From Eledone cirrhosa (Eukaryota), in contig OZ024741.1 of NCBI GenBank assembly GCA_964016885.1, forward strand, positions 202,864,001 to 202,928,000: DNA of 64,000 bases. Direction: 5' to 3'. Shown piece by piece: positions 1 to 64,000 of this stretch. Every line of letters begins with the position of its first letter. Within the stretch, counting starts at the first letter, position 1. The notes under the pieces were generated by a model that was not told the origin of the DNA, did no database searches, and saw nothing but the letters and a program-made list of their open reading frames with translations. The translations under genes were made by a program, and so were the position numbers.

Positions 1-3
1 CGT

Positions 4-262
<259 letters not shown>

Positions 263-444
263 TATATATACAGGCAAAGACAGCACAGGCAATACATTAT
301 TGTGTACGTGTGATACTTTATATATATACTTTATATACATACATATATATATGTCAACATGAATGGACCTGTTATTTTTATCTAAAGACTTTTTTTTCCA
401 ATTCCAACCCGCCCGTCCCCTCAATCTATTTTATTTCTCATTCT

Positions 445-482
445 TTCTACTGATGAAGGACTAGCATCCGAAACGTTAAGAC
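445..482 (+). ncRNA. Degenerate minimal hammerhead ribozyme motif
   Basis: CTGATGA-A-GGA(ctagca)TCC-GAAA-CGTT with palindromic AACGTT; helix I pairs poorly. Confidence 0.4.
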
Positions 483-613
483 CCTCTTCCTGTTATATGA
501 AGCGTTAACCTAATATATCCCTTCCATATACTGTACCGATTCTGTCGTTATTTCTGTTTAGCTTTTACATACATACATCATACATACATACCTACATAGA
601 TATATACATATAC

Positions 614-672
<59 letters not shown>

Positions 673-725
673 AATGAAGTAATTCCGTCGGAAAAGTTCA
701 GGAAAAAAGAGTGCTCTATGTAGGT

Positions 726-772
726 AAAATTTTGCTTTCAATCATCAGAATGATGATTGAAAGCAAAATTTT
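726..772. repeat. Perfect 22-bp-arm hairpin
   Basis: AAAATTTTGCTTTCAATCATCA-gaa-TGATGATTGAAAGCAAAATTTT. Confidence 0.9.
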
Positions 773-831
773 TTGCTTTTAAGAAACCACTGGTAAATGG
801 AATAATCGCCTTATGTTGTTTATTACATAAC

Positions 832-834
<3 letters not shown>

Positions 835-915
<81 letters not shown>

Positions 916-960
916 GGAATACTATTGGCTTCTTTGCTCACAATAATTTCTATACTTTTC

Positions 961-1058
<98 letters not shown>
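835..1058. repeat. (TA)n microsatellites
   Basis: Long TA runs at about 835-912 and 965-1058. Confidence 0.97.
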
Positions 1059-1059
<1 letters not shown>

Positions 1060-1360
1060 CAAATATAAATTCAGCGAGAATCGTATTTCGGGTGGTAGAA
1101 AAAGCGAAACGAAACGCAAAATCGTAGAAATGCTGGCAAGCGCTCCAATAGTTAAGAAAACTAGAGCTAAACAATATGTTAAAACGCATATATATATATA
1201 TATATATAATAATAGTAATAATAATAAATATGAAGACCACATCCGAAGAAAGCTCGATAAGGATAAATATATATCAAATATATTTCAAATATACCATAGA
1301 GCAAACAGTTTCAGAAGATCCCTTTAAGGCTGGAGGCAACGATTCTGTTATTTTAATATA

Positions 1361-1440
1361 TACTAGCATAATGGCCCGGCGTTGCTCGGGATTTTCTCTA
1401 GGGTTCTTATATATTTGATATATATTTATCCTTATGGAGC
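1361..1440 (+). mobile_element. Helitron/Helentron-like non-autonomous element 5' end (second copy at about 5900-5990)
   Basis: TACTAGC-n-GGCCCGGCGTTGCTCGGG motif, repeated at about 5901-5930 with shared downstream sequence. Confidence 0.45.
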
Positions 1441-1501
1441 CTCGTGAAATAAATACGTTTGTTTATATTTTGTTACTGTGTATGCAAAAATATCTGTAGA
1501 C

Positions 1502-1535
<34 letters not shown>

Positions 1536-1809
1536 GTCGGGATGGTGTCTACATTTTGACTTATAAAAAAATTCGTCGTAGATTACCAGGGTTTTTTTCC
1601 GTGCGAAGAAAATCAATACTTTATCGCGAAATAAATACTTTTGTTTATATTTTGTTATTGTGTATGCAAAAATATCTGTACAAAAATATATATAATTATA
1701 TATATATATATAGTGGTGGAACACTGGAAGGTAATATCCGTAGTGGTAGAACACTCAGTCGAAGGGACGAGTTAGGTAGAATTAGTTACACAACAGTTAG
1801 TTCACCATA

Positions 1810-1849
1810 CCGAGAACAATTGTTTCACCTTCGCGGATCTTCGGCTCGG
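1810..1849 (-). ncRNA. Minimal type I hammerhead ribozyme (C4 variant) downstream of a Penelope ORF
   Basis: Minus strand: CCGAG CCGAAGA t CC gcgaa GG t GAAA CAATTG TT CTCGG; 5-bp helix I and palindromic helix III. Confidence 0.65.
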
Positions 1850-2022
1850 GATGTGTATGGTTATAGGAACAGGAAGGACAACCTGCATGCGCAGAAACTC
1901 AGTCACTTCACACAGGCAATACTAGACTGCGTGCGGGGGGTGTAAGGGAGATAACTGCGAAAGTCCGGAAAGTTTTTTGGTTGTAAATAAAATAAAAAAA
2001 TTAAAAATTAAATTACAAAGAA

Positions 2023-3060
2023 TCAGTCCAGAGCCTTGTAGTTATGCAATAGATGTTTGGTGACGTGTGGACAACGTGTGAAAAATTCACTTCTCGTGTT
2101 TAGGCAATCACTATTGCGTAATCTCTTTAGGATAGTTATTCTTTCGTCAATACATAAGCCACACGTCGGATTTCCCCTTGCGTATGGCTTGGACTTAGTG
2201 ATGGCTTTCCATTGAATGGAGTACCCTATACTTGAGTCCTTGAGGGACCATACGTTGCTCGCGAGTTTCGTGGATGAACGTCTGTCCGGGTATCTGAAGG
2301 TAGACTGGTGGTTCAGGAAACGCTCCTTGAATCGGCCCTCCGCCATGCCCACATAGGATTGACCTCCTGTGGTTAGTTTGGTCGGTTGGAAGTGACTACA
2401 GCTTCATAGATTACAGCTGGTGTGTTGCATTTTTGTTGATGGGGGCAAGATTCAGGCTTACGGCAAGAGCACCTTGGTGGGGTGTTGCTCCTAGGGCTGC
2501 TGGTGATGTGGACCTTCATGTTATTAGCGCAGGGGTATCCTAGTTTAACTTCGTGTCGGTTAAAGATGGAGCGCTATTTATGACCTATGAGGAAGTGTCT
2601 ATCTAAGAGGGCTAGACATTTTTTTTTCCTACATTGGTTTTAACGTTGAGTGAAAGGGAGGAGAGAACTAGATAGTTTGTATATTGATGCGCTTACTTTT
2701 CTTAATGGTGTTGTTGCTAGTAGGAGAGTAGGTGATAGGTTGTGAGAAGCCGCTGTTAGCCAACGCCGTGTTATAGTAGGGTGCCGCCCTGTCAAAGATA
2801 GCCTTATTAGAGGATAGGTTTGAGATTCTAGTACTGATATTCTTAACGAAGTTTCTAAAAACAGTGCGAGGGTGGCATGAGTCCTTGTGAATGTAATTAA
2901 GTTTCTCGTTTAGCTTATGGAAGGGTCTGTGGGTGTGTGTGCGAAGGTCTAAATTAATGTCTAAGAAATCTACGCTAGAGAGGTTGGTGGCTACTGTTAT
3001 CCTAAGGCCTAACTCATTGAAGGTAGAAGCTAAGTCTTTTTTAAACCGGTGGAGTCGTGA
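2023..3060 (-). mobile_element. Penelope-like element fragment (RT C-terminus plus GIY-YIG endonuclease), decayed
   Basis: ORF 2023..2352 (FKERFLNHQSTF...STKLASNVWSLKD...CGLCIDE...LNTRSE) typical of PLE GIY-YIG; upstream frameshifted FLDINLDL..PFHK..SCHP segment. Confidence 0.9.
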
Positions 3061-3093
3061 CTACTTTTATGGCTCGATAAAGGACACCTAAGA

Positions 3094-3225
3094 TGTAGGA
3101 CACCTCGGTTATTTTTCATTTTGTAAAAAAAACCTCACTTTCTAATATATATATGTATATATATATATATATATTAGAAAGTGAGTTTTTTTTTATTAAA
3201 TTAAAAATAACCGAGGTGTCCTACA
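3094..3225. repeat. Inverted repeat centred on a (TA)n tract
   Basis: TGTAGGACACCTCGGTTATTTTT...CTCACTTTCTAA(TA)nTTAGAAAGTGAG...AAAAATAACCGAGGTGTCCTACA. Confidence 0.85.
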
Positions 3226-3367
3226 CGAGTGAAAGTATAAAGAAAAAAAGATGAAATCGAAAATGCAACTGGAGTCTTATTTAAAAAAAATATATATTTA
3301 TTTGTTTCCTTTACCGGTTTCGCAGTTCTTCTGCTTTTCAAAGGTAGAGTTGAGATGGAGGGTCTGT

Positions 3368-3420
<53 letters not shown>

Positions 3421-3638
3421 TTTCTGAATTTGTTTAGCAAGATTCTTTATCTGAAATCGTGTGTTGAAACCGATATTGTTATACTTTGGGAGGGTCATGT
3501 TGCCAATAAGAAACACACGTACCAGTTGCTTTCACTTCAATTTATTATATATTTATAAATTTATAAATTTACAAATCTACAAACTTATAAATTTCTGGTT
3601 GGTTGGTTGGTTCCACAACCAGATAGTTGTTTATATAT

Positions 3639-3683
3639 AGTCATAGTCCTTTCGTCACACACTCTGTGACCTCTTCAGTGACT
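3639..3683 (-). ncRNA. Minimal type I hammerhead ribozyme in the 3' region of a Penelope element
   Basis: Minus strand: AGTCA CTGAAGA g GTCACA gagtg TGTGAC GAAA GGAC TA TGACT; perfect helices I and II. Confidence 0.75.
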
Positions 3684-3895
3684 GGGGATTCCTTTCTTTG
3701 TTTCTGTGCCTTTCCTTTCTTCTGTCCTACGCCATTTTGTTTCTGTGTGTGTGTTGTGTGCTCAGTTTGCGCATGCGCCACATCCGGGTGTCTGTGTGTG
3801 TTTGTGTTCATTTATCTATTTGTTTATTTATTTATTTATTTATTTATTGTTGGTTGGTTGTTTGTTCTATGTGTGTGTGTGTTTTCATTTTGTCC

Positions 3896-5270
3896 TTAAT
3901 TGTAAGTTGTGATGTTGCTGTTCCACTCATATTTTCTATTTAATTTTGGTTGTAATTCTTTTATGCTTACTGCCTCTGTAATTTGCCTAAACATTGCATC
4001 TTTTCTGTGTGTGGATTCTATTTTTATTTCTATGTTCTCTAATTTACCCCTGTGTTCTATCTTAGCATGTTGGTAGAGCACAGATGATTCTTTATTGTCT
4101 TGAAGGTCTCGCCAGTGTTCATTTATTCGTTCCCCTATACTACGAGCTGTCTCACCTATGTACACTATATTTTTGTTTCTACATTGTCCTTCAGTACATC
4201 TTATGCTATACACTACATTTCTAGTTTTACAGTTAATATGGGGGCTTATTTTACAGGTTATACATTTCTTATCTATAAATGAGGGTCTTTGGAACGGGTA
4301 TGTCTTGCTAATAAGTGTTTTTACGGAGGTACCTGGTCTTTCTACTATCTTAATATTGAGTTTATGTTTATTTAGGGCCCTTCTAAATTTGTAGGCTAGT
4401 TCGCCTCTAGGGGTTGTATTGATGAACATTACACTCTGGTATTTATTGCTATCATACCATGAGTTTATTCTATTGGCCTTGTTCCTAGTTCTTTCTATTC
4501 TATTCCAAAATTTGCTCCTATACAAGGGGCAGGTCCCATTTATGTCATTATTTACCATTTTTTCCCATTTGGTTCTGGCTCCTCTATACACTCTGATTCT
4601 ATCTCTCTGATTGTAGCCAGAGAACTGCATACGGTGGATGAAGTGTTGTATGTGTCTCTCTAGTTCTTCGGGGTTGCACATGCGGGACACATTTCTCATC
4701 ACCCGTACCAAATCCGCAATCAGTATGTTGATTTTGGTATGGTCCGAAATGGCCGAGTTTCGGTGGATCAGATGTTTGGAAGTCATGGGTTTGGCATAAT
4801 GGGAATGGAGGAAGTCATGGATTTGGCATAATGGGAACGGAGGATTTGTTTTTGGTTGTTAATGGTATCTAACCAGAGCTCTGTGTCTAGTACAGGTAAT
4901 CGATGGTTGGGGTGTCTACTTGGGTAGTCTATAGTAACTCTAATGCTCTGGTGGATGGAGTTTGCTATTTGCTGGATGCTTTCCATTGTGTTTTTCTCTA
5001 GTTCCTGACTGTTCTTTAGTGGGGGTGTCTTAACTACGATGTTTATATCATCTACGTAGCGGGAGTACATTATCAGGGTTAATTCTAATTGTTCTTTAAG
5101 TTTTTGTTTAAGTCTACTGTCCCACCATACCATGAATAAGTTAGCTATGTCGCCTGCAATGCTAACACCAATGGCTGCTCCTTCCTCTTGGGCATATGTT
5201 TTACCATTAATTTTGAACATATGTTCCTTAAGGGTTAATTTTATGCTGGCCCCTACCGCATGTGCAATAT
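3896..5270 (-). mobile_element. Penelope-like element (Neptune-like), RT plus GIY-YIG, 5' truncated and frameshifted
   Basis: ORF 4783..5220 has QEEGAAIG, YSRYVDD, LPVLD; ORF 3896..4786 has CxxC..C linker, NVVYSIRC..YIGETAR..ERINEH..RQITEA. Confidence 0.93.
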
Positions 5271-5558
5271 ATATATGTGCAATATATATATATTAAAATA
5301 ACAGATTAAAGCAAAGAATCGCTTCTTTCACCCATAACGGGATCTTCTGAAACTAAAATAAAAAAAATCAATCTGTGAACGCAGAAGTAAATATTTCGAA
5401 AAATGTTACACACTATATATATATATATATATACACACACACAGACACACACACACACATCTACGTCATAATGTCGTATTGCAGACACTCAGGCAAACAG
5501 ACAGATATTATAAGGGCGCAACGTTATATCTATGTATCTATCTAAAAAGAGAAAGACT

Positions 5559-5698
<140 letters not shown>

Positions 5699-5860
5699 AC
5701 TAAATCGCCTAATGCGGTCCCTAGGGCATTGAAAATTTGAATTTTTTTTTTGTTCAAAACACTCACAGGACTATAAGTATTACATGTGTAAAGTTGAAAA
5801 CAATCGGTTCGGTGGTTCTCGAATTTTAGGGATTTGGACAGACAGACAGACATTATCTGT
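5699..5860 (+). mobile_element. Possible Helitron-like non-autonomous element 3' part
   Basis: AAAACAATCGGTTCGGTGGTTCTCG followed by (GACA)n, resembling animal non-autonomous rolling-circle elements. Confidence 0.3.
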
Positions 5861-5871
5861 TATCCATTCTG

Positions 5872-5905
<34 letters not shown>

Positions 5906-6072
5906 CAAAATGGCCCGGCGTTGCTCGGGATTTGCTCTAGGGTTCTTATATATTTGATATATATTTACGGTATCCTTATCGATATCCTTATCTATTGTTT
6001 ATATTATGTTATTGTGTATGCAAAAATATCTGTACACGAATATATAATTATATATATATATATATATGTTAT

Positions 6073-8009
6073 TTGATGACCATCATCAATAACCAGAGAA
6101 TAGCTGAAGAGAGGTGGGCCATTGAGAAAATCAAACTCAACCCCAAAGTGTTCTTTTCATTTGCTAAAAAACACAAGGTCACCGTCTCCACTGTTGGCCC
6201 CCTAGTTGATGAAAATGGCACACTCCAGGACAATGCCAAAACCATGGGCGAGATACTGCAGACAATACTGCATTGTTTTCAGCAATCCTGATATGGCCGA
6301 TCTGGACTGTATCAGTGATGTTAATCCCCAACACACTATATCAGACATAACGTTTGGCGCCCCTGATGTCTTAGCGGCAATAAACGAAATTAAACACAAT
6401 TCAGCAGTAGGCCCTGACAGGTTCCCTGCATGTGTCCTGAAGGTTTGTCGACACCAACTTGCATCTCCTCTTGCTAATCTGTGGAGGAATTCACTGGATG
6501 CTGGCTATATTCCTGAAAACTTTCTGTTCCAGTCCGTTGTCCCAGTCTTCAAAAAGGGAAATAAGTCTCTTGCAGTGAACTACCGTCCGATCTCACTCAC
6601 TTCTCATATTATCAAGGTATTTGAGAGGGTGGTGAGATCACGAATAACCCCCTTTCTTGAAAGCAACGGCCTGCTGAACTCCAACCAACATGGGTTCCGT
6701 AATGGAAGGTACTGCCTAACGCAGCTCCTGCATCACTTTGACGATGTTTTGAGAGCCTTGGGAGAGGGCTCCAACACTGATGTCATCTACCTTGACTTCA
6801 GCAAGGCCTTAGACAGGGTTGATCATAAGATTCTACTGAAAAAACTATCCAATGTTGGTGCCTCTGGAAGGTTACTACAGTGGATCAAATGTTTCCTGAC
6901 AGGCAGAACCCAGCATGTTGTAGTCGAAGGAGTAAAATCAAACCCTGCCAAAGTCAGCAGTGGCGTCCCACAAGGCACTGTGTTGGGCCCACTTCTGATT
7001 CATCATCTACATAAATTACTTTACTGACATCATCAAGCACAGCAACATCAGAATCTTCGCAGACGATTCCAAGCTCCAAAGGGTCATCAATGAGGTGGGT
7101 GACCGAACTTGCCTTCAGTCAGACCCACTGGCTGTTATCCAATGGGCAGAAATGAATAATATGCTGTTGAATGAAGATAAATTTGAATTAATCCACTTTG
7201 GAAAAAAGGATGCCCTGAAACTACCATACTCTCTTCCTTCAGGTGAAACTCTAGTGGCATCCAATAACATTAGAGACCTGGGAGTAATTGTGGACAACAC
7301 ATAAGCTGGGCCACTCTTATAAACAGAAAAGTTGATATGGCCCGCAGAATGTGTTCCTCGATTCTTAGAACTTTCCTGTCGAGAGATATCCACACTGTTA
7401 TCCTTCTCTTCTCCACTTTTTCCCGACCCCACCGTGAATACTGTTGTCTACTGTGGTCACCCCACACGAAACAAAGTATCATGAAAGTTGAAACACCCCA
7501 AAGGTCAATTACAAAAAAGATAGATGTCATGACAGGCCTTGACTATTGGAGTCGATTAGAAAAGCTCAAACTTTATTCTCTCCAACGTCGCCGTGAGCGC
7601 TACATTATCTGTATGATGTGGAAAATATTCCATCAGATTTGCCCAAATGATGTTGGCATCACCTTTAGTGTACACCCAAGGCTTGGGCCCTGTGCTATCC
7701 GCCCACAACAAAAATCTCACTCGCATCACATAACAACAATACGACACCCTCAATTGGCCCTGCACTCTTTAACATTACACCAAGACACATCAAAGCAGAG
7801 ACAGACCCCATCAAGTTCAAGAAGTATTTGTATAAATTCCTTCAAGAAATCCCGGATAAGCCTCCTACACCCGGATATGCCTCCGTAAACAATAACTCTC
7901 TGCTCGAGTGGGCCATGGTGCCCAAACACTGATTTGCCAGGTGGTGCTATTAAGTTAGACTTGGCCTGGGCCAATACTGGCCGAAACCTATCAAAGTTAT
8001 CAAAGTTAT
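6073..8009 (+). mobile_element. CR1-clade LINE, 5' truncated, frameshifted RT
   Basis: ORFs 6206..7027 and 7337..7888 carry NYRPISLTS, QHGFR, YLDFSKA, SGVPQGTVLGP, FADD near 7055, YSLQRRRER; 3' tail TATCAAAGT x2 then (TA)n. Confidence 0.93.
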
Positions 8010-8032
8010 ATATATATATATTGGCTGGTTCA

Positions 8033-9120
8033 ACAACCTGAATAAACAACCTGAATAAGAAAAACAAACAAACATTTATTCAATTTGACATTGCCAGCTA
8101 CTATTCTTCTATTTCGCCTTCACTTCTCAACAATCTTTCGCATTTAAATATTCTGACATCACCACAGATGAACTTCACATCATTCTCACCGCAAGAAAAA
8201 CCATCTTAGAATTCAACAATGAATACTGGACTAGAACCGATACTTCCAACAACTTTGATATCACAATGGGTGCTTCCGATTCATCGCAATTGACTGATTT
8301 GATTGGTATTTTTATTTTGAATTCTTTAAATCGGAAAATTCCTCAACTTGGCGGTGGAATTTATCGTGACGATGGACTTTTTACTATCTTAAATTGCAAC
8401 TTAGATAACCTTAATATTATTAAGAACAATATACGTGATCTCTTTAAGCAACATAACCTTAAAATTTAATTTGATAACAACGTCAAACTAGCTAACTTCT
8501 TGGATATATCCCTTAATCTTGACACTGGCCTATATTACGCTTACCCTAAAAACAATGAGAATCTAAATTATGTTAATTTTAAATCTAACCACCCCACTAA
8601 CATTAAAAATGATATAGTCAGTAATATTGGAAAAATAATATCAAACCTATCCTCTAATAAAAAATATCTTCGATGCTAACGCCAATTACTATAATAATGC
8701 GCTTTCTAAAGCCGGTTATCCTGATAAAATTAAATACAGTAAAGAAATCAATCCTAGAAGGTCTTACAGTAAAATAATTAATTATGATCATTCCATTAAC
8801 TTAAATAAAAGACCTAGATACAAAAATATAATCTGGTATAATGCTCCTTTCTCTATTTCTATTAATAATAATATTCCTAAACTATTCTTTAAGGCCTTAG
8901 ATAAATGCTTCCCTCCCTCACATATCTATAGTAAAATCTTTAACAAACATACAATAACATTTTATTATTCCACCTCCTCCAACATCTCTAACATTATCTC
9001 TAAACACAACAATAAAATATTAAATATTAAATCACATCCTTCCAACACTAAGCGTCATAATAATAGCAGTAGTACTCCAGACGTCATTGTTAACTCTAGG
9101 CTAGATTCTGTAAACTCAAA
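8033..9120 (+). mobile_element. Penelope-like element RT fragment, decayed
   Basis: FIQFDIASYYSSI, FDITMGASDS, GGIYRDDG, NFLDI, SNHP, IWYNAPFS motifs; GIY-YIG part absent. Confidence 0.9.
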
Positions 9121-9193
9121 TACGACGGCAACCGCTCTGTATAATCAGTTCCTGATTATTTACTAGAATTCTATAAGAACCAAACATCCACAA

Positions 9194-9284
9194 TTTCAGC
9201 AAACAGGAGGAGTAGTTGGATTTGATAAGCATCAATAAATGCGAAACAAGGCCTTGTCAGCTTTATCTTCCCTGTTTGCTGAAA
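9194..9284 (+). ncRNA. Type I hammerhead ribozyme, U3-A8 variant (copy 1, one helix I mismatch)
   Basis: GGAT TTGATAA GCAT caataa ATGC GAAA CAAGGCCTTG TC AGCT, enclosed by the 14-bp stem TTTCAGCAAACAGG/CCTGTTTGCTGAAA. Confidence 0.7.
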
Positions 9285-9514
9285 ATTAAAGTAAGTGAGT
9301 CTGTCACTACTCTAAAACGATAGATTAAGGTCTTCGAAATGCTTTTAATTAAGTATACAGTGTATTGCAAAATACACTATATATACATTCATATATATAT
9401 ATAGCTATTTCAGAGCACCAATTCTAATTTTCAATTTCTGCTTGACCGGCAACCGCTCTGTATAATCAGTTCCTGATTATTTACTAGAATTCTATAAGAA
9501 CCAAACATCCACGA

Positions 9515-9605
9515 TTTCAGCAAACAGGAGGAGTAGTTGGCTTTGATAAGCATCAATAAATGCGAAACAAGGCCTTGTCAGCTTTATCTCCCCTGTTTGC
9601 TGAAA
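9515..9605 (+). ncRNA. Type I hammerhead ribozyme, U3-A8 variant (copy 2, intact)
   Basis: GGCT TTGATAA GCAT caataa ATGC GAAA CAAGGCCTTG TC AGCT; predicted GUC cleavage after 9579; extended helix I. Confidence 0.8.
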
Positions 9606-9708
9606 ATTAAAGTAAGTGAGTCTGTCACTACTCTAAAACAATAGCATAAGGTCTTCGAAATGCTTTAATTTAAGCATACAGTGTATTGCAAAATACAGTA
9701 TATATACA

Positions 9709-9795
<87 letters not shown>

Positions 9796-9991
9796 GTAGG
9801 AGGTGAGTTTTATTGTAGCACAATAATATGTTGATTTAAAACTGCACTATCCACAAGTGTTTTTTAGCCTTCATATCATGTCCTCCTGTTTTATCTGATG
9901 AAAACACAAATATTATTGCATGATGATGTTTGTTTTTGAAATGCGCATAATAAAATACATGGAACTCCTTTAACCATCTTTTGATCTTATA

Positions 9992-10073
<82 letters not shown>

Positions 10074-10397
10074 TTAGTTAAGCAAATCAAGACCACACAT
10101 TTCACAAGGAAGACATTATTAAAAGATTGTCAAAATATTATAGTTTGATGTAAGGAATGTAGAGAATAATAATAATAATATTAATAATAATTGTTTCTAT
10201 TTTAGGCACAAGGCCAGCAATTACCTAGTACATTACTGGTATTTTATTTTATCGACCCCGTAAGGATGAAAGGCAACAGTTTACAATTGTTTCGCTACTC
10301 AATATAATATATCTGGATCAAATGCCTATATATCCTTATTGATCTGGTTCAGTTGAAAATAATTAACATATTTAAAGACATATAATATTTCTAGATC

Positions 10398-10515
10398 AGG
10401 AAAATGTTCAAGACTCCGACGGCAGAGATCAAGCCGTTTCGACGGTTATTTCTGTGTTCAGAAATAGCCGTCGAAACAGCTTGAACTCTGCCGTCGGGGT
10501 CTTGAACATTTTCCT
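10398..10515. repeat. About 57-bp-arm hairpin; right arm continues as an element with an inverted copy at about 13025-13166
   Basis: AGGAAAATGTTCAAGAC...TATTTCTG-tgtt-CAGAAATA...GTCTTGAACATTTTCCT; 10459-10600 is the diverged reverse complement of 13025-13166. Confidence 0.85.
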
Positions 10516-10593
10516 ATTACCCACTCTACTACCCTAAATATTGATTACTCTGGTGCGTTATGGTCCATCTGGTTCCTTACCACACTTCCTTCG

Positions 10594-11110
<517 letters not shown>

Positions 11111-12034
11111 CACACGTGTGTGTTTTGCTTGTCAGATTATTATCCATATTTAAAGTTGTCTTCATTTCAAATAAACATAGTATAGGTTGGGTACATTTCT
11201 AACAAATGATTGGATTCCGTTTGGCATTAATATTCCGTTACTACACAGTAGAGCAACCACGGTTTTATACCTGTGTCTTTCATCATCGCCATTATTTCGG
11301 GCTTCTAGCAGACCCAGTTATCACTAATAGGGATGCTAGTGGTGCTGGCAGACATCAACAAGTCATTACCGCCATGGCAATGACACGATTTCTTGGAGGT
11401 TTTTCTCTGCCAAAAGTGATTGACAGTATCTATAATTACAATAACTCAAATATCTCAACTGATAGTCATTTCTACACAGCCTAGTATTGCACTTGTATAC
11501 GCACATATATGTTTTTTCACAGTAATACCATTACCGAATTACCACAAGCAATTATATACACATTTACTGAAAATACTGATTGTTGTTGGTCTCTTGACGT
11601 TTCTATAAGAGATGGAATGTAAAGTTTTCTTGATAATCTGAAAAATTCGTTGAAACGAGAAACTCATTTAGACTAGAAAATGACATTTTTACATTTAACT
11701 CGACTTGCTCATTGGGTATAACTATATAACTATAGAGAAATCTTGCCGTATACAATATATAGAAGGAAAGGAGCTGGTCGCCAGATCGGACCAAGGAAAC
11801 TATGTTTCTGTAGATCTTTCCATTGCCGATACTATCTATCGATCTAATATAACTTAAATATAAATCTTTAAAGGATGCGATCGTCAGGTAGGACGAAGGA
11901 AACTATGTTTCCATTAGTCTTTCCATTGTTGATACAATCTGCCGGTTGTAACTCCTGGCAGAAGGAGGCGGCGTGAAATAAATTGCTTTGACCAGGAACA
12001 CCGCGCACCACCTAGTCAAGGAATCATACTTAGT

Positions 12035-12330
12035 CTGAAGTCCGTAAGCCAGAAGACTCGTTAGGCGCTTATCCCGGATTCATGGCGTGAAGCGACTGAG
12101 AGTAAAGTACTCTCCCCTGGACAGGACGCAAGTCCATCGCAGGGTTAAACCCCCAAGTATTGCTGGTACCCATTTTCAGTTAAGTATACTGGAGCAACGT
12201 GAAATGAAGTGTTTTGCTCAAGAACACAATACGCACCCTAGTCCAGGAATCGAACCCATGATATTATTATCGTAACACCTCTAGCACTAGGTGACGCGCT
12301 TCGACACACTAGACCATGTGCCTTCACCCA
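12035..12330 (-). mobile_element. tRNA-derived CORE-like SINE (close copy at about 40270-40548)
   Basis: Minus-strand tRNA-like head with GTTCGATTCC B box then GTGTTCTTGAGCAAAACACTT; shared tail with the 40270 copy. Confidence 0.75.
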
Positions 12331-13231
12331 AAGTTATGTTTGCTTAGCAATATGTTATGATTGTTTTTATCAAAGTCGAGAAACAGGCAGAGAATCAGTA
12401 ACGTCATGAATTTCCCCTGAAGTAGACGTGATGATGGACGGTTATGTCTTAACCAGAATATCATTGAAAATTTATGTCATAACAGATAAATGTTTTCTTT
12501 TAGCGACAAATTGAATTGTTCATGTGTTACTTTCAAATTATTTCCAATCTCTTTAGTCTTAACAGATAATCCTTTCCATATCTCAAGCGCCTTTGAAAGA
12601 AGGCGGCCAATTGGTAGAATAGTTAAAGCGTCGGGTTAAAAATGGCTCGGTATTTGTTCCGGTTCACTGTTCCCTGAGTTCAATTCCGATCATGGTCATC
12701 TATGTGTTTTATCTATTAAAGATCGATAAATAAAGTGGCAGTATAATACTGGGATTTGTTCTCTGTCTGTGTGTCTCTCTGGAAGAAATAGGCTGCGTTC
12801 CGACCTGCAGAGTGATGGGCTCCACCACGTTTTAAACGTAGGCGAGATAAGCATAGAAAGAAAAGTCACATACCATGTGTACCATGTCATCTTAAAGACT
12901 CACGCAACTTTGACATATGATCAATTTTAAAAATGAGGCGGCGAATTGTCAGGGTCGTTTGAATGTTGGAACTCTTTGCTGTATTCGTTCTGGATATATA
13001 TATATATTTATATAGATATATACATATATAACGAAGGAGGTGTGGTAAGGAATCAGATGGACCATAACGCACCAGACTACTCAATACTTAGGGTGGTAGA
13101 GTGGGTAATAGGAAAAAGTTTAACCCCGACGGCAGAGCTCAATCCGTTTCGACGGCTATTTCTGGACTAAATTAGAATTTTTAGCGTGGTAAATAAATAG
13201 CCGAACCTTTCAAGGGGTAATTCCTTATATG

Positions 13232-13472
13232 GAAATGAATTCAAAAATGGCTAACAACCATCACGTGGCTAGCGGTCAAGGCAGAAATTTGTGATTGTAT
13301 ACATATACCCCTTTGATTTTAATATATACTCCCGTAAGGTTGAGTAAAACTTTAGGCAGTATCTGGCTGCGCTTTCTAGCAGCCAGCCTACTCGCCGACA
13401 GGCAACCAATCACAAATTTCTGCCTTGACCGCTAGCCACGTGATAGTTCTTAACCATTTTTGAATTCATTTC
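13232..13472. repeat. 66-bp inverted repeat (13232-13297 vs 13407-13472) of a hammerhead-bearing element
   Basis: GAAATGAATTCAAAAATGG...GTGATTG and its reverse complement; 13320-13470 is homologous to the reverse complement of 60640-60785. Confidence 0.85.
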
Positions 13473-13513
13473 TGGCGGGGATCACGGTAGAAACTTCAGT
13501 TCAAAATCGAGGC

Positions 13514-13599
13514 GTCTCTTGATGAATTCCAAGCATCGTGGATAAATTCAAGATCGGGTATATCCACAGAAAAGGAACGAAACTACCGGTAGTCGAGAC
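13514..13599 (+). ncRNA. Type I hammerhead ribozyme with long stem II (C3U change)
   Basis: GTCTC TTGATGA aTTCC..GTGGATA..TATCCAC..GGAAc GAAA CTACCGGTAG TC GAGAC. Confidence 0.7.
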
Positions 13600-14150
13600 T
13601 AGAGGAATTTTAGTAAAGTTTATATGCATTTTTTCTTCAAACTTCTATTTTATAACTAACTCCGTGTAGTTGATTATTTGTCTAGTCAATTTCTACGGTC
13701 TAAAAGAAATAACTAGGTAAATTTTATCTGGCTGTCCCTCGTGGAAGATAGTCTGTATCATTTTTCTATTATTTCTTCATAGTTACATTTTAAACTTATA
13801 GCCTCGTTTAAATGATTATTTATGCGGTTGATTTATATGGACTAGGGAGAGGAAATACTGTATATATTTTATCTAATAATTCTTCAAACTTTCAATTTTT
13901 ATATATATATATATGTATATGTGTGTGCGTGTGTGTATGTGTGTGTGTATACATGTGTGTACGTATGCATACTTACATTTATGTATCAGCTGTGCTAGGG
14001 TGAGAAACAAAATTCTAATGTTATTTATATATATAACGTCGAAAGAGATAGAAGGCTAAACAATGGAAAATGGACTGTAAGATGAGGTAACGAAAAGTAA
14101 AAGTAAGTTACCTGGTAATCTTTGTTTTGTTTTGTTGTTCTTTTATCTGT

Positions 14151-14186
14151 CCAATATTTCGGCACCTAAAAGTCCCTTCATCAGGG
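14151..14186 (-). ncRNA. Degenerate minimal hammerhead motif at the 3' end of a Penelope element
   Basis: Minus strand: CC CTGATGA aGGgAC ttttag GTgCC GAAA TATT GG; palindromic AATATT; only a 2-bp helix I. Confidence 0.5.
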
Positions 14187-14399
14187 TTTAAGGCACTTTC
14201 AGTGGATAATGTTCCAATTTCCTCTCTTTGGGATAATTTTTGATTTTGATTTAAATCTTTTTAAAAGTCATTTTCAAGCGTTTTTTTAATGGTTATTTCG
14301 CTTTCCACATGAATGACGTCAATTGCCAATATCAATTTTCTTTTTTGTGTGAGATGTTTAGTTTGTGTACCTCTGGGTGGGTCTTGTCAAGTACTGTGT

Positions 14400-16530
14400 G
14401 CTGAGTTCTAATCTATTATTTATTTCTATCACTGGCTTTAATGGTAATGGTAATATGTTGGTTGATGTTTCTACATTTGTCAATGTGTTTTTTCAATGAG
14501 GATGCGTGTGTGATGAGATGTTCGATAATGTGAGTGTGGAGTGCTCGAGTCATGCTACCAATGTAGAACTCCTTACATTTGTTGCATTCAATCTACAACT
14601 CCTTACATTTGTTGCATATACCACATGTATCCACTGGCACATACCTGTATCGCGGATAGGGCAGTTAGTCAGCGAGCATTGAATATGTTGTCTCTGGATT
14701 GCTTTTTAGACAGATATCCATGCAGTGAAGGGCCGGAGTGTGCTAATTGTATGTCCAGTCCTTCTTTGCGGATAGCTCTGCAGATAGCTGTGGTTTTGCT
14801 TTCGCTGAAATGTGGTAATTTCATGAAGCAGGTTTTAGAGGACGTCTTATGCCTGCGGCACCTTCGATTTTTAAGTCGATTCATTGTGGATGTTGTTCGT
14901 CTTCAGTATATCTATGAAGTGTGCAGTGTGAGTGTTCTGGTCCTCTGTCTTACTACATTTATTCCGGATACGTGTAAGTTCATTTCTTATGTATCCGGTT
15001 TTAGCACCAAAGGGCACGGCTGTTCTATAATGCACTAACAGGTCTCTGCTGGCAGCTTTCCTATAGGAGTTGGTGTATATAGTACCTTCATCTGTTACTC
15101 TAAGTTAGAAGTCCAGCAGAGACAAGGAACTATTTTTATCGGGGTGCTCTATGTAATCTTATGTTGTTATCTATGTTTGAAAATGTCGTAGATATTATAT
15201 CGGCCTCTTCACGGGATGATGTATGTCATCTATGTATCGGGTCAAGAGGACACACGAGCGACGGTTGTTGAACGTCCGACGTTCCAGTTGGCTCATATAG
15301 GTGATAGCTAGAAGGCCTGAAAGACTGGATCCCGTGGGTAGGCCTGCTGTTTGTTTGTATCTGTGGTGGTAGAAAGTGAAATATATATTTTCTACGATGA
15401 CGGATAGAAGCTTGTGGAGTGAGGGCGAAATAGTATATGTTGTATGAAATGATGCACTCAGTCACTAGGTTGACTGTTGGATGAGCAGGTACTGTCGAGG
15501 CTAAAGGCATATCTGTTGAGTTAGATTGGAGTTGGTTAGATTAGAGTTGATGTAGTCTTTGTATGACTTCGTCGGAGCTGCTGATATAACCAGGGAAAGT
15601 AGCAAGCATAGACTTGAGGATCAGAGAGAGGAACCAGGAGATTTTATAGAGGAGTCCTTCTATACTCGAGACAATTGGTCTAATCTGTAGATTAACACTG
15701 TTTTTGTGGGTTTTAATGAAGTGGTAGAACGTTGGTAGTCTGCTGTTTCTGGTGGTGAGGTTATTTTTATATTTGTTGGGGAGTTGTCTACGTCTGCAGA
15801 TATCCGTCCAGGTGGTGTCGATGTGATCTTCTATCTGGGATGCAGCTATGTCTGTCACCGTTGTTAAGGTGCTCATATGCTAAGCTGTTGTATGTCTCTC
15901 TCGAGATGACGCAGAATTCTGTCCCTTTGTCGGAAGGGAGATATACGAGGTCCTTCTCTCGCATGTTGTTTAGAATGAGGTGTTCTTTCCTGGAGAGGTT
16001 AGGGAGTACCGTCTTATGTTTCATTAATAATCTAGAAATAGACTGCTTAAGTCTGGAGAGACTGATGTCAAGCTCCCGGTTGATAGGCGGTGGAGAGAGT
16101 GGGTGGTGTGGTCTAAGTGGTATATAGGAAATTTAGTGTTGTTCATCACAGTAGTAGTGTTTATTACTGAGAGCCATTTGAGTTGGTAGGCAGCCCGGCA
16201 AAATCTGGCTTCAAGATTTAGTTTCATCCTGTCGTCTAGTCACTGAGTTAATATCAATTTGGGGCCAAGGCTGAGGAGTTTAAGTTCTTTGTGTGATAGC
16301 GATCCTGTCAAATCTGTGACGAGAGTTGTGGTATTATTTGAAGTGTCAGTGACCTCAGTGGTGGTAGTTCCTTGACTGTCTCTGTTGTTGTAGTGTGAAG
16401 AATTGCTGATGCGGTGGTGTTTCTTGCAAAGCCATAGGAATTTTCCTTTCAGGCATGCGTCGGATATCATGCTGATGAAACCTTTCCAAATGCCTGATAT
16501 GATGCTTGTAAGTTGTTCACGTTTCATATT
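14400..16530 (-). mobile_element. Penelope-like element, heavily decayed
   Basis: KLLSLGPK, YLPSDKG, LPTFYHFIKTHK, IRPIVSS motifs in broken ORFs 16240..16527, 15788..16024, 15541..15876; GIY-YIG remnant near 14500-14650. Confidence 0.85.
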
Positions 16531-16559
16531 CGTATAGCAGGGCTGTAAGAACTAAGGCC

Positions 16560-17135
16560 TCATACACAAAGAACTTTGTGTTTTTCATGATACCCCAATC
16601 TGGCCAGACTCGCTTCTCAAGCTTCCCAAAGGCAAGTCTCGCTTTCGCAATCCTGTGATCTATTTTTGCATCAAGGATATCATTTCTACAAAGTGTGTAC
16701 TTCCGAGATACACAAAGCTGTTCACCACCTCAAATCTTTTTCTTCTCACGAAAATATCTGGCTCCACGTACACTTCCCCAATTGGTGGAGTGTACGTGAT
16801 CTTTGTCTTTTTTATATTAACATTTAGTTCAAACAGTGCATGCATTGGAGAAGGTGTCCAATATCAACTGCATGCCACACATCTGTGTGACATAAAATCT
16901 GTATCATCAACGTACAGGAATTCCCTGACAAGAATGCCAAATGTTTAGGACTTGGTATTAAAACATCTTAGCTTAAAGACTTTACCAGAGGTTCAAATTC
17001 GCAAGTAAATACCGATTTCGAAGTCTTGGAATGGATATATCAGCTGCACGGCAAAGTAGATGCAGAACAGAGTGGGTGCAGGTATGTCACCTTGGTTGAC
17101 ACCGTTTTCCACTGACATTGGCTATGAAAGTGTCC
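16560..17135 (-). mobile_element. RTE-clade LINE RT fragment
   Basis: Minus strand PMSVENGVNQGDIPAPTLFCIYFA and VNIKKTKI..VVNSFVYLGST, homologous to about 26740-27240. Confidence 0.85.
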
Positions 17136-17145
17136 TATTGAAGAT

Positions 17146-17190
17146 ACATACATACATACATACATACACACATACATACATACATACATA
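17146..17190. repeat. (CATA)n microsatellite between head-to-head RTE and R4-like fragments
   Basis: Direct repeat run. Confidence 0.95.
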
Positions 17191-17590
17191 CATTCATGTT
17201 ACATGTTAGTAATTGTCTCAATACAAATCTTGAGAAGCTAGGCTTAACAGAAACAGAAAGAACACAACTAGTTAGGAAATTACAACTACAATCCATTAAT
17301 GGAACTGTAAAAGTATGTAAAAGATTCCAAACATTTTGCATCTAATAACTGCATATACACATGTACAGATACAAAGCGTATGCAGATGCACACATACAAC
17401 TCAAAATATCCACATCCACACATACAATAACATCCATACCTGCACACACATACATGCAGACATGCAGACATATCTACCTAGTTGATGTTGTGTAAATTCC
17501 AATGAGAGAGTCTTGTAACTATGTTAGAACCAACTCTCTCTATTGGCAAACATTTGTGAAATTATAAAACCAGAAGAACATACATACATA
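17191..17590 (+). mobile_element. 3' end of R4/Dong-like REL LINE with (CATA)n tail
   Basis: NCLNTNLEKLGLTETERTQLVRKLQLQSINGTVKVCK plus 3'UTR ending ACCAGAAGAACATACATAC; inverted homolog of about 24590-24965. Confidence 0.8.
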
Positions 17591-17597
17591 TATACAT

Positions 17598-17978
17598 AAC
17601 TGTTTCTACTTTAGGCACAAGTCCAGCAACTACCCAGTGCATTACTGGTACTTTATTTTATCGACCCCGTAAGGATGAAAGGCAAAGTCAACCTCGGCGG
17701 GATTTGAACTCAGATCGTAAAGGGACGTAACTATGCTGGAAAGCATGGCGTCCGACCCTCTACTGATACTGCCAATCCACCGCCCTCAATAATTGTTTCT
17801 ACTTTAGGCACAAGGCCAGCAATTACCCAGTGCATCACTGGTACTTTACTTTATCGACCCCGTAAGGATGAAAGGCAAAGTCAACCTCGGCGGGATTTGA
17901 ACGCAGATTTTAAAGGGACGTAACTATGCTGGAAAGCATGGCGTCCGATCCTCTACCGATACTGCCAATCCACCGCCC
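17598..17978 (-). mobile_element. Two tandem tRNA-derived SINEs (Nin/Deu-domain-like)
   Basis: Minus strand GGCGGTGGATTGGCAGTATC...GAGTTCAAATCCCGCCGAGG..GCCTTTCATCCTTACGGGGTCGATAAAATAAAGTACC. Confidence 0.85.
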
Positions 17979-18389
17979 TTTCATACATATATACATAACA
18001 AGGGCCTTCTGTAGTTTCCATCTATCAAATTCCACTCACAAGACACAGGTCAACCTGAGCCCATCGCAAATATATTTGCCCATAATGCTGTGCATTGGGA
18101 TTGAACACAGAACTACGTGGTTGTAAAACGGACTCCTTTACTACACAGCCATAACATTTTAATTTTTCTTTTCTGTATAGTCACCAGTTCCAAATATTTT
18201 TGGTTAAATGCTAAAATGTTTGCGTTGGATATAAACACTTCAAGTTAATTGCATTACATTCCTACTTCTAACATCCAAGTACAGATTCAGTAATTAAATT
18301 TAAAAGGGACGGGGAGAATATGGTCGGTTGTAACTTACGTAAATCAACAAAACTATTCCTGTATAGTTTGCGTGTTGTCTTCATATTTT

Positions 18390-19785
18390 TGAAGGCGGCG
18401 AAGCTGTAAAGTCGTTAAAACGTCGGATTAAATACCTTGGTATTTCCTCCAACTCTCTGAGATCATATCCCGCCAATGTCAACTTTACTTTCATCATTTC
18501 GAGGTCGATAAATGAAATACCATTCAACTACTGGATTAGATTTTTCTTCTATATCTCTTACTCAACTTCTCTCTATCACTCTCACTCATTCTCTGGAAGA
18601 GATGATCTGTGTTTCGACCTGGTTTAAAATGACTCGCCCTACGCCAGGATGGTGTTCCTTATCTTCATAATGGCGGGGATTGGCAGTATCGGTAGAGGGT
18701 TGGACGCCATGATTTGACGCATAGAGTTACGGCCCTTGTCATTCTGAGTTCAAATCCCGCCAGGGTTAACTTTGCCTTTCATCCTTACGGGGTCGATAAA
18801 ATAAAGTACCAGTAATACACTGGGTAATTGCTGGCCTTGTGCCAAAAGTAGAAACAATTATTAACCATTTTAAGTTAAACTGTCGTGATAATTTCCCCAC
18901 TATACGCTTGAAAAAAAGTAATGAATTTTCATTTAGACACAATGTTTTGGGGAGTGTTGGTGTAAAGTCGAATAAACCTACCGAGTACTTGGTTGGTAGT
19001 TTATCAACCACAGAAGGATGGAGAGCAAAGTTGGTCGCGACGGAATTTGAATTGAGAACGTAGAGTCGGAACAAATACCTCCATATATTCTATCCGACGC
19101 TTAAATGACTCTGCCAATTTACATGAAAATAATTTTTTTTCTAACATTGGTACACGGCTAGTAATTAGGAGGAAGACGAAAGTCTATATTGACCACAGTA
19201 ATTAACTGGTACTTTATTTTAACGACCCCGGAAGGACGAAAAGCAAAGTTAACCTCGGCGGGATTTGAACTCCGAACGTAGTAAATCGTAACTAAGTACC
19301 GCAAATCATTTTGTCCGACGTTCTACCCATACTGCCAATCTATCGCCCTAATACATAATAAATAATTGTTTCTACTTTTGGCACAAGGCCAGCAATTACC
19401 CAGTACATTATTGGTACTTTATTTTATCGACCCCGTAAGGATGACAGGCAAAGTTGACCTCGGCGGGATTTGAACTCAGAATGGAAAGGGCCGTAACTCT
19501 ATACGTCAAAGCATGACGTCCGACCCTCTACCGATACTGCCAATCCACCGCCCAATACATAACAAATAATGGTTTCTGATTTAGGCACAAGGCCAACAAT
19601 TTTGGAAGGGGAAAGTCGATTAAATCGACCCTAGTACAGTACTGTACTTTATTTTATCGACTCCGTGAAGATGAGCAGCAAAGTAAACCTCGATGGGATT
19701 TGAACTCAGAACATAAAGGGGCGTGACTCTATGCCACAGAGCATGTTGCCCGATGCTCTACCTATACTGCCAATACACCATCCTC
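18390..19785. mobile_element. Cluster of about 6 copies of the same tRNA-derived SINE family in mixed orientation
   Basis: Copies near 18393(+), 18672(+), 18940(-), 19135(-), 19363(-), 19566(-) share the B box and CATCCTTACGGGGTCGATAAA core. Confidence 0.85.
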
Positions 19786-20015
19786 ATACATAAGAAATAA
19801 TAAAGACAACAATAGGAATTTGGTGGTATTTTTGTGTTATTCACTTATTCCTTCGGATTCTACAGTTTCACTGTATAGTGGAGAGATTTTTTATATGAAA
19901 TATTTCCGTGTTGTAAGTAGGTCAGTGTGAACCTAATTCAATTCTGTCTGAATAAAAACTACAGATTCGCCAGAGATGCCACCATTACTATCCATGACGT
20001 CACTTGTTTCCGGTG

Positions 20016-20072
<57 letters not shown>

Positions 20073-20619
20073 GTAAAAGCCATACAAGTTTTTATATTTC
20101 GTATATTTTACGTGTTGGGAATCGTTTCAAGATTGAGTTAACTGACAACTTCCCATCAAAGTTTGGTTCTTTAACAGACTTTGAAATTGATGTGGCTCCG
20201 AGCATCTTCAACTAGTTTGACGCCAGTAACAAAAAATCTGGTGAGTTATTGGACAGCAATACTATTAAAAACTCAGTTATTAAGGGTGGCCAGATATTTT
20301 TTGAGTATACTTGCGGTTATCTCTTATAATTACATCAAGTTACTTTTCGTCTTGCTTCTTCATATCTCTGAAATATAAATGAATCTATTTCTTTTCTTTG
20401 TTGACCTTCTTATAACATTATCGTTAATATTCCCCTCTCTGTTTCCTACCGCCGTCCGATTTCATAATGTCAATTTACTATTCTAGAGATAAAGAACAAC
20501 AATACATACAAACAATAATTAATATGAAGCAGATTTTGTCGAACCTTTTTTTTACTGATTATATTCTAAATACTTTCTTAAGTATAATTGGTCATTACCA
20601 ATAACATATAATATAATTG

Positions 20620-21730
20620 CAGGCACATAGCTTAGTGGTTAGAGCATTGGACTTGCAATTGAGAGGTTGAGTTCGATTCTCGGAGTAGATGATGCGTTGT
20701 ATCCTTGAGCAAGACACCTTATTTAACGTTGCTCCAGTTCACTCAGTTGTAGAAATGAGTTGCGACGTCACTGGTGCCAAGCTGTATCGGCCATTGCCTT
20801 TCCCTTGGACAACATCGGTGACGTGGAGAGGAGAGACTGGTATGCATGGGCGACTACTGGTCTTCCACAAAACAAACCTTGCCAAGGCTTGTGCCTCGGA
20901 GGGAAACTTTCTAGGTGCAAAACCATGGATATTCGTGACCGAGTGGGGCCTCTAAATAATACAATTGGTCGATTTCGCAGGGTCGTTAGAACGTTGGATA
21001 TTTGTTCCGGGTCGCTACTTTCTGAGTTCAAACTCTGCTGGAGTTCATTTTGTTTTTCATCATTCGGGGTCGATGAAAAAATACTGGACAGCTCTCATTC
21101 CTTCCAATTGTTACATCCTGGGTGTTCCGTTGGATCAAAGGAGGAAGGGTCGAGAGGATATCTGTAATTGCTCGCGACTGCATGGACACCTAAAATACTT
21201 AACGAAAGCATAGTACATACTATCAAGTCATACCCGATGCAACTGACAGCTGTAGTTTAATTGATCACTGTCAGACAAAACACTATGTTGTTGGAACTCC
21301 ATTGGTCCCGACAACGAGTGTTTTGTTCAATTAACAGACGGTCTGCTCGTGAAATTAACGCTTAAGTGGCTGATGAGCATTCCATAGACACGTGTACCTG
21401 TAACGTAATTCTCAGGAAGATTCAGCGTAGCAAAGTGTGTGATAAGGCTGACCCTTTGAATTACAGGTGCAGACCATATTGTATTATAGTGCAAGTGGCT
21501 GAGCATTTCACAAACACGTGTACTCTTACAGTAGTGATCAGAGAGATTCAGCATAATAAAGTGTGACAAAGCTTCGAATTACAGGTGTAACTAATTTTAC
21601 CCAGCTGGGGGTACTAGACCAACGTTCAATAAAGTGCCTTGCTTAAGGACTAAACGTGACGCCGGGAATCGAACTAATGACCCAATAAATGAGCCAAACA
21701 CTTTAACATCTAAGCCACGTCCTTTCAGGA
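20620..21730. mobile_element. Cluster of tRNA-derived SINEs (CORE-like and Nin-like)
   Basis: TAGCTTAGTGGTTAGAGC..GAGTTCGATTCTC..TCCTTGAGCAAGACAC at 20620(+); Nin-like copy near 20980; minus-strand copy ending near 21725. Confidence 0.7.
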
Positions 21731-22899
21731 ATATCGATAGAGAGCAACACTAATGATAAAGTATGAACGTAACGTCTTTGGTTAAGAAGTCTAACATCCT
21801 GTTAGTTCAACCAGCTGTAGTTCTTTCCAGTTAAATTATACACCACATCAAAACGGTAAACAGGCCAACTCGATCACAAGGAAAGAAAACAAAATTTCTG
21901 TTACTTCTTACACTCATTCAGCGATTTCCTTTAAAAAAATATTTTTATTATGAGATCTGAGACGACGGTTGTTTTTATTTGAAAAAAATAATGTTGCAAA
22001 TTTAGCATCATTGAAATATGATATTAAAAAATTCAATCCAAGAAAATTAATTATATTTTCGTCAGAAATAGATACAAAACTGTTTCCAGCACCTGAGTGG
22101 ATATAAAGTTACTAAAACTTTCGTCCCAGTCTAATTATCACCACAAACATTGGCATAACCTTATGAATCAAACAAAACTATGAAATCTACAAGAACTTAA
22201 GGATTGCCCATAGAAATAATGTTTCTACTTTAAATTACTCTATAATTGAACATCTTTTAATTACCTTCTCCGCTATACTTGCTATTTGCATCTGTTTATG
22301 AACCTTAAACAAATAGTCTTTCGTATATTACCAGCCGAGACTGGTTTTAGTTTCTCACTGGACAAATAGACCAGTGGTTAAACTTCTCTCTCTACTCCCC
22401 TTTTACATCCCTTCTTTTTTCTATCTCCATATATATATATTATGGTTATTGTTAATCAGCCATAATTGATAGCTGATTAATAATATTATTAGTAAGAGTT
22501 ATTCCCCTTTCATTACGAAAACAAAACGTCATTATTACCTCTTGCACCTAACGAGATCTCACGTTAATAGCGTCGGCCAACTGAAAGATAACGATGCATA
22601 TAACACTGCTAACGCACAATCTGACACAAATGCGAAGTTTAAAACCGGAGGTAGCAACATTTATGTGTTGAAGACAATAACCATAATATTTTAGCTCTGT
22701 TCTTCGCATAGAGCGCTCTATTCCTGTTATCTGTTCGATAGAACCTTTCAACACTAATCAAACTGCTCCCGGCGGAGAGTGATCGATGTAAAGATTTGCA
22801 CCAAGATTGGTGCAAATGGGAAGTTGAGCACTCTAAAGATACAAAGATACAAACCAACACACAGCATGATGGAGTTATATGAGATCGACTATTTCACAA

Positions 22900-23390
22900 A
22901 GAATATACCAACACCAACCAATAAAACTTACAACAAATCATTTCAAGTCAAGTCTATTTCCTCCTAGAGCTAGAGAACTAGCACCATTTGAAGCGGACTT
23001 ACTACATCTGATTAATGATACAACATTCCAAACTAAACTTTCACATGTTCTCAACAAATTTAAATCTTCTAATAATACATTTGTCTTCTTTGATAAAAAA
23101 AAAATTTACACGAAGTTTTATTAAGTAATTAACTAATACTTAATAATACCACTAATAAATAACAAAAAGTTAAACCTATCAACTATAACACGATTAATAA
23201 TGAGGCTAAAGATATCGCTAAATACTTAAAGATAGATAAACGAATGGGAAGCTTAACCAAACGCAATGTTTATATCACTTTGAAAGATCATAAAAATGAC
23301 TTTAATAATAGACCTAGTTTTAGATTAATAACCCCACTAGAAGATCTACGATAGGGCTAGCTAGTAAGAAGATAGAACCTTTCAACACTA
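22900..23390 (+). mobile_element. Penelope-like element N-terminal/RT-start fragment
   Basis: ELAPFEADL, FFDK, ITLKDHKNDFNNRPSFRLI motifs in broken frames. Confidence 0.8.
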
Positions 23391-23406
23391 ATTACGCACA
23401 CACACA

Positions 23407-23493
<87 letters not shown>

Positions 23494-23494
23494 G

Positions 23495-23935
23495 TATATA
23501 TAGAGTATTTTGCAATACACTGTATGCTTAATTGAAAGCATTTTGAAGACCTTACGCCATTGTTTTAAAGTAGTGACAGTGTCACTTACTTCAATTTTTA
23601 GCAAACAAGGGGAGATAAGCTGACAGAGCTCTGTTTCGTACTTGTTGGTATTTATCAAAGCTCACTACTCCTATTTGCTGAACACTGAAGTAAGTGACAC
23701 TGTCACTACTTTAAAACGATAGCGTAAGGTCTTCAAAATGCTTTGAATTGAGCATACAGTGTATTGCAAAATATACTATATATACATTCATATATATATC
23801 GCTAATTCAGAGCACCAATTCTAATTTTCAATTTTTGCTGGACCGCCAACAGCTCTGTATAATCTCTTCCTGATTATTACTGGAATTCTATAAGAATCCA
23901 ACATTCATAATTTTCAGCAAACAGGAGGAGTGGTG
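23495..23935. repeat. Fold-back (inverted plus direct) copy of the 321-bp hammerhead repeat family
   Basis: About 23495-23595 mirrors 23687-23790; 23687-23932 aligns with the 9126-9712 unit in permuted order. Confidence 0.85.
23617..23663 (-). ncRNA. Type I hammerhead ribozyme, U3-A8 variant (diverged family member)
   Basis: Minus strand GAGCT TTGATAA aTAC caacaa GTAc GAAA CAGAGCTCTG TC AGCTT; compensatory changes versus the 9515 copy. Confidence 0.75.
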
Positions 23936-24589
23936 ACAAGTACGTGACAAACCTCTTCTCGAATAATTTCAATTGATTATTCTTGAAAAAATATAGTCTC
24001 GTATAAATAGAATTTATAAAATAGGCCAAAATAAATTTTGCTGTTCGTAATAATGTTTTCGAGATTAGGTTGGGCTCATTTCTATGAGCATAGTAAAATG
24101 AACAAATAAGCTTTTGTCCATCCTTCTAATAATGTGATTCGAGTTAACAAAATTCTGCTCGATCTATTGATAATAATCTTTAAAATATCAAAGACTTTAT
24201 TTCACTAGTTCCAAAGAATATAAATGTTTGCTTAAATAAATTGTGTTGCTCATAATAAATGTTACATAAACACAATTTAATGAAGGAGAACGGGCTGATT
24301 CAGTTTTGCTGGAGTTCGTGTAGGACGAGGCATTATGTCTTTGATCTGTCATAACTTACTATCGCGAACTGAAATATCAATAACAAATTGTGGAATACAA
24401 AAAGAAAAATAATGTTGCCACGTTCGTGTACTATTTATATGAATATGTATGATTTATATGAGTATGTGTACCCTTGTAAATATGTCTAGAAGTCCCATGT
24501 AGGAAGAAATAAATTTTGAAACCATCATTTGGCATTCGGAAATCTTATCCATGCACCAGTGAAATTTATTTTATAGTTGACTGACTGAC

Positions 24590-28136
<3,547 letters not shown>

Positions 28137-28308
28137 TTGCTATTGTGTGTGTGTGTAGATGTGTTTGTGTGTGTGAGTGTGTGTGTATATATATATGTAT
28201 ATGTATATTATTATTGTTGTTGTCGTTATTATTATTGTTGTTATTATTATTATTATTGTTGTTATTAATGTATATGTGTGTGTGTGTATGTGTGTGTATA
28301 TGTGTATA

Positions 28309-28354
<46 letters not shown>

Positions 28355-28436
28355 TAAAGTTAGTCCTTCATCAGTGATCTTCCAACCATCATTGGTATTT
28401 CATAGCTTTAAAGACCATATACCTCCGGTTGGTGCG

Positions 28437-28642
28437 AGCAACGGCTAAAAAAAGTCGTTGGGACACGTAATTAAAGGGGACACGAGTGTAAACAAACAAA
28501 ATGGTGAAGCAACGGAAGGTGTGGAAGAAGGAGTCAAGTCCCAAATTTCTTCTTCCACACTTTCCGTTGCTTCACCATTTTGTTTGTTTACACTCGTGTC
28601 CCCTTTAATTACGTGTCCCAACGACTTTTTTTAGCCGTTGCT
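28437..28642. repeat. About 95-bp-arm near-perfect hairpin abutting the broken end of an R4-like LINE
   Basis: AGCAACGGCTAAAAAAAGTCG...GTGTGGAAGAAG / CTTCTTCCACAC...CGACTTTTTTTAGCCGTTGCT. Confidence 0.92.
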
Positions 28643-30521
28643 AAAGGTAGTAGCGAGATGACATTCTTTCGCAGCTGGCAACAATGTGGCTTACGTCCTC
28701 GATCTTTGTTTTACATAGCCTACATTTATTGTCAGCTGCTGACCCTCCTCTTTTGTGCAGCAGATATTTGGTAGGGAGTTCTTGTTCCTGTATTGCATAG
28801 AGATATCCCTCAAGGTGTGATGTCATAAACTTGTCGGAACGCCATGCCAGGCTTTTTGAGTGGTTTATCCCCTCTATGGTCTGTGTTTTACGCCTCAAGT
28901 ATCCATGCAGAACCTTTTCTGTAAATTGGTCAATTTTTTCATCTTGTTTGAACATTGAATAGGATCTTCCGATTTCTCTGGGTGAGAGATTTATATGAGG
29001 CTTTATTCCATATCTCTCCTCCAGATCAGTCGCTATTCTAATGATATTTTTTTTTATGCTCATAAACTTGGGCAAGATGGTTGCCAACCTTTTTCCTCTG
29101 TTGAAGGTGTTGCTTCAGTGTTACTATCCGGGTCCCATATGTTGTTAATATGGATTTTAGACCCCGGCCACCTTCCTTGCCTGAGAAGTATAACCTATCC
29201 ACATCACCATTGATGTTAAAGTTCCCAGTAACACTGAGAAGTTTGCGAGTTCTAACATCCATCTCACTTAGTTCTTGCAATGACCAGTTCAGCAGACCAA
29301 ATGTTGGCGTTAGTATTGGCACAGCATAAGTATTGTGGGCAATGTATTTGTTGTATGCTGACAGTTCTGATAACCATATTTTCTTTACTCTTCTGAGGTA
29401 TTCAGTTCTGGTTCTCTCCTTTTTTTATGGGTCCATCATATCTGACATTCTCGTCCTGTCCAAGATATATGTAGTTGTCACCTGACTGTAGAGGTTGTAT
29501 TGTCAGGCCGTTCATCTCTAGATTTCTAGAGGAGGGCACAGCTCTTCCACGTTTTACTGCCAAATATGCACACTTGGACTCACCAAATTTCATTTTGATG
29601 TCTGTTGAAAATTGTGTAATGAGGTCCAATTGTTTCTTGATGTCATTGATATTTGGCCCATACAACTTCAGGTCATCAACAAAGAAAAGATGGGAGATAC
29701 TTCTGGACCCACCCCTTTGTCCACCTTGTTTCCTGAGTAGGTAAGATAGTGGATTTAGTGAGAGAGCGAAGAGTAGCACTGACAAGCTATCACCCTGAAA
29801 GGTGCCATTCTGGTAATGTATCTTATCAGTCTTAACTTGCTCCTTCTCACCTCTAAGGATCAAATTGGTGTACCAGTTCTTGGTCAGGCGTTCAACAGCA
29901 GCTACCAATGGTTGTGGGACTTTGACTAACTGTAAAGCCTTAATAATCCACCCATGAGGTACACTATCAAATGCTTTTTGATAGTCCAGCCACACCACAG
30001 TCATGTTTCTGCGATTCTTTGTTGTTTTTTCCTGAATCATTTTATTAGTTAGTAGGTGATCTATGCAACCCCACACCCCCCTCTTTCCACCAGCTTGCTC
30101 GGGTGTTTTGATGTTGTTGGTAGCACAGTGATCCTGTAAGAACAGGTTAAGGCACCCAGTATATAATTTATACATGATATTTTGGCAGGCTATTGGGCGG
30201 TAATTTTTAGCAAGGGTGGTTTGGCTATTTTGGGGAATGAGGAGAGTAGTGGCAGTTGATAACCATCTGGGCAGTTCTTGTGTGCCTTTAATGTTTCTGT
30301 AAACAGCCGTATGAGATCTTGACGATAGAAAGTGAAATTCTTCAACCAGTATCCTGTAATGAGGTCTGGGTCTGGTGATTTCCTATTCGACATTTTCTGT
30401 AGAGCTGTTTCCAGTATTGACCCATCTATGTCATATTGTTTTGTCTGGACATGTTGGCAGAAGTCCTGTTCCAGTTCTTTTAGCCAATTAGTTTATCTGT
30501 TGAATCCGTCATCCGTTTCCC

Positions 30522-30522
<1 letters not shown>
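28643..30522 (-). mobile_element. R4/Dong-like REL LINE, RT plus CCHC zinc knuckle, frameshifted
   Basis: WLDYQKAFDSVPH, QGDSLS, HLFFVDDLK, GGRGL, AIQEQ..CRLC..EDVSHIVASC. Confidence 0.92.
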
Positions 30523-30552
<30 letters not shown>

Positions 30553-30628
30553 TGTATGTATGTATGTATGTATGTATGTATGTATGTATGTATGTATGTA
30601 TGTATGTTTGTATGTATGTATGTATTAT
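30523..30628. repeat. (TATG)n microsatellite
   Basis: Direct repeat run. Confidence 0.97.
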
Positions 30629-31225
30629 GTCAGGTCACCAGTTGGTGCTACTGGTAACATGTATCCCAGTACAACCTGTCTTATGGTCGGGTCGTTGGCG
30701 ACTAAACTGGCAACCCCACCAAGGTTTCTTGGTGAGGAACATCCTGCAGGACTAAAAACAAAACCTGTCAAAGGGCAAAGGAGTTCTTAAGTGTCAATGG
30801 CCATCCAAAATCACCGGGAGAGATGTCCCCTTAGTCTTTGTCAAGGCAGAATTCTAGGAGAAGGAAAACTCTGATATAACACCTGCAACCCTGATAGTAT
30901 CCAATGATGTTGACTTGTTCTTCTTTTTGGTAAATATCATCTTGGTTAAGAGAGTGGGCTGGCTTTGTGCAGTGCCTTTGCTCACTATAAAAGCTTCACG
31001 GCACAGGCATTGCTTTATATCTGGAGATCTCTCTGCACTTGTCGTCACATGGTACCATGGACCCAGCACTATGTGTCAATAATTGTCACAAGTGTAGTGT
31101 TTGTACCAGAGTTTTCAAGTCGCTGGCTGGACTAAAAAGTCACACTCGTTCAGCGCATTGGTAGGGGTTTCTCCTACATGGATATAAAGTAGTGGCCGTA
31201 CTCTAAAACGAGTTGGCAGCCACCA
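30629..31225 (+). mobile_element. Short internally deleted RTE derivative, copy 1
   Basis: RTE-type 5'UTR motif CTAGGAGAAGGAAAACTCTGA fused to terminal zinc finger CSVCTRVFKSLAGLKSHTRSAHW* (31093-31164); (TATG)n on both sides. Confidence 0.75.
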
Positions 31226-31286
31226 TGTATGTATGTATGTATGTATGTATGTATGTATGTATGTATGTATGTATGTATGTATGTAT

Positions 31287-31894
31287 GTCAGGTCACCAGT
31301 TGGTGCTACTGGTAACATGTATCCCAGTACAACCTGTCTTATGGTCGGGTCGTTGGCGACTAAACTGGCAACCCCACCAAGGTTTCTTGGCGAGGAGGGT
31401 GACTTTGGACATCCTGCAGGACTAAAAACAAAACCTGTCAAAGGGCAAAGGAGCTCTTAAGTGTCAATGGCCATCCAAAATCACCGGGAGAGATGACCCC
31501 TTAGTCTTTGTCAAGGCAGAATTCTAGGAGAAGGAAAACTCTGATATAACACCTGCAACCCTGATGGTATCCAATGATGTTGACTTGTTCTTCTTTTTGG
31601 TAAATATCATCTTGGTTAAGAGAGTGGGCTGGCTTTGTGCAGTGCCTTTGCTCACTATAAAAGCTTCACGGCACAGGCATTGCTTTATATCTGGAGATCT
31701 CTCTGCACTTATCGTCACATGGTACCATGGGCCCAGCACTATGTGTCAATAATTGTCACAAGTGTAGTGTTTGTACCAGAGTTTTCAAGTCGCTGGCTGG
31801 ACTAAAAAGTCACACTCGTTCAGCGCATCGGTAGGGGTTCTCCTACATGGATATAAAGTAGTGGCCGTACTCAAAAACGAGTTGGCAGCCACCA
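31287..31894 (+). mobile_element. Short internally deleted RTE derivative, copy 2
   Basis: Near-identical to 30629-31225 but retains 12 extra nt (GGGTGACTTTGG); separated from copy 1 by (TATG)n. Confidence 0.75.
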
Positions 31895-32509
31895 TTTACT
31901 TATGTACGTATGTATATTCTTATATATTTCACATCGGTTAACATATTTGTATGTTGCATTTAATTTAATTTATTTTGTATTTTTAACTTAATTTATATTC
32001 ACATATTTCTAAATATTGTTACGTCACATCCAACGCTTCCTTTTTAATTTTTTACTTTCATTGTTTTGAATTAAGAATTAAGAATTAAGAATTTGGCATG
32101 ATTTTGATATAACGGTGCATTTAAAATAAAGGAAGAACGCCACATTAAATAATTCTAGTACGAGCTTTCCGTATTTTTGTTTATTGAATAATGTATAGGT
32201 GATATACCTACAGTTTGGTATCAGCCAGTCAAATTTGTTTCCTCCCAATCATAATAAAGTGAGGAGTGCGGGACTGTGTCCTGAATATATTTTTTTATCC
32301 CGTTGATAAAATAAGTCGGATTACTTTGAATAAATAATGAATGAATATTACATAATTTATGTACTCAATTTCGTAGCTGTTGATTAAACATATATATTCT
32401 TATATATTTTAAGATTCACTTCTTTTAACATTTTCAAATGTCAATGCCTCCGGTTATGATACAACGGACGCTATATTATAACGCTTATATAAACGTTCAT
32501 ATATTTGCA

Positions 32510-32684
32510 TGGATTGGCAGGTGGTCGGACGCCATGCTTTGACGTATAGAGTTACGGCCCTTGCCATTCTGAGTTCAAATCTCGCCAAGGTTAACTTTGC
32601 CTTCCATCCTTACGGGGTCGATAAAATAAAGTACCAGTAATACACTGGGTATTTGCTGGCCTTGTGCCTAACGTAGAAACAGTT
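32510..32684 (+). mobile_element. tRNA-derived Nin-like SINE
   Basis: GAGTTCAAATCTCGCC..CATCCTTACGGGGTCGATAAAATAAAGTACC. Confidence 0.8.
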
Positions 32685-32733
32685 ATATCATAACTTATAT
32701 ATTGCGTATAATATCAATATGCACACTACACAT

Positions 32734-32773
32734 ACTAGCAGAAAACCACCGAAAGGGTGGTTTTTCTGCTAGT
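32734..32773. repeat. Short hairpin
   Basis: ACTAGCAGAAAACCACC-gaaag-GGTGGTTTTTCTGCTAGT. Confidence 0.7.
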
Positions 32774-33009
32774 TTTCCTAATAACATATTTCATAGAGAT
32801 AATACATTTTTAGAGACGTAGATTAAGACTATCTTTTAGACAACCTCTAGTCATATCGACCACAGAACTTATAATGTTCAAGTCTGATACTTATTTTATC
32901 GATTTTTGTTTTCTCGAACCATTATGTGAAGCGACATAAACGCAAATACGAACATGTGCACCCCCTCCACTCACACACATAAATATAAACGACGGGTTTC
33001 TACAGCAGA

Positions 33010-33170
33010 CCCGTCAACTCTCCCCGCCCGTCGGGGAGATATCTCACCCACTTTGGGGTGGTGAGAGATGTATTTTCTTGTGAAAATGGGTATAGTTTTC
33101 ATTATGTAAAATCTCCCCATTTCGCCTCATTTTCCCCAGTTCTGGGGCACTTTTTTTATGATACTCCCTG
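33010..33170 (+). repeat. Unclassified dispersed repeat (second copy at about 44005-44160)
   Basis: Shared TTTGGGGTGG.TGAGAGAT..GAAAATGGGTATAG.TTTCATTATGTAAAATCTCC. Confidence 0.7.
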
Positions 33171-33454
33171 TTTGGGATTTAGAGCTTGGGAGGTCTATTC
33201 TACTGTTTCTGTCTATCAAATTCCTCTCTCGGGGCATTGATTAAACCGAGGCCATAATATTAGATGACACTTATCCAAGGTACCCCGCAGCTGAACTGAA
33301 CCCAAAACAATAAAGTTGCAAAGCAAGCTCCTTAGCCACACAATAATAAATGGTAAAATGGAATATATCTGTTTAAAAAAACACCGACATGTAAAATACA
33401 AGCTTTTGAAATTTTAAATGTTTTTGTGTCTGTCCACGAATTTCTTTGTTTCCG

Positions 33455-33633
33455 CTTTTCAAATGTATTTATAAAACGTGTGTAGATATATGACTTTGAA
33501 TATATTTGTAAAGCGTGTGTATACATATACGTATATATGACGGTGAATATATCTGTATAACATGTGTATATATATGACTTTCAATGTATTTTTAAAATGT
33601 GTGTAGATATATGACTTTGAATGTTTTTGTAAA

Positions 33634-33678
<45 letters not shown>

Positions 33679-33780
33679 ATATATGACGGTGAATATATGT
33701 GTATAACATATGTATGTATATGACTTTCAATGTGTTTGTATAACGTGTGTAAATATATGAGTGTAAATGTATTTGTCTTC
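33455..33780. repeat. Diverged minisatellite
   Basis: Recurrent GTGTGTAGATATATGACTTTGAAT-like units. Confidence 0.7.
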
Positions 33781-34374
33781 AGACTGTTTATCACTACATT
33801 AGATGATTCATTGAGAAAAAAGATAATATGTTGTTTCTTTCACTTCGTTGATATTGGAGTTAATCCAAAGATTTGATGTTTTTGTTTGATAATCTTGTTA
33901 AATTAGGTATACAGTAAAATACCGTTTTCTATTATTTGAAATACCAGAACATAAATACGAACACTAAATGCTATTCTGTTTATTCTGTATATTCTGTTTA
34001 TATTACAAATCAACATTGTGAATTTCGAATGTGTCAACAACATCTCTTCATTTCAGAAATTCACTGATAATATATGCTATATGCTGCTTAAGCAAACATA
34101 GTTTCTACATGCAACTACAGACCGACACATGCAACTACAGATTGACACACGCAAACTACAGACTGACACCTTTCAGGCGAACCAACGAATGAGACTCTAC
34201 ATGATGACTTGACCTGCAAGAATTAGCAGTCAATTCTCCCTCAAATCCCACTCATAGCGGCTGGGGATGCTCCGTTCTTTGCCTTTACAGCGTAACTGAT
34301 TTCAAAAGAGAGAAAGACAAGTCGAAAGAGAGGGAGGTGGCGGAATGTGTGAGAGAGAAAGGGGAGAGAGACAG

Positions 34375-35930
34375 AAGTAGTAGAATAGTTTCTGCTATTA
34401 AGAACTAGTGTAATAGTATCTACTACTACTGAGAACTGGTACAATAGAAGACACTATTGTACTAGTTCCCAGTAGTAGTAGTAGACACTATTGTACTAGT
34501 TCTCGGTAATAGATATTATTGTACTACTTCATAGTAATCTAGATAGTATCCGATAAAACTAGCTATGCCGGCGTATCTTTCGTCCGTAACCTCGTGCCGC
34601 GTCCTCGTCAGCAGAGTTCTTCAAAACACAACAGAAGCCTCTGTGTTCAGAGAACGTGAGGCCGCCTGTGAGACGTGGGACCGGCTGGGACTTAGCCCAG
34701 TAGACGTCCCTCCTCCTTCTCTCCCTGTTGACGTCAAGTTCCCCCAACGCACTTGGGATGCCATCCAGTGCAGCCTGGCCTCAGACAGGCTCACGCGCCA
34801 GCTCGACCAGCACCGCCTTGCATGGTTTCATGCGGCCTCCAAACACCACAGTGGTGCCTGGCTCCATGCCCTGTCCTCCTTCTCCACTGGCACGCAGCTA
34901 GACAACCATAGCCTGCGAATCGGTGTTTCCCTGAGGCTCGGCCTCCGGATCTGCCAGCCACACCAATATCGCTGCGATTCCACAGTGGACTCTTTCGGCC
35001 TCCACCCGCTTTCCTGTCGCCACAGTGCCGGCCGCATTCCACGCCATACTGCACCCAACGAGGTCATTAAGCATGGCTTGGACGCTGCAGGCTTCCCTTC
35101 CCAGCTCGAGCCGGTGGGGCTGGATCGAGGAGACGGTCAAAGGACAGATAGCATGACCGTCTTCCCGTTCCACGGTGGCAAACCCCTCGTCTGGGATGCC
35201 ACTTGCACCGACACTTTCTGCAGCCGCAACCTGCTGCAGTCTGCGACTGACCCAGGTTCTGCTGTACGTCGGGCTGAGGGGGCCAAACTCCTCAAATACC
35301 GGTCGCTCTCCGACAGGTTTGCGGTCGTTCCCCTGGCAGTAGAGACTTCTGGTGTCCTCGGTCCCAGGGCTACCTCCTTACTCACCACCATAGGCGCTGA
35401 GCTGGCCAGCCGTAGGTGTGAGCCCCGCGAGTTGGAGTGGCTTTTCCAGCGCGTCTCCCTTGCCGTCCTCCGGGGAAACGCCTTCTCCATTCTGTCCGCC
35501 GGGGCTATGGGTGGGCCCCATAGCGTACCAATACATTAGTTAAATACAATTTTTTCATCTGATATATCTCTAAATTATATTTTGTACAATAATATTCGCA
35601 GTTTTGTAATGATTAAAAAAAAAAATTGTACTACTTCTTAGTTTACTACTTCTGAGAACTTGTACAATAGTGTCTACTACTACTACTGCTACTACTACTA
35701 CTACTACAATGGTGTTGACTACTACTGAGAAGTAGTATAATAGTATCTAATACTACTGAGAACTAGTACAACAGTATCTACTACTACTGAGAACTAGTAT
35801 AACACGATCTACTACTAAGAACTAATATATTATTACGTGCTATGAAAATTAGTATAACACTATGTGCTATGAAGAGCTAGTTTATTTGTATGGATTTATT
35901 AGAACTAATATAATAGTCTCTACTAAGACA
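34375..35930. repeat. About 30-bp ACT-rich minisatellite array with an inverted block, interrupted by a CRE element
   Basis: Units like ACTACTGAGAACTAGTACAATAGTATCT at 34400-34450 and 35645-35930; inverted units at about 34452-34535. Confidence 0.75.
34558..35625 (+). mobile_element. CRE-clade non-LTR retrotransposon, 5' truncated (zinc knuckle plus REL endonuclease, poly-A)
   Basis: ORF 34565..35539: SGAWL, LRLG, H.LSC..RH, EP.GL.R.DG.RTD, WDATC, AE..K..KY, PLAVETSG; poly-A 35615-35625; GC-rich. Confidence 0.92.
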
Positions 35931-37648
35931 TAGTTATAATATAACTGTTAAAAATCCATGAGAAGTGAAACATCTTCCATGTGTTTTCATTCGCGAATTA
36001 TTTCCCTGTATTTACATTTTCTTTAGTTTGTCTTTTCTCTGTCCAATAAGTATTTGACATCAGTTTTTTCCCTTTAATTGCCCTACAATTCCAGATCTTA
36101 TGCCTTTCTCTCTGCTATTCCACTGTTATTATAAGCCAGTACAATTTCTTTTTTATTCATTCCTATCTTTTTTGGCAATCCGATTAAATCGCTTTTTAAA
36201 TGTCAACGAAACTTGCATGATGCAGGCTAGTCTGTTTTGTTAAATTGTTTACTTACGGGAGAGCGAACTAATACATCAATTGGTTCAGAGAAAATCTAGG
36301 AAATATTAGGAAGAGAAAGCAAAGCACAGCTTCAGATCTGAGACTTTCGGTTAAGGTAATGAAATAAGCAGATATTTAAAAATCTAGATGTTTATATTGA
36401 CCCCCGCCCCAGTATGGAAGAACAGGACAAATAGCCGACAAAAAAAAAAAAAAAAATGGTGCCTTCTAAATCTGACATATTTGAAAATCCCAAATTATTT
36501 TATTGTAGTCGTTTGACGAATAAGGTAGAATCGTTACGGCGTTGGATTAAAAATGCCTCGGTGTTTGTTCCGGCGACTCACTACACGCAGAGTTCAAATC
36601 ACACCGAGGACAACTTTGTCTTTCATCCTTTCGAGGTTGATAAATAAAGTAACAGTTTAGTACTGGGGTCTATTCTTCCTCTATCTCTATCACTTTCTCT
36701 GTTTCTTGCCCTCTCTTTCTCATGAAGAATTCGGCAGTGTTTAAACCTGGGGAGGAGTGCGTCACAACGGTGCCACTACGACTACCTCAAGAGTTCAGGA
36801 CCCCTTCTTTTCTGTCATCGTTTGATGAATATACTTCTATGTTACAGGATATTATTGGTTTGTCAGCCTTGAATGATGTACTGTGTGATGACAATGTTTG
36901 ATAGTTCATACATTGTTGGTTTGTTAGCTTTGTATAAAATACTGTTTCATGAAAATGGTTCGTAGTTCATAAACCTATTCCTACACATGGCAAAGTATAT
37001 TAGACTATGGCCAAGGTGGGGCAGAGTTACTTTATTGGTTTCAGTCATTAGACTGCATCCATTTCTTTGAATTACAGGTATATTTCTTTTTGCCTGTTGA
37101 GTGAACTGGTGCAACGTGAAATAAAATACTTTGCTCAAAGACAGAACGTACAGTCGAGGTCACAATCTTATGACCATTAGCCAAATACCCTAATCACGAA
37201 GCCACACACCTTCACTCAACAACTGTTGTATTGAAATCAAATTATAGTAGACGGTTATCAGTTAATCCTACCGCTGTTTAAACATTGTGTCTCCATTTGA
37301 TATAATTTTTATCGAAATAAATTAGGCTGATAATACTCTATATCACGCGCTAGATAAAATTAAAGTTAATTAGACTATTTAAATTAATTAATGATATAAA
37401 TTATAATTGATGTTCGGAATAATGATGTGTCAAGATTACCGGTGGATATTTACTAACATGGTTTATTGGACTCACTAATCTAGTTTGTGTACCGGCATGG
37501 CCGTGTGGTTAAGGAGTTCGCCTCGCATCCACATGGTTTCACATTTTCAGTATGGCATTTTGGGTAAGTGTCTTGTATTATAACCTTGGGTTGACTAATG
37601 CCTTGTGAGTGAAATTTACTAGACAGAAACTGTGTAGAAGTTAATCGT

Positions 37649-37701
<53 letters not shown>

Positions 37702-37751
37702 AGTATGTATGTATACGTACATACATATATGTACACAGACGTACAGTAGCA

Positions 37752-37807
<56 letters not shown>

Positions 37808-37961
37808 CATGCAGGTACACATACATATATGCACGCATCAGTTTAGCGGACGCTTATTATAGCGCTTGCTTTGTTCGTTTGTCAACAAACTGAACAGCCT
37901 GAATTTATGCCATACGGTGTTAAGGCAACCACGTCACCTTTTTGTTCAACACTGACACAGG

Positions 37962-38006
37962 AACGATGTACTAGTTTCAAGCTTGTTAGCTATCATCAGC
38001 ACCGTT
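37962..38006 (-). ncRNA. Minimal type I hammerhead ribozyme, unit 1
   Basis: Minus strand AACGGTG CTGATGA t AGCT aaca AGCT t GAAA CTAG TA CATCGTT; 7-bp helix I, palindromic ACTAGT. Confidence 0.8.
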
Positions 38007-38247
38007 TACCCATCTGCCAGATAGTTGAACGTTCGAAAGTATATACTTTCCTTATGAAAATTAACGGCTGAGCAGCCTAATTTGCATATTGAGTGAGTTA
38101 AATCGGTCAGGCATACCGAAAACGATAAGTTGAAAAAAATGAAAACGAAAAACGAAATTTCATTTCTCACTCTTAGTATGGCACTTACTTAAATGTAAGT
38201 ATGTATGTATACGTACATACATATATGTACACAGACGTACAGTAGCA

Positions 38248-38285
<38 letters not shown>

Positions 38286-38439
38286 CATGCAGGTACACAT
38301 ACATATATGCACGCATCAGTTTAGCGGACGCTTATTATAGCGCTTGCTTTGTTCGTTTGTCAACAAACTGAACAGCCTGAATTTATGCCATACGGTGTTA
38401 AGGCAACCACGTCACCTTTTTGTTCAACACTGACACAGG

Positions 38440-38484
38440 AACGATGTACTAGTTTCAAGCTTGTTAGCTATCATCAGCACCGTT
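38440..38484 (-). ncRNA. Minimal type I hammerhead ribozyme, unit 2
   Basis: Identical to 37962-38006. Confidence 0.8.
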
Positions 38485-38725
38485 TACCCATCTGCCAGAT
38501 AGTTGAACGTTCGAAAGTATATACTTTCCTTATGAAAATTAACGGCTGAGCAGCCTAATTTGCATATTGAGTGAGTTAAATCGGTCAGGCATACCGAAAA
38601 CGATAAGTTGAAAAAAATGAAAACGAAAAACGAAATTTCATTTCTCACTCTTAGTATGGCACTTACTTAAATGTAAGTATGTATGTATACGTACATACAT
38701 ATATGTACACAGACGTACAGTAGCA

Positions 38726-38763
<38 letters not shown>

Positions 38764-38917
38764 CATGCAGGTACACATACATATATGCACGCATCAGTTT
38801 AGCGGACGCTTATTATAGCGCTTGCTTTGTTCGTTTGTCAACAAACTGAACAGCCTGAATTTATGCCATACGGTGTTAAGGCAACCACGTCACCTTTTTG
38901 TTCAACACTGACACAGG

Positions 38918-38962
38918 AACGATGTACTAGTTTCAAGCTTGTTAGCTATCATCAGCACCGTT
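38918..38962 (-). ncRNA. Minimal type I hammerhead ribozyme, unit 3
   Basis: Identical to 37962-38006. Confidence 0.8.
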
Positions 38963-39164
38963 TACCCATCTGCCAGATAGTTGAACGTTCGAAAGTATAT
39001 ACTTTCCTTATGAAAATTAACGGCTGAGCAGCCTAATTTGCATATTGAGTGAGTTAAATCGGTCAGGCATACCGAAAACGATAAATTGAAACAAAATGAA
39101 AACGAAAAACGAAATTTCATTTCTCATAAACTGATGCGTGCATATATGTATGTGTACCTGCATG

Positions 39165-39214
<50 letters not shown>

Positions 39215-39334
39215 TGCTACTGTACGTCTGTGTACATATATGTATGTACGTATACATACATACTTACATTTAAGTAAGTGCCATACTAAGAGTGAGAAAT
39301 GAAATTTCGTTTTTCGTTTTCATTTTTTTCAACT

Positions 39335-39367
<33 letters not shown>

Positions 39368-39595
39368 AGCCACTAAGTTACGGGACATAAACGCAGACAC
39401 ATGCGCGTGCGGCGCGCATACACACACACACATTCACCCCACACACATATAAAACGAAATCGACAAAACAAATATCAAATTTGAATAAATTGTACAGGGG
39501 TCAATATAATCAACTAAATCTCAATTATGGTGGCGCCCCGGCACGGGCGCAGTCTAATAGCTAAAAGCTCAGAGAAAAAATAAACAAGCTCAATC

Positions 39596-39745
39596 CTCCC
39601 TGCTCACCACCATCGGTACAGAGTTGGCTATCCATAGGTGTGAGCCTCAGGAGCTGGAATGGCTCTTCCCTCACTATACACCGGGAAAACGGCTTCTCTA
39701 ATATGTCCGCAGGGGCCACAGAGCTGCCAGCGCGTGGGCCCCCAC
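39596..39745 (+). mobile_element. Small 3' fragment of a CRE element
   Basis: SLLTTIGTELAIHRCEPQELEWLF, homologous to the C-terminus of ORF 34565..35539. Confidence 0.75.
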
Positions 39746-39849
39746 TTGCTCACAATAGTAAGAGATGGAGAGAGCGGGAGGGACAGAGGCAGTGACAGTA
39801 GGTGTCCTTTTATGCTCGGACCTGGTATATATATGTGCATATAAGAGAT

Positions 39850-40030
39850 AATTATTTCTACTTTTGGCACAAGGCCAGCAATTAACCAGTGCATTACTGG
39901 TACTTTATTTTATCGACCCCGTAAGGATGAAAGGCAAAGTTGACCTCGGCGGGATTTGAACTCAGAATGTAACTCCATGCGGCAAAGCATGACGTCCGAC
40001 CCTCTACCAATACTGCCAATCCACCGCCCT
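39850..40030 (-). mobile_element. tRNA-derived Nin-like SINE
   Basis: Same family as 17598-17978. Confidence 0.85.
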
Positions 40031-40269
40031 TGTATATAAGAGATAATGAATCTAAAAGCTGTTTTCTGTAAATGGAATTACATTTTATTGGACTACCTTT
40101 TATTTTCTGTATCTATCCTTTTATTAAAAAGAATTACACATTAAAAAAAAAAAAATGATCATGAACTATAACTGTGAAACGTTCTATCATAAACGTAGAC
40201 TGACTCCAATTCAACACTATTCTGGAATAAACACCGGAAGAGAAATATCTGAAGCGTTGACGTGCAGTC

Positions 40270-40548
40270 TAAGTCTACAGTCTGTCTTAGACCAGAAGGC
40301 TCATTTGGCCGGTGCTTATCCCGGTTTCATGGCGTGAAGCGACTGAGAGTACAAGATTCTCCCCTGGACAGGAGGCCAGTCCATCGCAGGGTAAAATCCA
40401 AGCTATTGCTGGTACTCATTTTCAGCTGAGTATACTGGAGCAACGTGAAATGAAGTGTTTTACTGAAGAACACACAACCCAAGAATCGAACCCACAGAAT
40501 TATGATCGTAAGTCCAATACCCTTACCACTAGGCCACATGCCTCCACT
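40270..40548 (-). mobile_element. tRNA-derived CORE-like SINE
   Basis: Homologous to 12035-12330. Confidence 0.75.
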
Positions 40549-41619
40549 TACGTGCAACAGATAGATATAAATATTTGCTGGCGGTCCCTTAACTCTTGAT
40601 GGAGTCATAGGGTCGTCTTGAACACTTGTACCTGGCCTAAACCATCTCTTTCTAGGTCTGAACATATTAAATTTCTTCTTCTTCGAGCGAGAGAGAGAGA
40701 GAGAGAGAGGCTGGATAGATATCGACTCCAGTACAGAACTATTATCATCCTCAAAAGATGAAAGACATTGGCAATGGTGAAATTTGAGCTCAGAGTTGGG
40801 ATAAATACTACAAAGTAATTTATCTGATGTTCTAATGACTCTGCAATTCGTTGATAAAAAACTTACATTAGAACTCAGAGCAAAGGCGCGTGACTTAATG
40901 GCTAGAGTGTACGGTTCTCGATCGTAAATACATTAGTTCAATTTCCGGCGCCGCATTCTGCCAGTTTGGAGAAAAGTGAGTTATATTGGTAATTCAATGG
41001 GAAAATCTTGTTACACCGAATCTCCCCGAAAATTACGTTAAGGGTACACGTGCCTCTAGAATGTTTGCCCGTTAATTTCACGAACAGACTGTTCCGATTA
41101 TCAAATAACTGGAACACTTGTCGTCTAAAGCCTAACAGTAAATTTACAAAAATGCAGGATATCTTAATTCTGCGAAGCAGCAGAGTCGTTAGAAAATCGG
41201 ATGGAATGCCTTCTGATAATTGTTCTCACCATTCGCCCTTGCCTTTCACACTTTCTATGAAGTAACAGTTCAATACTCTCTATTTACCTAGAAAAAAAAC
41301 GGCTGTGTTCATACCTGGAGAGGGATGGTCTTTACTAGGTTTAAATAACCAAGACTATCACTAAGTACCCCTACGACGGAATTAAATGTCTTTGTATGAC
41401 ACGGATATTACCAATACTTATTTTAGCATCACCTATCAACGATATAACGACGTAAAAGATAAAATATAACAGACACGTAATTTAATAATTGTTTCTACGT
41501 TAGGCACAAGGCCAGCAATTACCCAGTGCATTACTGGTACTTTATTTTATCGACCCCGTAAGGATGAAAGGCAAAGTTAACCTCAATAATAAGAAACAAG
41601 TGCACACTACACGTGAATG

Positions 41620-42240
41620 GGGTTTCACTGAAGCAGGTGGAGAAGTTCAAGTATATTGGGGCCGTATTCACCAGTAATGGAAGACAATGGGCTGAATTAA
41701 GTGCAAGAATTGCCGGAGCCGGTGCAGTAATGCCCCAGATTCAGCATTCGGTAATCAGAATAAAGAGGTATGTGTAAACACCAAACTAACTATCTTCAAT
41801 TCGGTATTCGTGCCAACCCTTACCTATGGTCATGAATCTCGGGTAATGATCCATAGAATACGATAACGAATACAAGTGGCCGAAATAGAGTTTCTCCGAA
41901 AGGTCTTTGGAATAACGCTACTCGATAGAGTGCGTAGCTCGGAGATTAGAGAGTCACTCCAGGTAGAGACACTACTTCTCCGAATTGAGAGATCACAGCT
42001 TCAATACTATGGTCATGTGGTTAGAATGTCTCATGAAAGAATCGCTGGACAGATTTTACGAGCAAAACTAACCGGCAGTAGACCCAGGGTAGACCCTGAG
42101 TTAGTGGTTGGATAACATCCATGAGCTTGGTTGGTCACGCTTGGGGATCCAGCTGGATTAATTGGAAACGGTTGTTTCTGGCATGACACACTGAAGGCAT
42201 ACATCTGTCCCCACGGCCCTCTCGGGAAGAAGAAGAAGAA
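41620..42240 (+). mobile_element. RTE-clade (Rex3/Expander-like) LINE 3' fragment
   Basis: LKQVEKFKYIG, LTYGHES, AEIEFLRKV..LLDRVRSSEIRE..RIERSQL..GHVVRM; (GAA)n tail. Confidence 0.85.
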
Positions 42241-44344
42241 AAAGAAAAAGAAAAAAAAAAGAAAAAGAAAAAGAAGAACAACAACAACAACCCCAGTCTA
42301 GGTTTTCTAATGAGTCCTTCAGTATGTCAAATTGTATAAATAAAATACTAGTTTCCATCTATTCAATTTTCCCCGCAAAGTTTTGGTCAACTCGAAACTG
42401 TGGTTAAGAAACTTTCCTAAGATGCCAAGCAATGGGATCAAACTCGGGATCTTATGATTGCAAAGTGAATTTTAAAATCATCATCTGTACGAATTTTTTT
42501 GAATTATTTGTATATCTAAATGATTTATCAAGAAACATTGCATATCTACGGTAAGTTATAATTGTGACTCTTTTATAACCAAACCGCAATAGCAAATAAA
42601 AATATTTCATTTCTTTTTCCCGTCGTCTTGAGTAAAAATCGGAAAATCGGATGAAAGAAACGGTTTCTATCGTTCTTTCTATTGCTGATACTATCTGTCG
42701 GTGGCAGAAGGAGGAGTCATGAAATAATACATTTCGATCAAAGCACAGAAACACAGCGTACCCACTAGTCTAGGAATCGAATTAAGCCCAGCACCCTAAT
42801 CCCTAGGCCATATGCCTAACACATGTCTGTTGGTTTAACTCCTCTTGAATATACATATATGTTTAAAGGAAAGGAACTGGACAAAACAATGTTTCCCTAG
42901 ATATTTCCATTGCTTATACTATCTGTTGGCCTAACATACCTTGAAAATATACATCTTTAAAGGAAATGATACTTTCATTAGATTGAACCAAGGAAACATG
43001 GTTTCCTTTGGTTTTTCCATTGTTGATACTATCTGCCGGTCGCAATTCATCGCAGAAGGTGGAATTTGAACCAGGTCAGATACCAGTAAACATCTTATCC
43101 AACTCATTACCAAATCTACCAATGCCTCCTCCACCCCGCACACATATTTACTATATAGCAACAATAAAATGTTAAATCTGAAACAATACATCATCTCAGA
43201 CACCTACTTAACCAACTAGATAAACAGTGGAATTTTAGCTAGCGTTAGTCTCCATAAATAGTTGTTGTTGGACCTTCATCCGACGATGAATGTTCCAGTT
43301 GTCTGATAAGCGGAGAAGTCTGCTCCGTTAAATTCATATGGAGGGGGAAGAATATTTCACAGACTTGTGTACCCTTAACATAATTTTCTTAGAGATTCAA
43401 CATGACACACTATATGACAAGAATGGTTATTTGAAGTACGAATACAATACCTTAAACTTACTTCCCAGGGAAATTCAACGTTATACGCTCTGTAAAATCC
43501 TGGCCCTTTGAACTAGATACAACTAATTTTATTTTCGGCTGAGTGGACTGGGCCGACGTGAAATAAACTGCCTTTTTCAAAGGCACAATGAGATAACGGA
43601 ATCGAACTTACAACCTCACAATCGTAAGCTGAGTACCCTAACCATAAATAGTAAGAATTGAATGTGTGTTGTTAATTATAATTTAGAACAAACATCTGGT
43701 TCGCGATCAAGTGCTATCATTTGGCACCAATCTCAAGTGAGATTAAAGGTGTGAATAATTTATTGAATCCGTTTTATTACATCTAAGAAATGGTTATTTA
43801 TTGCATATGCTTGTAAATTAACTTATTGTTTAATATTACAGATATCTTCCTTTAAGATTTTGTTAGTTGTTATCCCAGAACGGAACGGGAAATTGTGTAT
43901 CATCGGTAAATTAGTTAAAAGTCAATGTTCAATGAGACCACACTTACTTCTTATGAAACCTATATACACAATATGCAAAAGTTACTCACTATGTCAGACC
44001 TGTCACCTCTCCCCGTCCGACAGGGAGATCTCCTACTCCTTTTGGGGTGGGTGAGAGATCTCTTCTCTTTCGAAAATGGGTATAGATTTCATTATGTAAA
44101 ATCTCCTAATTTTGCCTCATTTCTCTCCGTTTTGGAGCACTTGTTTTTCTTGTACACCCCGTTTGAGTTTTTAGAAGTTGCCAGGTCTGCTGTGTACAGT
44201 TAGCGTCACTCCAGGTTACAGTGTTAAAGTACAGCTCGTATCACTACATGTTACATTGTAAAAGTAAAACTAGGAAAATACTTTTCGGTTTTCCATATTA
44301 TCCTCTATCTATATTTTGTTGCAATGATTACTTGGAGCTAGTAA

Positions 44345-45342
44345 AGGCACATGGCTCAATGGTTAAAGTGTTTGACTCACGATCATGAGTTCGATTCCCG
44401 GTAGCGTATTGCACCTTTGACCAAGACAATTATTTCACTTAGATTCAGTTCACGTAGTTGGGTAATATGAGTTGTATCTGTAATTCAAAGGGCCACTCTT
44501 GTCACACACTGTGTCAGTTTGAATCTCCCTAAGAACTACTTTAAGGGTACACTAGTCTGGGAAATGCTCTGTCACTTAAACAATAGTACAAGTTGGGTTG
44601 TACCTGTAATTCAAAAGGTCAATTTGTCATACAGTGACACGCTGAATCTCTCCGAGAATTAGTTAGGGTGCACGTGTCTGAGGAATTCTGTGCCACTTAC
44701 ACTTTAATTTCCAATAAATAACATATAACATAATCAAGAATTCGGAGGGATTTAATAGTACAACTAACGTTTTTATAAGGTGGTGGATTGGCAGTATCGG
44801 TAGGGAGTCGGAGACCATGCTTTGCAGCATAGAGTTACGGCCCCTTTACGGTCTGAGTTCAAATCCTGCCGAGGTTAACTTTGTCTTTCATCCTTACGGG
44901 ATCGATAAAATAAAGCACCAGTAACGTACTGGGGTCGATTTAATCGACTTTCCCCTCCCCCAAATTACTGGCCATGTGCCTATACTAGAAATCATTATTA
45001 AATTGATGCTTTGATAGGGTGGTGGATTGGCAGTATCGGTAGAGCGTTTGACAACATCCTTTACAGCATAGGGTTTCAAATCTTGCCGAGGTTAACTTTG
45101 CCTTTCATCCTTACGCGGTCGATAAAATAAAGTATATAAAGTACCAGTAATACACTGGGGTCGATTTAATCGAATTCCCCCCCCCCCGCCCCCAAATTGT
45201 TGGCCATATGATTAAATCAGAAACCATTATTAAATTGATGCCGAGGTTAACTTTGCCTTTCATCCTTATGGGGTCGATAAAATAAAGTACCAGTAATCTA
45301 CTGGGTATTTGCTGGCCTTGTGCCAAAAGTAGAAACAATTAT
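44345..45342 (+). mobile_element. SINE cluster (one CORE-like, three Nin-like copies or fragments)
   Basis: tRNA-like heads near 44345, 44778, 45016 and a fragment at 45240. Confidence 0.75.
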
Positions 45343-45547
45343 CAAATTGATGTTTGGAAATAACGTAAGAAACGTTCTTACATGTAATTATGATGGAAAG
45401 TTTATACATAAATATATACGCTTTAAAATATGCAGTTTTGTGTCATAGAAACAGCGATGGTTTCAGGCGGTTTGGTAATAAAAGGGGAGGATTAAATCAT
45501 TTTTATGATACTACTGGGTTGAACGTTATTTGATATTTCTTACGATA

Positions 45548-45775
45548 TCACTATACGGTCATATAAAAAGATCAACTCGTGGTGTTTTAAGTTATGCCTG
45601 GAAGGAATTGGCTGGTAAGAGAAGCAGAGGCCGGCAGCCAAAACGATGGCTTGATAATGTCAACCCATGGACTGAACTTGATCTTTTCTCTTTAAACTCT
45701 GCTGTTGGTGATCGAACTTTGTGGAGAAAAATATCTCATGTTAATACGCAGTCTGCAATTGGCGGAGTTTAGCGT
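45548..45775 (+). mobile_element. RTE-like LINE 3' fragment
   Basis: YGHIKRS..GKRSRGRQPKRWLDNV; homolog of about 50280-50510. Confidence 0.75.
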
Positions 45776-45844
45776 AAAGAAGAAAAAAGAAAAACGAGAT
45801 CACTTCGTATAATTTGCCTCATCGATTAATTGCCTTTATTTGTG

Positions 45845-46130
45845 AATATTGTTAGTCTGGTTCCACTAGTCTGGAAACACTACATTGTATTGTTACTAGC
45901 CTTGTCCCCATGGACACACTCTACACTGTATCGTTACTAGCCTGGTTCCCACAGAAACATTCTACATTGTATTGTTGTTAGTCTGGCTTCCATGGAAACA
46001 TAACATTGTATTGTAGCTAGCTTTGTTCCCATAGAAATATTCTACATTTTATTGTTACGAGCCTGGTTCTCATAGAAATACTACATGGTACTGTTAATTG
46101 TCGGGTTCCCGTGGAAGCACTTTACACCTG
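45845..46130. repeat. About 41-bp minisatellite, about 7 diverged units
   Basis: TACATTGTATTGTTACTAGCCT.GTTCCCAT.GAAACA-like units. Confidence 0.85.
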
Positions 46131-47454
46131 CTTCCATAATTCACATATTTGAATATTTTGTACAACACTGATTTCAGTTCAAATGTAATGCATGCTTTTC
46201 ATTGTCTTTGGATTGGACTATTAATTGAAGCCGCACATAACGTTTGGGAATATATAACGGACCTTCTTAAAATTTCTTCTAGGAAAGACATGTGTTAATT
46301 TATCTGTAAGCCACTGATGCCATAAAACAGCGGTGATAATGAGCTCTTCGTAATGGGCGGTTTGACTATTCCTTAAGTGTGATAGTTGTTGCTTGAGAGA
46401 AATATGAGGAAAGCGACACGCGAGACTATTTGCTTCATCTATTCAATTAACGAGAGAAGCATTATGGTGAATGCGATAAAAGAAGCCCGGTATTTCACAT
46501 CCACTGATATTTAAGAAATTTATATATATTTATTTTCTGCTGTGATCCATCTGGCTATGGAAGTAAGGATTGAAAGACGTAAATTTTGAACGAGACACGA
46601 AAGGAGGATAAAGATGACTTTTTGTTATACGACTTGTCGAGGAAGTTCAAAAGAAAGCAGTAGGAAAGGTTGAGAAGTTAACATCGTAGAAATCCAATAT
46701 CTTCTCATTTTATTTTTCTTTTTTCTTTACATCTCCCGAAGACATGTTTTCGGGGCTCTAATAATTGTAGGGAAATCGGGCAGTCTTATTTCCAAGCAGA
46801 TTTTCCTCCCCCACTTAATTACTACAGTTAAATTTTTATCAGTAAATTATTCTCTAAAGCGTTCTCATAGATCATTATAAGACTAAAAAAAAGAAAGTAA
46901 CAGACGTTCGCGATATAAATTTAGCTAAAGAAGAATCACGGCAAGCCAAAGTTAGGTAATTAATACAGAGAAGGATACACATCCAATAAGAGATACGTGT
47001 CTATAACGAAGGAGGGGGAGATAGTTAAACTCTCCATAAAAGGTATTTAACTAACGAGCATTCTTTTGTTTGTTAGGCACACGTGCATGTTGAATTTGCA
47101 TCGGTTCTGACGAAAATTGCTCCATTTGTTCGAACAGCCTAAATTTGAAATTAACGCGTTAAATATTTCATACATAATGTCTTCTTAACGTAGCTCTCAG
47201 GGAGATTCAGCGTGACAGTGTGTGTGACAATGTTTCCTTTTTACTTACGGGTTCAACTCCTTTTTTACCAGTTGAGTAGACTGGAGCAACGGGAGTGAAA
47301 TAAAGCGACTTGCTCAAGGGCCACCACTGGTTAGGGTGTTCAGTCCAGAACTTAACACCCTAACCAGTAAGGTACACACCTTCACTTGAATTACATATCT
47401 TTTTACGGGATCTTCTTTTTAGTCTCCATTACCGATCGGAGACGTATTTTTCAC

Positions 47455-47830
47455 TTAACCCTTTTGATATCAACCTAGCGAAAACCAGTTCTGGTTCTAT
47501 GAAGTGAAACCACCTATTTTAAACTCTTCCTATTTAAATTTAAATCTTCCAACATAATTTTATATAATAAACTTTTGTTACAAATAATATTTTAATAATG
47601 AAATCCTTTATAATTTTAGTAAATACCTCCAAAGTCTTCAATAACCTTTTTAATATCAGCCCGACCGGCCCTGGTTTTATGAAACAAAACCACCCATTTT
47701 AAAGAGTCCCTATTAAAATTAATATCTTCCAGAATAATTTCATATAAAATGTTTTTGTTACAAATACCATCTTAATAATGAAATAATGAATAATTTTAAT
47801 AAATCCCTTCCAACTCTCCACTAATCTACT
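47455..47830. repeat. Two diverged tandem copies of a unit of about 186 bp starting TTAACCCT (piggyBac-like end)
   Basis: 47455 and 47641 share TGATATCA..CTGGTT.TATGAA..AAACCACC.ATTTTAAA..TTTTGTTACAAATA. Confidence 0.6.
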
Positions 47831-48980
47831 GAAATAGAGTGCATGTCATTAGAAATGTGATAATTAATGTTGTTGTGAAAACCATATATGTCATATAATC
47901 TCATTCCTTCCCCTTCTTACAATAAATCAAACCCCAAATGGCTCTAGAAGCAATAAACTTAGTTGGCCGCCATCTTTTATCGGGAAATGTGGCGAATAAT
48001 CCATCAGAAACGTGTTGATAGTTATTGTTATAAAGAATAAACATCATTATGTAAGAATGATACAGTTAATAGTCTCCCTTGTCGGGAGACTGTCGCCATA
48101 ATGTTCAAGGCAAATGGAAATGCCATATGCTACACTCAATGAATTGTTTGTATGACTTCATTTCAAACACCCACTCTTTCTGACTCAGTGTTCTAATTTC
48201 ACTCTTAACTATTTACTCGGCTATTTTCGGGATAATGTAATTGTTGATATAAAGTAACTATTTTCGTCCATCACCACCTTCCTGTGTCACAATAAAACAT
48301 ATATTTTCGACCAAGCTACAACAAAGTAAATATTCTTTTCCATTTCCTTTCATCTTAGCCGACGTGTTTGTGCTTTTTCAATATGGCTTCCAAATAGATT
48401 TAATTTCTTTTGTTTCCAGTATGTAATTCTATGTTTCTAACTTATTTAATACATCAAACAACTAACTTTATCCACTTATTCATTTCCTGATTGATATTCA
48501 TCTTTATTTGATAAAATAAAATGTAGTGAAGGTGCCTAGCCTAGAGAATAGGGTATTGGGCTCTCTGGTTCAATTCCTAGACCAGGCGGCGTTGGGTTTT
48601 TGAGCAAAATACTTTATTTCATGTTGCTCCTTCTGCCAGATGTGACTGACAGAGAGTATCAGCAATGGAAAGATGGTTGGCTAATTTCATTTCCTTTTTT
48701 ATGTAATACATTTTTATAAAAAATCATACATTTTTAATATGGCATAATTTTATAGAGAAACTATAATTATTGCTGTTCTGTTTTTTTCTTTCTTTACTTA
48801 TTTCGTCTGTAAAACAATGTGTTATGTATTACTAATATTAATAAATTACTAAAAACAATAAATTAGATAAATGTCAGGTAGATATCTCTGGTTGCTGAAC
48901 GTTAATATTAGTCCATGTACAAAAAAAAAAACAAAAAAAAACAAAAACAAAATGAAACAACTATTTGACACTGAATGAAA

Positions 48981-49339
48981 TACAAGGTGTTTATAAAGTC
49001 TGTGCATCTTCAAACGTTAATAACATAGGAAATCTACATGATAGAAATACACAGTAAACTGCATATGAAAACATTATACAAATTTTGTGCAATGCAGTTC
49101 ATTTTTCTAACACTCACAAGTACCGTATTTCATGATACATCGTGTTAACTGGGTCTCTAACGCTTTGAAAAAATCCTGCAGTTGCTAATTAGGTATATAA
49201 ATTTTTAATTAATTAGAAAAATTAATCAGTATCATCATGTCCTCAAAACTATATAAATATATCGTTTGTGTGCAGTTTACTGTGTATTTTAAAAGTTATT
49301 AACATTTACATGAATACACAACGTTATAAACAAGCTGTA
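48981..49339. mobile_element. Tc1/mariner-like MITE remnant
   Basis: Imperfect TIRs TACAAGGTGTTTATAAAGT / ACGTTATAAACAAGCTGTA with TA ends. Confidence 0.55.
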
Positions 49340-50109
49340 TTGCGTTCACATCTGGGACGGTACTGCTACGACATATATAGACAACTTACACCACGGCCAC
49401 CTAAAAATGGTCACCCCAACAGATCACTATGAAGTGGTTCTCTAACCTCTGCACACTGTATCATCACTCTGTCGTTCATACCGCTACTTCAGTGTTGACT
49501 CATCAAGTCCCACCTCTACTCAGACCTGTCTGACTCACACATGCTGTTTTCCAATATCCAGTTGATACCACTTTAACAAAAGGTAAATAATATCAACCTA
49601 GTATGACCATAGAGTTGACTATCGACTTATTTCACATTGTTCTGATCTACACAACAGGAAAAGAAAATGTGTTGCGACGACACTGGTGCGAAGCATTTGG
49701 ATAATATCATATATACTATACATAAAAATGCTGCCAAGCTGCATTGACCTTTATCAACATCATTATAGTATATATAGTGTTAATATAGAAATGACACTGA
49801 TGTAAAGCTGTGTCAGCCTTTGGACAATGTCATATAGTGTATATATAGTGTCGAGATACTGTAGCGTAAATATGAGTTACAACACTTGTTCTAAGTTGTA
49901 TCACCCTTTGCCATTGCTTTCAACAACACCGAAGACGTAAAGAGGAGATACTGACATACATGACCAACTGTTGATCTTCCACAAAAAAACACCTTAAAAA
50001 TCATCAATTTGTTATAGTTTCTTGTCGATATACTGCAGTATATAATTCTACAGTTTGTTAAACATTTTAAAATTTGTATTCTTCTCAATAGTTTTTGTGA
50101 TTAGTAAAA

Positions 50110-50510
50110 TAGGTCAGTGAAGTGTTAATTGGACGACAAGGTCACTTCAGAAGCTTTCTACATTCTAGAACTACATCATGAGACTTATGACTGGCAAGCG
50201 GCTCAGCGATCGTATCTGTATCAGTGAGCTGCTCAACATTACCAAACTTAGACCAATTACATCAATTGTCAAGTCAAGAGTATTCAAACTATACGACTAT
50301 ATAAAAAGATCAACTCGTGGTATGAGTAGGTTATGCCTGGAAGGAAGGTTGGCTGGTGAGAGAAGCAGAGGCCGGCAGCCAAAACGATGGCTTGATAATG
50401 TCAATTCATGGACTGGACTTGATCTTTGCTCTTTGAACTTTGCTGCTGGTGATCGAACTTTGTTGAGAGAGATATCACATGTTAATGCACAGTCTGCAAA
50501 TGGCGTCACA
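50110..50510 (+). mobile_element. RTE-like LINE 3' fragment
   Basis: ORF 50178..50549: RLMTGKRLSDRI..LEGRLAGERSRGRQPKRWLDNV. Confidence 0.8.
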
Positions 50511-51578
50511 AGAGAAAATAGGTGCATTCATTTACATGAGTCAATGTGAAAAGATGAAATAATATTAGTTTCAAATCTCTAACTGTTTTTTAAATGGTTA
50601 TGGTTATTTTAAGAAATACCGTAGAATGCAAATTGGAAATAAGAAAGTGAAACTAGAGTAAAGTAAAGAAAACAAAATAATTTAAACTTGTATCTTATAT
50701 TTCATGATATTTCGAAGTTAGGATCTATTTGTTTTCACAGGAAAAGAATCGGAGTTTTGTGTTGACGGTGTTATACTGTGTAGAATCTGCTAGCAGATTC
50801 TGAAAATATTAAAAGAGTGTGGATTTGTATTTATGAAGCCATTTAAGTGCATGTGTTAAGTATTTTATTGAGAGAACAATTCGTTTCGTTTTTGTATTTC
50901 TTTTGCAGAATTCTTGGTTTGAAACAAATGAAAGTAACTAGACTCGGGGAAAAAAGTCAAAACAAGGAGGAGACAGTGAAAGTAAAAAGTCATTGATAAG
51001 GTTACAGAATGTATAACGAAAAACGTTTGACAGGTGAATAGCAGTTTGATTGTTTAACCAACTTATAAACAGATTAGTTACTTGATTAATAATAATTATA
51101 TTAAAAAACTGAAGTGAAACTTAACTGGTACGTGCTCCTATTGGCAGCATGAGCCCCCACCCTCCAAAAGATATAACAATTTATTTTCTATTAAAAACCA
51201 TCAAGACACGACTTATGATATCACGGAACTGTTGGTGACTTTTAATGTCTTTCTGTATGTTACAGATATAAAAATACTCCACTGGAGCCAGGAATATAAA
51301 ATATAAATCTGATATCAATACAAACTCACTTGAGATTAGAATTTATTTATAAATAAACTAAAACAAAACTATGTCTTTACTGAAATATATTAGAACAATG
51401 ATATCTGTGAAAAAAGATTTTCTGGTTGTTTATTCGCCCACCAAGACGATAGTGGAGCACGACATAGCACTGCAGCTGAAATAAAACAGGTTGTTGGTAG
51501 TAATACCCCGCCGAAAAGGCGTAGGCGAGATATCCTTAGAGGGGATCATGGTTTCATAGGTTTTAGTGTCTGCTTTTG

Positions 51579-51631
<53 letters not shown>

Positions 51632-51987
51632 CTTAGAACATCTCAAAGCAATATATCAGACACCTAACAAATGCCATAAACGGCCGTGCACTCTATTAGG
51701 GTAAACAGAGAAACATCAATAAAATCTCTGTGTCAACTAACTTCCATGTTATGCAAATATGAATTAATGGAAATGCAGACACACAATTCTAATGTTTTTT
51801 TAATAATTAAAATAAACAAAATAACCAGTCAGCAGAGCTTCAAATTGCTGTTTTCCTTTCCTATTCGGCTCCAATTACAAATTTGCTAAACATACACAAA
51901 CGCACAGACACATTCGCTCGCATACATACATACACACACATACACACATGAATACTGATATACATACAGACACACACACACACGTAC

Positions 51988-52046
<59 letters not shown>

Positions 52047-52393
52047 TACACATACACAGAAAATCAAACATGTACACGAATGTGCTTACGTGTTTCTATC
52101 TGTTTAATCTATCTCCATGTGCATCTAATATAAATGTGTAAATACCGGAATATAAATAGATAGATACATAGAAACTCATATAGATGGATAGATAACTGGA
52201 TAGCTTTCTATCTATTTATCTATCCAAGCACCTATTTATGTATGTATTTATGTACCACTCGCTTTGTAAAAAAAAAATATATATATATATATAGTAATAA
52301 TAATAAATTTGAAGACTAAAATCCAAAGAGGGCTCGATAAGGATAAATATATATCAAATATATAAGAACCGTAGAGCAAATATTTATTTCACC

Positions 52394-52440
52394 CTGTCCT
52401 ACGCCATCTTGTTTTTGAAAAACAAGATGGCGTAGGACAG
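52394..52440. repeat. Perfect 23-bp-arm hairpin; right arm continues as a fragment of the Penelope 3' region at 3680-3745
   Basis: CTGTCCTACGCCATCTTGTTTTT-g-AAAAACAAGATGGCGTAGGACAG. Confidence 0.85.
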
Positions 52441-52849
52441 AACAAAGGAGAGGCACAAAACAAAGAAAAGAATCCCCAGTCTCTGAAAACTCATTTTCAA
52501 ATATATATATATATATATATATATATGAAGGCAAAGTAAAGGAAACAATCGTTTCTGTATATGAATGCCCAAATGTCCACTGTTCCTTTGTATGTTTTAT
52601 ATATTTCAAACGATGTCGATTGTACACACATTGTATATTTTCACATAAAAATAAATGCCTGACGAAATATATTAAAGCAGTCATTTTTATTCTCATATAA
52701 TAATAGTCAAACCATATCTGACCAAGGCTGCGTTAGAACGTGGGATAGAATGCTTTAGAGTATGTATTCTTTCTGGCTTTGTGCATCTCGTATTTAAATC
52801 CTGCCGAGTTGAACTTTGCATTTTATCGTTTCGTAGTTGAGCATTCGAC

Positions 52850-53730
52850 AGACACTGGTAACTTAATAATTCGCCGTGAGATTCAGTGTGACACAGTGTG
52901 TGATATGGCTGGCCCTTTCGATTACATGTACAAGTAATGCAATCTAAAAAAAAGGGGGTTTTACTTAAGGTAACAATATAGCCCTGGGAATCGAACACAC
53001 TACTTTACAATCGTTGAGCTGAACACGCTAACCCATAAGCTGTCTATCTTCACACAATTACATTGAAATATATTAAGTGGGTGAAGGCGCGTGACTGAGT
53101 GGTTCGAGAATTGGATTCGCAATCGTGAGGTTGTGAGTTCGATTCCTGGACCAGGTGATGTGTTGTGTCCTTGAGCAAGACACTTTATTTCACGTTGTTC
53201 CTTCTACCCGGAGTTACGACCGATAGATAGTATTAGCAATTGGAAAGATCAATGGAAACATTGTTTCCTTGGCCCGATTTGACGAAGGTTGATCGACTCT
53301 CGATAATCGATATTAAGTGGAGACACATAAGTGGCTCCCTTTTATAATCCGACGTGTTTTCGATTATTTTGAGTTATTAGCAACTGAAGGTTCGTGATGC
53401 GTGGCTTAGTGGATAATGTGTTCGGCTCACGATAGTAAGGTTGCAAGTATGATTTCTGGTAGCGCATTGTGTTTTGAGCAAGACACTTTTTCACGCTGCT
53501 CCAGTCTACTCAGCAGGCAAACATATGTTGTACATGTAGTATTGATTCACAATAACAACTACATTAAGGACACAGGTGTATGTAGAATAGTCAGCTCCTT
53601 ACACTATGATACAAGACGGATTTTATCTATAATTCAATGTGTCAGCCTTGTCACACACACAGTGTCATACTGAATCTTGTAGAGAACTGTGTTAAGGGTA
53701 CACGTGTTTGAGGAATTCTTGGAACGAACA
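52850..53730. mobile_element. Cluster of tRNA-derived CORE-like SINEs
   Basis: GAGTTCGATTCCTGG..GTGTCCTTGAGCAAGACACTTT near 53085(+); further copies near 53395(+) and 52850-53050(-). Confidence 0.7.
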
Positions 53731-53731
53731 C

Positions 53732-54230
53732 ATTCATATCCTGTTGAAATGATGGTTTGAATCACGTGTGGAGACCAATTTTTCACAACCAATCGAGTGC
53801 CGTTGCATAGCCTTGGTGGATCTAAATTCCTCAATAACATGATGGGTGCTCGTTCTTTAAGGTAAAGGACATGTGGAGGCATTCCTGGTGGCTCTAAATA
53901 GTTGACAGCTTCCGACTGTGTCGACAGATCGATAGAGCTTCGAAAACTTTGGAATTCTTTTTAATAATTCTTGATTTACCAATTTCACAGTCAAATGTTT
54001 CGGGGCCAATATAGCCTTTCACTTAGTCACTTGTAACTTGCGAACTGATATTCAAGATTAGGGAACACTTTTTCTGAGATGGAATAATGATCCCACCATC
54101 GTGCCTATGGGACTTATATCAATAGCTTTCTTTCTATCTACAGAAAGTCTTCTGTCCTCAGCATTAATAAATTCTGGGCAAACTGCTTTGATTGTTCGTC
54201 TTTACCAAGTTATGCCCTCATTTTTGTAGC
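53732..54230 (-). mobile_element. Helitron RepHel (PIF1-like helicase) fragment
   Basis: [35 protein letters not shown] is the conserved PIF1/Helitron helicase segment. Confidence 0.85.
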
Positions 54231-54331
54231 GAGCATCAAAACTTTGATAGTGTCGATTTTTTCAAACAGGCTCGGATTTGATCAATCCTATTGACTTTTC
54301 GAATGACTGGGAACGTTTATCTAAAATCCCT

Positions 54332-54385
<54 letters not shown>

Positions 54386-54405
54386 AACCACCACCACTAC
54401 CACCA

Positions 54406-55814
54406 ACATGGTAGTTCCTTAATGGAAGGGACTGCCTAACGCAACTCCTGCTCACTTTGATGACATTTTAAGAGCTTTAGAAGAGGACTCCAACACTGAT
54501 GTCATATACCTCGATATCATCAAGGCTTTTGGAGAGGTTGATCACAACATTCTACTGAAAAATTATCCAACATTGGTGTCTCTGGAAAGTTATTGCAATG
54601 GATCAAGTGTTTCTTGACAAGCAGAGTCCAACATGATGTAATCAAAGGAGTACAATCAATCCCTGCCAAAAGTCAGTAGTGGCGTCCAATAAGGCAATGT
54701 GTTGGGCCCTCCTGCCGAGGTTAACTTTGCCTTTCATCCTTACGGGGTCGATAAAATAAAGTACCAGTAATGACCTTGTGCCAAAAGTAGAAACAATTAT
54801 TTATATCAATGACTTTCCTGACGCCATCAAGCACAGTAACATAAGAATCTGTGTAGATGATTCCAAGCTCCAGAATGTCATCAATGGTGTGGGAGACTGG
54901 ACATGCCTTCATTCAGACCTACCGGCTGTTATCCAATAGGCTCAGAAAACAAAACAATATGCTGCTGAACGAAGATAAATACGAACTATTCCACTTTGAA
55001 AAAGAGGATGCACCGAAACTCTCATACTCCCTTCCCTCAGGTGAAACTCTCGTGGCATCCAACAACATCAGAGAATTGTGAGTAATTGTTGATAACGACA
55101 TAAGCTGGCCCACTCATATAAACAGCAAAGTTGACATGACCCACACGATATGTTCCTGGATTCGCAGAACTTTCCAGTCAAGAGATATCCACATCATTAT
55201 CTTTCTCTTCTCTACTTTTATTCGACCCCACCTTGAATACTGTGGTCCGCTGTGTTCTCACCACACGAAATAAAGTATTATAAAAATTGAAGCACCTCAA
55301 AAGTCAATCACAAAAAAGATACATGGCATGACAGGCCTTGCCTATTGGGGTCGACTAGAAAAGCTGAAACTATACTCTCTCCAATGCCGCCGTGAGCGTT
55401 ACATTATCTGCATGATGTAGAAAACAGTCCATCAGCATTGCCCAGCCCAAATGATGTTAGTATGATCATTAAAATACTTCTATAGCTTAAGCCCCGTGCT
55501 ATCCACACATAACAAAATTCGAACTCGCGTCTCATAAAAACATTACAACATAATTATTTCAACTTAACTGGTACCACTCTCTATAGCATTGTACTAAAAC
55601 ACATAAGAAGAAAAACAAATCCCACATAGTTCACAGTCTTTGGACAAATTCCTTCAAGATATTCCGGATAAACCTCCTACACCAGGATATGTCACCGTAA
55701 ACAATAACACTCTACTTCAGGGGGCCATGGTGACCAAATCCTGATTTGAAAGACTTCTCCTGGTGGTTCTATTAAGTTAGACATAGCCTGGGGCCAATAC
55801 TGGAAACCTATCAA

Positions 55815-55817
<3 letters not shown>
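54406..55817 (+). mobile_element. CR1-clade LINE fragment, older copy of the 6073-8009 family, interrupted by a SINE fragment at about 54713-54800
   Basis: Colinear with about 6680-8000 with many stops; same 3' end GCCAATACTGG..AAACCTATCAAAG then (TA)n; (TAC)n on the 5' side. Confidence 0.9.
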
Positions 55818-55871
<54 letters not shown>

Positions 55872-55872
<1 letters not shown>

Positions 55873-56096
55873 GAAATTAGAAAATAGAATAGCTTTCACC
55901 GCATTTTTTGACTAAATAAATTTTAGTCTGATAATGGGGTTTAGAACCCTCAGATAAATGAAAAAAGATGAGTATTGACGTACATGTACATCAATACTCA
56001 TCTGTTTCCATTTATCTGAGGGTTCTAAACCCCATTATCAGACTAAAATTATTTAGTCAAAAAATGCGGTGAAAGCTATTCTATTTTCTAATTTCA
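55872..56096. repeat. About 225-bp near-perfect palindrome without spacer
   Basis: TGAAATTAGAAAATAGAATAGC... centred on GTACATGTAC ...GCTATTCTATTTTCTAATTTCA; lies between (TA)n and (CA)n. Confidence 0.95.
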
Positions 56097-56121
56097 AAAA
56101 CTGCTCACTGTTTCAAAACAT

Positions 56122-56233
<112 letters not shown>

Positions 56234-56311
56234 ACACACATATATATATACAAAGATATAATGAAAGAGTGAAGAATAACATGGTCAAAAGTACAAAAAG
56301 GGTTTTATTTA

Positions 56312-56423
56312 CAGTATTAATAATTGTTTCATTAGTTAAGTTGTCTTAAAATTGCCAATCACTTGAAGTTGTGTCACTCAATTTTAAATACGATGTATGC
56401 TTAACCAAATCATTAGATAACTG
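56312..56423 (-). ncRNA. Mutated hammerhead copy in the inverted 5' pseudo-LTR
   Basis: Reverse complement of 59732-59843 with core CTAATGA (G5A) and a helix III change. Confidence 0.5.
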
Positions 56424-59400
56424 AAAAAAATTATACACAGCGTTTACAAATTCAAATTACAACATCATTAATAAAGAAAGCAAAAGAAAAAGAAGAAAAA
56501 AAAACGATAGAGAGAAAAAAAGATAGATAGGAACTCCCGAGAACTCATACACTCGCTACCTAAAGAAACCTCTTGCTGAGTCAAACAACGCCGTACGCTA
56601 AAACTATCCACAATACGGAGTATTCACAACCTCTAACTGGATTATCTATAACGATAACTTATTATCCCTTATACCAAGCTCCCGCTAGGTTGAGCAACAA
56701 CCTTAATGTACGACACTAACATGGAAAGACACCACATAGGCATGTCCTTAAAAAACATACCTATACCTACAAACAGGGAATATACACTCGGTATTATACA
56801 AAGAACTAATGACTTTATCCGTCGAATCCGATGGAAAGCATATCATTACGATAAAGAACATACTAGTAATAATAGTGGTAGTAATAGTAATGATAAGAAT
56901 GATGAATTTACCAGTGAAAAATATGGGTTCAAATCCTGCAAATATCCACCGAACAACCCCCAACTTGACGCCTTTGAAAATGACCTCATGATAAACGGAA
57001 CCAAATTCAAAATACGGACGCATTACAACAAACTGCAAAATAACATCAATGCACTACTAAAAAAATTGCGTAACACCAACGGTATTATAGTAAAAGCAGA
57101 CAAAACATCAAACGTATACACCATGAGCATACATACAATAACTTTATACGCCGGGAATTACACAAAAAATACAAGAAAACTACAGAGTCTACACTCAATA
57201 GCATTAATAAGGAAGGACTTAACATAGTAAAAAGACTCAAAATATCTGATAGAACCGAACCTCTGACCCCTTGTAAACCCACTTTTAATAAATGCAACTT
57301 CGAAACTGACCCTACTATTAGATTAATATGCCCATCAAAGTCGGATATAGGTAGAATTAGCAAGTATATACTAGATAGAATAATACCACAAATTAAAGGC
57401 AAACTAATAATTAAGCTTTGGGGTAACACTAATGAAGCAATAGATTGGTTTAGCAAATTAGACAATAAGGAAACTTCTGACTTCATACAATTTGACATCA
57501 ATGACTACTACTCCTCTATTTCGCCAGTCACCCTAAATAAGGCACTAACCTTTGCACAAAAAAAAACTCGGACCTATCATCCGATGAAATTAAAATAATA
57601 CTAGCTGATAGAAGAACAATCATTAGGTTCAATAATAGTTACTGGGAAAGAAAAAATAGACAAAATAACTTTGATATCACTATGGGATCTAACGATTCAG
57701 CTTAAATAACGGACATGGTCGGAATTTATATAGCACATATCTTACATAAGGAATTTGGTAACCTCCAGGGAGGAATTTATAGAGACGATACATTACTTTT
57801 AGCTAAAAACTTAAATAATCAAAACTTGGAAAGATTACGTAAAAAGATTAGAACCTTCTTCAAAAAATTAGGCCTAAACATCAGTTTCGAACTCAACTCT
57901 AAAAAAGCTAACTTCTTAGATGTATCACTCAACCTAGACACAAGACTAATAGAGCCCTTCCATAAAAATAACGAAAATCTTGCTTACATTAGTTATAACT
58001 CAAACCACCCTCGCTCCATAATTAACTCCATAGCACATAGTATATCCCTTAGAATTTCACGCTTATCTTCTAACCTAGAGATTTTTAATGAACACGCTAA
58101 CTACTACAACATAGCTTTACTTAAAGCAGGCCACACAGAGAGGTATACCAGATACATACCAGATACAAACAACAACAACACACTTAACAGCAATAACACC
58201 ACCCTCACCTATAGAAATAACAAATATAAGACTAAACATAGAAATAGGTAATGAGCACCAGAAATAATTGAACCGAATACTAATATAAGGACCCCTAGGA
58301 ACTATAGAAGACCCAGAGATAGAAAATACTTATGGTTCAATCCAATATTTAATTCCTCTATAGAAACCAAACTACCTTCTATATTCTTTAAATTAATTGA
58401 CAAGCACTTCCCTAAATTTCACAAATACCATAAAATCTTTAATATCAAACTATCTTACTCTACTGCAACCAACATAGAATCACACATACAGAAAATTAAG
58501 TATAAAAGAATCTCTAATACAAATAGCCTCCAAACAAGCACCATAACACCAAATACAAAACACATTCACATAAAAAAATCACAACCACACACACCTCAGA
58601 ATACATCACAACAATACATCAACAAACCCAAATCTCAGCCCATACATAACAACATACAAAACCGCATCGCTGAACCGGCACATAGGAAGGCCTCAAAATG
58701 TAACTGTTACTTACCGGATAAGTGCCCACTACAAAATAGATGCCTTGAATCTAATATAGTGTGCCTATGTACTATAAATTCAGGCAACTTAGCATGGCAC
58801 TACATAAGTTCTACGACGGGCGAGTTAAAAAAACCTTGGTACGTCCACAGACATTCTATAAAGAACCGTAAACTAATGAATACAACAATGCTCGCCAATA
58901 AAATCTGGTAGCTTAAAGATACAAACCAAGAATACAGGATTAACTGGTCTAAATTGTCAGGGGCAATGGCCTACAAAATTCGTATGTCCCACTGTAGACT
59001 TTATAATATGGAATTATTCCATATTTTAAAATATGACAAAATGCTGCCTAACAGCAAAATTGAACGGTCAATTTTCTGTAGACATAAAGCAGCAAATAAA
59101 TTCGATAATTTCAAACCAACTTGAATCGACCCAACAATTCCATAATTAAAATTATACCACCTGAGTCTATTATAATAACCCATTATCATAATTGTTGTTA
59201 TTATTGTTATTAACTGTCAATGAATCAATATCATAACCTATGATATTTTTTCTCTTTCGTTTTCAATCTTTCAATTTCATTCCCTAAATATATTTCATCT
59301 CTTACACTATACCCTATCGTATTATCTTCACTTCTAATATAACTTCCAATTTATTAATTAATTAATTTAACTAATACATATATGAATATATTTAATATTT

Positions 59401-59731
59401 TCATGTTTATACCATCATATCTTTACATTTTAACCACCAATACCACAACTATTTTCAACAATCATATTATATTCATTTTCTTCGCACATATATAACATTT
59501 ATTTATTTATTTTTTATCATCTTCGCTATAACTTATTTATTATTATTCATTTATTATCACTACTTTTATTTTTCTCTCTATTTTTCTTTTTCTTTATCTT
59601 TTTTCTTTATTCTTTTTTTTATTCTTTCTTTCTTTCTCTTTTTTCTCTCTATCTTTTTCTTCTTTCTTCTTTTTCTTTCTTTATTAATGATGTTGTAATT
59701 TGAATTTGTAAACGCTGTGTATAACTTTTTT

Positions 59732-59843
59732 CAGTTATCTGATGATTTGGTTAAGCATACATCGTATTTAAAATTGAGTGACACAACTTCAAGTGATTAG
59801 CAATTTTAAGACAACTTAACTAATGAAACGATTGTTAATACTG
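59732..59843 (+). ncRNA. Type I hammerhead ribozyme with extended stem II in the Penelope 3' pseudo-LTR
   Basis: CAGTTAT CTGATGA t TTGGTTAAG..TTAAAATTG..CAATTTTAA..CTTAACTAA t GAAAC gatt GTT aATACTG. Confidence 0.65.
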
Positions 59844-60049
59844 TAAATAAAACCCTTTTTGTACTTTTGACCATGTTATTCTTCACTCTTTCACTATTAT
59901 TACTCCAAGATTAACTTACATAGGAACTCCCGAGAACTCATATACTCGCTACCTCTTGTTGAGTCAAACAACGCCGTACGCTAAAATTATCCTCAATACG
60001 GAGTATTCACAACCTCTAACTGGATTACCTATAACGATAACTTGTTATC

Positions 60050-60127
<78 letters not shown>

Positions 60128-60132
<5 letters not shown>

Positions 60133-61063
60133 TTTACATATATATATATACATACACATACATATACGTGTTTTGCAACCGGTCACTTTGTGGCTCAATG
60201 AAAAATTAATAAATTAAACAATCAGAGCTATATATCATAAAACATGTCTATAGAATCACAAGATAAAATATATACTATTTCCTCTCCCAATTAGCATAAT
60301 TAACTATATAAAAAATCGAATAGACCAGGCTATAAGAATGAGGCTTCTATGAAGGAATCTCCGACAAATAACCAAAACTAGCGCTTTGCGTCGGCTGTAG
60401 TGGAATATTTATCGAATATTTCGACAGCGTAATCGCCTAGATACAGTCAACTAAGCAGAATTAGGTTTAAAATAAACTAGGAGAAAATAGAATACATTTA
60501 AATACCTCTACCATGGTTTCGTCCGTGTTTTGAGTTTTCCAATAATTATGTAATAATTATATAAACTCGAGCGCTGGATTCTTCAGGAAGCTCGCTCATA
60601 TCTAGACATTAAATTTTCAAAAACGATCGCGCCAAGAATTCATTTCAAAATGGCTAAAAATCGTGACGTAGTCGCGGTCAAGTTGGAAGGGTGTGGTATT
60701 TGCTTACGACTGGTGGCATTTTTGCTAGAAAGCACAGCACAATACAGCCAAATTTTTATCTCAACCTAGTGGGAGATTATTTCATATAAAAGCTTACATA
60801 TATATATATACATACACATACATATACGTGTTTTGCAACCGGTCACTTTGTGTGGCTCAATGAAAAATTAATAAATTAAACAATCAGAGCTATATTCCAC
60901 TACAGCCGACGCGAAGCGCTAGTTTTGGTTATTTGTCGGAGATTCCTTCATAGAAGCCTCATTCTTATAGCCTGGTCTATTCGATTTTTTTATATAGTTA
61001 ATTATGCTAATTGGGAGAGGAAATAGTATATATTTTATCTTGTGATTCTATAGACATGTTTTA

Positions 61064-61067
<4 letters not shown>
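60128..61067 (-). mobile_element. About 660-bp hammerhead-bearing unit with terminal redundancy and an inverted segment, flanked by (TA)n
   Basis: 60128-60233 repeats at about 60788-60893; 60230-60408 is inverted at about 60891-61067; homologous to the 13320-13600 element. Confidence 0.8.
60504..60591 (-). ncRNA. Type I hammerhead ribozyme with long stem II
   Basis: Minus strand GCTTC CTGAAGA aTCC..GAGTTT..ATAATTAT..ATAATTAT..AAACTC..GGAc GAAA CCATGG TA GAGGT. Confidence 0.75.
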
Positions 61068-61131
<64 letters not shown>

Positions 61132-61133
61132 AT

Positions 61134-61201
<68 letters not shown>

Positions 61202-62289
61202 ATTTGAAGACTAAAATCCAAAAAAGGGCTCGATAAGGATAAATATATATCAAATATATAAGAACCGTAGAGCAAATATTTATTAAAATAACAGATTAAA
61301 ATTTAAGGAAAGAATCGCTGCTTTCACCCTTAACGGGATCTTCTAAAAAAACTAAAAAAATCAATCTGTGAACGCATAAGTAAATATTTCGAAAAACGTT
61401 GCAACCGAAGGAAGACAGAAAGACGATACTTTAATTCAAGGAGACGTTCCCTGGCAAAGAACGAAAAAAAAAACGAAGATAATACGTCATTATTTGGAGC
61501 GGTGAGAACAAATACACGCAAAGACAAAATCACGTTTATGGTATAACTGAAGTCGTAGACTAAAATTCTATTTAGGAAACCGAATGATTCTCGGCTACAG
61601 AGTTAAGAATAATGTAAATAAATTACAGAGGTTATTGAAATCAACAATAATTAAATAAATATATACATGCACGCATCCATATACGTACATACACATGCAT
61701 ACGCGAAAACACCCGCCATAGGTATGCAAATACAGGCACGTACACAAAAACACGCGCACACATACAAAAACCCACGCAACGCCTGTACCCGCACACATAC
61801 GAACGTATACACCAAATACACATAGTACATATATAAACAAATATATATATGTGTGTGTGTGTGTGTGTGCGCGCGTATATATATAATTATATAAACGTAT
61901 ATAAATATACACACATAAATACGTATATAACGCGCGCAAACACATACTTACATGTAAATACACATATGTTCGCTAAACGTACGTCAAACGAAACACAAAG
62001 TACACATATACACACACAATACATACGTGCAAACCCGCATACACACACAAACACAAAACTCACGTATACACATAACCATATACACATGTACCAGTATATA
62101 TAATATAATATATACGCCTATAACAAATACAAGCAAATATACGTTCGAAAAAGTATACGTACCTTCACAAAACATACAGGTAATATATACTTACCTATAC
62201 AAATAAGTAATGGTATAAACATAAAAGATACTTAGCTAACACATCAAGACGTAAGAAATCCGCGCATAGTTCGTACTATCCGTTAGGGT

Positions 62290-62995
62290 ATAATGTGGGG
62301 CTGTAATACAGGAAAGTTTTGTGCAATTTATGTTTACAAGCCGAAATTTCCTCAGATTTTTTGTTTAAGATGTGGTCATTGGCGTAGAGTATTTCCAGGG
62401 CTTCAGCGGCGCAGAGGTCACATGGTCTTTTATTTCCGTTATACGATCTAGCTTAGGCTAGGATCTCCGAGTGTAACCTATATTGGGCGTGGTTGTCTTT
62501 TAGACTCCAGATATAAGCTGAAAGTGACGTCATATTCCTTCTTAAAGGGTTAAGAAAAGAATGGGTATGCATGTAAAGACGCTGCTTGAATCTATTGGCG
62601 GTTAACCATATGTAGGCCCTACGGGACGTGGGTGTTTCAACCTTACATTTGTAGACAATATTACATGAGAGGCATTTCCCGGATAGGGGGCAGTCAACCC
62701 GATTCCTACAATTACAGTTAATACTAGCTACAGGGTTACACATGTTCCTACGGCTAGGTAGTTTAGCTAAATTTGAAGCAGTGATGTTATGTGCAAGGTT
62801 AGGAGTCGTAGAGTAAGAAATTTTAATGGTATTTCTATTAAAAAATTTATTATATTTATGTGCTGGGGGAAATGCTTCATAATGAGGGAGAGAAAGATCT
62901 TAGCTAATGGTGTGGCCACCTCCATATTATATGGTGGGTTATACCATATAAATAATGCGTCGGGATCTATTTTTACTAGGTCTATGCTCATACTC
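62290..62995 (-). mobile_element. Penelope-like element 3' fragment (GIY-YIG)
   Basis: IWYNPPYN; CNCRNRVDCPLSGKC..NIVYKC..YIWLTANRFKQR..TSLSAYIWSLKD. Confidence 0.9.
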
Positions 62996-63074
62996 GGTAT
63001 AAGACCCCGTTAAGGGTGAAAGCAGCGATTCTTTGCTTAAATTTTAATCTGTTATTTTAATATATATATATGTG

Positions 63075-63122
<48 letters not shown>

Positions 63123-63319
63123 CACATATATATATAATATACATATATATATAATAAATAGAGAATGTACATTTAAAATCGTCTCTCTTCCTTATCAATA
63201 AGGTTGATACCTTATTGATAATACTTTAAGGAACACAAGTCGTAGAGTGCTTTACTCTGTTTACGACTGAAGTCGGTGGATTTGTTTGATCAACCAACTT
63301 TTCTTCACTTGAATAATAT

Positions 63320-63535
<216 letters not shown>

Positions 63536-64000
63536 CTACATCTTACTAAAGCTATACACGGAAACGGTAGGGCCACATACACTGGCAGATTCGGTTACCG
63601 AAAACCGAATATTATGAGAAATATAGACTTCTTTCCTTTGTTTCTTACACTGAAAAAGTATTTAAAACAAATAAATAAATGTATAATAAGGGTGACTAGA
63701 CTGTTTGAATGGAATTCGGACAACAATGAACTTGTAGTGTCACTGAGAAACGTTGAAAGGTTGTACATATTTTTAGCATTTTAACTGATGGAATGAAGAC
63801 ATAAAATGTAGGTCAGTTTGTCTTTCTCCATGATTTGAGAAGTGTAACGTAATGAGCTGTGGAGGAATTATTCTATAATAGCAACTACAAATATTACAGA
63901 CAAAAGAATGTTGCTTAAAGTCTCTATTTCAACACTGGTCCTTGATGGGATCATATAGAACAATGATTCTCAACCGAGGGACACTTGACTCCCAGGGAGG

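Follow-up and report, generated by a model that had tools for sequence, protein, structure and literature searches.

The tandem repeat of about 320 bp that starts near position 9,126 of the window (the whole 64,000-nucleotide stretch of Eledone cirrhosa DNA analysed here) carries in every unit a type I hammerhead motif with a U3-A8 pair in place of the textbook C3-G8. On sequence grounds, the feature is real and structurally selected; for the presumed retrozyme, we infer self-cleavage, expression, circular forms and a helper element. The reading that we hold with good confidence is that the non-coding repeat is a retrozyme, whose multi-unit RNA would cut itself after C17. The cutting form would likely be a double hammerhead, and Penelope-type enzymes would copy the RNA into TA tracts. 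The headline claim is modest, since both the core variant and the type of element are already known. In our judgment, the points worth following are the covariation that only a dimer can accommodate and the size of the U3-A8 class.

The tandem-repeat call in the window covered 9126-9724, with 1.9 copies at a period of 321 bp and 96% matches, and the two units were 96.4% alike over 278 aligned nt. An earlier note on this DNA had placed the start of the repeat at 9126; the natural unit instead begins past the internal TA run, at about 9404 (Table 1). Its description of U3-A8 hammerheads in both units was borne out, as type I motifs in exact register with C17 at 9258 and 9579, and so was the perfect 14-bp stem beyond the internal loop of helix I. 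The hammerhead of copy 1 is probably impaired, because it carries C-to-A at helix I position 2.2 (9220), a rare mismatch present in 1 of 75 subfamily copies. No inverted arm is present at this locus. The third, diverged copy reported at 23617-23663 does exist, but it lies on the minus strand as one arm of an inverted pair, and its G10.1 is damaged. What had been taken for a stem II covariant, (A)UAC/GUAC, is a damaged G10.1-C11.1 pair in a subfamily with GUAC/GUAC.

Table 1. Coordinates of the repeat units, hammerhead elements and neighbouring features in the window.
Feature	Position	Strand	Remarks
(TA)7 at 5' end of Penelope piece	8007..8020
Penelope ORF piece, Hydra-clade-like	8020..9127	+	both ends cut; adjoins unit 1 through a 2-nt (CG) overlap
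Putative retrozyme unit 1	9126..9403	+	5'-truncated by 43 nt; internal TA run at its end
Hammerhead copy 1	9194..9284	+	U3 9222, A8 9227, C17 9258
Putative retrozyme unit 2	9404..9712	+	complete; 'short' terminus, CATTCA followed by TA run
Hammerhead copy 2	9515..9605	+	intact; distal 14-bp stem, internal loop, proximal helix I
Copy 2 distal stem	9515-9528/9592-9605	+	14 bp, perfect
Copy 2 helix I, 5' strand	9537-9542	+
Copy 2 core, U3-U4-G5-A6-U7-A8-A9	9543..9549	+	UUGAUAA
Copy 2 helix II with loop	9550-9563	+	GCAU/AUGC (4 bp), loop CAAUAA
Copy 2 G12-A13-A14	9564-9566	+	GAA
Copy 2 helix III palindrome	9567-9578	+	12 nt, ACAAGGCCUUGU
Copy 2 C17	9579	+	predicted cleavage site after C
Copy 2 helix I, 3' strand	9580-9585	+
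(TA)n tract at 3' end	9699..9795		inferred target
Separate 3' end of related Penelope element	9826..9990	+	about 89% to the ORF's family; C3-G8 hammerhead-like motif ~9889-9952
Second insertion, minus arm, GUAC subfamily	23477..23682	-	U3 23658, C17 23622, A in place of G10.1; (TA)n 23411-23502 at its end
Second insertion, plus arm	23670..23934	+	begins within the long stem; breaks off before the next core

The 3.0-Gb genome is that of an animal and is rich in TA repeats. A family pattern with U3-A8 gave 838 exact matches, and the reversed control gave none. Another base stood at position 3 in 13 matches and at position 8 in 10 (23 single mismatches), so that U-A made up 838 of the 861 family-pattern matches, and C3-G8 within the family context had no match genome-wide. 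A sister family with C3-G8 was sought with a looser pattern and rejected, as none of its 15 matches was similar to the unit (blastn, E < 1e-3). The single changes at positions 3 and 8 involved every base and every subfamily, a scatter that one would expect if copies decay once inserted. As for abundance, the first look returned 2,212 family candidates in the genome. Among the first 100 matches of a generic U3-A8 pattern, 22 looked like this family and the strict pattern catches 2, and ten loci fetched from the generic matches were 77-93% identical to the unit, suggesting a family of very roughly 2,000-5,000 copies. The unit is non-coding, with a longest ATG frame of 40 codons, and its GC content of 33% is lower than the 45-50% that bounds non-LTR retrozymes. 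Hammerheads were spaced 316-324 bp apart, the units standing head to tail with no ORF in between, and at least two head-to-tail hammerheads were present at 25 of the 102 sites.

To follow the structure between copies, we aligned 143 of 153 distinct full-length motifs; the ten that were dropped crossed an inversion junction or were truncated. The loci comprised 60 best matches to the two window variants and 50 chosen by the U3-A8 pattern. U4, G5, A6, N7, A9, G12, A13, A14, A15.1-U16.1 and H17 were each kept in 135-143 of the 143 copies, a core conservation that is partly built in because about half of the loci were chosen by the core pattern. Loop 2 (CAANAA) and the U of loop 1, between which a tertiary contact may form, were highly conserved and similar to those of HH9. 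Over all helices, 93.8% of the cells were paired, versus 34-51% in slid-partner controls. Changes on both sides were found at pairs 2.1-1.1 (UA in 115 copies, CG in 19), 10.2-11.2 (CG 87, UA 47), 10.4-11.4 (UA 72, CG 65), 15.4-16.4 (GC 68, AU 47) and 15.5-16.5 (AU 63, GC 56), counts that are per copy and not per event and that correspond, by our reading, to about 6-8 independent founder changes. Helix III position 15.6 (alignment column 61, window 9572) showed G>A in 18 of 143 copies from several subfamilies, far above neighbouring columns.

The both-side changes indicate that the structure is selected, even though the 3-8 pair is invariant within the family. The covariation between family members that the earlier note had claimed is therefore present in helices I, II and III, between subfamilies, and its view of a structurally selected family with a U3-A8 core agrees with these helices and with the finding that no mismatched 3-8 variant has expanded. 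On its question of whether other genomic copies keep the 3-8 pair and the helices, the 838 intact matches and the paired cells of the alignment answer that they do. Its statement that U3-A8 is compensatory is correct relative to the textbook core only; within the family, the pair was U-A in 139 of 143 copies, never C-G and never altered on both sides. The suggestion that the family may be unannotated holds for Rfam, which misses it: the best ribozyme match was Hammerhead_HH9 (RF02275) with 21.6 and 17.7 bits, so far below the gathering score of 52 that membership was rejected. Novelty of the U3-A8 core is not supported, since a natural U3-A8 variant has been published (PMC3088659, PMC4209133, in the parts compared) and at least two further U3-A8 families occur in this genome. 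The microRNA and snoRNA matches of Rfam in the window were TA-repeat noise.

The predicted folds differed between single and tandem motifs. The segment 9515-9605 folded at z = -7.8 against 200 shuffles; its predicted minimum fold was not the hammerhead and lay 7.1 kcal/mol below the hammerhead fold of copy 2. For single motifs in general, the monomer hammerhead fold lay about 5-7.5 kcal/mol above the minimum, energies from a model that ignores tertiary contacts. In the alternative fold, U3-U4-G5 and the 5' strand of helix I pair with the palindrome, and this fold recurs in the whole monomer, whether linear or circular. When the cores of natural tandems were held open, the palindromes paired mutually in all five tandems evaluated, 8-15 kcal/mol better than as two hairpins, although this open-core fold was still 0.2-4.0 kcal/mol less stable than the free minimum. 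Every subfamily seen preserves the palindrome in its majority form, and forms of 10 nt, 11 nt and 13 nt with one unpaired base also exist. The compensation at 15.5-16.5 fits pairing between copies, because in a monomer hairpin this pair would close a loop of 2 nt. Together with the predicted inactive fold of the monomer, this points to a hammerhead that likely cleaves as a dimer, a published model for motifs with a palindromic helix III (PMC4209133 and PMC6765202, in the parts compared). Covariation at a pair that is impossible in the monomer is natural sequence evidence for this double-hammerhead model. The alternative monomer fold paired 84% of cells, versus 92.5% for the palindrome, and explains part of the palindrome covariation. 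Considering that covariation and fold predictions point to dimer cleavage, the monomer assay on 9515-9605 that had been proposed for this ribozyme could give a false negative.

The insertions themselves bear a characteristic layout. Two divergent (inverted) arms were found at 61 of 102 sites, and the arms end at two fixed points: the nearer one follows CATTCA, and the other, about 35 nt beyond it, follows a 24-nt tail. Of 66 two-armed sites in all, 64 had readable ends, and 55 of these combined a short end with a tail end, 8 were short-short and 1 was tail-tail; under independence, the short-plus-tail combination would be expected in about half. At least six TA repeats were reached by 138 of 191 ends, and target duplications are unreadable since the insertions end in TA tracts. 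An inverted 5'-truncated partner copy, a tail of 30-40 bp and TA targeting are described as marks of Penelope elements (PMC8557442, in the part compared), and the tail has been attributed to two start sites of the reverse transcriptase, used on both DNA strands (PMC11167929). Because the inverted arms, the short-plus-tail ends and the TA targets match these marks, the repeat was likely pasted in by Penelope-type enzymes.

Several observations bear on the RNA intermediate. Of the rare variants, opposite arms shared 48 of 622, tandem neighbours 27 of 701 and unrelated sites 643 of 61,932; the sharing between opposite arms speaks for one template per site, and the low sharing between tandem neighbours counts against our preferred reading. 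In distal helix I, A>G changes were in excess over T>C (33/935 vs 11/854, p = 0.002), although 11 of the 33 sit on one position; outside this stem A>G stood at 109/9,161, and C>T and G>A showed no bias. This excess in the long stem suggests possible A-to-I editing of a hammerhead-strand RNA intermediate. At locus L182 (C1:6,518,500-6,523,000), six hammerheads with 316-bp spacing are flanked by (TA)n on both sides, and 0-1 nt separates the five units that were compared; near-identical units between TA tracts indicate that the family moved recently. L182 has an 11-nt palindrome and a further change in helix II. Contigs from four further runs gave known subfamily variants at the locus and one related contig in a second organism ('organism B'), which shares several variant letters and the 316 spacing with L182, a likeness judged from variant letters only.

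The Penelope ORF piece that adjoins unit 1 is 97-98% like other genomic copies, which run on into an endonuclease. Its Hydra label rests on the motifs RWK, DKT and CxCx5C in its family, compared by eye with the relevant part of PMC8557442, as Pfam gave one match, a sub-threshold RVT_1 in one of five ORF pieces. A single template jump from retrozyme RNA to Penelope mRNA would give the layout of the window junction, and so would a later deletion. Family-wide linkage of the repeat to an ORF with reverse transcriptase and GIY-YIG domains was not found. For the adjoining ORF family, 16 long loci gave no match to the repeat, nor did 5 loci of a third U3-A8 family, and among the Penelope loci examined no autonomous element ended in this repeat.

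The junction raises the question of whether the repeat is the pLTR of an autonomous Penelope element, present mostly as 5'-truncated copies, with the ORF at 8020-9127 as its body. The direct join in the window speaks for it, and Hydra-type endonuclease frames at L193, L195 and L196 are indeed followed, after about 300 nt, by a different U3-A8 motif. However, this ORF was rejected as the body of the element: the other 29 of its 30 copies enter a linker and the endonuclease instead of the repeat, making the window junction unique, and the 3' end that belongs to the ORF family bears no relation to the unit and has a C3-G8 motif. The head-to-tail units without an ORF between them also disagree with a pLTR, and we regard this explanation as largely refuted and very improbable. 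Even less credence is due to an ordinary satellite or dispersed repeat that resembles a hammerhead by chance. The low Rfam score and a predicted minimum fold that is not a hammerhead would agree with it, but a core in register, covariation in three helices, empty reversed controls and the Penelope marks leave it next to no probability.

The remaining alternatives accept the mobile element and differ in how its RNA behaves. In one, the monomer would cleave efficiently, a tetraloop closing its 4-bp helix III, and the centre of the palindrome would be kept for some other reason, for example the alternative fold or hairpin correction during copying. A 4-bp helix III hairpin is indeed possible in the monomer; the conservation of loop 2 and of the loop-1 U, the G>A changes at 15.6 and the both-side pair changes that the alternative fold also shows are in its favour, as are coral and mussel retrozymes, whose single genomic repeats self-cleave (PMC7229834). 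According to the part of that paper compared, self-cleavage is efficient in most invertebrate retrozymes, and amphibian ones need dimers. Against efficient monomers stand the retention of the palindrome in the majority form of each subfamily and at other lengths, the break of the alternative-fold pair 2.4-16.5 in one subfamily (23 unpaired cells) and the energy gap between the hammerhead fold and the minimum; we consider this improbable. Slightly less probable still is that Penelope enzymes copy uncleaved linear multi-unit transcripts without any circle, the hammerhead serving as a protein-binding structure or as a slow, protein-assisted one. All aligned full copies run intact across the cleavage site, and the 5' ends of the arms showed no clear peak at C17; both speak for this reading. 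It would also agree with the anole Penelope element, in which hammerhead cleavage was unnecessary for insertion in vitro and needed protein, catalytic mutants still inserted, and the site was not an end point of any RNA read (PMC11167929). However, the catalytic positions are all kept across subfamilies while the helix pairs change, and near-identical multi-unit arrays flanked by TA tracts, such as L182, fit repeated copying of one small template, although a transcript of a young array would fit them too.

The retrozyme with a likely double hammerhead thus remains our preferred explanation, and it would work as follows. Tandem copies would be transcribed, and neighbouring palindromes would pair into one 12-bp helix III, so that both cores could cut and release a monomer of about 320 nt. 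A host ligase would close the monomer into a circle, a step already suggested for the retrozymes of mussel, coral and axolotl, and the monomer would be held inactive with U3-U4-G5 and the 5' strand of helix I bound to the palindrome. A Penelope-type reverse transcriptase/endonuclease, for which a Hydra-clade element is the most likely candidate, would then cut a TA tract and use each of the two DNA ends to prime cDNA, starting at two sites inside the RNA. Reading through the ligated cleavage site would yield arms that stand head to head and contain anything from one unit to several. A bolder version, which we find doubtful as a whole, makes this a two-state switch in which the circle would be locked off and multimers would cut as double hammerheads. 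A Hydra-clade enzyme would copy an ADAR-edited circle, beginning at the two fixed sites and filling a single TA break from either end. A template jump from the retrozyme RNA onto the mRNA of that enzyme would be preserved as a fossil at the window locus and would name the helper. In this version, U3-A8 hammerheads, invisible to CUGANGA searches, would perhaps be the majority of compact hammerheads in the genome.

In one geometry only, the generic pattern gave 24,386 U3-A8 matches (control 532) versus 13,169 C3-G8 matches (control 84), and on this one pattern hammerhead censuses based on CUGANGA may undercount this genome badly. A second, unrelated U3-A8 family is represented in the window at 3295-3352 (minus strand) and also at loci L091-L100 and L197-L201; it has a 6-nt palindromic helix III and a GUA site, 12,968 exact genome matches, and often opposed arms ending in TA tracts. 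A third U3-A8 motif (L192-L196, C1) has an 8-nt palindrome. In L193, L195 and L196, it lies on the 3' side of Hydra-type endonuclease frames, at a distance of about 300 nt; an autonomous element likely carries it as its pLTR ribozyme. At 37773-39126 on the minus strand, a retrozyme-like 478-bp tandem of 2.8 copies, 99% alike, has C3-G8 cores at 38955, 38477 and 37999. A further C3-G8 family (L101-L102, L104-L108, L111, L113-L114) combines a similar 6-nt loop 2 with a long helix I and a minimal helix III, and cores related to it form arrays with about 466-469 bp spacing.

The window also holds Penelope and LINE-type remains. A decayed, near-complete Hydra-clade-like Penelope element at 56694-60053 (plus strand) shows RWK, DKT and CxCx5C, and has a C3-G8 motif with a long helix II at about 59735-59845; its upstream flank is loosely like the stretch 9130-9165 of the repeat. 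The C3-G8 hammerhead at 3635-3690 (minus strand), behind a Penelope ORF at 3896-5292, is of the typical minimal form, with one more base following A9. By-eye labels mark more Penelope ORF fragments at 2023-3060 and 62330-62988 (both minus), 23200-23320 (plus) and 15541-16948, and remnants of LINE-type reverse transcriptase at 6206-7888, 25038-28136 and 28641-30492.

Comparison with known systems places the family as follows, the published descriptions being taken from the compared parts of each paper unless noted. Natural U3-A8 hammerheads are a described variant that is active in vitro (Perreault et al. 2011, PMC3088659), and about 1,300 U3-A8 min-HHRs are known from the Cercyon Penelope elements of Schistosoma mansoni (Cervera and de la Pena 2014, PMC4209133). 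The descriptor of the latter study missed U3-A8, and it took a palindromic 15.2-16.2/loop 3 to imply dimers. The Eledone family shares the 3-8 pair swap with both. The Schistosoma motifs are minimal, with a long helix II and a short helix I, and mostly single (PMC4209133), whereas in the repeat described here helix II is 4 bp long with a CAANAA loop, helix I contains an internal loop and continues into a long distal stem, and the unit is tandem and non-coding. It resembles Rfam HH9 (RF02275) in loop 2 and in the internal loop of helix I, below the threshold and not as a member.

The insertion marks bring the family close to Hydra-clade and other endonuclease-bearing Penelope-like elements (Craig et al. 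2021, PMC8557442; Frangieh et al. 2024, PMC11167929), which likewise have an inverted 5'-truncated partner, a 30-40-bp tail at one end, (TA)n targets and a hammerhead near the 3' end. Unlike them, it lacks an ORF; comparison with the 3' ends of the examined Hydra-type families revealed no similar sequence. The definition of non-LTR retrozymes comes from Cervera and de la Pena (2020, PMC7229834); Li, Clavereau and Pollet (bioRxiv 10.64898/2026.07.22.740005) linked these retrozymes to Penelope pLTRs. Penelope copying of retrozyme circles is proposed but not shown in the papers compared, and young, near-identical arrays with two fixed ends would be a substrate for testing it. No cephalopod or U3-A8 retrozyme came up in the literature searched, and Repbase, Dfam or the supplements of papers may name the family. 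As in metazoan non-LTR retrozymes, the units are short (150-450 bp there), tandem, low in GC, non-coding and dispersed, each has one type I hammerhead, and Penelope elements co-occur. The Eledone family differs in its U3-A8 core and in a 12-nt helix III palindrome in place of a 1-2-bp stem, and its inverted arms, fixed ends and TA targeting are not met in the compared text of PMC7229834 and the bioRxiv paper. As judged from these sequence features, it is a further example of the non-LTR retrozymes of animals, built on a core variant that was known before.
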